Shown here: piece after piece, positions 1 through 64,000 of the stretch
Layout of the letters: every line of letters begins with the position of its first letter
Position numbering within the stretch: the stretch's first letter is position 1
Assembly: GCA_951406725.2 (NCBI GenBank)
Contig: OX597814.1
Location: forward strand, 167,834,001 to 167,898,000
From: Octopus vulgaris
Taxonomy: Eukaryota
DNA length: 64,000 nt
Direction: 5' to 3'
Notes under the pieces: model-generated
Told to the model about the DNA's origin: nothing
What the model saw: the letters and a program-made list of their open reading frames with translations, nothing else
The model's database searches: none
Position numbers and translations under genes: made by a program

Positions 1-516
1 AGTGTAGGAGGATATTTGTTCAAGATTATTGTCAACAATTTCTTACCATATTCATAGTAGTTTATATTCCTCTGGCTGGATGATTTTCAGACGTTGAATC
101 TCACAGCGGTGATGACAAGTGATTGAGACTTTTGGTGATTTGCTGTGCTTGAGAAGACATATCAAGCTAAGTGAAATTGTAGTTATGGCTAGTGCCAGTG
201 GCACATGAAAGACACCTGTGCCAGTGACATGTAAAGGGTACCCATGCCGGTGACATGTAAAAGACACCAATGTCAGTGACACATAAAAAGCACCCATGCT
301 GGTGGCACACAAAAGGCACCTGTGCCAGCAACACATAAAAGGCACTCACGCCAGTGACACGTTGGCATAAAGAAGGGACCCAACTATAGAAACCAAGCCA
401 AAACAGACTGGGGCCTGGTGCACCTCTCCCGCTTACCAGTTCCAGTCAAATGTCTTACCCATGTCAGCATGGAAAGTAGATGCTAAATGGTGTGGTGGTG
501 GTGGTGGAAGCAGCAG

Positions 517-518
<2 letters not shown>

Positions 519-548
<30 letters not shown>

Positions 549-594
549 CTTCTTCTTCTTCTTCTTCTTCTTCTTCTTCTTCTTCTTCTTCTTC
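519..594. repeat. (CTT)n microsatellite
   Basis: Direct inspection. Confidence 0.98.
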
Positions 595-1675
595 CCCCTC
601 CTCCTCTATGTTTCCACTTTTCCCCAGTTTCAGCTTTACTTTCTGCCACTTTCATTGCTATTAGTCTTAATTCTCTTTTTATTTCGCCAACCCTTGCCTT
701 TGTTGGTGTTGAAACAGTAGTTCTATGCCAGTTACAGAGTACAATAAAAATGACACAGTTTGTTGGTGTTAAAGAATGGAGTCAACAGATTGATGTTCAA
801 CATATCAAAACCTTTCCACTCTTTCTTGGCAACCAAACTTACTGACACCTTCAAATTCTCTTTGATTTTATTACTGTTGTTGCCAAAATACTGTTGCCAA
901 TTTCCTTGATTCCTCTACTCTTACTGAATAAAAGATTTCTCTTTGTCATTTAGTTAGTTAAATAATCAAATTTTATCTGCAAAAAATAGTCTTTATAATT
1001 TTATGTCCACCTTTCCAGTGACATAGCTAGAGTGTGTGCCACTTAGGGTACCCCTTGATTTTGCCTCCCCTTCCCCATAAAGGCTTATACAGAAGCCCCA
1101 AAACTGCCACTCCACCCCATTGAAGCATCATCTCTCTCCTATGCTGCTCCTCTTTCCATGTTGTTATAGATCAGAAAGTTTTTCTGAGATTGTGCTTTAT
1201 GGACAGATGCTCTTCGTGTTACTAGCCCTTTTTACATCTCCTCTTAAGGTACTCAAGAACATGGTATCCCTGTTTTGAAACTGGGATACACATAAGGTAG
1301 AAGAAGAGAAAAAGGAAGAAATTAGTTTTTTTTTTTTTTTTTTTTTCGAAGTATCATTTTCTTAATCTTTGATTAAAACCAATAAATATGTTTTTATTTG
1401 ATGACTGTGAACTCTGAAAACAGTCAAATTTATCCCTTCTGTATTTATGGCCGAGATTCTTTCAGGTTTGTTTTTTCTTCATCTACCTATAGTCTCTAAA
1501 TTATATGCATGTAATAAATGAGTGGGGAGGGGTTAACAATTGAATTGACTGTGATCCTTTGGAAGAAATCAATATTAATCTTTGTTTTAATAAAACCTTC
1601 TTGTGAAAGCTATCCCAATATCAGGACCATTGTATCATGGAACCATTCAACTTCTAATTTATCCTAGCTTGCTAT

Positions 1676-2076
1676 TACTCTTACTCTCTTTACTTGTTTC
1701 AGTCATTTGACTGCGACCATGCTGGAGCACTGCCTTTAGTCGAACAAATCGACCCTGGGACTTATTCTTTGTAAGTCCAGTACTTATTCTATCGCTCTCC
1801 TTTGCCGAACTACTAAGTGACGGTGACGTAAACACACCAGCATCGGTTGTGAAGCAATGCTAGGGGGACAAACACAGACACACAAACATACACACACATA
1901 TATATACATATATACGACGGGCTTCTTTCAGTTTCTGTCTACCAAATCCACTCACAAGGCTTTAGTCGGCCCAAGGCTATAGTAGAAGACACTTGCCCAA
2001 GGTACCACGCAGTGGGAATGAACCCGGAACCATGTGGTTGGTAAGCAAGCTACTTACCACACAGCCACTCCTGCAC
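1676..2076 (-). mobile_element. tRNA-derived SINE family A, full length
   Basis: Head with A/B-box-like tggctgtgtggt and ggttca, internal (TA/TG)n, tail gactgaaacaagtaaagaga. Many copies in the window. Confidence 0.85.
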
Positions 2077-2999
2077 CTCATTTTTTTTCTTTTGCAAACT
2101 ATGAGTAAGACTCTGCTTGATTGCACAAGCTGTCTGATATAGCAACCAAATTTTCCTGAAATTACACTCTACTGCCTTCAGAAATTCAGTGTCTTGGGTA
2201 CATTGTCTGCAAAAAAAAAAAAATTTAAATGATTGATTAATCACTACCAGAATGCCTCTGGTCATCGTCTTCTGCTTGATTGGAGCTATCCTGAGCTAAA
2301 CAACTACATTTTTATAATCACGCTTATCTAGCTTCACAAATTATCAGAAGACTTACAATAAATTAGTATCATAGAAATATAGATATTGTAGTATGTCTGA
2401 TCTTTATTAAATATACATTTGATTTATCTTTGTGTATAGAAAAACAAACAGAGTGATGTTGTTTCTGTACACCCTGTTGACTATTATACCTTTCATTGTA
2501 GCCATAAGCAGAATAATTACAAATTGCTGCAACTTAGCATCATTTTCTATCCTCTTCACTCCATTTCCCCCATTTCTCAACAGTTCTTTTCTCTTGTCAA
2601 CATCATCATTATCTATCTTATGCTAGTTGTCGTTCCTTTGATCTTTATGGAAGCTAAAATTGACAGCATATTTCTTTCTTCTTGTCCTTTAGCTTATTTG
2701 TTCCATTATTGAATTCTGAGCAACATCTCTTCTCTCGTTCACCGTTGTTTGTCTACTTTATAGCTGCTTCTCTTTTACTAACTTCCTTATTTAGATGTTT
2801 AGAAAACACACACACACACAAACACTCTCTCACTCTCTCTTTCTATCTATCTATCTATCTATCTGTCTGTCTGTCCATCTATCTATCTATCTCACATACA
2901 CACACAACTTACTTTATAAATACCTCATTTCTACTGATTTAGCTTGATTTTCTATGACAATTACTCTCTTTGTTCACTTATTGAGTCTAGAGGAAGAGA

Positions 3000-4680
3000 C
3001 GTAGCCAATGAACTTTGCAGACCCTTCAAGACTGTTGATACTGTTTGTGTTCCATTTAAGCTTTGAAGATCAACACTTGCAGGGAAGATATGAGCTGGAA
3101 AGAGGTTTCACAGGGATAATGTTCAGGGGAAAAAGGACTGGCCATAATGATTAACACAAGGCTAAGTGGGTTGGACATACCAAGAGTAACAACAGGTGGG
3201 AAGATGAGTGGAGCAGGGGTACCTGGGTGGTAGAGGTATGAAACTATCAGCTATGAGGAACAGGGGCCATTATGGTGACAATAGAAAAGACAGAGCAAGC
3301 AGTCAATATGCCCGTGACCCAAAGGTTGGTGTGTGTCTGTTGATGATTGAATTCTAATTAGTTGAATGGCCCTTCTCTATTTGTGTAGCAGCAACATTAT
3401 CCCAGATATGATAGCAGTATTCCATTGTGGGTTTCACTTGAGTCTTATAGAATATCAGTAGTTGTTAGGGGCTGGTATATTTTTTGGCCCTTAAGTGAGA
3501 GGCCAGTCTTTGGGATGCTGTCCTAGCTTTGCTAAGGATGTGTTTTCACCAGCAGAGATCTTTGGTGATAGCTAGGCCCAGTATTTGGAGTGACTGTGAG
3601 GGCTCTTCTGAGTGCCACTCATGTTTAGTAGTAGAGTGTTGTACAGTAGTATTTTCTTAACAAGAATAGTGTTTGAGTGGGGTTTTTTTGTTCAAAGAAA
3701 GTCGTGGCCTCACCAGAGGATGTTCTCAAGGTCTCCATTTATGGAATTGATGCAAGTTTGGCATATGTTTCTGCTTTACATGTAGTAGTGAACTGTCATC
3801 ATCTGCATAAGAGTGAGCTTTGTAGATATGTTGGCAAGTAGGTCTGTGATGAAAAGAAGAGAGTTGGGGGCAAAACTGAACCATAGGGAACACTAGAGTT
3901 GATTGAAAGTAAGACTGAAAGAGCCCCATCAGCACATACCCACTACAGTGCAGTTAGATAAAAAAGAAAGTATCAGTGTAGGAGATGAGAGATAGGTGGA
4001 GCCCTTATGTGGAAAGTTTCTATTGGAGATTTGAATGCCAGATACAGTTGAAGATTTTGCTCATGTCTAAGGCAGTACCATTACTTTTTTCAGGCTCCTG
4101 TAAAGTAAGAGCTCACTGCTATGTGAAATAAGAGAGTAGGTTTCCAGTAGATCTAATTCTGCAGAAGCCATCCATGCTGATAGTCACTGAGGAGAGACAG
4201 AAAAGCTTAAGGTGTCAGAGAAAGTTATTAATTACTTTCTTCATTACCCTAGAGAGCCAAAAGACAATTGTTGGCTGAGTCAGAAGGGTTACCTTTCTTT
4301 CAAATGAGACACACTTCCAAATGTCAGAGTATATCTATACAGTGAGTGAGTTAGTGATTAAAGAGATTAGTGATTATAGGAGCAAGATCTGGGGTGCAGT
4401 GTGTGAGTGTAATGGAGTGGACATTGTCAGGGTTAGTGACTTCATTTGTTAGAAGTAGATATAGAGTTATTTCCACACTTGGGGAGCCTGGTGGAGTGGA
4501 ATAGGATATATTTGGAGGGCATTGGCAAAGGATATATATTGTGGAGTTGGATACAAAAGCAGTCAGCAAAGATGGAAGGTTTCTCCATGTGGGCACTAAT
4601 TACAGAGCCACCATTGTTTAGAAGAGGAGAGAAAGAAGATTCCAGAGTTGACTTCTTACAATTAACTTCTCTATATTAAG
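3000..4680 (-). mobile_element. Degenerate non-LTR retrotransposon ORF2 (CR1/Jockey-like RT)
   Basis: Frameshifted fragments SVPYGSVLPPTLF, AHSYADD, YKTQVKPTMEYCYHIW and PDLAPIITNLFNH. Confidence 0.8.
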
Positions 4681-5111
4681 TGTCTAAATGTTGTAGATAA
4701 TGTCTAAGTATTGTTGATAAGATCATTTTATTTTCAGACTATTAACAAGAAAATTTTTCTCAATATTGACATCTAGACTATATTTCAATCTTTGATCGAC
4801 ATCATTTTAAATCTACAAATAGACACCAGAGTTCAAACCAATTAAAATGGAGGTTAGATGTAATTATTGAAAAATCTTTCATCTTCAAAGATGCTGTTAA
4901 CGGTTTTCTTTTTTTAATTAATTTACTTAAAAATTAAATAAGAATAATATTGATGGAAAAATTGAGTATTTTTATTTATGTTAGAGATACCCTAATGTTT
5001 TAATGTATAATATGTAATTATCAAGTTAAAAAGAATTCTTTTTATTTATAAAAAAAAGTATTATGTTTTAAAATTTCAGTAATGTTTCAATATCATTTCA
5101 TTTTATTTCAG

Positions 5112-5237
5112 TCTGTTGTCTGTCCTAGCAGATCACATGAATGCTGAAATTGTCTCAGGAACTGTCAATTCAAAACAAGATGCTATGGATTACATCACTT
5201 GGACATATTTTTTCCGTCGACTTGTAATGAATCCCAG
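5112..5237 (+). CDS. ASCC3: Internal exon of activating signal cointegrator 1 complex subunit 3 (Ski2-like helicase, second cassette winged-helix region)
   Basis: ttttatttcag| acceptor and AG|gtaagt donor, 126 nt, phase 2-2. Translates (S)[41 protein letters not shown](S), close to the remembered human ASCC3 segment [43 protein letters not shown]. Confidence 0.93.
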
Positions 5238-6196
5238 GTAAGTAATTATTTTAAAACAATTTTTAGTTTCTTTTTAAATTATGAAATACTACAGAATATT
5301 TTGGAAGTGTTAAAATTTGATGAAAATTTTTGGCCATGTTTTGTTAAAGCAACCACAATTTTTTTCTTTTCATTTAGTATATAGTAGACAATTTCTGAGC
5401 AGTAACCATGTTAGTTACTATTACGGGAGTGTCAGAATTAATTTTTTGAAATATGTGTGATTTCAAAATTTCTCAAAAAAACGCCCATTTTGATGCCCTT
5501 AGTTGACCATGTGGCCAGTTCATTATCATTTTTTAATTTTTGCAATGCATTCTTATACTTCTGAAGGTGATGTGACAGAAATTAGGTTTTGTTGTTGAGC
5601 TTCTTTTCAGAGTTGTGAATTTTTAGAAATTCAGTTGTCAGCACTCTGTACAGGATCAACTTATTTATAAAGCATGGATATAAAACAGCATATTATCCAT
5701 CAGTGATTTATTCAATATAGTATAAATAAATATCTTTTAAATTGATGGGTATTTACTGATTCAACATAAAGGCCTACAATTACACAACTATCAACAAAAT
5801 TGACCTAATACTTGATATTTTTCTATCATAGGAACTAGTATGAATTTTTTGAGCGGGGTGACCTGGGAAATTTTTCTGAAACTTTGCGATTTGATATGGA
5901 ATAATCCACCAGCCATATCTGGCCCAAATATTCTACCTGTTTTATGTTAAAACTGGTAAGATCTGGCCTCTCACACCAACCCTGCAAGTCATTCTGAAAA
6001 TAACCTGTCATATCTTCATAATATCAAAGCTACAAGAAAATGCTTGATTAATTCAAAGCAATGTGAATAAATAAGTTTTACATTTAATAGAGTAATCTGA
6101 ATGACGAAAGGTTAAACTATCCTTACAAGAGCATTTTTATTGTATATATATATATATATATCTAGTAGACATATCATAAAAGATGTACTAGAAAAC

Positions 6197-6603
6197 AGCG
6201 TAGGAGTGGCTGTGTGGTAAGTAGCTTGCTTACGAACCACATGGTTCCGGGTTCAGTCCCACTGCATGGCACCTTGGGCAAGTGTCTTCTGCTATAGCCT
6301 CGGGCCAACCAAAGCCTTGTGAGAGGATTTGGTAGACAGAAACTGAAAGATGCCCCTCGTATATATGTATATATATATATATATGTATGTATGTGTGTAT
6401 ATGTTTGTGTGTCTGTGTTTGTCCCCCCAACATCGCTTGACAACCAATGCTGGTGTGTTTACGTCCCTGAAACTTAGCGGTTCGGCAAAAGAGACCGATA
6501 GAATAAGTACTAGGCTTACAAAGAATAAGTTCTGGGGTCAATTTGCTTCACTAAAGGCAGTGCTCCAGCATGGCCACAGTCAAATGACTGAAACAAGTAA
6601 AAG
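6197..6603 (+). mobile_element. SINE family A, full length
   Basis: Reverse complement of 1676-2076. Confidence 0.85.
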
Positions 6604-7321
6604 ATCTATGTCCTGATCCCCAAAGTAGCCCAGTAAAGAACTGTGAGCCATTATGCTTTAATTTGTTCTAGTACAATAAAATAAACATGTATATATGGCT
6701 GTGTAGTAAGAAGTTTGCTTCCCAACCACGTAGTTCCACTTTCAGTCCCATTGTGTGGCACCGACCAAAGCCTTGTGAGTAGATTTGGTACCACACTACT
6801 TGACAACTGGTGTTGGTTTGTTTATGTTCCAATAAGCAGTTCATCAAGAAGAGACCAATAGAATAAGTAACAAGTTTAAAAAATAGTACTGGGCCCTTCA
6901 GTGCAGTGCCTCAGCATGGTGGCAGTCCAATGACTGAAATGAATAAAAGATAAAAGACATATTTTGGCCAAAATTAATGAATTGCCAGCGTTTCTCTATT
7001 AATAGACTTGACTTTTCCAGTTATTCATATACATGGCTCTGGCCCCTGCCAGTGGCACGTAAAAAGCACCCACTACACTCATGGAGTGGTTGGCATTAGG
7101 AAGGGCATCCAGCTGTAGAAAAACTGCCGAATCAGACTGGAGCCTGGCGCAGCCTCCTGGCTTCCCAGACCCCAGTCAAACGGTCCAACCCATGCTAGCA
7201 TGGAAAACGGACATCAAATGATGGAGTGGGTGATTGCATGAAGTACTGGAACACTTGTTCTTGTATCATAAGTAAAATTTGCTGCTTATGGTTTCTTGTC
7301 TTTCTCAGATTTGTTCAGCTA

Positions 7322-7681
7322 CTCTCTTTACTCTTTACTCTTTTACTTGTTTTAGTCATTTGACTGCGGCCATGCTGGAGCACCGCCTTTAGTCGAACAA
7401 ATCGATCCCGGGACTTATTCTTTGTAAGCCCAGTACTTATTCTATCAGTCTCTTTTTGCCGAACCGCTAAGTGATGGGGACGTAAACACACCAGCATCAG
7501 TTGTCAAGCAATGTTAGGGGGACAAACACAGACACACAAACACACACACATACATATATATATATATACACATATATACGACAGGCTTCTTTCAGTTTCC
7601 GTCTACCAAATCCACTCACAAGGCATTGGTCGGCCCGGGGCTGTAGCAGAAGACACATACCACAAAGCCACTCCTGCGCCT
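7322..7681 (-). mobile_element. SINE family A with a deletion in the head
   Basis: Same body as 1676-2076. Confidence 0.8.
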
Positions 7682-7848
7682 ATTATTTCTATTGAAGCAG
7701 GTTTAGCAACCATCTGGTGACTCTCTTGTTGGCAGTCCTGTAGTAGCATTGTTTAGATCGTAGATGTAAGAGAAACTATCAACTGCATCTAAAAAGCTGT
7801 TTTAAGTATTTGTTCCATAGGTGCTTCATCTGTACTATCTTTGCATAT

Positions 7849-8236
7849 GAGTAAATCACCCCCCCCCGCCCAATGGACGGTACTGAGTTGTCAAACATTT
7901 AAACCAAATTTTCTCCAAACAACTTGTCCGACCATCCCATTTTGTGACATTATTTTAAGCCAGCCGGCTGTTTTTGCGCAAACTGCACGTGCATTTTTCT
8001 CATGTATGCATAGTATCGATTGCAACAGCTGATGTACTTGCACGTACAAATGCACGTTTCCACGGCTTTATTGATCACATTCTCACCTGGAATCGATTTT
8101 TGTAATTTTTTCAAGACTTATACATGCCCTGATACTGTCGGTATCTACATATCAAATTTGAGTGCAATCAGATGGAGGATGCCCGAGATCCTGGAAGACA
8201 CACACACAGACAGACAGACAGAATAAATATAATAGA
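7849..8236 (-). mobile_element. Helitron-like non-autonomous element
   Basis: 5' A|TCtattatat followed by (ctgt)n. 3' hairpin ccgtccattgggcgg. Terminal CTAG is degenerate. Confidence 0.5.
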
Positions 8237-9535
8237 TATGTCACACTTGAAGTCACGGTTTTCTGGCAGCCTGCTAGAGATTTCATATTTTTGTTTGCAT
8301 TGAATTTACTAGGTCAAATTAGTCTTACCTTTTTTTTTTTTCATCTCAATAATAGCCAATATAAATGTTGATTGATTTCTCTCATCACATTTTACATCAT
8401 ATACAAAGGTGGGGAGGAGGAAATAAAAGATATATATAGAGAGAGAGAGGAGTACACATATTAGGTTTGGTGGCAGGCAATGAGTAACAGAATGCTACAT
8501 ACAGTGAGAGTAATACATATTTTGCTTTTGAAAATTGGTATTCATTTCATTTTGTATTAGCACTATGAAATTTTATAAAAGTTAATTATATGCCATATTC
8601 CCTGTATATATTTATAATATTGGTTTCAAATTTTGGCACAAGGCCAGCAATTTCGGGGGAGGGGTAAGCCAATTACATCAACTGCAGTACTCAACTGGTA
8701 CTTATTTTTCAACCTGAAAGGAAAAAAGGCAAAGTCAACCTCAGCGGAATTTGAACTCAGAACGTAGTAAATATGGAGGATATACCGGTGAACATTTTAC
8801 CCAGTGTGGTTAGGATTCTGCCTGCTTGCCGCCTTGTGTATATAAATATGTATATATATTTGTATATCATCATCATCATCGTTTAACGTCTGCTTTCCAT
8901 GCTAGGCTGGGTTAGATGATTTGACTGAGGACTGGCGAACCAGATGGCTGCACCAGGCTCCAATCTGATCTGGCAGAGTTTCTACAGCTGGATGCACTTC
9001 CTAACGCCAACCACTCCGAGAGTATAGTGGGTGCTTTTACGTGCCACCGGCACGAGGGCCAGTCAGGCGGTGCTGGCAACGGCCATGCTCAAATGGAGCT
9101 TTTTTTGTGCCACCTGCACAGGAGCCAGTCCATTGGCACTGGCAATGACCTCACTTGAATGTTTTTTCACGTGCCACCAGCACAAGTGCTAGTAAGGCGA
9201 CACATATATGTATGTGTGTATGTGTATATATATACATACACACACGTGTGGAGGCGCAATGGCCCAGTAGTTAGGGCAGCGGACTCACGGTTTCGATTCC
9301 CAGACAGGGCATAGTGAGTGTTTATTGAGCGAAAACACCTAAAGCGCCACGAGGCACCGGCAGGGTATGGTGGCGATCCCTGCTGTACTCTTTCACCACA
9401 ACTTTCTTCTCTTGGCCTGCTCGCTTAGCCAACATGGTGGCATTCATTTGAAGGCTAAAACAATGCGAAGTGTATTATGACCAGTGATGTGTAGCAACAT
9501 CTGATAGCCTGGTTGGTCACGTGATATGTATATAG

Positions 9536-9566
<31 letters not shown>

Positions 9567-12194
9567 CGTGTGTATATTTATATATATATATTTTGAAAAA
9601 GAAATGATTCTATGATTTTTCTGTTCTCACTAGCTAGCATTGTATACTGTACCAAGCTAGTCGTTAGGCTTTTCAACACTAGGCCGTGCTTTAAAGTTTA
9701 CAATTTTTCAGCAACTCCTCGGCTGATTTTGCCAAGGAGTTCATTAGGAACTTGCTACCGACTTTTCTTAATATCTGGTTATAAAGAACTTAAATTATCT
9801 CAAAATTCCTTAGACGTAACATCTCTAAAGGGCAGATAAAAGAAATAGTAGAGAGTTATTGCCCTTAGACAAAGCAGTCGGTTGCCGAATGAACTAAATT
9901 GGATGTAATTTTTATCGAGATTTAGAAATTTAATATTCCAATTATATACTATTTTTCTTAAAATATTTGAATTATTTAAAATATTAAACTAGACTCTTAA
10001 TTGCATTTAAAAAGATATATGTATGTTTACATTAGTACACCTTTCTGATTAGTAATTATTGGCACTGCAAGCATGTATCCATTAGATTCTTTGTTATTCA
10101 TGTTAATATATAACATAGATCAAAATTATGACTCGACAAGCTTTTATCTAGAATTCCTGAAATTTGAATTGAAAACCAGAAACTAATTTGGGTTAATCTG
10201 AGTATTCAAGAAATTAGTACGGCCATTATATATTCAAATAAATCATATACATTAAAACATTTGATATTACTTTAAACACTCAAATTGAAGTTTTAACTTT
10301 ATTCAATTTGGACTTTTCTGCTCCACCCCAAATTAGTTTCTAACGTTGATTTCATCCAAGCCTACTTTGTAGCTTTATACTAGTTCCATCCCAATAGTCT
10401 GTATGATATTCATTCTTTAAATTATAGTGTTTAAAAAAAAAAAAAAAAGAATTCAGTTTCAGTACATTCCTTTACCTACCTGGGTAATACTGCCACCTGT
10501 TTTGCAACATGTGTAAACTGGTATTAAGTACCGAACTGAAGTTTGCTTTCTATATTCCTTCATTTGCATCATATAATAACATTCACATCAACTAGATGTG
10601 AATGTTATGAAAAGCTTCCCTTCTATTCTTTAAGTTACAAAATAAACATAACAAAAGTAGAAATATTTGGAGAATTTTATTTATAAAAGTGCAAAAATAG
10701 GTATTTTTAAATATGTTCCAGTAATTGATATAAACTAAAAAATAAATAAACTTTACAATTGACAAAAGAAATTCAACTGATTTTTTGAAGAGATCCCCAA
10801 ATATTTGAATTTTAAACTTATAATAGTGTGACACATGAAGAAGAAAAATGAAGATATTAAATATTGCCACTATCCCATCAAATTGTTTTTTTACAAAAAA
10901 AAAAAAAAAAAAAAAAAAAAATTCTACATAATATTCAGTTTCTTATTAAGTTGTAATCTGAATGCAAAATGAAATTCATAAATTAGTAGAAAAGTTTGTA
11001 AGAACAGAAAGTTAGAAAAGGCTAGTAATTGCCACTAGCCTTTACCAGTCTTGAAAAGTGTACATTACTTAATAAGGGATGGGGAAATGCAAATAAAAAG
11101 GGATATGTCCTAGCTGATAAGCCAAAAACAGTTGATCAGAGCAGCAGAACAGTTGATCAAAGTACTCGTCAATCCCTTAAGCCAAACTCAAGCAGATGAT
11201 GATATGAAGTGGAATGCCACTTATGAAGAAATATCACAGATACACAACTGTTAATGGATTTGGGATTGCAGGTTTAGAGGACAGAAATTTTGACAAATAA
11301 ATCTAATTAAGACAAAGAAACGACAATAAAGAGGATGACAAATGTCCAGATACTTGAATACTGTTAGTATTTTGTTTCAAGTTTTCTGTGAATAAAAATG
11401 ACTAGGTTCACTCACAAAATTCCACCGCTAATGATAGCTTTTGAAAGAAAGAAAGAAAGAAAGAAAATGGGGGGAGAAAAAAAAGGGGAGAGTTTCAATA
11501 TACATGTTCTATTATATACAAGAAGAATGTCTTCTCTATCTCCCACCCGAACCCACAGAAACGATATACACAATTTTGGAAAAGGAAAAAAAAGAAAAAC
11601 AGTATAAATACAAACACAATACAAAATATAAAATGAATTAGTATAAACATCAAAGAGCGAGAATAAATATAGTTGTATGAAGACATAGTTGTTGAATATT
11701 CCTCATGCTTGACAGTCCTCATCACAACCATGTTGCTTCTTTCATACAGATCTACTGTCATGGAATTTTTGTCATAGCCAACAACTGATATAAATCCTTG
11801 GCTGTCATAGTCAACATCCTTCTGTATTAAAAATCTGTTTAGTGAAAGTTATCTTCACCTTCACACCAGCTTTTTGTCCAGGATGTTTTTTACCACTTAA
11901 CACCAACTCACTTCCTTCAGGTCTTTAACTGCCTGATTCTTTTGTCAGATCAATCATAGTTGTTTCATACCTACATGGCATGTTAACTATCATTTCGTAT
12001 CAGCTGAAATTTTTTTTCATTCATTCATTCATCCTCAATTGCTTCAGTTTTTCACCAGCAAATTTCCTTTGAAATCAGTTCATTTTTTCCATGTTATTTT
12101 ACATGTCCAACAGATCCAAGCATTTATTACAGTTTGTTATTTCAAAGTTCATTACTTGGCTGTATAAATAGCCTATGTGCCATATTTTCCAGTC

Positions 12195-12305
12195 TTAAAT
12201 TTCTATATTTGATAAATTGCTAAGAGTTTGATTATGGCTGGTATTCTTTCGATTCTGATTTTGTATAATGAAATTGCTGTAGACTTTTTGTCGTTTCTTT
12301 TTAAT
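12195..12305 (-). CDS. Nested gene coding exon 6: cytoplasmic tail and stop
   Basis: Poly-T tract ttattttcag|, phase 0. IKKKRQKVYSNFIIQNQNRKNTSHNQTLSNLSNIEI* begins with a basic stop-transfer cluster directly after the TM. AATAAA on the minus strand at 12128-12123. Confidence 0.78.
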   Translation of the reverse strand: MKKKRQKVYSNFIIQNQNRKNTSHNQTLSNLSNIEI

Positions 12306-12639
12306 CTGAAAATAAAAAAAAAATAGAAAAAACATGAACTGGCAGGAAAGAAACACACCATTGATATACACACACACAAATACTTTTACAGTACTAGTTT
12401 TGTTTCCTTCTTAAACAAATCCATCTCAGAGTGGTGTGGTAGACAGTTTCTTATATAAACATCTACTTTTCCATGCTTACATGGATTGTAGAAAATATAC
12501 ATTGGTTTATGATTACACCCCTCGTGAAAATGGCCCAGCTCAATATGTAGGTAAAGTGTAGTTAGAAATTATGGGTCATAATGCAGCGGACATGTGAAGA
12601 CGACAAAGAAATTAAACTAGGATGCTCCACTGGATGTGC

Positions 12640-12870
12640 AATGTCAGTATGCATTTACAACACAAATGTAGTGTTCAAGAAAGAAGACTGCACTACTGTA
12701 CTTGTACTAGTATGGTTAAGAGATGAGCTTGGATGAGGACACCTGTATAAAGAAATGATGATCAGTAAATGTGGGTGGAACGTGAAAAAGAGGGAGAGCA
12801 GGAAGACATGGGACAAAGGAGTGAAGACTGATCTCAAAATATTGAGCCTCACAGAAAATGCTTGACAATT
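12640..12870 (+). mobile_element. RTE LINE 3' fragment inside the last intron of the nested gene
   Basis: Decayed DEDTCIKK..GGT*KRG..RKTWDKGVKTDLKILSLTE, typical of an RTE C-terminus. Confidence 0.55.
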
Positions 12871-13635
12871 TGCTGTCCATTTTATTGAAAGTGAAGCCCT
12901 AAAAATCATTGTCTATACACTCACTGGGCCCTACTCTCAGTTTGTCCCCATCAAGCCTTCCCCACCTTCCTAATTCTCATCTTCCTAATACCCATCCATC
13001 CATAGCACCGTCCAACAGCTGTAACCGGGTGAGTAGAAAGAAGCCACACATGATTCATCTCTACTTTGTACTACCAGTTACCTCCCTTCTTCCTGGAATC
13101 AGTTCCTTTTACAATCGATCCATCATTCTCAATATCATCTCTTCCTTCATTCCAAACAAGACTATTATGTGTGTGCTGTGTGAACAAAAGTGGATTGATA
13201 GAAACTGCATGGAAACTCCTTGTATATATATAATTCGAAAAGGTCTGACTTTGTCACATTAATTCTACTTGAAAACATACATCAAGTACATATGGCTGTG
13301 GTAGTTCATTTATTCAAACAAATATTGATTTCAAATTTTGGCACAAGGCCAGTAATCTCAGGGGAGCAGTTAAGTTGATTACATCGACCCCAATGCTCAA
13401 CTGGTACTTTATCAACCCCGAAGGGATGAAAGGCAAAGTTAACCTTGGTGGAATTTTAACTCGGAATGCAAAAGACAGACAAAATACGACTAAGCATTTT
13501 GCCTGGTGTGCTGACAATTCTGCCAGCTTAAAAACAACTAAAATATTAATGCTTAAAAATTTTGACCAAGATCCATTTATTTACACACACACACACACAC
13601 ACATGCAACTATTACTGATTGAAAAGTATACTTAC

Positions 13636-13715
13636 TTGTATTTTGAATACCAAGAATATAAGGAATGTAATTAAAATAAAGAGAAGTGTGCCTATAACAC
13701 CAGCTGTTGCAGCAA
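13636..13715 (-). CDS. Nested gene coding exon 5: transmembrane helix
   Basis: ttctttccaacag| ... CAA|gtaagt, 80 nt, phase 1-0. (V)AATAGVIGTLLFILITFLIFLVFKIQ. Confidence 0.85.
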
Positions 13716-13881
13716 CTGTTGGAAAGAAAAAGAAAATATAATTAACCCACTGAATTTGATTTCTTTTAATATTATTAATTGCTATTCTACATAAACATAT
13801 TCTGGATATTGATCTTAGTGTTCGAATTGAAAAAAATTTTTTTTTTATTGAAAATTTCAAAAAAGAAGAATGGATATTTAC

Positions 13882-13983
13882 CAAAAATAGCTGAATTGTT
13901 TACTTGCGGCTTTGGATCACTTTGATAGTGTTGTTGATAGTTTTTAACAGTTGGACTTTCTGTTACTTTGAGTGGGGGGATAG
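13882..13983 (-). CDS. Nested gene coding exon 4: Pro/Ser/Thr/Gln-rich stalk
   Basis: ttcaaatag| ... G|gtaaat, 102 nt, phase 1-1, open frame (A)IPPLKVTESPTVKNYQQHYQSDPKPQVNNSAIF. Confidence 0.78.
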
Positions 13984-14119
13984 CTATTTGAAATAGAAAG
14001 ATATATACAGCTTAATCTTCCAAACAATTTTAAAAGCCAATGAAAAGTGAAAGTATAGAATATTGTATCGCGCAATTTTTTTTTTTATATATATATATTA
14101 TAAGAACTTAAAAGCTTAC

Positions 14120-14467
14120 CTTCATAATAAAGCCAAAGTCCTTTGCGTTTGCCTCTGCTTGCCACTTTCAGTGTTAAATTTAATTCGTTTTTAGACGTGG
14201 GAAAACTTTTTTCATTTACACTTCGGTTACATATTGTTATGGTGTTAATTCCCAAATTCAGATCCAGATAATCTGTACAGTTTTTATTTCGTTCACCTTT
14301 TAGATCCATATCAAGTATATATAATTGAATTTTCCTATGAGGTTCCACTCTAATGTTCAATTGGCACGTGATCGGACCTTGAACATTGTTAGGGTAGCGA
14401 TCACTAGAAATGTATCCACTTGGATCAGTGAGCTGTTTGGTGGTGCATATCTTTCTGACTTCAGATC
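14120..14467 (-). CDS. Nested gene coding exon 3: CUB domain
   Basis: cctcttaaag| ... G|gtaagc, 348 nt, phase 1-1. ICTTKQLTDPSGYISSDRYPNNVQGPITCQLNIRVEPHRKIQLYILDMDL..CTDYLDL..IC..TSKNELNLTL..KGLWLYYE matches the CUB consensus (GxIxSxxYP, CxxxI, CxDYL, GFxxxY). Confidence 0.9.
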
Positions 14468-15091
14468 CTTTAAGAGGAAAAAAATAAGATAAAGTTTTTA
14501 AAAAATAATTACAGTAAACATAATTAAATTACTGTAAATAAATCATTGTTTATATATCCGTCACAAAGAACAAGACGTTTAATGAAGCACGATTAAAATT
14601 AACACTAATCTACATAGAACAGTTCTCTGCTTCGGTAGGATAAATATTCAATAATTATTTCATTTTTGTCATAAAGGATCTAATTTGCCTTAATCTGCTA
14701 ATGCTAAATTGCTTTCACTCTTATCAGTCCGAGAAATAAATAAATTTTATATATATATATATATAAACAAAACATCCCTATTGTTTTCACGTATCCAGAG
14801 AAGAGACAATGCTAGATTTTATCTCCTTTCCATTATCAGAAAGAAAGAAATGAATCTGTCTCGAATCTGAAGTAACCACGTTCTTATATTTATTATTTAC
14901 CATAAATATATACCAACATGCGAGGATTCGAAAACTACTACGATAGTTAGAATCAATTTAAGTTAGTAGCAATTTAGTGGACAGCTCGTTTTAATTTAAT
15001 AGCCATCGCAAGCATTGTATCATCGATAATAAATTTAACGAAAGTGATAGCTTATGTGATAGGATCAGCATAAAGTATTTATTTTACTCAC

Positions 15092-15367
15092 GGTTTACAC
15101 ATTGGTATTCCACTTGAAAATAATTGAAGCTACAGTTCCCTTTTCTTTGACCAGTTTTACTCGTGGGTATGTTAACAAGACAGAACTCCCGACCCATGCA
15201 AGGGTAGTTTTGTTCGTCCTCCTGTATACAGTCATTCGCTTCGTAGCTACAGGATCCCCTGCTGCTGTGTCCATAAAAACTCCTTAAGATGCGAACCATG
15301 TAATTGCTTGGACAAGTGGCGTTCAAAGAGTCCTTTTTGTCTTTAAAACAAGCGCTTACTTTCAAAC
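15092..15367 (-). CDS. Nested gene coding exon 2: SUEL/galactose-rhamnose-binding lectin-like domain
   Basis: ttttctag| ... C|gtgagt, 276 nt, phase 1-1. ACFKD..ATCPSNYMVRILRSFYGH..C..C..CMGREFC..C..YFQVEYQCV has 8 Cys in SUEL-type spacing. Confidence 0.88.
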
Positions 15368-15668
15368 CTAGAAAATATAATATTTGGTTTTATTTTAGTT
15401 GTGAAAGAGACGGCATTGTTAGTTTGGGGAAGATTGAAATTAAATATTTGATTATAAACAGAAGTTAAAAATATGTTTAGATTATTATATCAGTATAAGC
15501 TTAATGCAAAGCATTGTATATATATATTTATAGATAAATAAAAATAGTAAAAATATGAAATGCAGCTTTAATAAGAATTTTATAAGAAATAATTTTTCCT
15601 TTATGCGTGTGCGTGCGTGCGTGTTAAAGTTTTAAAAAATATATTTGCAATGCATATAAACAACTCAC

Positions 15669-15744
15669 CTGCTACAAGATGACAGATATCAAAATAAAGA
15701 AACACTGCAAACAGCACGATTGCCCAGCTAAATAATCTTGCCAT
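15669..15744 (-). CDS. Nested antisense gene, coding exon 1: start codon and signal peptide
   Basis: ATG at 15744 (gcaatcATGG). MARLFSWAIVLFAVFLYFDICHLVA then G|gtgagt donor. Upstream polypyrimidine tract with ttccag/cag acceptor at ~15757-15762. Confidence 0.85.
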
Positions 15745-15972
15745 GATTGCTAATTTCTGCTGGAAAGGAAAAATAAAACAGAAAAAAGGGTAAAATATTT
15801 TTTTTTAAATAATAACTCAATCCATTATTGAGACACATCAGTCTCAATAATAGAGAAACAACAAGTACAAAGGGAAACTGCAAGTACAAAGAAAGAGAGG
15901 CTGGTGTAATAATAATAATAGTTAGCTACGTCTCACAGCTGGACTGACTAGAGTTAGTACTATAGAACGTAC

Positions 15973-16030
15973 CTGGAACCGCTGTTCATATATAATACAC
16001 CTGCTGAAAATTATATGTATCCTTTATATA
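15973..16030 (-). promoter_or_regulatory. Candidate TATA box and short non-coding first exon of the nested gene
   Basis: Minus strand reads TATATAAAGG (16030-16021), then TCAG ~25 nt downstream, then a CCAG|gtacgt donor at 15973/15972. The ATG exon has its own acceptor, so an upstream UTR exon is implied. Confidence 0.4.
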
Positions 16031-19000
16031 TCGGCTGAATTTCCCTCCAAAATATAGAAAGTCTACAAATATGAAACAAAATTCTCTAAGACTGCGACTT
16101 GCACAGAGTCAGGTTTCTGGAGCGTCGGCTTCTGGGGACAAAGAGCAGGAAGTGTACCATCTGTGAGTGCTTAAGGGGGTTTAGAATATGTATCTTCGTA
16201 GAAAGCAGTTCATTGTGTTCAAATGTAAACAAAGTATTTTCAATGACTAATTACTCATCAAAGACACCAAGTTATTTACACTGACGACCGTCACTCTCTC
16301 CGCTAGCAGGTGCCATCATACTATAGAAGGCGGGCTATTTCTGTTGATATCCCTCCTTCCTCTACCTCACAGTCTTCTCGTGCAGCTTGAGTTGATAGTG
16401 TGACCCGACATATGTTCGAATTTGTTTTTGTTTTGTTTGTTACTTTCTTTCTGTTCAGACTGAACCATTACTACTAAAAGGGGATTTCTTATGCTCCCAT
16501 CCCTCAACTAAGGCTTTCGAGAACTGTGAATGCTGAAATTCCAACATTTCCATTGTTGTAGAGAAAAGACAAAAATACATAAATGAAAAAAGCAAAGCAT
16601 TGAATATCATTACTGTATGAAAACGCATTTATATTTACATAGCATTAAAATATTTTTTTTAATTAAATTATTTGTAAAAATTATTTTAGTCGCATGAACC
16701 TTGGATGTAATCACCAAATTTTGGAAAAGTGAGATAAGATAAATGTCTAAATCGGTTTGATAACAGAAAATTAGCAATATATTACAAATTGTTATTATTC
16801 GTTAGCAACAGAGGGATTTTTTCAAAATCTACCTCGCTACGATTGCCTACCTACCCGCCAGTTGAAAAATGGAATAGCTCTAGAAATTGTTCCTCCACCT
16901 GTCAGGCTGATTACTACGTATCATTGTTATGGAAATGAACGGTTTATACAGGTATTGTGTCGTCTCGCGGCGGTTGAATGATTAGTGAGTCTGTGGGGTC
17001 AGGAAGCAGTCAATGCAGACGCCTGAAGTCGACAGCCTGCCACACTTTAGGTTGAAGTGGTGTGGATAGGGGGTAGCAGAAGAAGAAAAAAAAGAAAACC
17101 TTTTTCTTTATCGGGCAACACCTGTCTTTCTAGTTGACAAACAATGAGCCTATCCCGACCTCTAAGCGAGCAGGCGCGTGTCTGGCATTACTTATCAACG
17201 ACGAAGAAAGAAAGAAAAGCGATCTTGTCTTTTTCATAAGTAAAGCCACTTGAGAGAGAAAACAAAAATGGAAGTGGAAGGGAGGGATTAGCGACCCTGG
17301 CGGGAAGTTAAGAGAATATTAAGACAGTGGCGTACGCCTGGCTGTAAGCCGCCACGTGCCAAGCTTACGACCTACTAGAGCAAAATTTTTCTCTAATCTT
17401 TCAATTTCGGTCGTTTCAAATGTCACCAAAGGCATCATTGGGATTCAACTATTTGCGAGACTGACAAAATGTTGAAATTGTATGCAAACACGTGTATATA
17501 TTTTACGCTGCAAAAATGTTTATAATCATCACTAGCTAATATTTTATTCACATAGTTTTATACTATTTGGTTCGATGAAATTGGTAGTTTTTTCCTAGAT
17601 AGAATATATGTAACGCCAGGAACAAAGAAGCGTCTTCCATATAATGAGAGCAACAGACGGTTTCACATACATAACCACACACACACACACACTTTTATCT
17701 TAAGTCAAATGATTGCGGCCTTGCTGGGGCACCGTCTTGAAGAATTTTTAGTACAATTAAATCGACCCCAACATTTTTTTAAAACCTGGTACTTATTCTA
17801 TCGGTCTCTTATACACACATATCCAAATGCTTGAGACTGTGCATTTGTTATATCTTTTATCTCGGGTATTGGATTGCGGCCATCCTGGGGCACCACTTCC
17901 AAGGGTTTTAGTCGCATAAATCAACCCCAATGCTTCTTTGTCTTTTTCAGTCTGGTAATTATTCTACTGGTATCTTTTGCCGAACTGCTAAGTCACTGGC
18001 TCTTATACAAACCAACAATGGTTGTCAAACGGTGAAGGGTGGGGGGGGCAAACATAGACACAAAGACACACACACACACACATATTGGTTAGTCAGTGTT
18101 AAGACTTCATATCTATAGGGCTTAAATAGGAAAAGTGGACTTCAAATATATCACACATGGAATACTTACAAGTTACCTTGCCACCCATCTAATTGCCTTG
18201 TCAGTTGCTGTTGAACAAAGAAAACAGCCTTGAAATACATAGCACTTGTTGACTTCACAAGTGTATAAATGACCAGGGATGGATAACTGAAACTCTATGG
18301 TATCACAAAGAAATAACTGCCCCTTCATCACTTTACAGAATGTACTGGGTACATCCTGTGAAGTGATTAGCATTAGGCAGGGCACCCAGCCCTAGAAAAC
18401 CGTACTACAACAGACAATTGGACCCTCGACTAGCTCCTATCAAACCGTCCAACCCATGCCTGCATGAAAAACGGACATTAAATGATGATGATGATAGATA
18501 TCATGTAACTGGATGAACATTGACTCTCCTGAGTTCATCTGCCTTTTGATAGGTCTTATTCTTCATTCCACATAATTGTCCAGAAGCCACCCTACTCACC
18601 AAGCTGGCTTGGTGATGTTACTGGCTGAGTCATAGATGGCCTGACCATGCAACAGGTTGTACTGGGGTGGAGGGTTTACATGTTACTAGTAACCCTCAAG
18701 AGTGACTTCACACACACACATCTTGTGTGTGCAGTTACATATATGACTATTACTGTTGAGTTTAGCTCCACACATATCATCATCCAGTCTGCCTCCAGTA
18801 AAGTAGTTTGGATACTACTGTACTTAATATTACTGGTTATGATACACAGAGCAAATGTATGTGTGTGTGTATGTATGTGTATAATATATATACATACACA
18901 CATACATATGTTAGTCTATATACACATATATATACATATATATATATTTATCAGCCATTTCACTATGTTGAACTGTTAATCTCTACACTTTTTTTCTCTC

Positions 19001-19332
19001 ACCATTTTTTTTTTCCTCTTGGTCCTTTCTGTCAAGTGCAGGCTTGAAACAAGACTTTTGCATTCTTCCCAAGTATTAAACAAATACACCTGCTTGTTGT
19101 TCCTACACCTGTCTTCATCTTTTGTTTTCTGTAAATTTGAACTATATGTATGTATGTTTGCACCTTGATAGATCGCTAGCTGCTACACATTCTTTATTTT
19201 CTCTCCTTGCTTCTTTCTTTGTTGCTTTCTGTGGAAGAGCGTAGGCTCGAAACGTTAAAGACTTTCTCAATTCCTGAGCGTTTGTTGTCTACACCACCTG
19301 TCTTCGTCTTTTGTTTTTTTGTGAATTCTCCC

Positions 19333-19478
<146 letters not shown>

Positions 19479-19939
19479 ATCATAAAAATTAAAAGTAATT
19501 CAAATTCAATGTTTTCTTGAAATAATAAATTTCTATAAAGATTAGGATTAAAATTCCAACCTATGAAAAGTTTCTACAATATTCTTAATTATCCAGCAAC
19601 TTGGGCTAATACAAACAAGTCTAGTAGGTGAAAAGGACTAACTGACATCTCTTATCAAGAGTGCAGACGACAGTTAGATCACTGATGTTTGTTGTGCACT
19701 CTGCTTTCATTATTTGATTGCTGTTATTCTGTGCATCTGTGTGTAAAGATCAGTTGTGTTTTGTATAGTTGCCTTATTTTTGCCCTTAACTTAGAAATGG
19801 AAAAAGACATAGTGCTGTATATAAAAAATAAGCTATTTGGGGCTAGAAATATTGCAGGAAAATATGAGGCATTCTTTCATTACTCAGTTGGGTCACACCC
19901 TTTCTATTTCCTATTTCAAAGAAATTCGAACAATAGACA

Positions 19940-20300
19940 CAGAAATGGCTGTGTGGTAAGTAGCTTGCTCACCAACCACATGGTTCCAGGTTCAGTCCCA
20001 CAGCATGGCACCTTGGGCAAGTGTCTTCTACTATAGCCTCAGGATGACCAAAGCCTTGTGAGTGGATTTAGTTGACGGAAACTGAAAGAAGCCCGTCGTA
20101 TATATGTGTATCTGTGTTTGTCCCCCCAACATCGCTTGACAACCGATGCTTTTGTGTTTACGTCCCCGTCACTTAGCAGTTCGGTAAAAGCGACTGATAG
20201 AATAAGTACTAGGCTTCCAAAGAATAAGTCCTGGGGTCGATTTGCTTGACAACAGGCAGTGCTCCAACATGGCTGCAGTCAAATGACTGAAACAAGTAAA
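19940..20300 (+). mobile_element. SINE family A
   Basis: Same head, body and tail. Confidence 0.85.
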
Positions 20301-20687
20301 AATAGTATTAAAAAAAAGAGTAATAGATATAAGACCCAAGTTTAAAAGATTCTCAACAATTCAACTTCTCTGGTTGACATTAAGACACCCAGCCCCAATA
20401 TGGGCCTTAACTCTCACATTTCAGAGCTCCATGACCTCTATTTTTCAGGAGCAAAATCCTTTTAACAGGTTCCATAAGACTGGAATTTTGGAATCTGCAC
20501 ATAAAGATCAGTCGTATGGGATACATGTATCATGATTAGAATTTTTATAAGGTGTGCAAAGAGGGAAAGAACCCTCATCTGCAATTTTGATGAAATTCGA
20601 ATGATATTCCAGTTCATTAGAGAAAATATAATAGAAAAGTCTAAGTCTTCAATTGCATGTAACACTGGCAACGCCGGGTATCTCTGC

Positions 20688-20718
<31 letters not shown>

Positions 20719-21255
20719 CATACACACACACACACAAAAGAAGATAGATTCATAGATACAACTGAGTGGGCAAGCAAAAATATGAGACACTGCTTAGTGC
20801 TTTTTTTTTATTTTGATAAGCCTGTTACTTATCAGTTTCTTCTTGTCAAACCAGTAAGTTATGGGGATGTGAATAAAGGAACAGCAGTTGTGAAGCAGTA
20901 ATGAAACACAGAGACAAAGACACACACAGACACTTACATATATACATACATATATTTATGATTGATTTCTTTCAGTTTCTGTCTACAAAATCCACTCACA
21001 TCCCACAAGGGAATAAACATAGAGGGGAAAAACAAGGACAGACAAAGGGATTAAGTCGATTACATCGACCCCAGTGCTAACTGGTACTCTATTTATCGAC
21101 CCCGAAAGGATAAATTAGAGAAGAACCACGATGTAGCAATTCAACAATAATATACTTAAATCATACCATATAGAAAAAATTAAAGATACGATAAAGCATT
21201 TACCTAGAACTAAATAAAATACGAAATAATAAATAAATAGTATATAATTAGTAAA

Positions 21256-21340
21256 TAGACAATATGTGTTTCATAGCTATATTTTCAAATTGATAACAGT
21301 AAAATCAATTCAATTTTAATACAGTCACTCATCAGGTCCA
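21256..21340 (-). ncRNA. Decayed minimal type I hammerhead ribozyme-like motif (Penelope type)
   Basis: Minus strand reads tggac-c... CTGATGA, stem II (gtgactgtatt...aatatagctat), GAAAC-AC-ATA, then t-tgtcta which can pair with tggac. Confidence 0.55.
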
Positions 21341-21798
21341 AGGTAAAAACAATAAAATAATTAAATAAATGTACGTATATTATCCTATAAGAAAATATAA
21401 ATATATATAAAAATACGTAATTTTTCAATAAAAAGTCGAACAAAATTCAACAATATATCTTTAAACAAAAACACGAAATATCTTATCAAATATATTCTGT
21501 TAACTAAATCTTTAAACTTAATGCGTAGGACCTAGTGTGTATAATAAATTTATCTCATTAAAAATGTGGTGTAAATCAAACTAGAATAAATAGATAGAAA
21601 TATTTATTTTATCTATTAAAATATATTTTAGCTTATAGAAGAAAAATATAACAAACTATAGTATATCATTACTGGAAAATTAAAATACAAGTAACTAAAA
21701 TGAAATATTTAAACAAAATATATAAAATACATAATATACATTAAGTGAAGCTAAAATACCATAACCTAATCCATATCCATCAAATTATTATGCGTGCT

Positions 21799-21842
<44 letters not shown>

Positions 21843-22654
21843 AAGAGATATACACACACACACATATATATACACATATACATATATATATATATATATT
21901 GGAAGGTTTGGAGATGATGTACAGGTATTATATATTGGGAGAAAGCGCTAATCCGAATGATATGATCTGAATGATATGATATATATGTAAAAAATGTAAT
22001 ATATAAATAAATATCTATAAATATGAACCATCCGATCTGATTACCTCATTTTTTCTAATATATATATATATATACACATACATATATGTATATATACAAA
22101 GATATGAATATACACACATATATGCATATACATACATACATGTACAAACATGTATATGAATTCATATTGCAAGTAATAGAAATGAAAGTAATTGAAATTG
22201 AAACCATATAATAGTGAAAGTATTGATAGAGATGTTACTGTTTCACTTTTGACATGTAATACGGAAACAGTATAAGAGATAAGAGATTGTTCCATGCTCG
22301 CATTAGGCAAGAAGTTGGAAATTTTTTCTGTCCATGACACTGCAGGGACCCTAAGTAAGGCATGAGTAAAATTTGAATGAGATACGTTGGGTAGTTCTCG
22401 AGTTTTAGTGATGCACACACATACAGACAGACACATATTCTCAGTTATGTGTATATATATATATAATGTGTGTGTGTATATATATATGTGCACACATACA
22501 CACACACATCTCAGAATTGACAGGCTTCATTCAGTTTCTACCAAAATCATTCTGGTATGGGGCTGGAACAGAAGATACTGGCCGAAGGTATTATGCAGTA
22601 GGCATGAACCCAGAACCACAAGGTTGTGAATTGAACTTCCTGACCACATGTCCA

Positions 22655-22658
<4 letters not shown>

Positions 22659-22732
<74 letters not shown>

Positions 22733-22790
22733 CCTCTCTCTCTCTCCTCTCTCTTTTCTTTCTTCTCTCTCTCTCTTTCTCTCCATCTCT
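22659..22790. repeat. (CT)n microsatellite (others at ~34296-34367, 56692-56775, 58799-58872)
   Basis: Direct inspection. Confidence 0.97.
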
Positions 22791-23199
22791 GTCTGTAATT
22801 TCGGAATTGTAGTTGTTTGGCAAGTGGCTTGATCTGAGGCTGTGTGTTGGAAAAGAAACAATTACATCATGGAAGAGTCATTTTAGTCATTTAAGAACAG
22901 AAAAACTGTGTTACATTTACATTTCATTAATTCCTTAATAGCCAGTCTATTATGAGGTGTATTGAAATATTTTGCCACACTCATTCAGCTTAGTCACTGA
23001 TAGCATTCCAGATGCCATAGAACTGTGTCAATGACCAGGTCGCAGAAGTGCACTTTGTAATAAAGTTTACAAAATAAACAAAGTAAATTTAATAGTTTCT
23101 GTGTGTTCTTCAATGGTTAGAAATTACTTTCCCACAATGTAATTGTTTATATTTATATATATATATTATAATAAGAGATATATATAAACATACACAAGG

Positions 23200-24050
23200 A
23201 GTATATAAGGATAAATTATCCAAGCAGGTACCCATAAGAGCTCTCTATTACAGTCCAGGTTCTGGCTAACTGCACCAATTACTAAGAAGCACCAAGGGTC
23301 GCTTAGGGTGAACAATCCCACTGTATTTCTTCTGATAGTGGATTATAAATATTTTCAGGAGTGTAAATCCAAAAGAATACAAGGCTCGCTTTTTTCTTTA
23401 TTTTACTATGGTTTTAGATACCAAAGGAAAGTGAAAGGGAGATGTTGAATCTTGATATGGCTATAAAATTTACTCTGTAGCTGACCTCATGTTAACCTTA
23501 GTTCCAGGACAAAATTGAGAGTTTTATACACTAAATTAGGTCAAAATATATCTTAGTGTTTTAATAGAACTTTATCTATGTATTAAAAGATATTAATTAG
23601 AAATAAATTTAATTTAATTTTATCAGTTGAAGGAATTGTCATGTACTTAAGATGTCCATATGAAAGGTGAGTTTTAGATAATATACAAGTTACTGTATCC
23701 TATATGTGTTGCCACGATTTGTAAAAAAGATATTTCAAGCTGGTGAAAATATCAATAACTTGTTGTAAATTAGCCTAGATATTATCCCAGCATTTACCCC
23801 TTAAATTTAAGCACTTTCCATTAGTATAATGAATACTATCTTATCCAACAACTGTATGGAAGTGTTTAAATGTTTTCTCATGCAGGTGAGGACAGCTCAA
23901 CACCTGTTCGAGTCTACTGTTAAGTAATTGGCATTTTGATATAAAAATCTGGTAAATTTCCTCTATACATAAGTTACATCTTTTCCTCCTGTTATATAAA
24001 AGTACAGCTGTGCTAATTGTTTGTAATTGTTTGGGATTTACACTCCTGTA
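23200..24050 (-). mobile_element. Penelope-like element remnant (GIY-YIG C-terminal region and flank)
   Basis: YNRRKRCNLCIEEIYQI..LLNSRLEQVLSCPH resembles the PLE C-terminal motif CxLCxxEK..LLNxRxExxSxCxH. Confidence 0.65.
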
Positions 24051-24059
24051 TATACATAT

Positions 24060-24400
24060 AGGGTAAAGACCCCTTCTGGTCATGAATGACCAAGGCATTG
24101 CACCTAGAAAGTTACCCTCCGAGGCACAAGTCCAGGTAAGGTTGATTCTGGAAGACCAGCGGTCGCCCATGCTTACCAGCCTCCCCTCTCCATGCCACCC
24201 ATGCTGTCCAAGGGTAAGGCAAAGGCCAATACAGCTTGGTACTAGTGACATTGCATCTCATTTCTACAGCAGAGGGAAATGGAGCAACATGAAATAAAGT
24301 GTCTTGCTTAAGAACACAACACACAGCCTGGTCCAGGAATTGAACTCACTACCTCATGACTATGAGCCCAATGCTCTAACCACTGAGCCATGTGCCTTCA
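24060..24400 (-). mobile_element. tRNA-derived SINE family E (related heads ~28080-28320 -, 51988-52250 +)
   Basis: Minus strand tggctcagtggttagagc...gagttcaattcct head followed by tgtgttgtgttcttaagcaagacact. Confidence 0.65.
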
Positions 24401-25681
24401 CTCATCATCATCATCATTTAGCGTTCGCTTTCCATGCTAGCATGGGTTGGACGGTTCAACTGGGGTCTGGGAAGCCAGAAGGCTGCACCAGGCCCAGTCT
24501 GATCTGGCAATGTTTCTACGGCTGGATGCCCTTCCTAACGCCAACCACTCCGTGAGTGTAGTGGGTGCTTTTTACGTGCCAGACGAGGCTGGCAAACGGC
24601 CACGATCAGATGGTGCTTTTTATGTACCACCGGCACAAGGCCAGTCGGAGCGGCATATACTAGCAGAGATACCCAGCCTTGCTCAGGATTAAAATGGCAT
24701 AGATTTTTATTACTTTACTTGTTTCAGTCATGTGACTGCGGCCATGCTGGAGCACTGCCGTTGGTCAAAGAAATCAACCACAGGATTTATTCTTTGTAAG
24801 CCTAGTATTCATTCTGTCAGTGTCTTTTACCAAACCACTAAGTTGCAGGAATGTAAACACAGGTAAACAGAAACTGAAAGAAACCTGTTGATACATATTT
24901 GTGTGTGTATGTATGTGTGTACCTTTGTCTTGACATCATGTAATGGTTGTAAAATGAACATCACCATCATACAAGCAATATTGTTCATTTCCAGTCTTCC
25001 ATGTTTGGTCCTGGAAAATATTGCCTTGCTTGAGAACAAGTGAGGGCTAGTGATAGGAAGGGAACTGGCTATACAAAATCAGCCTCAAGTTCCATCTGAC
25101 CCATGGATGGAAAAGTGGACATTAAATGATTATGACAATCTCAGCAGAATGAGTGGCAAATTAAATTTCAGCAGCATTTGAACCTAGCATGTACAAGCTG
25201 GCAACTAAATACTGCAAGGCTGTTAGTTTGGCGTCTGATCATTTCTGCTGCATCACACCATAGTTATCTCTTATTATAAAAGGCAGATTTTATCTGCCTC
25301 CCTTTGGGAGTTATACAAATCTACAATATAGGATTTCTTCAATTACAATTTACCTAGCAATTTTAAGAGTACAATGCATCGCGTCATGCCAGCTCCAGTT
25401 TTTAAAATTTAAACTCCAATTAAGCAAAATTTACAGAAAACTCACATTCTGGTGTGTGTGTCAAATGCTTTTCTTAGTCTGGTTTACACCACACGCAAAC
25501 GCACACACACAGTGGGCAACGTATAAAATGAAAGTAAATAGCGACAGAGTGATTTGAGGAAGACTAAAGTGAAAGTATTCTGTCTATGACGCTGATAGAT
25601 ATATGAGTAAAATGTATGGGAAGCTAAGAGCTAAGAGTGAGTGAAAATGTTCTTGGAAGAGAGTAATTAGTAATAAAGTAA

Positions 25682-25972
25682 ACATACACTCATACATACA
25701 TACATACATACATACATACATACATACACACACACACATACATACACACACACATACATACATACACACATACATACATACATATACATACATACATACA
25801 TATACATACATACATACACACACACACATACACACACACACAGTATTGAAGCTTGAGAACAATCAGATACATTTGCAACACATCTGTTGAAAATATTATT
25901 GTTCACACACATACATATACATATATACATACAGACAGACAGACAGATAGACACACACACACACACACACAC
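25682..25972. repeat. Compound (CATA)n/(CA)n microsatellite (similar TA/TG/CA tracts at ~19334-19478, 37578-37702, 45640-45708, 47189-47500)
   Basis: Direct inspection. Confidence 0.95.
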
Positions 25973-26029
25973 ATGATCCAGCATGGCCACAACCTCAAGG
26001 CTGAAACATATAAAAGAATAACAGAATAT

Positions 26030-26390
26030 AAATGTGTGCAAAGTACAAGAAATATTAATGCAGTATATGGGGATTGGACAATAAGCGTAAGGCAGTGTCA
26101 ATGGTGGTTCCAGAAATCCCGAGCCATAAACTACAGCATAGAAGACGAGCCTCATCCGGAAAGATCTGTAGAACTCGACAAGGACATCCTGAAAACCCTG
26201 GTGGAACAAAATATCATCGTAACTGTTGAGGAACTAGCAGAGAAGCTTGGATTTGGTCATTCAACCATTCATTGACACCTGTGTGCTATCGGAAAAGTCA
26301 GCAAATTGGGTCAATGGGTTCATCATGAACTTTCCGAGTCTAATTGCATGCAGAGAGTGAATGTATGCTTTTCTTTGCTGTCATATCTCA
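26030..26390 (+). pseudogene. Mariner transposase N-terminal (HTH) fragment
   Basis: STRNINAVYGDWTISVRQCQWWFQK..EDEPHPERS..TVEELAEKLGFGHSTIH*HL..GKVSKLGQWVHHEL (degenerate WVPHEL). Internal stop, no DDD domain. Confidence 0.88.
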
Positions 26391-26410
26391 CCACTACTGC
26401 GCTATGTATA

Positions 26411-27044
26411 TCTATATATATAAAACTGTAGTTGTGTGAGTGTCTGTCCCCTTCAATTTAGATTCCTAACTACTCCCACATTTTGCGGTACAGTTTAACC
26501 AAATTCGGGTAGCTTATAGTCGTGATTCATATCGAGCCATCTGAATATTAGCGCGCGTCTACGATGAGTCTACGATTTTAAAAATAATTTAACATCATTT
26601 TTTATTCCATTTTAATGCATAATTTTTCGTGTGTCGATGGCGGCGGAGTTGGCGTCCACGCTCACACCTGCACCTGTGGGGAAGGGAGTGTAAGGAAATC
26701 AACGTCGTAATGCGTTGTCAAGGAGACCAGTGTTCTTTTAGAACAACGACTTCATGGCTTGAAGACACCAAAACAGAAATGGCTAAGAAAGCGTCTACAT
26801 GAATCTACGATTAAAAAAAAAATTTACCATCGTTTTTTTCCATTTTAATGCATTTTTTCGTTATTATATAAGGGAAGTAACTCTCTAAAAATGTCTACGA
26901 TGAGTCAACGATTTAAAAAAAATTTACCATCATATTTTTTCCATTTTTAATGCATTTTTTGCTATTTTTTGGCTATAACTCTCTAAAAATGCTTATATAG
27001 TTATTTCCCTTACAAACCCGAGCAACGCCGGGCGATACTGCTAG
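26411..27044 (+). mobile_element. Non-autonomous Helitron
   Basis: A|TCtatatatataaaa 5' end. 3' hairpin cccgagcaacgccggg then CTAG|T. No TSD. Three internal ~65-bp subrepeats (gtctacgatgagtctacgatt...). Confidence 0.8.
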
Positions 27045-27648
27045 TTCTTCATAATGATTACATTGTTCATGTCTATTGAGAAAATACTTTTATATCAACA
27101 AATTAATTTATCGCGTAACGATAGCCAAAGCAGCTGCTCTGTGGGATTTTAATTTAAATTCTAATTCATTTTATGATAAGAGCAGATAACACTTGTCATG
27201 TAGAGAGAACATCATATTGTACAATTTTTGTTGGTGGTAATGATGTTGTTGTTGTTGCTAAAATTCTATGCATTTATATGATATTATGGTAGGTTGCAAA
27301 CTGCAAATCATATCTTTTTTGGTTGCCATGCGATAAGTAAAAGTTGCTAATCATTTATTTGCTATTGATAACTTCACAGGAAAAGAGAGAGATTCAAACC
27401 AGAGATATTTGAAATACAGCTGCAATACTTTATTGAATGAGAAATTGCATAATTTTGGTGGATATATCAATTTAGTTTAGCAGCAGCTAACATAACCTTT
27501 TTTTTATATTTTTGCTGGTATTATCATGATTAATAACTTACCCACTTTTTCTGTACCACTTTATCTAAAAGTATATTGGATAAAAAAAAAAATAGGCTGT
27601 ATCTTTTGTTGTTATTGTTATTACTAAATTATGAACTTTTATTTGGAA

Positions 27649-28012
27649 CTAGCACTATGACCCGGCAACGCCGGTTCACAGTGCTAGTGCATGCATATAC
27701 AGCTGCGTGCGTGCACACATACACGTGAGTACTGTCCAAATCTCCGACCAATCACATAGATCAAGCTGGCATTCAATTGGCGTATCAAGTTTTGGGCATT
27801 TTGATTGGGTTTTGGATAGAAAATTCACAAAAAAGTCACTTCTATTGATTTTTTAATGGCTTTGCGGGGTGACTGGGGAAACGTAAAGATGTGCACGACC
27901 ACCCTTGGACGGTTTTGAATGACCATAGAAAGTGCGAGCCCTCTAACTGAAAAATTGTAGATTTGTATAAAAGACAGACACACAGACATTTTGCCGTTTA
28001 TATATATAGAGA
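27649..28012 (-). mobile_element. Non-autonomous Helitron
   Basis: Minus strand A|TCtctatatatataaa ... hairpin actagcactgtgaaccggcgttgccgggtcatagtgCTAG|T. Confidence 0.8.
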
Positions 28013-28373
28013 TAATTCTACTTTATTAAAATTTTAATTATGAAAATGTGTTATCTATGTACATATTAAGAGAAGATCAAAGGTCCTTCCTGAGCCATAG
28101 ATTCATAAGGTCATTTTCCCAAATTCTATGGCATATATATATTCCCTGGATGGATGGGATACTGGTCTGTCACAAGATTACTTATTTTCACCAGCTGAAT
28201 GGACTGGAGCAATGTGAAATGAAGTATTTTGCTCAAGAGAACAATGTGTTGCCTGTCCAGGAATTGAAACCATGGTCTTACAATCACAAGTGAAACACCT
28301 TAACCACTAAGCCAAATGTCTCCTTAATCCTGTGTGAGTGAAATCAACTACTCCTAGGAGATGCTGTGTTTAA

Positions 28374-28594
28374 CCCTTTAGTGTTCGCATTATTCTGCCA
28401 AGATTAATGCTTTTTCATCCACATTGTTTTGAACTTATCATGCATTATCTTGTAGTTATGAGATTTTGATGAGGTAGCTGTTAATTTTTAAAACGATATT
28501 GTAGGGTTGGTGTGAGAGACCAGATATGGCCAGTTTGAACATAAAACAGGCAGAATACTTTTGGCCGGATATGGCCGGTTTAAATGCTAAAGGG
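28374..28594. mobile_element. piggyBac-type MITE
   Basis: TTAA|ccctttag ... ctaaaggg|TTAA. A partial reverse copy lies at ~5910-6116. Confidence 0.82.
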
Positions 28595-29453
28595 TTAAGA
28601 GAGATTGAAAGTGCCAAAACACTTGATTAGTTATTTACAAAGAAATTTCATGTCAAATTACTGTTATATAATTTGAAGCAATTCTTCTTCAATAGTCTCT
28701 ACTTCCCTTATCTTGATGAATTTACACCCATCTTCACTTAAATCCTTTCAATACATCTACTCCTTCTTTTCTTCCACTTCTTACTGTTAGTATATCTAAC
28801 TCTTCTCAAATCCTGTATTTTGAACACTTTTCCTAATTCTCCTCTATGACTGCATTCCTTCTGAATCTTATGCAAATTCCATTATGGACTGCTAAGATTC
28901 AATGGATCAGCACTTATTTCCAGTTGTTTCTGTGACTCTAAATAGCCAAGAGACAAAAGTTTTCTTGGATAAGTTATCAGTCTATCACTTGTAACATTTC
29001 CTACTGGGGCAAATTGAATGCAGCACTGCAAGGCAATGAATTACCAATTTCTAACCAAGCAGTTGGTGCTTACAGCTATGGAAGTCTGCAGCAGCTGTTT
29101 AACTTTAAGATTGAATTTGTCTGTTGAGAGTTAAGATCCTCGACTACAAAAATAACACTGTGCTAATGATAGGATACAAATTGCTGACCTCTTGACCAGT
29201 TGTCTAGCACTCCACCAATTTAGACATCTGCACACACACACACATTTAGTTTATTGTTCTATTATTCATAGAATCAGCAAAAGATGTACTCCATTCAGTG
29301 AGAGATAAATATCATTTAGTATACACAGTACTAAAATATCAGCTACTATTAGTTTCATGCTGTGGAGACCTAATAAACTGGCTTTGTGCTTCCAAACAAT
29401 CCTTTAGACATATACACACATACACACACACACACACACGCACATATATATAA

Positions 29454-29680
29454 GGGCAGCGAGCTGGCAGAAACATTAGCACGCCGGGCAAAATGTGTAG
29501 CCGTATTTCGTCTGTCGATACGTTCCGAGTTCAAATTCCGCCGAGGTCGACTTTGCCTTTCATCCTTTCGGGGTCGATAAATTAAGTACCAGTTACGCAC
29601 TGGGATCGATTTAATCAGCCTAATCCCTTTGTCTGTCCTTGTTTGTCCCCTCTGTGTTTAGCCCCTTGTGGGTAGTAAAG
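29454..29680 (+). mobile_element. tRNA-derived SINE family B (copies ~8618-8835 -, 13322-13528 -, 21003-21110 -, 30230-30660 - x2, 36659-36895 +, 57742-57945 -)
   Basis: ggc.gcgagctggcaga head, gagttcaaattcc B box, core gcctttcatcctttcggggtcgataaattaagtacca (resembles the MetaSINE core as I recall it). Confidence 0.82.
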
Positions 29681-31089
29681 ATATATATATATATAATCAT
29701 TTTAGTGTCTGTTTTGCCCAATTTTTGCATGAATCAGAAAAGACTCACTGATACAGATTTTCAACAGGCTGATGCCTTGCTTGGCTCCAACCTTCATCTG
29801 TTTCTCAGTAAGGTAATATTTCCTGTTGTCTTTCAAACTTGAACAGCACAATGTAACTCAATAATACACGTGTAGCATATTAAAAGAGAAGATTATATTC
29901 ATGTTGTGTAAATGATACAAATTTGTATTCCACTTATTTTGTTGCTTATTTAAATGAACGCCTGTGTATTCATTGACTATAGAATCAACTGTGACATTAC
30001 ATCAAGCAGTTTACTAGTATGGCAACAGTGCCAGTCATTGCCTATATTGTGGTTTTAAAGAAAAGGGCCATTAAAAAGAAATTAAATTGTTTGTCCCTAG
30101 TGTTTTGATACACACAGTTGAAATATTCATGTTAATGATTGGATATTCAATAGTACCACTGCTAATGTTATACAAGAAATGGATTGGCCCTGACGATGTA
30201 ATATTCTACATGCACAATATTCTTTTCTACTCTAGGGACAAGGCTCGAAATTTTTGGGGAGGGGGTGCCAGTCAATTATATCAACCCCAGTATGCAACTG
30301 ATACTTAATTTATCAACCCCGAAAGGATAGGATGAAAGGTGAAGTTGACCTTGGCAATATTTTAGCTCAGAACTTAAAGATAGATGAAATACTGCTAAGA
30401 ATTTCTCTTAGTGTACTAACATTTCTTATTTCTTTATTGCCCACAAGGGGCTAAACATAGAGGGGTCAAACAAGGACAGACAAAGGAATTAAGTCGATTA
30501 CATCGACCCCCAGTGCATAACTGGTACTTAATTTATCGACCCCGAAAGGATGAAAGGCAAAATCGACCTTGACGGATTTTGAACTCAGAACGTAAAGACA
30601 GACAAAATACCACTAAGCATTTCTCCTGGTGTACTAACGTTTCTGCCAGCTCGCTGCCTTTCTACATGCATAATATTATGAAAGAAAAAAATTGTTCTTA
30701 CACTTCACAGCTCAGCATTTCTACAGAGATCCATGCCTCAATGAATCTGGCTTCTCTATAGACAGTTACAGATAAGCAGAGTAAATTATTTACCATTTTG
30801 TCTCTTACCACCTGCTATGCAGCTCATTTATTTGCCCCAGTATGACAACTCACTTATTGGCCTCAATATTACAGTTCACTTAGTCTCACTACGACAACTT
30901 TTCCCAGTGATATAACTCAGTTATCAGTCACATGTGTTAAAGGAATTCAGTTTGCTTCATTGCAATCATTACAATGATCCCACCCATCCAACAACAGCTT
31001 TGCAGCCCACTTATTGACCATGATGCCATATATCAATTCATATTACACGCCCCGTACATTTTTCCTTTTTTTTCTCTCTCTTTTGCAAG

Positions 31090-31635
31090 CACGTGCCGGT
31101 GGCATGTAAAAAGCAACATCCGAACATGACCGATACCAGCGCCACCTTGACTGGCTTCTGTGCCGGTGGCACATGACCTGCTGTGCTTGAGGAGACCTAT
31201 TGAGTCAAGTACATCAACATCAAAATAAATATCAAATGGAAATTGTAGTTGTGATACCTGTGCCGGTGGCACGTAAAAAGCACCATCTGAACATGGCTGA
31301 TGCAAGTGTCACCTTGACTGGTTTCTGTGCTGGTGGCACGTAAAAAGCACCATCTGAACATAGCTGATGCCAGCGCCACCTTGACTGGCTTCTGTGCTGG
31401 TGGCATGTAAAAAGCACCAACTGATCGTGGACGCTGCCCGCCTTCCCTGGCACCTGTGCCAGTGATACGTAAAAAGCACCCACTACAGAGTGGTTGGCGT
31501 TAGGAAGGGCATCCAGCTGTAGAAACACTGTCAGATCAGACTGGAGCCTGGTGCAGCCTCCTGGCTTCCCAGACCCCGGTCGAACCGTCCAACCTGTACT
31601 AGCATGGAAAACGGACGTTAAACGATGATGATGAT
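31090..31635 (+). mobile_element. SINE family C with internal minisatellite and (GAT)n tail (copies ~60-490 +, 7035-7225 +, 8866-9200 -, 24402-24655 -, 47079-47190 -, 57444-57633 +)
   Basis: Core ggttggcgttaggaagggcatccagctgtagaaa, tail gcatggaaaacggacgttaaacgatgatgatg, repeated gtgccggtggcacgtaaaaagcacc units. Confidence 0.8.
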
Positions 31636-33239
31636 TACTGTTACAAGGAATTTGTAGTTTACATGGCTGTTACAAGCCATTGCAGCTTACAGTTACAAGA
31701 CATCACAGCTCATGATTACACATCCATTTTCATCTATCACAACAACCAAATCTTTACTTCAAACAGATTTTCTTCATTCAGCTAATCTTAATATGAGACA
31801 CCTGCTTAAATGAATAAATACCAGAAGCAGTAAATTATTTCTGCCATTTCCTGTAAAAGTATATCTGTTTTCTGGCCTTTTTTTATGTGGCTCTAAAAAG
31901 AGGATCTGTAATTCCCATAAATTCTGTATAAGAAATTTTCTACATACAAATTTATTTAATGAACATTGACAGATGAACATATGTCTATGAGTATTTTTAT
32001 GTATCTTGTTAATGATTATGTCCAGTTAAAATTTGTATTCGCTATCCTACTGAGCTAGTACTTTCTACAGGTTAGTTACTATGTTATTATAGCATATGAA
32101 CTGCTGTTTTTTATATCACTGTCTGTGATGAGTATCCCATGACTATAGAGCAGACAGACCCATAGAGTACTTGTGGAAAAAAAATGTAGAAATAGACTCT
32201 TGTATGTATATGTATGTGTACATACATATGTATATAAAAAGAATTTTATAGTCTTTTCTGAGTAACAATACAACATTCTTCTACATACAGATTAAATGCA
32301 ATGAACTGTTAAACTGCTTTCGCTATAATTCATTTCCAATATTCATCTTATTAAAATCAGCATACATCTGTCCTACTGTAGGAGGTCATGGAATAATTTG
32401 TTCTTAATATTCCGTTAATATCCATAATAATTTTAGAATAAATTATAAAGATTTTAGTGTACAGTTCTCAGTAAATGCTTATAAGTAGTAACTTCAGTAT
32501 GCATTGTTTAGTTAAGCCCTGGAACTGTGAACCAACAAACCACTTGGTTAATCCAAGAAAATCATTATATGACAACTAAGCAGTGCAATGAATGATGTCC
32601 AGCTGTTGCAATTTCTCCATCTGTGTTTATTTTGGAATCTGATTAACTACGATAGAGGTAGAAGATTTTGAAAGAAAACAATGGGAAAGGTGATGTTGAT
32701 GTGAAATCTGATTAAAGAAAACACTAGACTGACTGTCTTATTTCTAAAATGCTTTCTTTGATCACAAAAGCTGCTGTATTAGCAAGGGTTTGTCTTAATA
32801 AAACCTATTCTTGGCTAAGAAATATTTAAAGCGAATTTTAAGTTATTGTTACTGAGAAGATAATGTTGTTGTTTCTGATTAGCTGCTATGTCGCTGATAT
32901 GATCAAATGGATTTAATAGTAATAAGTTACATTAGTATTGTTTGAAGCACAGAATTAAGAAATGTTTGGTATGGGGGGTTGTAAATCATATGAAGATTAA
33001 TTGCTATTGTTAAATTAGATTATTATTTGCTTTCAATTTTAAGTGTTGGAATGATGCAGTACTGTCATGATAGCTTATTTTCAATCTTTAATCTTCACTG
33101 CTTTATCTTAATTTTTTTTTTACTACATAAATTCGACCCCTTTTGTAAATACCTCTATAATACATGCTATTTTTTATCTTTGTTAAATACTTATAATATA
33201 TAATGTGAAAGAATCATCATTATATATATATATATAGGT

Positions 33240-33411
33240 AGCCACTACACATTTTTTTTCTCTCCTTGTTTCTTTCTGTGTTCCTTTCTGTGGAAGAGCG
33301 TAGGCTCAAAACGTAAAAGACGTTTTCAATTCCTGAGCGTTATACTAATACATCTGATTGTTTTCTACACCACCTGTCTTCGTCTTTTGTTTTTTTCGTG
33401 AATTCTCCTCC

Positions 33412-33412
<1 letters not shown>
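33240..33412 (+). repeat. Short dispersed repeat with hammerhead-like core (copies ~19170-19332, 41215-41372)
   Basis: ctttctgt(g/c)gaagagc(g/a)taggctc(g/a)aaac(g/a)t..aaagac shared by three copies, each ending in (TA)n. Confidence 0.7.
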
Positions 33413-33457
<45 letters not shown>

Positions 33458-34294
33458 TATAAAAACACATTCACATAGACATACAGCAAGTGTGTTCTAC
33501 TTATAGCTCTGGGCTGACCCAAGCCTGGAGATTGGATTTAGTTGAAGGAAACTGGAAGAAGCTCATCATGTGTGTGTGTGTGTGTGCACGCATGAGCGTG
33601 TGTATGAGTTTGTGTCTCCTTGTCTTGACAGCGCATGGTAATTGTAAATGAGTGTCACTGTCATACAAATGATCATTCATTTCCAATATTCTGGAAAAAA
33701 CATGTCTGGCCATAAGGAAATATCACCATGCTTGGAAGCAGTTGAGGGTTGGTGAGAAGAAGGGCATCTAGTTGTAGAAAAATCCGCCCAATTGATGGGT
33801 TCTAGTGAAAATAGGTTACAGAAAGCAAATTTTGGAGATTGCATAATGTTAAAAGTAGAAGTAGGAAAAGTTGAGAGTATGGCATTAATGCAGTTTGAAC
33901 ATGATATAAATAAGGGATATATAAGAAATGTCAGTGGAAATGGTGAGGTCTAATAATGTATAGTGCTGGAAACCCTTTAAGTTATAAGTTGTTTCTGAGA
34001 ATTAATAAAGGGTGTAAAAGAACTTTTCTTTGTAAGAACTGCCACAACAGAATTTAGTCTAGAACTCAAAAGCTTTTCACGAATTTTGTTCTTATTCTCA
34101 ACTGTTTTGTTTCTCTAATAAATTTAATTATTGCTTGCTAATAAATTAGTTCAGGATCCAATATCACCCCATGCAATTTGAAACTTAAATGCTATTCTAT
34201 GAATTTTGCTGAGCTATACTAAAAAAGAAATCCCCTAAATACAAACATGTGCACAATTATATACATGATCATAGACATATGCACACCACACATA

Positions 34295-34382
<88 letters not shown>

Positions 34383-35746
34383 TCGTGAGCAGCAGCAGCA
34401 ACTATATTCCAAATAATTAAGAATGATTTCTTGAAATTAAATTCAGCCATATCCTACCAACCATTACCAAAATATTAAAATTCCAATCCATCCATTAAAA
34501 TAAAAAAATCTGTGTTCCACTACTTATTACGATAAGCATTCCAGCAAACTTATTGCATTGATAAATTTTTAAAAGAAATGTTACATCTACATGTACATAC
34601 ATTATATACATGACCACCAACATTCTAAAAGAAAAATTCCAATTATCTTCCTTGATAACTTGTGATTTTACAAATTAGGTTGCATTCTGAAATTGAATAT
34701 TTATGCAGAAGAAAGTTTAATGTAAACGTGAGAAAGTTATTATTTCATATAAAGTGAATTTATTAGCAGTGAAGTATGACTAATTGCTTTTATGAATCAA
34801 GCTGAAGGCCAAGTAAACGAAATATCTCTAACAATCCTTGAATCTATCTCTGGTCAGTATCAATGCCAAGTCAAGCTCAAAAGGCTTTTGATAGATAGAT
34901 CAGTGAGAATAATATGTGGCTACAACTTCCTTCATCTAATTAAGAGGTAGAGAATGAATAATCTCAAGTGAAACCCTGGCATTAAATGTGCTTCTGTATG
35001 TTTATTCTGATATTTTTATTGATTTCTTACTTAGTGGAAGGGAAATGAGCATATGGTGTCTTGATTGCTTTCTAAAGGGAAATGGCTACTAATAGCAGTC
35101 AAAACTAGATTACAGACATGGTTTCCTATTGTTCTATAGAAACCTACCTTCATTCTGTTGTTGTTGCTTGAAGGAACTTCAAGTAATTATCATTACATTA
35201 TTGATGATATTTAAGAATATACATAACTCAGCAATGTGGAGCATTCTATCAATGCAAATTAATTTGCATAATTCAAAATAATGATGATTATGTATTGTGT
35301 ATATAACATTTTAGATATGTAATATAAAGTGATATCATTTGATTAAAAGAAATAGTACGGAAGTATTACAAAAATTATCTGATAATTAAGAAATGGGAAA
35401 AAATAATTTTAGATTTTAATAGGGTTTTTTACCCCAAATACACCAATATATTTAATGTAATAGAATAAATTCCTTATCAAATTTATTTTATTTACTCAAG
35501 TATTTTTGTAGTCTATGCTGATGGATTAGTTCACTAAAATAACTGTATTTTTTTTCCTTTTAGACTTAATTTTCTTTTCTTATGCTATAGTATAGACTCC
35601 AAATTCAGATTATGCTAGTGTAAAATTACACAAACCTTGATAAGTGGCTGTAACTTATCTTATACTCAATACTTACATATGTTACATATTGATTAGGGAA
35701 GAAACAAAGGTAATGAAATTAATAAATATTATTGTTATTAATTAGT

Positions 35747-35936
35747 CTGTTTATATACTCTTTCAACTACTTCACCTGAATTGATACCATGGTTTTTATC
35801 CAAAAGATCCATTCCACAATACATACTGTACCTAGTCATTCGGCTGGCTATCCTTTTGTGCTATGTTTGGTCAGAGCTGATTGGGGCTATACAACATCAA
35901 TAACAACCTACTATACATGATTTTTTGTTTTTATGT
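35747..35936 (+). repeat. ~190-bp direct repeat, second copy at 39063-39262
   Basis: ctgtttatatactctt...cctactatacatgattttttgtttttatgt occurs twice with few differences. Confidence 0.9.
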
Positions 35937-37701
35937 ATTTTAATTCATATTCAATACAAGCTATACAGCTGATAAACCCCTCTCTAATTAGATTACTCAT
36001 CTACCAATGAGCCAGATTGTGTTAGGAAGCACCTCTGTCCCATTTAAAGAAAAACATATGCTGTATTATCAGTTAACAAAGTCAAGGTGTCAGATATTTA
36101 TTTTACATGGTATACTACTTACAAACTAGTTACTTTCTATTATAATAGCGTAGAGTTAAGATTTTGGAGTTTTTTTTTCTCAACCTTTAATAGAATTGTT
36201 TGTTTGTTATACATTATCAACTTAAAACTAGTCTCACCATGTTTGGTCATAAAACTGGTTGCAAGTTACAGTATGGATGCCTGTTGTCAATGCTTAACCA
36301 GTTACTTTCCAATTTGTTGCTACTGTGGTTGTTGTTTAGCACCAGGATTCCAGCTATAACCAGTCTTTCTTTTTTTTTATATATAAAGGACTACATTGTC
36401 CAGTGTGTAGCTTCTTGTGTAAGACTGTAAGATGGGGATTTGGTTGCTATTTCTAGTAACATTGAAGTTCCCTCATTGGAGTACTACTTTACTATATATT
36501 TTGTCTATCACTAGCTTCTCATTTGCTTTGTTCATGCTTCAGGATACCTCTGCATTTAGAAAAAAAATCTCTGACACTTTGATGATTGAAGTACTAGAAA
36601 TAGCTGCCAGATCTCCTTCAGTTACACTCCACCATCTTATAGAAAGCGGGGCACTTGAAGGTGGCGAGCTGGCAGAATCATTAGCATGCCAGGCGAAATG
36701 CTTAGTGGTATTTCATCTGCTGTTACATTCTGAGTTCAAATTCTGCCGAGGTCGACTTTGCCTTTCATCTTTTCAGGGTCGATAAATTAAGTACCAGTTA
36801 CGCACTGGGGTCAATGTAATCAACTTAAGCTCTTTGTCTGTCCTTGTTTTTCCCCTCTATGTTTAGCCCCTTTGTGGCCAATAAAGAAATAAGAAGGCAG
36901 GGCACATTGGACAGTGTAGTTCATGATATCAAAAAATAAGATGATGGATTCATGGCTGAAATGCATTTGATCAGAAGTTTACTTAATGAGAGCTAACCTG
37001 AGGACTAAACAACCTTTAACACCAACATTTGTATTCTTAACTTTACCCTATTCTATGGTGCCTGTCACCTTTCTGTATAATAACATTTGCCAATCCATGG
37101 TACTGAACTTACATACTGTTTTAGATCATGCTCAATGAACTTGTAAGCTGAATAAGACTGTAAACTGTAACCCTGAGGCTTCAGCTTTTTTTGCAATAGC
37201 TCTTTGCAATTACATGATTAGAGCTAAATGATGATAACTGCAACTTGCTGTCTGATTAGAAAGTCCTTACACTAAACACACTACGTGACTCTATGCTAAC
37301 AATACACATCATCACAGAATTGATAAAAATGATATTGCAGAAATAAGCAGGGATGGTAATTTCTATGTAAGGCTAGAGAATATTTTTTGAGTTTCATTCA
37401 GCATGGTTTCAGCTGAAGAGAAGATAATCAATAAGAATAATTGATTTATTTTCAAATACTATATACCTGTTTACCTCAGCTACGCGTGTGTGTATACTGT
37501 CCCATATTAACAGCAGTTCAAAATGACAAATCAAATAAAGATAAAAAACCAGAAGGATTCATGAGACTATGTAATTATGTGTGTGTATGTATGTGTGTCT
37601 GTGTGCATGTATATATGTGTATATATACATGTATATATATGTGTATATACATGCATATATACATATACAAGCGTATATGCGTGTGTGTGTGTGTGTGTGT
37701 G

Positions 37702-38010
37702 TGGAGGCGCAATGGCCCAGTGGTTAGGGCAGCGGACTTGCGGTTGGAGGATTGCGGTTTCGATTCCCAGACTGGGCGTTGTGTGTTTATTGAGTGAAAA
37801 CACCTAAAACTCCACGAGGCTCCCGCAGGGGATGGTGGAGACCCTTGTTGTACTCTTTCACCACAACTTTCTCTCACACTCTCTTCCTGTTTCTTGAGTA
37901 ATGCTGCGATAGGCTGGTGTTCCGTCCGGCTGTGGGGAACACATACGCCACAGAAACCAGGAAACCAGGCCCCTGAGCCTAACTAGGCTTGAAAAGGGCG
38001 CAAAAAAAGA
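37702..38010 (+). mobile_element. tRNA-derived SINE family D (copies ~9249-9525, 44271-44530)
   Basis: ggaggcgcaatggcccagtggttagggcagcggact...ggtttcgattcc tRNA-like head and shared body. Confidence 0.78.
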
Positions 38011-38369
38011 ATATATATATAAGTGTATGTATTTATATATGTATACAACTCATCAGAAAAAGTAGTCAAAAGCACATGAACAGTGGATAGAATATGCACA
38101 GAAATTGAACACTGAATGAGTCGTTTAAAAAAGGGAGTGGAGGGTATCAGATGTACTCTCATTGAATTTCTGGAAGTATGGAAGTTATGAAGGATGTAGT
38201 GTCCCAATAGCTAACAACTGATGGGAGTAGATTATTCCATGCTTCAGCAATTCTGAGCATGAAAAAAATATTTTTGAAAGTAATGGGTGTTGTGTTGTTT
38301 TTTTATTTCATAAGCATGTCCAGACATACAGAATTTATGTGCATGTGTGTATATATATGTATGTATATA

Positions 38370-38404
<35 letters not shown>

Positions 38405-38425
38405 TTATTTATATACATACATACA

Positions 38426-38643
38426 TACAAGGTGGTGCTGAAAAGTTCTTGGCTTTAAGGGTTTTGCAAAAGACCTGAAGGCTCAACCTGCCAAGTTCTT
38501 TTACAGGGCTTAGAAAAACTGAATGACCACTGCAATAGGTGTGTGAATCTGAGACAGGAATATTTTCAATAAAATCATAATTAACTGGTCCTCCTGTATT
38601 TTCTTTTGCCCAAAGCCAGGAACTTTTTAGCCACTTCCTCATA
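38426..38643 (+). mobile_element. Mariner-derived MITE (further copies at ~59196-59416 and, inverted, ~60328-60548)
   Basis: TIRs gctgaaaagttc(c/t)tggcttt / aaagccaggaactttt, TA-flanked. Internal remnant GLEKLNDHCNRCVNLRQEYFQ* resembles a mariner transposase C-terminus. Confidence 0.8.
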
Positions 38644-38660
38644 CATATTTATATATATAT

Positions 38661-38927
38661 ATTTGTAACAATGAAGTCAAGCCAAGTAATGATATTTTGA
38701 AAGCATTTAATATGTTTCAGACTTTGCATAATATATAATAGGAAATACATTACCCTACACAAGACCTTCTTCAGTTAATGCTTTTTAAAATATTTTAAAG
38801 TGTATTAACTGAAGAAGGTCTTGTGTAAGGGGGTGTATTTCCTATCATATATCATAGACAAATCTGAAACAGACATATTAAATGCTTTCAAATTATCATT
38901 ACTTGCTTTGACTTCATTTTTACAAAT
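38661..38927. repeat. Imperfect spacerless palindrome (~130-bp arms), probably Penelope-derived
   Basis: Centre tttaaaat|attttaaa at 38791/38792. Arms include acacaagaccttcttcagttaat / attaactgaagaaggtcttgtgt and aagtcaagccaagtaatgata / tatcattacttgctttgactt. Confidence 0.85.
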
Positions 38928-39647
38928 TATATGCCTTGATGCAAGCTCAAACTAGCTTCTTCTGACTTCATTTATGCGAACACTCTAATAAGGATTTTGG
39001 TAGTTTGTTGTACCTTGCTTGAGTCAAGAATTCTGATATTGTGCATTGCAAACACAAAATTACTGTTTATATACTCTTCCAACTACTTAACCTGAATTGA
39101 TACCACCTGGTTATGGTTTTCATCCAAAAGATCCATTCCACAACACATGCTGTACCTAGTCATTCGGCTGGCTACCCTCTTGTGCTATGTTTGGTCAGAG
39201 CTGACTGGAGCTATACAACATCAATAACAACCTACTATACATGATTTTTTTTGTTTTTATGTGTGTGTGTGTGTGTGTGTACTGACGTACATATAATATA
39301 TATCTGTCTGTGTGTCTCCCTCCACCCCTTGACAACTGATGTTGGTTTATTCATGTCTCCATGACTTAACAGTTCAACAAAAGAAGTCAATAGAATAAAA
39401 AATTAGTACTGGGGTCAATTGTCCTACTAAAACTCTTCAAGGTAGTGCCCCAGCACAGCTACAGTCCAATGACTGAAACGAGTAAAAGATAAAAGATATG
39501 TGAAATAATCTTTCTCATTATTCATTTCTTAATTGACTACTAGTTAAAAGATATTTGGAGAACAATGCCTGATAAACCTTCTTGACATACAGCATGGTTA
39601 AAAAAAACACTTCTAATTGTTTCTTGTGTTATTTGCTAATATTTATA

Positions 39648-39807
39648 GGTGCAGGAGTGTCTGTGTGGTAAGTAGGTTGCTTACCAAACACATGGTTCTG
39701 GGTTCAGTCCCACAGCATGGCACTTTGGACAAGTGTCTTCTACTATAGCCTCGGGCTGACCAAAGCCTTGTGAGTGGATTTGGTAGACGGAAACTGAAAG
39801 CCCATCG

Positions 39808-39854
<47 letters not shown>

Positions 39855-40106
39855 GTATATATATATATGTATGTATGTGTGTGTGTTCGTGCGTGTTTGT
39901 GTGTCTGTGTTTGTCCCCCCAACATCGCTTGACAACCGACGCTGGTGTGTTTACATCCCTGTAACTTAGCGGTTTGGCAAAAGAGACCAATAGAATAAGT
40001 ACTAGGCTTACAAAGAATAAGTCCTGGGATCAATTTGCTCGACTGAAGGCGGTGCTCCAGCATGGCTGCAGTCAAATGACTGAAACAAGTAAAAGAGTAA
40101 AAGAGT
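39648..40106 (+). mobile_element. SINE family A (other copies ~44838-45243 -, 45495-45834 -, 55483-55880 +, 56452-57225 + interrupted, 61706-62040 +)
   Basis: Same head, body and tail with an expanded internal microsatellite. Confidence 0.85.
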
Positions 40107-41821
40107 ATCTGCCTGTGCATGTGTGGATCATTATATCTGATAATTATATTTTCAGTTTTCAAAAATTAAGATTACTGATATCTCTTATGATTTACTTTCT
40201 ACAATCTTATATTTGGTTTTTCTCCTTTTACCTGTTTTTAAATATTTTGCTTCACTGAAGTTATTCTTTAAAATGAATAGGCTGCTGTTAACTCTTATGA
40301 GATTTATATTAAGGTTGATATTCACTCTTATTCTCTCACCTTTCTAACTTTTCATTTCTTTTCTAACACCTATCTTTTTTCTTTGTGCCTTGAATCATGT
40401 GACTTACAACAGGTGTAAGTTGATTCAAGCCTATCACTTGTCCTTTTTGGTTATACTGGGTAACCTAGTCTTTTCACTAAAGAAAAACAATCATGCACGA
40501 CATTCTGTTTGTTTATCACTTGACTGATCAACCCAGGCTGTGCTGCTTAATCTACTGAGATATTTGATCTGTTCAGTGGAACATTAAGTGTAGGAGGAAA
40601 AAGAGAAGAAAAAAACATCACAAATCAGGTGAAATGTACTCATACAATAGCTACACATTCATACTTGATTACTTTAAAAGAATAAACAAATGAAAGAAAA
40701 AGAATACAGATTTTAAAAAACAAGAACAATCACACAATAAATACATGCATACCCGGAAAAAAATCCAGATACCAATATGTAAAAACTGACCATTTCCAGA
40801 GTTTAAATGGATAAAGATCATAAGTGTACAGTAAAAAAAAATTTGTTGCTCTAAAATTATAGAAAGCAATAAAGGAACTAATTTAACAGCCTTGTTTTAT
40901 ATGACCCCACTTAAATTGCAACACATTATTTCTGATCAATTCATTTGCTATATGTACCTGAGGACATTGCTTAAATTCTGCATTATTTTGAAGGATTTTT
41001 GCATGTTGCACATTAATACAGACAAGTAATGTATTTATTAAATATAATATAAATTATTTACAAGTTTTTAAGTTACAAAACAATTTGTCATGATATTAGA
41101 ATTTTCTTATTTTTAAGTAAAATTTCATCAAACTATTTCTCAGTCATTTATGACTCTCTGTGTGTGTGTGTGTGTGTGTGTGCATGCGTGCGTTGGACCA
41201 CTGAACTCAGTATGTGTTTTTTTCATTCTCTCTCTATTTATTTCTTCTTATTCCTTTCTGTCGAAGAGCATAGGCTCGAAACATAAAGACATTTCCATTT
41301 TTCCCAAGTGTCAAACTAATACACTTGCTTGTTCCTACACCTGTCTTCACCTTTGTTTTTCTATAAATTTGAACAATATATATATATATATATATACATT
41401 GGTGAGGGAACACATATTTTCCCTTAGAAGCATGGCTTAGAGGGTGGGAGTAGGATTTTTACAGCTAGATGCTTGTACTGTGACTGACCCTTACCTGCTT
41501 TTCCTTTAAGAGATTTTTTATTCCAGAAGAATTTGAAAGTGCAGAGCAAAGAGATGCTTTGTTGACAGGAAATATTAACAAATGTCACCCTTTGTTGCCA
41601 TAGCTTAGCATACACACACACACACACACCAGTTGGCTTCCAATTTTTGTCTACCATTATTCCCGCACAAAGTATTGGGCAGCCCAGGGCCATAAAAGAG
41701 AATGCTTGTCCAACCAAGGTACCACACAGTGGACTTGAACCCAAAGCCACTTGGCTAGAGAAGTAAACTTTTTAACCAAACAGCTTTGCTTACACCTATA
41801 TATACCTTTGCTCTGTGTAAG

Positions 41822-41852
<31 letters not shown>

Positions 41853-42049
41853 ACCTAAATGGTCCTTTTAACAAAAGAAAGAAAGTTATGCAGCATATAA
41901 TACTTAATCTTAAGTTAGGGTAACTAATTGTAGCTAAACACTACTAAAATAATGGTCCTTTTATTGGTATTTTCCCAGTAACTAGATGCTGGCATTAGAA
42001 ATATTGAATTTCTAAATGTCTCAAAGAGACATGAGCGGTGGTGGAGCGA

Positions 42050-42243
42050 TAGAGTGGTTGTATACTGTCAATTTAACGTGACAGTAGGGGATTACACCAC
42101 TGCTGTTTAGCCCTAGGAAGCATTGACACTTCCTGTCGGCTTTGACACATTTCCTGTGTCCTTATATTTGTGAAGGCTAAACAGCGGTGGTGTAATTCCC
42201 TTACGGGACTGTCATGTTATGTTGACAGTATACAACCACTCTA
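42050..42243. mobile_element. MITE-like foldback element with ~63-bp TIRs
   Basis: tagagtggttgtatactgtcaa...ctgtttagcc / ggctaaacag...ttgacagtatacaaccactcta. Confidence 0.75.
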
Positions 42244-43795
42244 GATGCTGGCAATATTCCAACAATATAACTACTTTCCATATTACATTGGTTTTCTTTT
42301 TCAACCTGAAATATTAAAAATATTAATTTGCTGGGATTGGAATATATATATTTAAAGCACGTGTTTGTGTGTGTATGTGTATTTAAAACATCCCCTTCAA
42401 GTATATCACTGTCTTGACTGAATTATTTCAATTGAAGTGATATAGAAATCTTTGACAAATGTTAACTTTTTAAATAATGTATTTGGCACATAACATTTGC
42501 TTATTATTTATTATTCAGATTACTAATTATGTTTATTAAAATTGAACCACATCAGCTAAAGTCAGACTTCTGTTTTATTGAAACTATTTAGTGGTGAGAT
42601 GGGTGGGATAAGTTTTTGTTCAGAATTTTGGTTATAATCAGTCTATCATGTCAGAAGGTTTTACATAAGATCAGTGATTGATAAATAGTAGGATTTGCAT
42701 TTTGTGTTTCGTAGAGCACTAACTTTGGTAATATTTTCAAAAAACATTAAGCCAGCAGCATACATTATCAGAGGCAGACTCCTCTAATATCAGCTGCAAT
42801 TTTTTTGCTTCATTTTTATTTACTGTCATAAAGGATATTGAAATGATACCATTAGTCTAATAAGCTAATAAAAAAAGACACACTCTCTCATAATATAACT
42901 AATATAAATACAACTTGTTTGATTATTCTGTTTATTGAACATAAAATAAATTAGTTTAAATACTAATTTTGTTTGCTTTCTTTTTTAAAAAAAAAAGTTC
43001 TGCATTTTGTGAGTTGTAAATAAAATATAATGAAGTTTATCCTGATTTAAATATCAATGTAATGTGTCATTATATCAAAATATATTTCCTACAGTTTTAA
43101 TTTAAAACAAGGAAAATAACATAAGCTTTGAAGTAGAGATCGAATTTCTGTAATCTTTCACATAAATTTCTATGATGTTTATTCTTGAAAGATTGCTTCT
43201 TCACACCTTTTTTTTTTCTAGAATAATATAATTAACATATTTGTACATTGATTTCTAAATTCTAGATCAATAATTTTATTTTTATCAATTTGAAGTTAAA
43301 TCTCAAAACAGGAATAAGTTGAATATAATTGACAGTATATTTAGTATTAGTGAACAGAGACACTAGCTAAAGCATAAGTATTAATATATCTTAATCTCAG
43401 AGCAGAAAGTCTCAACTTCCTGCAGCCCCAACCATCCCCATGTTTTGCAAAAAATAAATAAATAAAAACAGGTCATTTTAATCAACCAGAAGCTAATTCA
43501 GTGCAGTAATTTATTATCCATATCTTTCTATACTATCCCATTCTCCCCCACACCTTCTTTTATAGAACTTACTAAGACCATAAGAAACTATGTAACAAAA
43601 GACATGTTTCTGCTTACTGAAGACACAATCTACCTGCAAAATTTTTTTTTTCTTTTGTAAATTGGTTTAAAATATAAGTATTGTACTTGTTTAAATATTT
43701 TATTGCTAAGTAAAATTATGACCTCCTCCCCCATTAAACACCTAGTACATCCTTGTGAGCTCACAACGCCTATAATATGCTACTATTGTCTAGGT

Positions 43796-43983
43796 TAGTG
43801 CTCCGCAACCGGTATGCTGCGGTACTCATGGTGTACCGCGAAATGATGCTAGGTGTGCCGCAGTATAACCTGAATATAAATTTTTTCCCCTATACTTTTA
43901 GTTATATTTTTTGTTCAGGTGTGCCACTGAATTTTCAAAAGGATGTAAGTGTACTGCAAGAAAAAAAAGGTTGTAGAGCACTG
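43796..43983. mobile_element. hAT-family MITE
   Basis: TIRs tagtgctccgcaacc / ggttgtagagcactg with a perfect 8-bp TSD GTCTAGGT (43788-43795, 43984-43991). Confidence 0.88.
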
Positions 43984-45637
43984 GTCTAGGTTAAGAACCA
44001 CTACTTCAAATAATAGGACATATATTTTGGTCTAACTCTGAGTTCAAATCCTGCCGAGTGGTCAGATTTGCTTTTCTTTCTTTTGGGGCCAATAAAATAA
44101 AATACTAGTTAAGTACTCATTTGAATTCAATTGATAAAACTCACACCCAAACTTTCTGGCATTGTGTCAATCAGTGTTAAGCAATCAGTGAAGCTCAATG
44201 AGTCTAGGTGTTTTCTGTTGGACCAACTAATATTGATTTCTTACATACAAAGCCTAATATTTATTGAGGGTGGAGGCACATCGCCTAGTGGTTAGAGCAG
44301 CAGACTCGCTTATGAACGAAACACCTAAGCTCCACCTGGCTCTGGCAGAAGGTAATGGCGAACTTCTGCTGACTCTTTCGCCACAACTTTCTCTTACTCT
44401 TTTCTCCTGCATCTTGCAGCTCACCTGCAACGGACCGGCATCCCATCCAGGTGGGGAACTTATACGCCAAGGAAACCGGGAAACTGGCCCTTATGAGCCA
44501 GGTATGGCTCAAGAAGGAACAAACAACAAATATTTATTGACAGAGATGGATTATTTTATGATATTTCTATTTCTCTCAGAAAAGCATGAACATTGTTTAT
44601 TTATAGAAGTGAAGTAGTTACCACTGATAATTAAAGCCAGTTTTCAAATTCAGCTCATTAGGAACTTATCTCTATAACACTTGTCTTGAATGAATAATTA
44701 TTGGCCTTGATGAAAATTAATTACCATTTTCACTTTGCTCGTATAAGCAATGAGAAATGAAAAAAATTCTTATAACACATTTTTATATTAAAAAGAAGAT
44801 AAATTTGATCATTTCAAAATGAACACACACAGATGCATACATAATCTTTTAACCATTTACTTGTTTCAGTCATTGTGGCCATGCTGGGGCACCACCATGA
44901 GGAGTTTTAGTCAAACAAATCGACCCCAGTATTTATTTTCTTTTTAAGCCTGCTATTTATTCTATCAGTCTCTTTTGCTGATCCAGTAAGTTACAGGGAT
45001 GTAAGCACACCAAAACCAGTTGACAAGTGGTGCATAGGGACAAAGACACACACACACACACACATACATATATATATACAATGGTCTTCTTTCAGTTTCC
45101 CATTTACCAAATCCACTCACAAGGCTTTGGTCAGCCCAAGTCTATAGTGGAAGACACTTGCCCAAGGTGCCACACAGTGGGACTGAACCTGGAACCATAT
45201 GGTTGGGAAGCAAACCTCTTACCACTCAGCCATGCCTGCACCTATGCACACACACACATATAGATAGATAGAGAGAGAGAGAGAAAGATAGATAGAGAGA
45301 GACAGAGAGAGAGAGAGAGATAAAGTTGTGGGTAATATGATGTCAAATGACATTAGATAATAGGTATATACAATGACTGGTACGGTCAAATTTCTGCCTA
45401 AACTCCAGTGTTAAGTGCATATCGGTATAAATAAATTATAAATTGATCTGATACCTGTTGACTGCCTGTTTAGGCTTTTCATCTATTCATACCTTTTATC
45501 TTTCACTTACTTCAGTCATTAGACTGTGGTCATGCTGGGGTGCCATCTTTATGAATTTTAGTCAAACAAATTAACCCTAGTACTTATTCTATTGGCCTAT
45601 TTTGCTGAACTGCTAAGTTACAGGGACATAGATGCGC

Positions 45638-45711
<74 letters not shown>

Positions 45712-47186
45712 GCTTTCTTTCAGTTTCTGTCTACCAAATCAATTTACAAGGCTTTAGGTGGCCCAAGGTGCCACACAGTAGGACTGAACCCAAAATCAAG
45801 TGGTGAGGAAGCATAATTCTTACTACACAGCCACAAATTATTTGAATTCTTTCCGCAAAGAAGGAGCTGGTTTCTTATAAAGAAATGCAGAAACTATTGC
45901 AGAAACGGAATTTGGATAACTATTGCAAATGAATGTTACAAGATGAAATTTAGGAAAGTTTTGCATGTTTTTAGTGTTCCACTTACAGATTGTATTGTAA
46001 ATTGCTTAATAGATGGTGACCTTCTTCACCTGAAGATCCTAGCTTTTCCAGATTGTCTCTTAAACATTTATTAACATCACCCAGCATACCAGTAATTATT
46101 TAACCATATGAAAATGCATGATCCTGAGATTGCCATCCATAAATATATTCCTTCTCGTGGATTTCAGAGGAAATGGTCATGTGTATACCAACATATAGTA
46201 TGTATGTGTGTGTGTGTGTGCGCGCGCACGCGTGTGTGTGTGTGTATATATATATATGTATATATACGTGTATATAGACACACATGTTTTCATTTTGATA
46301 TTTAGTTACTTTTTTTAAGAATTTAAAATTACCTTTATTCTTTTTTTTCTTTCATGAAAATAATGGCCCTGTCCTTTCTAGCATTGAGGTATCAGTAGAC
46401 CTTTTCTCTTAAAATGGGTTTGCGTTTTATTCTGCTTTTTTTACTTATTTAAAATTATAAAAACATAGTAATGTTTTTCACCCAGTACCCTGCTGACAAA
46501 TATAGAGATACAGTTAATCATAAGTGGAGTGATAGACACAGTAAAATTATAGACTAAATACTTTGAACTATTTAACTGTGTATTTTCACATTCTGTTTTC
46601 CTGGGATTGGTAAAATACATACTGGTAAAATACATACTGAGAATGATTCAGCCCTCTTCTACTGAAGCGTGGTTTTGTACCGAATTTGGAAATCATGATT
46701 AGAATTATGTATGTGTTTGTGTATTCTTCTTTTACTTGTTTCAGTCATTTATTTGACTGCGGCCGTGCTGGAGCTCTGCCTTATAAAAAGTGAGTTTTCT
46801 GTATGCATGGGACTCGAACCCATATACATATGTGTTTATTATATCAAAAGTTGACAGTCTGTTCAAACTTTCACCTTGGGGTGAGCCATGTATGACTTCC
46901 TGACATATATAAAGTGTGAAACTTCAAATAAATTTATCATCTTTTGAAACGATAAACATATCTATCCGCTCTGTCCAGTGTATTGAGTTCTTTATCAGAC
47001 AATGTATGAACTATGTAAGATAACTTTTTAATATATTTTAGAACACTTACATTATGGTATTTACACATATACATATATATCATCATCATCATCATCATCA
47101 TCGTTTAACGTCCGTTCTCCATGCTAGCATGGGTTGGACGGTTCGACCGGGGATCTGGCAAGCCAGAAGGCTGCACCAGGTTCCGG

Positions 47187-47233
<47 letters not shown>

Positions 47234-47266
47234 CACATCTACATACATACTTTCACACACATATAG

Positions 47267-47313
<47 letters not shown>

Positions 47314-47436
47314 TATATATACATATATGTATACATATATATATACATACATTGATAGATAGATAGATAGATAGATAGACACACACACAGATAGATGTGT
47401 TTTTTCTTGTGTATTTTTCTATCTTTTTGGATTAAT

Positions 47437-47487
<51 letters not shown>

Positions 47488-50400
47488 TCACACACACACG
47501 TATACTCATGCATATATATAAACATAATCATTTTGTTATAATAAATTTACTAAATAATCTCATTTATTCTACAATGGAATTGATTTGTGACATATTACAG
47601 AAGAAATGCCTACTATGCATTTCACACACATGTTCAAACTTATATATATATGATATTGAACCAATAAAGGGGGCATCTAAATGTTTGCTTGAGCATCTAG
47701 ATATTTCCTGACATAGACTTCTTTGCAGCGAAATCACCTTCAATTCACACTCAGTGATCTTAAATAAAATGAAATTAGATAAAGGATCATTCGATAATGT
47801 ATTCTGTTATATGCCTGGAAGAAAGAAATCAATGGGATAGTCTTGACTGGAACATATTTGACCATATGTCTGCTTTGACTATTTGCTTCCCTAGGGCTAA
47901 TATAAACAACCTGATGTGTGTGTGTGTGTGTGTGTGTGTGTGAACATTCACACACTCACACACACAGACTTTCATTCATTATATAAACACATGCTCAAAT
48001 GCATTTTTTTAAAAACTAAGACAATAAACCTCTAACTCTCTCCATTGTGAAGTGTAAGCTAGAATCAATATATATTTATTGTCATTTCTATCATCTTTTT
48101 AAATTAAAAAAAAATTTACTCGCCAAATTGAGAAATTATTACTTTTTAATTAGCATCTTTGTTCTACCATTTTGTTTTGTTATTGCCATGAATTAGTTCT
48201 TAGTGACCTTATTAGCAAAAATACTTATAGAAACTACATTTTCAATAGTTGCTTTCAATTATGCACTACAACAACAATAATAATATTGATGATGATGATG
48301 ATGATTTCTAAAAATAAGCAAAATTTATGGGGAAGGGCCATAGTCACTTATATTGCCACAGTACTTATTTATTTTATTGATCATGAAAAGGCAAGTGTTA
48401 AAGTTGAAATTAATAATAATAATAATAATGATATTAATTTTTTGATGCAAAGTGAGAGTATTTGATGTTTTGTTAGCATCATATTCTTAATTAGATTAGG
48501 TACATTCAAACATACATAGATACATATAAAGTTACATATTTTAATTACCACCATGTGTATATTTTATATACACATGTGTATATAAAAATATACATGTGTA
48601 TGTTTGCATGCGTGTATGTATATGTATAGATAAATAGATAAAATTCTTAGTAATTAATTATATATACCTACATGTTTACACAGAACAATTTATATAGTTT
48701 CCTTAAGTATACTTATTAAGCTAGTCCGTTGTGTATAATTCTGTTGTATCTTATTCCAAAAATCATATATTTAAAAAAGGGAATCTAAACTACAAAATCT
48801 ATGAAGGAAAATATTTAAAAAATTTGATGCAATAACTAAAGAAATATAAATACCTGAATTAGGGTCTTGGTAAGAAAATATGCATACAACTGTGCAGCCA
48901 ATTTACCGAATATGAAATCAATAAGGAGTCTGCAAAGTTGGGTAAATTGATATTGAAACAAGATGGTTGACAGTTATTGGTTACGTTTTTGCTAAAGACA
49001 CTACTGCTGATGATGTTGCTGCTGCTACTGCTGCGGTCAATGAGTGAATATAATAATAATCTATGGATTTTTGTTGGAATAGGGAAGCAAACAACAATAA
49101 CAACAGAAAAAATGTATTATTTGTAAGATGAATTGTTTATCTATTGAAACATTGAATTCCTCATGTTACTTTTTGTTTATCTTCCATAGTAAAAAAAAAA
49201 AATAGATAAATATACCCAGTAGGTTGTGAAAGATTTTGAACAATCCTATTATTGTGAAGGTGATGGACTGACTCTACAACAATGACATACTTTGAAGAAT
49301 AAAAAGGAGTTAAAAATAAAAACGAAAAAGAAAGCATTTGTACATCACTGTCACTAAGCCCTTTCCATACCAAATATTTGTGCTGACTCACCAGACCTTC
49401 AGTCAGTTTAACTGCAACTTCTGGAACTATCTGTCTATTGTCTTTGTCTGTGGGTTCTTCTCCTTTCACTCATTTCCTGCTCTACTTCCTCTCATTCTCC
49501 AAAAATGTAATTTTAAAGGAGAGTGTTATTAGGGATTCTGTGGATTTCTTTCTCTCTTTCTTTTCCCTTCCTGGTATTTTTTTGCTATATCTCTCCAGTG
49601 ACTTCTCATAATCATTATTCTGCTGCAGCAAGTCAGATACAGTTTATCACTTTTAACCTTCATTCCTAACTTTCAGTCACAATGACTCCATTATGAGAAA
49701 TTCATTTAAGCTGATTTACCAGCTAATAAATAAATATTGTCATGTTGCCTGTTATATCTAGAAAGGAACATTTGGAAATTATTATTCTGTTTAGAAAGTC
49801 TTGTGATTATAAACACTAAACATTAGACTGATAAATGGATTATGGATTTTTACACAGTGCTTGTTATTTTGAAAGCTAACTCAGTACATATGCTTTTAAC
49901 TACATAGTTGATTTTTTTAACAATAAAATCATTTATTGTAATATATGGCTATTTCAAATTTCATTAGTTAGTCACAAATTATCTCTACGTGAAGTTTAAA
50001 TTGTTATATATTTCTAAGACTCAATATTATAGTTATATAGTTATAGAATCTTACCTTTAGGATCGATCTATTTAATACTTAGATTTGAGATTGTATCAGG
50101 GCCATATATAAGATTTTTATATATTTAAAGTCAAGACATGTTTACAATAAAGCAGCAGCCAAAATTCACATACACAAAATAAAGTGGTTAAATATAGGCT
50201 ATTACTGATAACTTCATGTATATATTTTTTGTGTGTTTTTGGAATTTTTATCTAAACATTTATCTTTTACATTAAACGTTTTTGTAATAAGATTTTTTTT
50301 TTCTCTACAATACTAACATTTTTCTTTCTTCCTGTTTACATAAAAATTTGCTTGCTTACATAGTGTATTTACATCAGCATAGTATTGGTCAGAAATGAAA

Positions 50401-50569
50401 AAAAAGAACAAGTGTCAATTTGAATTTACTAAACAACTTAACTTTTAATCTCATATATTTTGTTAAGAATTGTCATTGAACAAAAACTTTCACAGTAGAT
50501 TGTAGCCCATAAAAATATGGAGGCAGGTTGTTCATGATGTATAGTGCACAACTATGTATCCATTTACCC

Positions 50570-51480
50570 ATCTCCTCTGCCCACAGTCCCTGAGGGATTG
50601 TGAAGGTAGAGTCCTCAGACCCCTCCTCTACAAGGTCCTATCAGAAGCAACCTTCATTTAACTTTACAGCTTGATTTCCAAATATGACTGACTGAGACTA
50701 TGGAAATTATCCAACCATCTCATTTTTGGTCTACCCCTAGGCCGCTTGCTCTTTGGCTCAGTTTGAAGAATTTGTCTTGCAATTCTTACCTGCAACCTTC
50801 TAATTATACTTCCATAGTACCAGAGCTATGACATCTCAATGTGGAGAAGAAATAGCTCAACTTGGAGAGACTCCTTGATTTTCAAGCTACACACCCTGTC
50901 AATTAACATTACTTCAGAGGTCCTTCAGAGAACACCATTTCAGTCACTTGCAATTGTGACCATACTCTTTTAGCCATTATCCAACATTCAAGACCATAGG
51001 TGAGGGTGGGTATGAAAACGGAATTGAAGAGAGCAAGTTTGGCTTTTTTACCAACCTCTCTCCTTCTAAGGATTGAATGCTGGAGCTGGTGCATAATTGT
51101 GCTAACACCTGAAATTCTAGCATACAGTACTAACACCTGTAATTCTAGCATCCAGTATCAACACCTGTAATTCTGGCATCCAGTGCTAACACCTGTAACT
51201 CTAGCATCCAATTCAGCCGTCTGTTTCACATCACTTGTGAGAAAGACTCCCAAGATACTTAATCTTCTCCTTTGTCTCAGTGATGTTCCACTAATATGCA
51301 TGGTGTACTGGGAAGACCTTCTTGAGAGAACCAGTGTTTCAGTTTTCACTATGCTAATTCTAATCTCTGCCTTGCAGCACCCAGCAATGAACCCACTCAG
51401 TGCATGCTGCAGATCACCTTCTGATGAATCAAGTAGCACCATGTTGTCTGCAAATATCAGCCAACTAATCCTAATTCTAC
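50570..51480 (-). mobile_element. 5'-truncated RTE-clade (Expander/Rex3-like) LINE remnant
   Basis: LIFADNMVLLDSSEGDLQ, KAKLALFNSVFIPTLTYGLECW and KRPRGRPKMRWLD, with frameshifts. Confidence 0.85.
51100..51210. repeat. ~27-29-bp minisatellite x4 inside the RTE remnant
   Basis: ctaacacctgtaattctagcatccagt repeated. Confidence 0.85.
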
Positions 51481-51940
51481 AACTATGTAGAAATAGAAAT
51501 ACAGAATTTTCTCCAATAATGTCTTGTAGATTTCAGATTTGTACTTGCGTGGTTAATGATTTGATCTAAGACTGTCTGTTGAAACTGAGATTGTCTTATT
51601 CATTTGTCTTGATGTTTTATAGAATGTCACATTGTTTTTCACTGATTACTTATAACAATAGCAAATCACATTTGTTTGTTTCTGGTTTTGTTCTTTTCTT
51701 GAAGATCCTAAGTGCTTTTCTTCTTTTGTTCTTGTTGATTATCCCTAGGCCAGCCCTAATTGAGTGGACATTATAATCAGAGGTTTTATGGCCTTGACCA
51801 CCTACTTCTGCTTTGGGGAATAGTGTATATAGGACTACATTATTCAATGTAACCTTCTTTATTTTTAAGATGGTAGGTTGAGATTTCGCTGCTATTTTTA
51901 GTGACCATGTGGGGCTTCCTTCATTATATAGGATGTTTTA

Positions 51941-51986
<46 letters not shown>

Positions 51987-52589
51987 GAGGGTGCATGGCT
52001 AGGTGATTTGGGTGTTGCACTCACAATCTGGCGATTATGATTTCAATTCCTAGACCAAGTGCTGCGTTGTGTTCTTATGCAAAACACTTCATCTCACATT
52101 GCTCTGCAATCACTTCAACACCTGACATGTGGTACACTGCACTTGTTCGGGCAACGTCAATTTGATGGAGAGAGTGAGCTAATGTGTGGCATGAACATTT
52201 GATCACTATAAACAAATCACTTGTGCAAGTCATTCAGCAAAAGCCGAACACTCGGTGGGAGAGTCCATTATCATTAAGGTGGCAAGCAGGCAGAATCTTT
52301 ATTTTGAGTTCAACTCTGCTTTCCATCCTTTTGGGGTTGATGAAATAGGTACCAGTCTAGCATTGGGGGTCAGTGTAATTAACTATTCTCCTTCTTTTTA
52401 TCATCATCAGCAGCAGCAGGGCTGTAGATTGTCAGAATCATTAGTGCATCAGACAAAATACTTTACAGCATTTCTTCCAGGTCTTTACATTCTGAGTTCA
52501 AAAGTACCTGTCGAGCACTGGGTTCAATGAAATTGAATCACCTCTCCCCTTGTGCCAAATTTTGAAGCAGTTATTATTATTATTAGTCT

Positions 52590-53075
52590 TATGTCCCCCT
52601 TTCATTTATGAGTGCAAATGGTGCCATTGAGGAGATTGGTATGCAGAGTGTTGTCCAGCTGTGCTTTGAGTACACTGTTAATCAAGGCAAATGCCTTCCA
52701 CCCTACTTTTGCTCTACAGGAGATTTCAGAATTCATGTCTCAGTTTATATTTACTGTCTGTCTTATGTAGGCATACTCCTTTATCTTTTCAATTTCATCA
52801 CTTTCCACCACAGTTCGGCTTATGCTACATTTTTGGACTGTATGTATTTTGTTTTCCTGTGGTTAATTTTGAGGCCTACTGCTGAACTGTGGGTGTCTAG
52901 GTATGTCCTCATGGTCTGCAGCTAATCTGTGGTTTCGGTGATGAACATGATGTCGTCTTTGAATTTGGGATGTGTTCATAGTTCTCTGTTGATGTTGATG
53001 CCACGTCTGGGACAATAAATTTACAAGTACTGTCCATGCTTCACAACACAATAGGAAAACAAAACAAACCCATAC
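52590..53075 (-). mobile_element. RTE-like LINE RT fragment
   Basis: FKDDIMFI..LQTMRTYLDTHSSAVGLKINHRKTKYI..IEKIKEYAY, with stops. Confidence 0.65.
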
Positions 53076-55038
53076 ATGCCATTTACATAATCAAATATAT
53101 GCTGGCTATTGAATGGTTGGGCAAATTACTAAAAAAAACCCATTCAACATTTTTACATTGGACAAAACATCTTGCAGCTGTATTCCACAACTGGATACAC
53201 CAATACCCCTCTTGACACCAACCCTTGTTTTCAAGTAAGGTACTTTGACCTTTCTATTAGTCTTCACATTCTATTAATGTCATAACCACCATGCTCTGAT
53301 GTATCATTAAGAAGGACAACACTTATGGATATAGTGTTCTCTGTAACACCAGTTAATTTACAAAGCTTATTGGGTGCATCTTATCATGGCACCACACTAG
53401 AGAGGCTGTTTCGTCTTCTTAGCTCATACATTTTGCCCAATCATAATATAACAAAAATACAAAAATGAAGAATCTCATCAACATACAAGTTTTTTTTTTT
53501 TTCTTTTTAAATTGCTTAGTCAGAGGAAGAAGAGTAATGTTCATTAACCCTTATTTTCTGAAGAGACTAAAGTGACTAATGTAATTTTACAACTGCAGAC
53601 ATTGAAAGTTGTTAATTGTAAACATCATGGCTTTTACTGTTATATTAGACACATTATATATAATAATACCATAACTTTTCACTGGCTGATTATGCATATA
53701 CAACAAAGAACTATTTCAACATGCTATCTTACATAAAACAAAACTTGATATAAAAGATTATCTGATAATACACCTGTCTTATTTATAATTCCTCAATAAA
53801 CTAGAAGTTTACTTATGAAGATTACATTAATAAGGAAATAAATTGCAAAATTTAATATTTCTGTAGCTCATCTTAGCAACAAACTGAAGAGACTATAGTC
53901 AAACTAGTTCCTGATTGCTGAAAGAAACTTGATGGTCAGAGATTAAATGCATTTTAAGTGCAGAGATAACCAATGGCACAACATTGTTCTTATGATTCTT
54001 GCTTACAATAAAAAGCAATAAACCTTTTTATCTGATGCTTGCTTTGCCTCTAACTCCAAGCACTCTTCAAAATTCTCAGTCTCCCCTAATCTCCATGCTC
54101 CCAGCCTTATCATCACATATACATCGTTGCCATATATAAAATGTTCTTTTATTGCTCCAACCCAACAAGGCAACTGGGTTTGAGAACAGTCCCTCCGTTA
54201 CCTTGATTACTACCCTCCACAACTGACTCCTTTCGCTGCCAAACTCTTCACCTTCTGCTTTCTCTCTCATACAATATGTAAATATATAATACATATATGT
54301 GTGTGTCTATGTGTATCTGTGTACATATGCATATCATCATTCTTATGTCAATGTTTTCCACGCTTGTGTGGGTTGAACAAATTTTCTTGAGAAAGTATTC
54401 CACATCAGTTTACTCTTCTTGACACCAACTCTTACTTTCTTGCATGTATGCTACTTCAGTGCACTTGTCTTCACACATCAAAACCATCATACTTCAGACA
54501 TGTTTAAGTGATATTTAATTATCACTGCTGCTCAGGCAATGCCGGTGTGAAAACATGCAGAGACATTCATGTGCTTGCATGTGTATGCATACACATGCGT
54601 GTGTGTGTGTGTGTGTATGTGTGTGCACATGTTTTGCTTCTATACAATTTCCATTTACCAAATTTCACTTAGAACTTGAGGCTATGATAAAAAGACTTTT
54701 ACCCAAGGTGACACACAGTGGGATTGAACCTGAAACCACATAATTGCAAAACAAGCTTCTTATCCACACTGCCATACTTCTGTGATACACAGGCTTTGCA
54801 AGTTGCATCCCAGGCTACTCATTGAGGAGAAGTTACTCCACATAAGAGCTGATAGAGAGTAGAGGGTATTCTTTAGTCTTCATCCCATAGGACAACTTTA
54901 TTGGTGTCAAAAGCATGATAGAGCACATCCAGTAGACCCTGTAAAGAAGTTGATTATATGAAAGATATCCAATTATAGAAACTCTACAAAAAATGGAAGA
55001 TATGCACTCTACAAGCAATAGCAAAGTTACCCATGTTG

Positions 55039-55128
55039 ATGGACTGTAATTTCAGTAGAGTGGGGCTATTTAGTTATCCTGAATGGACTGTAATTTCAGT
55101 AGAGTGGGGCTATTTAGTTATCCTGAAT
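55039..55128 (+). repeat. Perfect 44-bp tandem duplication
   Basis: atggactgtaatttcagtagagtggggctatttagttatcctga x2. Confidence 0.95.
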
Positions 55129-56689
55129 AAGTTAGCTTCTCAAATGCTAGTGGTATGATAAAAATTTTCCCAGTTCACATTGTAAGGCATACAGAAAAAT
55201 GATGTTGGGTAGTATGGTTACTATGTATGCAAAATGATGCAAACTGTAACAAGTGGCTAGTCCCATCCGTCATATTCTGATATGGAAAAAAATGGACTCA
55301 AAACGATGGTGGCAGCGTCAGTGGTGATACTGATAATGGTAATGTTCACACATACCTTTTTCTTTGAAGAAACTTACATAACTAATCTGAGAAAGAATAT
55401 ATTGCTTTAAAAAAGTTTTTAAATATTCAAAGATTTTAAACTAGCACTGTATCTTATTATGAATTAAACATTTTATATATATAGGTGCAGGCATGATTGT
55501 GTAGTAAGAACTTTGCTTACCAACCATATAGTTCCAGATTCAGTCCTATTGCATGGCACCTAGGCCAAGTGTCTTCTACTATAGCACCAGGTTGACCAAA
55601 ACCTTGTGAGTGGCTTTCATAAATGGAAACTGAAAGAAGGCCATCATATATATTTCTATGTGTCTTTATGTCTGTATCAGTCACCTACCACTGCTTAACA
55701 ACCAGTGTCAGTGTACTTACATCCCCATAACTGAGCAGTATGGCAAAACAGACTGATAGAATAAGTAACCGGAATAAAAAAAAATTAAGTACCAAGGTCA
55801 TTTCGTTCAGCTAAAATTCTTCAAGGCATTGCCCTAGCATGGTCACAGTCTAATGACTGAAACAGAAGATAAAAGAAGATATATTTATATGGTACCTGGA
55901 GATAAAAAGAATGGAACAGTTCAATGATTGTGTAAATTGAAGCAGTGCAAAAGATGATTGAATAATCTGATCAATACTTTCTGTACTACATGTAGCACAT
56001 CTCTGAAATGCAGACAAGCAATTGTCAGATGTTAATGAGAAGACAAGTTGTAATGCAATTCTAGCTTCTACTGATCAGAAATTGTTTGGGATTTTTCATT
56101 ATTAACCATAACTACATTTTCAGAGTGCTATTATTACATAATATATTGGCGAGCTTTATTGATGATAGACAGACAGTCTAATAATATGAATATGTTAAGG
56201 TTAAAAGTTGAAGATGTTTTGCAATTAAATAGTAGATTAGAGTAAGATTAGAAGAATGATTGCATCACCATAGCAACGAGTATGATTGGAAGTAATATAC
56301 AAGAGATCATTTGTTTAATGGGGATGGAAAGGGTCAAGGAGTTGACATATCCTAGGGAAACATCGGTCTTGTTGAGGTGGGGTTGGTGAAAGTGGTTACT
56401 TGATACATATGCTGACATGAAATTCACACTTTCTACTTTTAAAGAAATCCTAGGTGCAGGTGTGGCTGTGTGGTAAGAAGTTTGCTTCCTAACCACATGG
56501 TTTCAGGTTCAGTCTTACTGCATGGCACTTTGGGCAAGTGTCTTCTCTAACCTTGGGCCAAGCAAAGCCTTGTGAGTGGATTTGATAGATGGAAACTGAA
56601 AAAAGCCTATCATATATATATATATATATATACATACATATGAGTCTTCTGAAATGAATTGATAGGTTCGCATATAAAATCTCAAGATA

Positions 56690-56779
<90 letters not shown>

Positions 56780-58766
56780 GAAATTATGCTCATGTGACAT
56801 AAATGCAAATTTAATGTACAAATTTGTAATTGAATTATTGAGTATTAATTGAAACGGCTGTAAGAAGCGAAGGTGACCAATTTGTTGATAATGAATAATT
56901 GTTAACTTCCTTGTCTCCATTAACATATACTTATTGTTTTAAGGGAATTTCATGCCCCAACAATACTAGGTATTGAACCAGTATTTCTTTGGATGCAACA
57001 TTCCCTTCACAAGGTTAACATATCCTCTAATTGTGTGTGTGTGTGTTTATGTATATGTTTGACCCCCACCACTGCTTGACAACCAGTGCTGGTGTGTTTA
57101 CATTCCTGTAACTTAGCAGTTCAGCAAAAGAACCAATAGAATAAGTACCAGGCTTTAAACTAAAAATTCTTCAAGGTGATGCCCCAGCATGGCTGCTGTC
57201 TAATAACTGAAACAAGTAAAAGATATAGCATATTGGCACTTGTGGTGTCTAGGCATTTATGTGACAATATCTCACTTTATGTCTATATCTCTATAGAGGA
57301 ACATTAAGATTTCTGTTGTCCATAGCCATAGCTCTTTGAAACTCCTTTCAATGGTACTAAGAGAGGTTATTGTTTAGTCTCAGATCTGACCTGATTGAGC
57401 AAACCTATGCATTCCAATCATGACAATCACACTTTTTTTTTCCGTGTGCCGGTGGCACGTAAAAGCACCCACTACACTCTCAGAGTGGTTGGCGTTAGGA
57501 AGGGCATCCAGCTGTAGAAACTCTGCCAGATCAGATTGGAGTCTGGTGCAGCCATTTGGTTCACCAGACCTCAGTCAAATTGTCCAACCCATGCTAGCAT
57601 GGAAAGCGGACGTTAAACAATGATGATGATGATGTGTGCATCCAGAATCACGTTATCCAATGTATATTTCTCCTTTTTAAGATGGATTTTAGGATTTGGC
57701 TTCTACTTTTAGCAGGTTGAAACCGTATAGGAACTCCCTTATTTTTGGCACAAGGCCAGCACTTTCGGGAGACAGAGTAAGTCCATTACATCGACCCCAG
57801 TGCTCAACTGATACTTATTTTATCAACACTGCAAGGATGAAAGGCAAAGTCAACTGACATAATTTGAACTCAGAACATTAAGACACATGAAATGCCACTA
57901 AGCATTTTGCCCTGTGTGGTAACAATTCTGTCAGCTTGCAGCCTCCTCCTTGTCTAATATTGATACTACTTGGCTACAGTAAAATATTTGAGGTGAAAAA
58001 GCCAGTGGTTAGTTTTAATTATTCCCAACATATTCAATGTGTATTTATGATATAAAACTAATTAGATGTTTTAAAGAAGTTAACATTTTTGTTGATTAGA
58101 CACACTAATGTGTGCTTTCCTATTCTGGTGCAGATACCTTTGGAGAGGAGGAAATTACATATAGTTTTGTGCATAATGAGACCCTACTTAGGAAAATAAT
58201 ATTTAAAGGGTGATGTTTGATATATCAGGGAGAAGACCTGTCTCTTAGTTTTGTACTGAGAGGCCAGAGGAGATGTTGCACTTGGCAACTGTAAAAAAAA
58301 GAAGTGATAGGCTGGGAGAGTTTATCAAAGGAATGTATTAATAGTAGTGGTGGTGATGGTGGCTTTTATGGAAGTGGTGGTGGTGGTAAAATGGGTTTGT
58401 TTTGTTTATGTAGCAAATAATTAAAGGCAGAACAGGAGACAAATATGTTGGTTTTTTTTCATTGGGTAGTGGAAAAAGGTTGTTTTCATACATGTCTGTA
58501 TTTCATATTTTAGTTGATGTTTAACCTTGTTTTTAGATGTTGATTTTTCTTTTCTTTTCTTTTTTGTTTTTTGGTGGAGGGTTATGTTAGAGTTCACTAA
58601 CATTTCACTTTCTGCTAATTTACTGGCCATTTCTTTGAAGAGTTTGATTCCATGTAGTTGGAGTTATTAACTCCATACCTTCCTGTACTGTCAGAGTTGT
58701 TTTACTACAATTGTAACAAATTATAACAGAATTAGTCATTCCATTATACTAAGAAACCAATTATCA

Positions 58767-58795
58767 AAATTTTAAATTCAGAATCCTTTTTTTTA

Positions 58796-58875
<80 letters not shown>

Positions 58876-60923
58876 CCCTCTGGTTTTTGACTTTCTTGAA
58901 GAAATGTTAATTGTTATGAAAATATTGGATAACTACATGTACATAAATGTCACAGTCATAAATATTTTGTCCTGTAAAACTAAGCTCCATAATTAGATTG
59001 AGGATATTTTTCAGCAACTTGGAATACAGATAAAAACTGACTAGTTTCACAATTGTTATGACTCATCAGGACTTGCCACTCCATCCCAAATGCAGAGCTA
59101 TGTATTAAAATGCAAGCAAGACTGTGCTGGTCACAGCTTAATTACTTAATGTTACAAGGTTAATAGTCTAACATTAATTCTTGGATTGGGCAGCATACAA
59201 GGGGGTGCTGAAAAGTTCCTGACTTTAAGGGTATCATGAAAGGCCTGGTTGGAGGCCCAACCTTCCCAGTTCTTTTACTGGGCTTAGAAAAACTGAAGGA
59301 CCACTGCAATAAGTGTGTAAATCTGAAAGGGGAATGTGTTGAATAAAATCATAATTAACTGATCTTCCTGTATTGTCTTTTACTCAAAGCCAGGAACTTT
59401 TCACTGCCTCCACATATAGTGTCCTCAAGCAAGGCATTTTTTCTCTTTTTATGCTGCTCCAGTCTACTCACAGCCAAGTTCTGGTGTAGCCTTCTCTCCC
59501 TCCAGATATTACATCCTGGATACTACACTGGGGAAGTGTGGGAGAACCAAGAAGGTCTGTACCTGCTTGCAAGCACTTAAAAACAATTACGGCATGGTAC
59601 ATGCTACCAAGTCATTCTCAGTTCTGGGTGATGACCATAGATTAAACCAATACAGAGGAGGTTTTGAATAAATATTTATTTATGAGATGCCATATCTATG
59701 TATTTAATGTTACTGTGAAATTAAGTTCAATGGTTACACTAAAGGGAATACTTTTTCAGCTACTTGGAATGAGGACCAAACCAACTATTTTCACCATCAT
59801 TTTGGCTCTTCGATATTTGCTTACTCTCAAGGTGCTAAGTAACTAAAAGTTACTTATTAAATGTAAGCAAAGATTGTCAGACACAACTAAGTAACTTTTA
59901 GTTACTTAGCACCTTGAGAGTAAGCAAATATCGAAGAGCCAAAATGATGGTGAAAATAGTTGGTTTGGTCCTCATTCCAAGTAGCTGAAAAAGTATTCCC
60001 TTTAGTGTAACCATTGAACTTAATTTCACAGTAACATTAAATACATAGATATGGCATCTCATAAATAAATATTTATTCAAAACCTCCTCTGTATTGGTTT
60101 AATCTATGGTCATCACCCAGAACTGAGAATGACTTGGTAGCATGTACCATGCCGTAATTGTTTTTAAGTGCTTGCAAGCAGGTACAGACCTTCTTGGTTC
60201 TCCCACACTTCCCCAGTGTAGTATCCAGGATGTAATATCTGGAGGGAGAGAAGGCTACACCAGAACTTGGCTGTGAGTAGACTGGAGCAGCATAAAAAGA
60301 GAAAAAATGCCTTGCTTGAGGACACTATATGTGGAGGCAGTGAAAAGTTCCTGGCTTTGAGTAAAAGAAAATACAGGAAGATCAGTTAATTATGATTTTA
60401 TTCAACACATTCCCCTTTCAGATTTACACACTTATTGCAGTGGTCCTTCAGTTTTTCTAAGCCCAGTAAAAGAACTGGGAAGGTTGGGCCTCCAACCAGG
60501 CCTTTCATGATACCCTTAAAGTCAGGAACTTTTCAGCACCCCCTTGTATGCTGCCCAATCCAAGAATTAATGTTAGACTATTAACCTTGTAACATTAAGT
60601 AATTAAGCTGTGACCAGCACAGTCTTGCTTGCATTTTAATACATAGCTCTGCATTTGGGATGGAGTGGCAAATCCTGATGAGTCATAACAATTGTGAAAC
60701 TAGTCAGTTTTTATCTGTATTCTAAGTTGCTGAAAAATATCCTCAATCTAATTATGGAGCTTAGTTTTACAGGACAAAATATTTATGACTGTGACATTTA
60801 TGTACATGTAGTTATCCAATATTTTCATAACAATTAACATTTCTTCAAGAAAGTCAAAAACCAGAGGGGGGGGGCAGAGAGAGAGAGAGATAACAAAAAA
60901 AAAGGATTCTGAATTTAAAATTT
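58767..60923. repeat. Long near-perfect inverted duplication (arms 58767-59856 and 59888-60923, 31-nt spacer)
   Basis: Arms are reverse complements over ~1 kb. Identical ORFs at 59664-59846(+) and 59898-60080(-). I saw three substitutions plus differences in and around the (CT)n tract. Confidence 0.97.
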
Positions 60924-63860
60924 CTTTATTATTTTTATTTCTTTTTATTTTAATTTACATATATATTATTTGGAATGCAAGGATGGTTGTATAGTTAAAA
61001 ACTGCCCTTCACAGCCAGCTGATTTCAGGTTTGATCTTGTGGCAGAACACATTATGCAAGTGTATTCTATCAAAGCCTTGTAATTGACATTTGGCAGAGA
61101 AAAATTTGTGCAAAAGTCAATGAATGGACTAAGCACAGATAGCTTAATGGATCAGGTACCAAACATCTAGATGAAAAGCCAACAGTTTATCTTGTTCATG
61201 GCATCTGCTATATTTATGATGCTTAAATCAAAATGGTCTGGTTCACTTGGCTGTAAATAGGTGACAAGTTTAGTTATTTCCATGATAGAGGAAGAGAAAA
61301 CTTTTGAAGAAGATAATGGCAAATCATTTTAGTAATGTGGTAGGAAATACTTTGGGGTATGGATATTCCATGAGGCCATCAAAAGTCAAGATATCAGTTG
61401 ACTGTTCCACCTCACTATATTCTTTTAAAGATTAGAGAAGTAAAGTAGGGAGCTGTTGTGAAACCAAGACAATAATATTCTTTTGATTCTGAGCTTTAGC
61501 AATTTAATTTCTTTTAGACTACTAATGTTCTCACCCCTCTTCTCCTCTAGGAAAAAAATGCCTTTTACAATTTCTCTCCAGAAATGGATGCTAGTTAATC
61601 AGGGGTTGATTAATCGCTTTGATTGTGGAAAAATAAGAAACTGACAGAGTTGGGATAAAACAGATATTTATTGCAAAATCTTTTATAATCATAAATCAGC
61701 ATATTAAGTTTGCTTCTCAACCACATAGTTCCAGGTTCAGTCCCACTGCATGGCACTTTGTGCAAGTGTCTTTTTTGTCGCCTCGGGCCTTTTGAATGAA
61801 TTTGGTTGATGGAAACTGAAAGATGTCTGTTGTATACATATATATGTGGGGTGGTAGTCTGTGTTTGTCCCCTACCACCACTTGACAATGGTGTTGGTGT
61901 GATTATGTGTCCAACAGTTTGGCAAAAGAGACCAGTAGAATAAGAACCAGGTTTAAAAGAACTAAGTACTGGGGTTGATTCATTCAACTAAAATCCTCAA
62001 GGCAGTGCTCCAGTGTGGGCACAGTCTAATGACTGAAACACAGAATTAGAAGAATGCTTTTTTTTTCTTAATCTTAAATACATTACCTGTACTGAATATC
62101 TTTAAACAAGATGCATCATGGAAAATTGGGTGCTTGGTTTGTTGGTTGGTTGGTTGGTTGGTGGGGGGTGCCCCCATTTTTCTACATATTTCTGTTTCCA
62201 TTTTTTATTATGTTTTTATTTTATGTCTCCTGATTACCACTGTTGTATATATGTAATTACACAAACAATTTAGTTGTGTGGCACTAACTTTTTTTTTTTT
62301 TTATGTTAAACATACACATAGTTTTGTACTTGTAATGGTTTCCAATTTGGAAAGCAATCATTTCCTGATATATTAAGTAAATAAGCAATCATGTAATTTG
62401 ATATTAGTTATTATGCAAAACAAAGCCCCTCAGCTACAAAATACAGTCATTAGTCTCCGTGTGAAGAGATTGTGTGTGTGTGTGTGTGTGTGTTGTGTTT
62501 GTGTGTGTGTGTTGTGTTTTATTTATTTATTTTGGCTAATAATATCTGGGTTATTTGTTACATTTTGATGAAACTGATCTTTTTTTTTTTTTTAAACTCA
62601 GTACTAATTGCAGATGCTATTAAAATATTATTTTGCAGATTCCCAATTTCCCCTTCCTACCATGCATTTTCCTTTGCTACTATATCATGTTTTCGTATCA
62701 TATATTAGCTTGATGGTTTTTGTATTGTTGAAATTTCATTTGCTTAGTTATGTGTGTATATATATTTGGTTGTCAAATCTTTTTGCTTGTTACTTTCCCT
62801 TGGGAATTCTCAACTAATTTAATATGTGCTTAATAAGTAAATACATTAAATGCTATCATTTGTCAAATGTTTATCATAATATAAAGTAGGTGGTACTTTA
62901 TCTTGTGCATGCATGGAATGAGAATGCTATTTTGACAAAATAAATATTTCCCATACATTATCTTAATTACTTTTAGGAGTCACTGGTTGCCAATACAAAT
63001 TAATCTACAGTGAGAATATATTAGTTGAATGTTTCTACACATACAGGCATTTTATTTACCAATGCAATGCCTGTTCTTTAGTCTTCATCTAATTTCTACA
63101 GATATTTCAGTAAAAGCTATTCTTAAATTTCTATTAATGAAATCCATTCCAGGAAAATTAGGATTAAAAAAATGCCAAGTTGCTACATTCTTATGTATAA
63201 AAATAAAGTTATTGTGTTTGAGATTTGGTTTAGTTGTTGAGGGTGTATTGTTTTTGTAAGAAGTATTTTGACAGATATTTTTAGTTGTTTATTAATTTAT
63301 ATAGAATAAAGAAACAGTGAAATCCTTTTTAATGAGTTCTTCGGTGGAATGAAACATTTATTATCATGCCAAAGACTATATTTTCAGTTTAATTTATGCA
63401 ACATTCCAAGGAATGTAAAGACAAAAGATTTAATAGAAAAGAAAGTCATGTTAAATCATTCTGTTAGAATGCTACTAAACTAGTTACTCATTCTGTGGAT
63501 ATCTTTTCACCCACTGGGGTGCCTTCAGATTCATACAAAGCATATAGGGCAGGTTAACCTGGCAGATCCCATCCTTTTGCAGACTGTACTGAAGAAAGGA
63601 TGTGAAGTCAGTATTTAAAGCCAATAAAATACTTTCTCCTTTATAGCTTACCCTCTCAACATATGGGGATGAACTGCACCTTCTTAATGTACCAATTTAC
63701 ATCTAGGTGTACTAGGCTTTGAAAGTTTAAGTATTTTTCCTTGAGGTACAAATATGAACCCTTTGATCAGCCAACTCCTTGTGGCTGAAACTGTCAATTA
63801 TATTAACCACTTAAATGTTTATTTTATCTTTTATACACACATTGTATGTTTGTTATAAAC

Positions 63861-64000
63861 CAGGGGTCACCAAACTTTTTCAACCATTGACCCATTTTAG
63901 CCATTTCTCCTTTCACATCGACCACTCTCCTCATTTAAAATATCTTAATATCATACCCTACCATACCATATCTTAAATGCGTATCAGGTACTGATGCTGG
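63861..64000 (+). mobile_element. hAT (Charlie-like) element start, cut by the window end
   Basis: caggggtcaccaaactttt terminal motif after ttataaac. Confidence 0.5.

Follow-up and report, generated by a model that had tools for sequence, protein, structure and literature searches.

The octopus genome carries a spliced minus-strand gene whose 330-residue product combines one SUEL domain, modelled as an RBL fold, with one CUB domain and a single predicted membrane helix, and the family to which it belongs, spread across molluscs, worms, brachiopods and rotifers, is apparently undescribed. Taken alone the gene is unremarkable, since an annotation for it exists and long introns often harbour nested genes; its significance lies in the family, which has been kept across several spiralian phyla. 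We put at about even the chances that the protein is an accessory co-receptor, anchored by its one predicted helix, whose ligand is a protein and not a sugar.

Gene structure and transcript evidence

The gene is real and spliced. Six coding exons on the minus strand join to 993 nt, encoding 330 amino acids and a stop codon, and all five introns have GT-AG ends. This antisense model was proposed in a preliminary description of the window (the whole 64-kb stretch of DNA analysed here), and assembled contigs skip exactly the predicted introns, with CT..AC ends. The contigs come from four runs in four studies; their RNA type is the tool's guess, no run being recorded as RNA, and positions 9600-10187 have zero cover in all four runs, which fits RNA and not DNA. 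Four further runs from the same species, in which the gene's words are almost absent, were left out of the evidence. Introns 1, 3, 4 and 5 are skipped in all four runs, while intron 2 is skipped in two of four in the joint table and is spanned by one contig from a third run, so that all five predicted junctions are found joined in RNA-type contigs. One contig (X11, 2768 nt) contains all six exons together with a 5' UTR exon. Since the contigs themselves carry no strand information, it is the splice ends, together with the reading frame, that fix the strand.

The non-coding 5' exon covers at least 15973-16435 on the minus strand (contigs X11, X13 and X1), with a GT donor at 15972 and the matching AG acceptor at 15761-15760; one contig has an unspliced continuation of this exon up to 17431. 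Exon 1 (15669-15759, of which 15744-15669, 76 nt, are coding) has 15 nt of UTR, the ATG at 15744 and a predicted signal peptide (residues 1-25). The two extracellular domains each occupy one exon of symmetric phase 1-1: exon 2 (15092-15367, 276 nt) holds the entire SUEL/RBL-fold domain (residues 26-117, with eight cysteines), and exon 3 (14120-14467, 348 nt) the entire CUB domain (residues 118-233). Exon 4 (13882-13983, 102 nt) encodes a Pro/Thr-rich stalk, predicted to be disordered, and exon 5 (13636-13715, 80 nt) the predicted transmembrane helix, one face of which shows a conserved small-xxx-Gly pattern with an invariant Gly276. The coding part of exon 6 (12195-12305, 111 nt) supplies a basic juxtamembrane stretch, the 36-residue cytoplasmic end and the stop codon. 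Read-through into intron 5 (13612-13635) yields an annotated 301-residue isoform, X2, that lacks the tail (ORF 13612-13899). The 3' UTR covers at least 10931-12194 in the contigs, and its end is not fixed because the contigs end at a genomic homopolymer run. Rfam gave no matches within the window.

The gene had been called hidden, which is wrong, because the 330-residue protein is identical to RefSeq XP_029640253.1 from Octopus sinensis (LOC115215197). The annotation there is "uncharacterised protein" only, and relatives are labelled "CUB domain-containing protein" in UniRef with the SUEL domain not named. Annotation pipelines miss the domain pairing because the SUEL domain scores under the Pfam cut-off.

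Position relative to ASCC3

A single ASCC3 exon was found in the window, on the plus strand at 5112-5237, encoding the winged-helix part of the second helicase cassette. It matches ASCC3 (E=2.5e-25) better than Brr2 (5e-17), and is spliced on both sides in all four runs. Motif searches and a simple exon finder turned up no other ASCC3 exons in the window, and both exons flanking 5112-5237, taken from RNA-type contigs, are absent from the 64 kb; provided that the assembly is colinear, the downstream exon must therefore be located past 64000. This absence rules out a tail-to-tail arrangement in which ASCC3 would stop short of the gene. The ASCC3 intron thus would open at the donor of 5112-5237 and run from 5238 to 64000 (plus strand, more than 58.7 kb), with its far end beyond the window. 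As the downstream exon lies outside the window, we infer, rather than observe, that the gene is nested antisense within this intron; of the earlier placement "in the ASCC3 intron", the host exon on the opposite strand is seen, and the exon that would close the intron is not in the window. The location is probably incidental, and a literature search found no related paper on ASCC3 nesting.

Protein architecture

All 330 residues are accounted for by signal peptide, SUEL domain, CUB domain, stalk, helix and tail, a layout that bears out the single-pass, co-receptor-like anatomy first proposed. Hydrophobic stretches lie at the N-terminus and at about residues 268-291, and hydropathy and the structural model indicate one membrane helix only, for a predicted single pass with a tail of 39 residues. 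Matches under cut-off to the phage-holin and YncO families of Pfam were set aside as membrane-helix noise. A Pfam pairing of Gal_Lectin with CUB had been expected. The CUB half was recovered (PF00431, E=1.9e-10, 41.5 bits against a cut-off of 21.4), but SUEL_Lectin (PF02140, E=9e-5) reaches 23.2 bits against a gathering cut-off of 31.4; relatives P0015 and P0058 exceed that cut-off.

By its modelled structure, the SUEL domain is an RBL fold. A model of this domain alone has a pLDDT of 89, and its top five matches among 48,161 chains are RBL or latrophilin lectin domains (Z 7.3-7.7, rmsd 3.3-3.5 over 83-86 residues, Z 7.7 being in the tool's middling range). The top 12 Foldseek matches listed are likewise all RBL domains, the best with E 1.2e-3. 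In sequence, the closest match of the SUEL exon is SUL-I (5h4s; E=0.001, profile E=6e-12). The eight cysteines (C32, 44, 65, 72, 82, 88, 104 and 115) are each present in 19-20 of the 20 core modules.

Sugar binding by RBL domains requires a Glu directly after the first Cys (Glu42 in latrophilin-1) and Lys120, according to the available portion of PMC2430599. When the octopus domain is aligned to SUL-I, Phe33 replaces the Glu and Asn107 the loop 2 Lys. The Glu occurs in none of the 20 core modules (two are gapped there) and in 1 of 80 modules overall, the Lys in 0 of 20 and 5 of 80, and no module of the 80 has both. The word "lectin" in its functional sense is thus unsupported, because the residues for sugar binding are absent. 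One might still suppose a true glycan receptor, acting in immunity or gamete recognition through a rebuilt, non-canonical sugar site: the RBL fold and all eight cysteines are retained, the sugar-pocket loop carries family-invariant Asn91, Pro93 and Gly98, which could form such a site, and spermadhesins bind carbohydrates through their CUB domains (PMC10850435, in the part available). We consider this quite unlikely, however, as the required Glu and Lys are missing from all core members and even conservative substitutions at these sites nearly abolish binding. The gene is also a single copy within the window, and faster evolution in O. vulgaris, which we considered, is rejected, the two Octopus species compared having 15 and 15 lineage-specific changes.

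The CUB domain gives a strong fold match (Z 16.0, rmsd 1.8, 110 residues). The calcium-binding CUB signature is Tyr-Glu-Asp-Asp, as given in the accessible text of PMC10850435, and in octopus it is incomplete: Tyr142 and Asp183 are kept, while Lys174 takes the place of the Glu and Ala220 that of the second Asp. A Glu sits two residues beyond Lys174. By eye, all three calcium acids are kept in about 4 of 20 core rows. In O. bimaculoides and Argonauta the stalk is about 30 residues longer.

Membrane helix and cytoplasmic tail

Conservation within the protein is highest in the N-terminal half of the membrane helix, with a mean identity over 10 rows of 0.60, as against 0.43 for the SUEL and 0.39 for the CUB domain, and the small-xxx-Gly pattern is found in the helix of all 18 core rows and of 15 of 21 paralogues. 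The pattern is a common one, and the limited alphabet of helices by itself inflates identity.

In the tail, an NPxY/F motif occurs in 7 of 18 core rows, which are related and not independent (0.26 expected from shuffling), and in 6 of 21 paralogues (0.8 expected). It is found in bivalves, limpets and several paralogues; there is none in any of the four coleoid tails, nor in the core members of Lingula, Owenia and Tubulanus. YxxPhi was rejected as a family feature (8 of 18 core rows with 6.4 expected, 9 of 21 paralogues with 10.7 expected). The enrichment of NPxY/F in core-family tails and in independent paralogues would suit a stand-alone endocytic cargo receptor or anchor, in the style of amnionless-cubilin, that internalises a soluble protein through this motif. 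The short tail of amnionless uses FxNPxF for clathrin uptake (PMC6283879, available text), the ligand modules of cubilin are CUB domains, and cubilin is the top PDB sequence match of the octopus protein, the matching being confined to the CUB domain. Such a role seems to us unlikely on balance, given that the motif is absent from the coleoids and from the Lingula, Owenia and Tubulanus core members, and that the calcium signature of the octopus CUB domain is missing its second Asp.

Distribution of the family

Judged by sequence, likely orthologues are present in bivalves, limpets, a chiton, Lingula, Owenia and a nemertean; a bryozoan and rotifers have paralogues and tandem repeats of the SUEL-CUB unit. 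The restriction to molluscs or cephalopods that had been suggested is therefore not borne out, since likely orthologues extend to an annelid, a brachiopod and a nemertean. Among octopods, the protein shows good conservation. In the ESM Atlas, the top match was a rotifer-dominated "SUEL-type lectin" cluster (0.92), which we treat as a lead; with the ectodomain, every match was below 0.9. The preliminary description recognised no named family, and we too found no match to a characterised protein. None of the papers listed by a literature search of main texts describes a SUEL-CUB-TM family, although cephalopod atlases may include the gene in supplementary lists; six gene or protein identifiers brought up no paper, and no such protein is described in the available portions of PMC3390340, PMC6626399, PMC9382459 and PMC11673550.

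Owenia and Lingula each have paralogues with consecutive accessions on one contig, and rotifer proteins repeat the SUEL-CUB unit up to 7 times. Both observations could be read as a small recognition code, the protein being a molecule of homophilic or trans adhesion and self-recognition. This is, in our judgment, the least probable of the readings considered, as the octopus window holds one copy (no further SUEL-CUB copy was found in the 64 kb, the next-best HMM match having E ~1) and the conservation across octopods is unlike that of hypervariable recognition systems. A broader proposal, which we offer tentatively and think more likely wrong than right, is that SUEL-CUB is an ancient, as yet unnamed spiralian recognition module, with at least three clustered single-pass paralogues before the split of annelids, brachiopods and molluscs. 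It would have expanded to seven tandem units in bdelloid rotifers, and flies, nematodes and vertebrates would lack it. If so, it would represent a superphylum-wide signalling or recognition system invisible to model-organism genetics, with a tail rewired in cephalopods.

Proposed function

In the co-receptor that we favor, the SUEL-fold domain and the adjacent CUB domain would act jointly in binding a protein, either secreted or on a cell surface, with the second loop of the SUEL domain presenting a conserved motif peculiar to the family where the sugar pocket would otherwise be. As the tail is short and without a catalytic domain, it is likely through the conserved small-xxx-Gly face of its helix that the protein associates with a signalling partner or with a second copy of itself, much as EVA-1 joins UNC-40 via the membrane helix. 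In bivalves, limpets and several paralogues, NPxY/F would then draw the complex into clathrin pits; as the motif is absent from cephalopods, the octopus protein probably retains the complex on the cell surface or relies on a different adaptor.

NETO, SOL-1 and LEV-10 are auxiliary subunits of ion channels or neurotransmitter receptors, and the combination of a CUB domain, a short tail and a highly conserved membrane helix would also be compatible with a role of that kind. NETO2 is a weak match in both sequence and fold, and one Lingula paralogue has been auto-named NETO-like. With a single CUB domain, no LDLa domain, and many other CUB proteins outscoring NETO2, we hold this to be very unlikely, a shade more so than the glycan receptor.

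For a co-receptor with a protein ligand, there are precedents among SUEL-type domains. The RBL domains of C. elegans LAT-1 and EVA-1 are named as carrying substitutions at sugar residues in the available text of PMC2430599, and the LAT-1 lectin domain binds TOL-1, as stated in the portion available of bioRxiv 2023.05.04.539414. EVA-1 binds MADD-4 via its lectin-like domains and UNC-40 via its membrane helix, and is endocytosed (PMC4133157, available text). The mechanism we propose is drawn by analogy with EVA-1, to which the octopus protein is related solely by a shared domain type. If it does work in an EVA-1-like manner, the family would supply a well-defined candidate for signalling in guidance or cell recognition among molluscs and annelids.

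Comparison with known systems

SUL-I (5h4s) and CSL3 (2zx0) share the RBL fold with the modelled octopus domain, but are soluble tandem lectins. Rhamnose-binding lectins keep the motifs YGR, DPC and KYL (seen for SUL-I), whereas all three are altered in octopus. The likeness to the lectin domain of the latrophilins (ADGRL) extends to the RBL fold and the eight-Cys pattern, the top fold matches being 8djg, 6vhh, 6ska, 2jx9 and 8suf, and the latrophilin domain binds proteins (teneurin, TOL-1). Latrophilins are, however, seven-pass adhesion GPCRs with a GAIN domain, while the octopus protein has one helix, and mouse latrophilin-1 retains Glu42 and Lys120, both of which the octopus protein lacks.

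Kremen1/2 (Kringle-WSC-CUB-TM) are co-receptors with a comparable plan, a small disulfide-rich N-terminal module followed by one CUB domain and one helix, and Kremen gives a CUB match (Z 13.4) and a weak ESM Atlas lead (0.78-0.80). Kremen has Kringle and WSC domains where octopus has SUEL; the N-terminal domain of the octopus protein is modelled as an RBL fold, and neither Kringle nor WSC has a Pfam match at E<=1 in it. Neuropilins, NETO1/2, DCBLD1/2 and cubilin-amnionless are CUB-bearing co-receptors or auxiliary subunits, with matching confined to the CUB domain. Their domain sets include at least two CUBs, FA58C, MAM, LDLa and LCCL, and no SUEL; in the octopus protein, with its 330 residues accounted for, there is no second CUB, FA58C, MAM, LDLa or LCCL.

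EVA-1/EVA1C resembles the octopus protein in having a single pass, a short tail and SUEL-type domains substituted at the sugar residues (PMC4133157, in the text available). It differs in having two tandem lectin-like domains and no CUB, as against one SUEL and one CUB, and Pfam finds no FAM176 domain in the octopus protein. Proteins of the EVA-1/EVA1C type bind Slit or MADD-4 and have Robo or DCC as partners. By analogy, then, EVA-1/EVA1C is the best model of how the octopus protein may work, as distinct from a family to which it would belong.

Gene structure and transcription

Six minus-strand exons join in a single reading frame: exon 1 (coding part, 15744-15669), exon 2 (15367-15092), exon 3 (14467-14120), exon 4 (13983-13882), exon 5 (13715-13636) and exon 6 (coding part, 12305-12195). 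The 993 nt encode 330 residues and the five introns (301, 624, 136, 166 and 1330 nt in order) are all GT-AG, in agreement with the preliminary description. The predicted junctions are borne out by contigs from four public runs of four studies (presumed to be RNA), in which introns are skipped with CT..AC ends. Introns 1, 3, 4 and 5 are absent from contigs in all four runs; intron 2 is skipped in two of the four in the joint table and, in a third run, is crossed by one lone contig. All exons, together with a non-coding 5' exon (15973-16435), are joined in one contig, and the neighboring 9600-10187 has zero cover in the four runs. Chance is no concern for this spliced gene. The 3' UTR extends at least to 10931 in the contigs, whose 3' ends coincide with a genomic homopolymer and thus do not fix the real end of the transcript. 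High-copy repeats lie in intron 5 (13320-13530, matched by thousands of contigs belonging to other parts of the transcriptome) and near 17550-18100.

The gene had been called hidden, but it is already annotated in O. sinensis as LOC115215197, whose isoform X1 (XP_029640253.1) is identical at every residue to the spliced translation, placing the window in O. sinensis or a species very close to it. A search with the CUB exon matched this locus, O. bimaculoides LOC106884421 and one Argonauta protein. The X1 protein is common to four RefSeq accessions and an unspliced contig runs from the 5' exon onward to 17431 (15973-17431), suggesting alternative 5' UTRs or starts. In isoform X2 the exon 5 donor is left unspliced, and translation continues into intron 5 (13612-13635) and stops seven residues past exon 5, without the cytoplasmic tail; this form might serve as a decoy. 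Parts of intron 5 are covered by low-depth contigs. The gene is real and annotated, although uncharacterized.

The ASCC3 host gene

A plus-strand exon at 5112-5237 (Pfam PF23445) matches ASCC3 at E 2.5e-25 versus 5e-17 for Brr2. It is spliced on both sides in all four runs, and three of four contigs extend another ~1.27-1.29 kb beyond it. The start of the next exon was not found in the whole window with up to 3 mismatches allowed, so that the intron would exceed 58.7 kb and contain the SUEL-CUB gene, provided that the assembly is colinear. The proposed location in an ASCC3 intron is borne out for the upstream host exon, while the far exon is not in the window and we infer the nesting itself. 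Nothing pointed to a functional link between ASCC3 and the nested gene. Within the inferred intron sits an inverted repeat (58854-59856 and 59888-60890; arms of 1003 nt each, 99% complementary and separated by 31 nt), which is either an artefact of assembly or a fold-back element. The window also holds a mariner (Mos1-type) transposase helix-turn-helix remnant (25850-26272, plus strand; Pfam HTH_48, E=1.8e-6) and a minus-strand ORF (51158-51532) that by eye resembles a LINE reverse transcriptase fragment, with no Pfam match at E<=0.01.

Domains and binding-site residues

The CUB domain scores above its Pfam cut-off, but the SUEL domain expected beside it does not (SUEL_Lectin, 23.2 versus 31.4 bits), and database relatives are consequently labeled as CUB proteins only. 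The whole-protein model (pLDDT 75.9) matches CUB domains with Z up to 16.0. When exon 2 is modeled by itself (pLDDT 89.1), the best five matches are RBL or latrophilin lectin domains, at Z 7.3-7.7, middling by the tool's scale; Foldseek gives the same order, short of E 0.001. Each domain is encoded by a single exon that is symmetric (phase 1-1), as would be expected of shuffled modules. Relative to O. bimaculoides and Argonauta, the stalk in exon 4 (13882-13983) has lost ~30 aa, in frame and inside the exon.

Sugar binding by mouse latrophilin-1 depends on Lys120 and on the Glu that follows the first Cys, and is nearly or wholly abolished even by E42D, E42Q or K120R (PMC2430599, in excerpt). 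Alignment to the rhamnose-binding lectin SUL-I places Phe33 and Asn107 of the octopus protein at these sites. Neither residue occurs in any of 20 core modules (two gapped at the Glu); among 80 modules, Glu occurs in one (five undetermined), Lys in five and both in none. Sugar binding by this domain is accordingly judged unlikely from the alignment. All eight cysteines of the fold are retained, which counts in favor of a non-canonical glycan receptor, yet with both sugar-site residues gone we consider such a receptor quite improbable. LAT-1 and EVA-1 of C. elegans are cited there as bearing such substitutions (PMC2430599); elsewhere, again in excerpt, the LAT-1 lectin domain binds TOL-1 (bioRxiv 10.1101/2023.05.04.539414), and EVA-1 binds MADD-4 via its lectin-like domains, uses its membrane helix to join UNC-40, and undergoes endocytosis (PMC4133157). 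Of the Tyr-Glu-Asp-Asp signature of calcium-binding CUB domains (PMC10850435, in excerpt), the octopus CUB retains Tyr142 and Asp183, and the full signature is incomplete.

Family and phylogeny

Querying 1.84 billion representatives with the O. bimaculoides protein yielded 304 matches at E<=0.001, 150 of them listed; two scallops were added separately. Isoforms included, at least 75 of 181 fetched proteins have both domains and at least 45 the SUEL-CUB-TM plan. The gene had been proposed to be restricted to molluscs or cephalopods, but relatives are more widespread: of 20 clusters chosen for look-up, all 15 named ones are spiralian (five molluscan, three Lingula, three Owenia, one nemertean, one bryozoan and two bdelloid rotifer), and these 20 being a sample and not a census, absence from other phyla is not established.

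Trees built on the SUEL-CUB unit place the octopus gene within a cephalopod clade (100/99), itself nested in an 18-row group that also takes in other molluscs, Lingula, Owenia and Tubulanus. Support for this core group is moderate (90/91 with 39 rows; 85/82 once five long rows are dropped). The paralogues are old: one from Owenia and one from Lingula group together at 100/99. A wider quick tree took in the 80 modules, with 16 isoforms or near-duplicates excluded. Trees forcing together two Owenia genes (p-AU 0.001) or three Lingula genes (p-AU 0.0002) were rejected, the groups having been named after the tree was seen. Three Owenia paralogues (P0014, P0068, P0080) have near-consecutive accessions and a contig of the same size, and the same holds for two Lingula pairs (P0011, P0021, P0066), which suggests old gene clusters.

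Rotifer proteins have up to seven copies of the unit. Five relatives of 1200-2300 aa (P0009, P0175, P0008, P0016, P0018) have a membrane helix and three to seven tandem units; those with names come from the bdelloid Didymodactylos, and P0009 adds a fibronectin type II domain. Two others (P0125, P0149) have an extra cysteine-rich module, sushi-like by eye, between CUB and membrane helix.

Membrane helix, tail and probable role

Across 10 diverse rows, conservation is highest in the N-terminal half of the membrane helix (0.60; SUEL 0.43, CUB 0.39, stalk 0.17, tail 0.21), membrane helices having a narrow alphabet; Gly276, Leu282 and Leu289 are invariant. All 18 core rows show a small-xxx-Gly pattern, a common motif, and 14 of them strict GxxxG, the exceptions being the four coleoids. 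Membrane helices pair through motifs of this kind.

Of the 18 core tails, 7 carry NPxY/F (0.26 expected); all seven come from bivalves and limpets, so they are not independent cases. Among 21 paralogue tails, 6 have it (0.8 expected). No YxxPhi enrichment was found in the tails. A motif like NPxY/F drives clathrin uptake in amnionless (PMC6283879, in excerpt), as a stand-alone uptake receptor would have it, but the motif is missing from all four coleoid tails, and we regard that role as rather unlikely here. The coleoid tails terminate in a hydrophobic-X-hydrophobic triplet, reminiscent of a class II PDZ ligand.

The likeliest role for the octopus protein, to which we give about an even chance, is that of accessory co-receptor, in which the SUEL-CUB pair would bind a protein ligand, the helix would pair with a signaling partner, and the tail would govern trafficking. 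The data establish the gene itself, its splicing, its folds and the loss of the sugar-site residues, while ligand, partner, dimerization and trafficking belong to the proposed mechanism. A role as channel auxiliary subunit seems to us highly doubtful, and one in homophilic adhesion very improbable.

No solved structure, and no paper among the open-access main texts searched, describes SUEL-CUB-TM proteins, consistent with the earlier remark that no named family with these parts was recognized; this spiralian family is apparently unnamed. The octopus protein does not have the domain sets that define neuropilin, NETO or latrophilin. It resembles Kremen in overall plan and differs in the defining domain set; it likewise differs from EVA-1 in domain set, but would be like it in mode of working, and would belong to a known kind, the single-pass co-receptors.

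What the first reader, a model, noticed from the sequence alone, without database searches (positions are those of the whole stretch)
58767..60923. 2.15-kb near-perfect palindrome: potential ~1-kb intronic dsRNA
Seen: arms of ~1090 and ~1036 bp with a 31-nt spacer. They contain apparently unique sequence plus a MITE, so this is a local inverted duplication rather than one transposon. Three substitutions were noticed (gacttg/gatttg, cttgga/cttaga, ttgtct/ttttct) and the (CT)n tract is much shorter in the right arm. Known: long hairpins are ADAR and Dicer substrates, and coleoids edit RNA heavily. Inference: a hyper-editing or endo-siRNA locus in the ASCC3 pre-mRNA, and a cruciform-prone fragile site.
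Basis: partly seen in the sequence, partly recalled or inferred. Interest (0 to 1): 0.7.

Follow-up and report, generated by a model that had tools for sequence, protein, structure and literature searches.

The report
Young 1-kb inverted duplication in octopus
This octopus sequence holds a near-perfect 2.15-kb DNA palindrome where related animals carry only one arm, so it is likely a recent DNA-copying accident that would fold into a long RNA hairpin if transcribed, with no function shown.

Summary
The palindrome is in the window: arms 58767-59856 and 59888-60923, 31-nt spacer, 3 substitutions in the 983-nt core. Contigs from 4 public runs show the ancestral state. In two related organisms one contig runs arm 1 -> 120 letters -> right flank with no second arm; a second sample of the window's species label fits the same allele. 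That allele appears to carry a 5-nt inverted repeat (ACTTA...TAAGT) exactly at the fold-back point. So arm 2 is a 1,036-nt reverse-complement copy that replaced about 35-40 nt: a double template switch (type 3-2-1-4), known in kind but about 8 times longer than the longest case in the great-ape catalogue. The best-matching run has about twice the usual depth on the arms and letters of both arms, so the palindrome is probably real (about 0.8); neither new junction was seen directly. ASCC3-intron position is inferred. No RNA evidence; molluscs reportedly lack a dedicated siRNA pathway, and a 31-nt spacer weakens the fragile-site idea. The scan noted similar template-switch palindromes in other genomes. 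Ordinary mechanism; modest value as a possibly segregating editing substrate.

The parts
58767..59856 (+). Arm 1: the original sequence (ancestral orientation)
   Evidence: Contigs X4 record 17 and X7 record 24 join this orientation to the right flank; alignment
59857..59887 (.). 31-nt single-copy spacer (loop); genomic, covered by contigs of 4 of 4 runs
   Evidence: no match to a recalled 9-nt SMRTbell adapter motif
59852..59856 (+). ACTTA: left half of the 5-nt inverted repeat at the fold-back point (switch point 2)
   Evidence: sequence
59888..59892 (+). TAAGT: right half of the 5-nt inverted repeat, inferred to be present in the single-arm allele (switch point 1)
   Evidence: bin-coverage arithmetic: X2 and X4 both match through 59892; chance 3 of 2,692 nearby positions
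59888..60923 (-). Arm 2: derived reverse-complement copy of 58767-59856, replacing about 35-40 ancestral nt
   Evidence: 120 letters lie between 59856 and 60968 in X4 and X7 against 1,111 in the window
59836..59856 (.). Perfect 9-bp mini-hairpin (3-nt loop) at the inner end of arm 1; possible stall site (inference)
58798..58873 (+). (CT)38 tract near the outer end of arm 1; 55 nt shorter and mutated in arm 2 (60872-60895)
59198..59414 (.). High-copy MITE with TA on both sides and ~19-nt imperfect terminal inverted repeats (Tc1/mariner-type anatomy, label recalled); mirrored at 60330-60546 in arm 2
   Evidence: loose-end consensus and summed depth 1e5-2e6
60919..60924 (.). Outer junction (switch points 3/4); AATTT 60919-60923 is a possible second microhomology
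   Evidence: X2 record 16 begins 49 letters before 60968; letters not shown, indirect
5112..5237 (+). Only ASCC3 exon in the window, followed by a GT donor; the palindrome lies 53.5 kb downstream in the presumed intron

Best explanation
The palindrome is a 1,036-nt reverse-complement copy of the adjacent DNA that related animals lack, and it likely arose recently in one replication or repair accident with two template switches and likely has no selected function. Shown: the single-arm allele exists in relatives, with 120 letters where the window has 1,111. Inferred steps: (1) a 3' end at ...CAAC-TAAGT paired with ACTTA 31 nt upstream, next to a 9-bp mini-hairpin; (2) the polymerase copied 1 kb backwards, slipped in the (CT)38 tract (55 nt lost, a cluster of changes) and came off about 30 nt later; (3) it returned to the original template 35-40 nt past the first switch, possibly through AATTT. 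The allele probably still segregates in the species. If ASCC3 pre-mRNA runs through it, it would fold into a ~1-kb duplex (predicted -1,907 kcal/mol, 1,028 arm-to-arm pairs) that ADAR would likely edit as a by-product before the intron is degraded.
For:: X4 record 17 (1,305 nt) and X7 record 24 (1,376 nt) each carry one arm and the right flank on one contig, 120 letters apart. X2, another sample of label A, leaves the window sequence after 59892; its two contigs overlap by a computed 30 nt = k-1 under the same 120-letter interval. Both arms share every state in which organisms B and C differ (7-8 substitutions and a 14-nt indel in 59888-60369), so the copy postdates that split. Arm-arm 0.31% against 1.5-1.8% to B/C and 0.83% to X2's flank. 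Real, not artefact (hints): X1 arm contigs at depth 115 and 121 against a median of 61.8 for 19 other contigs (1.86x, 1.96x), and 2.0-2.1x against a locus where X4 gives 0.65-0.83x and X7 0.98x. X1 record 8 mixes an arm-1 letter (60672) and an arm-2 letter (60723). X1 record 1 stops at 60368, the break predicted from the third arm difference. Mechanism precedents.
Against: No contig was seen to cross either new junction. The tool skipped the low-complexity letters around the outer junction, and the MITE crowded out the joint and loose-end tables. X1 record 1 ends 62 letters past the arm: a pure hairpin allows 61 and a strict graph would break at the arm end (Logan methods), while the single-arm path in X2 gives 101, so neither fits exactly. 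The tool warns that contig depth is not copy number; the comparison contigs were picked by the tool, not at random. X1 may be the sample the window came from; only about 80% of it was read and its right flank is absent. The letters of the lost 35-40 nt were not seen, so both microhomologies rest on arithmetic (2 of 3 single-arm runs for TAAGT; X7 cannot show it). Mixed letters in X1 could also be two haplotypes.
Confidence: 0.7

Rival explanations
1. Assembly artefact: a fold-back chimeric long read, or two haplotypes joined head to head, built the second arm; the animal has one arm per chromosome.
For: No junction-spanning contig seen; X1 record 1 runs through the arm end without the predicted break and is 1 letter longer than a pure hairpin allows. 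All three other runs show the single-arm allele. Arm differences (0.31%) are within allelic range (0.83% in X2's flank), and the (CT)n lengths differ as alleles would.
Against: Arm depth in X1 is about 2x other X1 contigs, whereas it is 0.65-1.2x in X4 and X7. The structure returns to the correct right flank with only 35-40 nt lost, which needs a second switch that simple read fold-backs do not make (own knowledge). The spacer is genomic in 4 of 4 runs. X2's contig breaks 5 nt inside the outer junction, as a heterozygote would give (but X2 has no break at 60369 or at the arm end).
Confidence: 0.17
2. A functional hairpin-RNA locus: the duplex is processed into small RNAs (against the MITE family or other loci) or regulates ASCC3 processing, and is kept by selection.
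For: Near-perfect predicted duplex with a 481-bp uninterrupted stem; contains a MITE of order 1e4 copies; template switches have founded intronic miRNAs in primates (PMC10710096 abstract); X1's depth fits two copies on both chromosomes.
Against: Absent from 2 of 2 relatives laid and from at least one allele of the same species label; arms diverge without compensatory changes (3 of 3 core changes one-sided); no dedicated siRNA Dicer or Argonaute reported in molluscs; 53.5 kb from the only ASCC3 exon found; 69 other inverted pairs >=100 nt already lie in the window; no Rfam match.
Confidence: 0.06
3. Remnant of a larger event (ODIRA inverted triplication or breakage-fusion-bridge) later trimmed to one palindromic junction.
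For: The 5-nt inverted repeat is in the 4-8-nt range of ODIRA junctions, and such palindromes are eroded by secondary events (bioRxiv 2023.09.19.558550 passages).
Against: No third copy or second palindromic junction in the window; both flanks are kept almost to the base; the spacing of 31 nt is below the 40-80 nt optimum given there.
Confidence: 0.05
4. A foldback-type transposon whose long terminal inverted repeats are the arms.
For: Long inverted arms with a short interior resemble foldback elements (recalled).
Against: No target-site duplication; one arm is already in place in the 'empty' allele; most of the arm is at single-locus depth in X4 and X7.
Confidence: 0.02

Closest known systems
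Template-switch mutation, four-point model, type 3-2-1-4 (Walker et al. 2021, PMC7954356; passages and part of section 8 read)
   Same: Reverse-complement copy of nearby upstream DNA replaces a short stretch and leaves one inverted repeat with a spacer; switch order 3-2-1-4, one of their two commonest patterns.
   Different: Copied fragment 1,036 nt against median 12 and maximum 128 nt in their gold-standard set (their search was local, so long events were not sought).
Fold-back inverted duplications in humans (Hermetz et al. 2014, PMC3907307; passages read)
   Same: Single-copy spacer between the arms and 2-8 bp inverted microhomology at the spacer edge.
   Different: Those are megabase events next to terminal deletions with spacers of 766-70,466 bp; this is 1 kb, interstitial, 31-nt spacer, both flanks kept.
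ODIRA inverted triplications (bioRxiv 10.1101/2023.09.19.558550; passages read)
   Same: Switch at a 4-8-nt interrupted inverted repeat gives a palindromic junction.
   Different: ODIRA gives three copies and two palindromic junctions around an origin; here two copies and one.
Template-switch-born intronic hairpins and de novo miRNAs (PMC10710096; abstract read); Drosophila hpRNA loci (PMC10317233, search listing only)
   Same: An instant, perfectly paired hairpin inside a presumed intron.
   Different: About 30 times longer than a miRNA stem; no expression or processing shown; host clade reportedly lacks the siRNA pathway that hpRNAs use.

Membership tests
Four-point template-switch mutation (3-2-1-4) | Ancestral allele lacks the insert; insert is the reverse complement of nearby sequence | tested here: met
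   X4 record 17, X7 record 24
Four-point template-switch mutation (3-2-1-4) | Switch order 3<2<1<4 on the ancestor with return to the same locus | tested here: met
   3=58767, 2=59856, 1=59887-59892, 4 about 60919-60924; point 4 only to within a few nt
Four-point template-switch mutation (3-2-1-4) | Short range (2->3 fragment of tens of nt; maximum 128 catalogued) | tested here: not met
   1,036 nt; works like it, but is outside the short-range class
Four-point template-switch mutation (3-2-1-4) | One event at one replication fork | not testable with these tools
   Copying from the homologue or during break repair would look the same
Fold-back inverted duplication (inv-dup-del) | Single-copy spacer between the arms | tested here: met
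   31 nt
Fold-back inverted duplication (inv-dup-del) | 2-8 bp inverted microhomology at the spacer edge in the ancestor | tested here: met
   5 nt by coverage arithmetic in X2 and X4; letters not displayed
Fold-back inverted duplication (inv-dup-del) | Adjacent terminal deletion or dicentric intermediate | tested here: not met
   Right flank kept; only about 35-40 nt lost
ODIRA inverted triplication | Three copies with two palindromic junctions | tested here: not met
   Self-comparison of the window shows two copies
ODIRA inverted triplication | Replication origin inside the amplified segment | not testable with these tools
   none
Foldback / long-TIR DNA transposon | Target-site duplication | tested here: not met
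   Outer flanks unrelated
Foldback / long-TIR DNA transposon | Empty site lacks both arms; copies elsewhere | tested here: not met
   One arm present in the empty allele, single-locus depth in X4 and X7; no whole genome to scan
hpRNA / endo-siRNA locus | Long fold-back RNA structure | tested here: met
   Predicted only: -1,907 kcal/mol, 1,028 arm-to-arm pairs
hpRNA / endo-siRNA locus | Transcribed through both arms | tested here: inconclusive
   One ASCC3 exon 53.5 kb upstream, next exon outside the window; no RNA run laid
hpRNA / endo-siRNA locus | Phased 21-22-nt products via a siRNA Dicer and Argonaute | not testable with these tools
   Literature reports no such pathway in molluscs (PMC12479628)
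ADAR hyper-edited repeat duplex | Clustered A-to-G changes in RNA against DNA of the same animal | not testable with these tools
   Only DNA-type contigs were laid

The most novel reading that the evidence does not exclude
A kilobase-long, essentially perfect hairpin born in one template switch is segregating inside an octopus ASCC3 intron and already acts: it is hyper-edited and either alters ASCC3 transcript processing allele-specifically or yields small RNAs against a ~10,000-copy MITE family in a clade thought to lack siRNAs. That would be a hairpin-RNA gene caught at birth, with the ancestral allele as a built-in control.
Probability: 0.08. Interest if true: 0.65.

Novelty: new member of a known kind. 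Interest (0 to 1): 0.28.

Why it matters
As it stands it is a clean worked example of how a 1-kb palindrome forms: the ancestral allele, the lost stretch and a priming microhomology can all be read off relatives, at a size between catalogued short template switches (up to 128 nt) and large fold-back duplications. If it is polymorphic and transcribed, heterozygous animals give an allele-matched test of what coleoid ADARs and small-RNA enzymes do with a perfect long duplex. Nothing here shows a function, and the locus class is known.

Tried and rejected
No whole genome is held, so copy number and similar palindromes genome-wide could not be counted. Run search: 24 runs listed, 20 hold part of the stretch, no RNA holder listed (no evidence either way); 4 of 24 were laid, and the small-share runs, including the guessed RNA runs, were not. 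The stretch laid held the spacer, arm 2 and the right flank only, so the left flank and the (CT)38 tract were not examined. My low likeness setting (88) let the MITE swamp the joint and loose-end tables. Parts without cover in X1, X2 and X7 are not used as evidence. X4 was left out of the depth medians because most of its listed contigs are multi-copy; a second comparison locus at 61088 gave arm ratios of 2.15 (X1), 1.28 (X2), 1.10 (X7) but 0.15 for X4 (hand arithmetic, table 3). Metagenome scan for part of the spacer: 0 matches. Rfam: 0 matches in 57000-62500. PDB search with a 26-residue frame in the MITE: no transposase match, best E 8.9, so 'mariner-derived' rests on TA flanks and terminal repeats only. 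ASCC3 C-terminal profile from 38 proteins: best score 6.4 bits among 3,409 ORFs. Scan look-ups by place and by sequence: nothing. Paper searches for an octopus palindrome (5 of 6 listed, 12 of 24 listed) showed no title or abstract start on this locus; the library is partial and supplements were not read. Rejected: transposon, adapter read-through, ODIRA triplication.

Full report
Observation. The 983-nt core differs at 3 positions (59021, 59072, 59375 in arm 1). The outer 100 nt carry 3 further substitutions, a 1-nt insertion and a (CT)n tract 55 nt shorter in arm 2. The centre folds with z = -22.7; of 70 inverted pairs of 100 nt or more in the window, the next best is 92.6% over 188 nt. There is no target-site duplication. 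Each arm holds a 217-nt MITE with TA on both sides; its summed contig depth of 1e5-2e6 against 9-60 for single contigs points to the order of 1e4 copies. Rfam finds nothing.

Setting. Exons of a CUB-domain gene on the minus strand (15744-13615) are 100% identical in protein to an Octopus sinensis model in 4 of 5 pieces, and 80-96% to O. bimaculoides, so the window is from the O. vulgaris/sinensis group. One ASCC3 exon lies at 5112-5237 on the plus strand. A profile of the ASCC3 part that should follow, from 38 proteins, finds nothing among 3,409 ORFs. If the gene continues, the palindrome lies in an intron of more than 58 kb, 53.5 kb from that exon. This is an inference; the next exon was not seen.

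Ancestral allele. I laid the contigs of 4 of 24 listed runs on 59812-61690. In organism B (X4, record 17) and organism C (X7, record 24) a single contig holds the arm in arm-1 orientation and then the right flank from 60968, with 120 letters between 59856 and 60968 in both; the window has 1,111 there. In X2, a second sample of label A, a 583-nt contig runs arm -> spacer -> 59892 and then 65 other letters, and the flank contig starts 49 letters before 60968; under the same 120-letter interval these overlap by 30 nt, the k-1 of the assembly (k = 31, Logan methods section read). So arm 1 is original, arm 2 is the insert, net gain 991 nt, and about 35-40 nt were lost. Both arms share all letters in which B and C differ, including a 14-nt indel at 60272, so the copy was made after that split (or homogenised since). 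Arm-arm difference is 0.31%, against 1.5-1.8% to B/C and 0.83% to X2's flank. If the A versus B/C split were the 2.5-million-year vulgaris-sinensis split (PMC10700109 passages), which I did not establish, the age would be roughly 0.45 million years or less. Relative to the relatives, arm 1 has one derived change (59375) and arm 2 two (60672, 60723).

Junctions. Bin coverage shows that X2 and X4 both match the window through 59892, 5 nt into arm 2 (18 nt in the bin after removing the listed piece). The single-arm allele therefore appears to read TAAGT after the spacer, the reverse complement of ACTTA at 59852-59856. Such a 5-nt repeat at this spacing occurs at 3 of 2,692 nearby positions. X7 cannot show it because a contig is counted once per place. 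A perfect 9-bp hairpin sits at 59836-59856. X2's flank contig begins at the equivalent of 60919, 5 nt (AATTT) inside the outer junction; this is what a second 5-nt microhomology in a heterozygote would give, but a break in AT-rich sequence is an alternative, and the letters were not shown.

Is the palindrome real? For: in X1, the best holder (0.91 of words; possibly the source sample) the two arm contigs have depth 115 and 121 against a median of 61.8 for 19 other contigs read from the tables (1.86x and 1.96x; two copies on both chromosomes predict 1.88x and 1.81x). Against one shared other locus the arm ratios are 2.0-2.1 (X1), 1.39 (X2), 0.65-0.83 (X4), 0.98 (X7). X1 record 8 combines an arm-1 letter at 60672 with an arm-2 letter at 60723, and record 1 stops at 60368, exactly where a strict graph of the window allele breaks. 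Against: the tool says depth is not copy number and chose the contigs shown; two haplotypes would also give mixed letters; no contig was seen across either new junction; X1 record 1 runs into the spacer and ends 62 letters past the arm, where a pure hairpin allows 61 and the X2-type path gives 101 (unexplained); X1's right flank was not among the 80% read. I put real at about 0.8. X2 may be heterozygous (depth 1.3-1.45x, break at 60919), but it lacks the breaks at 60369 and at the arm end, so this is open.

Mechanism. Shown: insert, orientation, approximate loss. Inferred: priming at the 5-nt inverted repeat, backward synthesis of 1,036 nt, slippage in (CT)38 shortly before dissociation, and return 35-40 nt beyond the first switch. 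In the four-point notation this is type 3-2-1-4, which can arise within one strand (PMC7954356); the catalogued fragments there have median 12 and maximum 128 nt. Single-copy spacer plus 2-8 bp inverted microhomology is the signature of fold-back duplications (PMC3907307), and 4-8-nt repeats seed ODIRA junctions, but the terminal deletion and the triplication that define those classes are absent. Copying from the homologous chromosome cannot be excluded.

Function. As RNA the 2,157 nt are predicted to fold at -1,907 kcal/mol with 1,028 arm-to-arm pairs and a 481-bp unbroken stem. In squid, ubiquitous editing falls mainly in 3' UTRs, introns and repeats (PMC9068888), so editing is likely if this is transcribed; no RNA was examined. 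The endo-siRNA reading is weak: a survey of 32 molluscs including O. bimaculoides found no siRNA Dicer or Argonaute and at least fivefold fewer Dicer-type read pairs, though it allows rare cell types (PMC12479628). Fragility is probably modest: in yeast Alu palindromes breaks fell 80% and fork arrest disappeared from a 9-bp spacer on, while interrupted palindromes still raised gross rearrangements (PMC8053094). All 3 core changes are one-sided, as neutral decay would give, though 3 changes have little power.

Verdict. Probably real, young, probably polymorphic inverted duplication made by a known copying error; new member of a known kind, unusually long for it and unusually well reconstructed. 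Earlier scan notes in other genomes reached a similar reading for shorter or older palindromes and gave the lead to PMC10710096 (abstract read); they are not independent support. Two paper searches showed nothing on this locus; supplements were not read. Interest 0.28.

Noticed in passing
window 38655-38932: A second, older palindrome (arms about 135 nt, about 85% alike, short spacer) starts a few bases after the other copy of the same MITE (38424-38648). Both MITE sites in the window are at or in a palindrome; could be a separate fold-back element in a TA run or a MITE-adjacent duplication. No look-alike in the scan index.
   Followed up: partly
window 15744-12198, minus strand: Secreted or membrane CUB-domain gene nested antisense in the presumed ASCC3 intron; matches O. 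sinensis LOC115215197 and O. bimaculoides LOC106884421.
   Followed up: partly
window 5112-5237: 3 of 3 mollusc ASCC3 models printed (Dreissena, Mizuhopecten, Physella) end shortly after this same exon, hinting at a conserved very long intron; the search was limited to proteins up to 2,000 residues, which favours truncated models.
   Followed up: no
window 55039-55126: Perfect 44-nt tandem duplication.
   Followed up: no
window 59429-59680 and 60064-60315: Part of the 'unique' arm draws contigs of other loci in 4 of 4 runs: an unidentified low-copy repeat (table 2).
   Followed up: no
window 58972-59067 vs 59713-59811: Weak 70% direct similarity over 100 nt within the arm (E 5e-4).
   Followed up: no
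window 25850-26275, plus strand: Open frame whose end resembles a mariner-type transposase helix-turn-helix region (resemblance recalled, not tested).
   Followed up: no
window 36423-36785 (+) and 49161-49469 (-): Two open frames with exon-like, non-repetitive stretches that do not match ASCC3; not identified.
   Followed up: no
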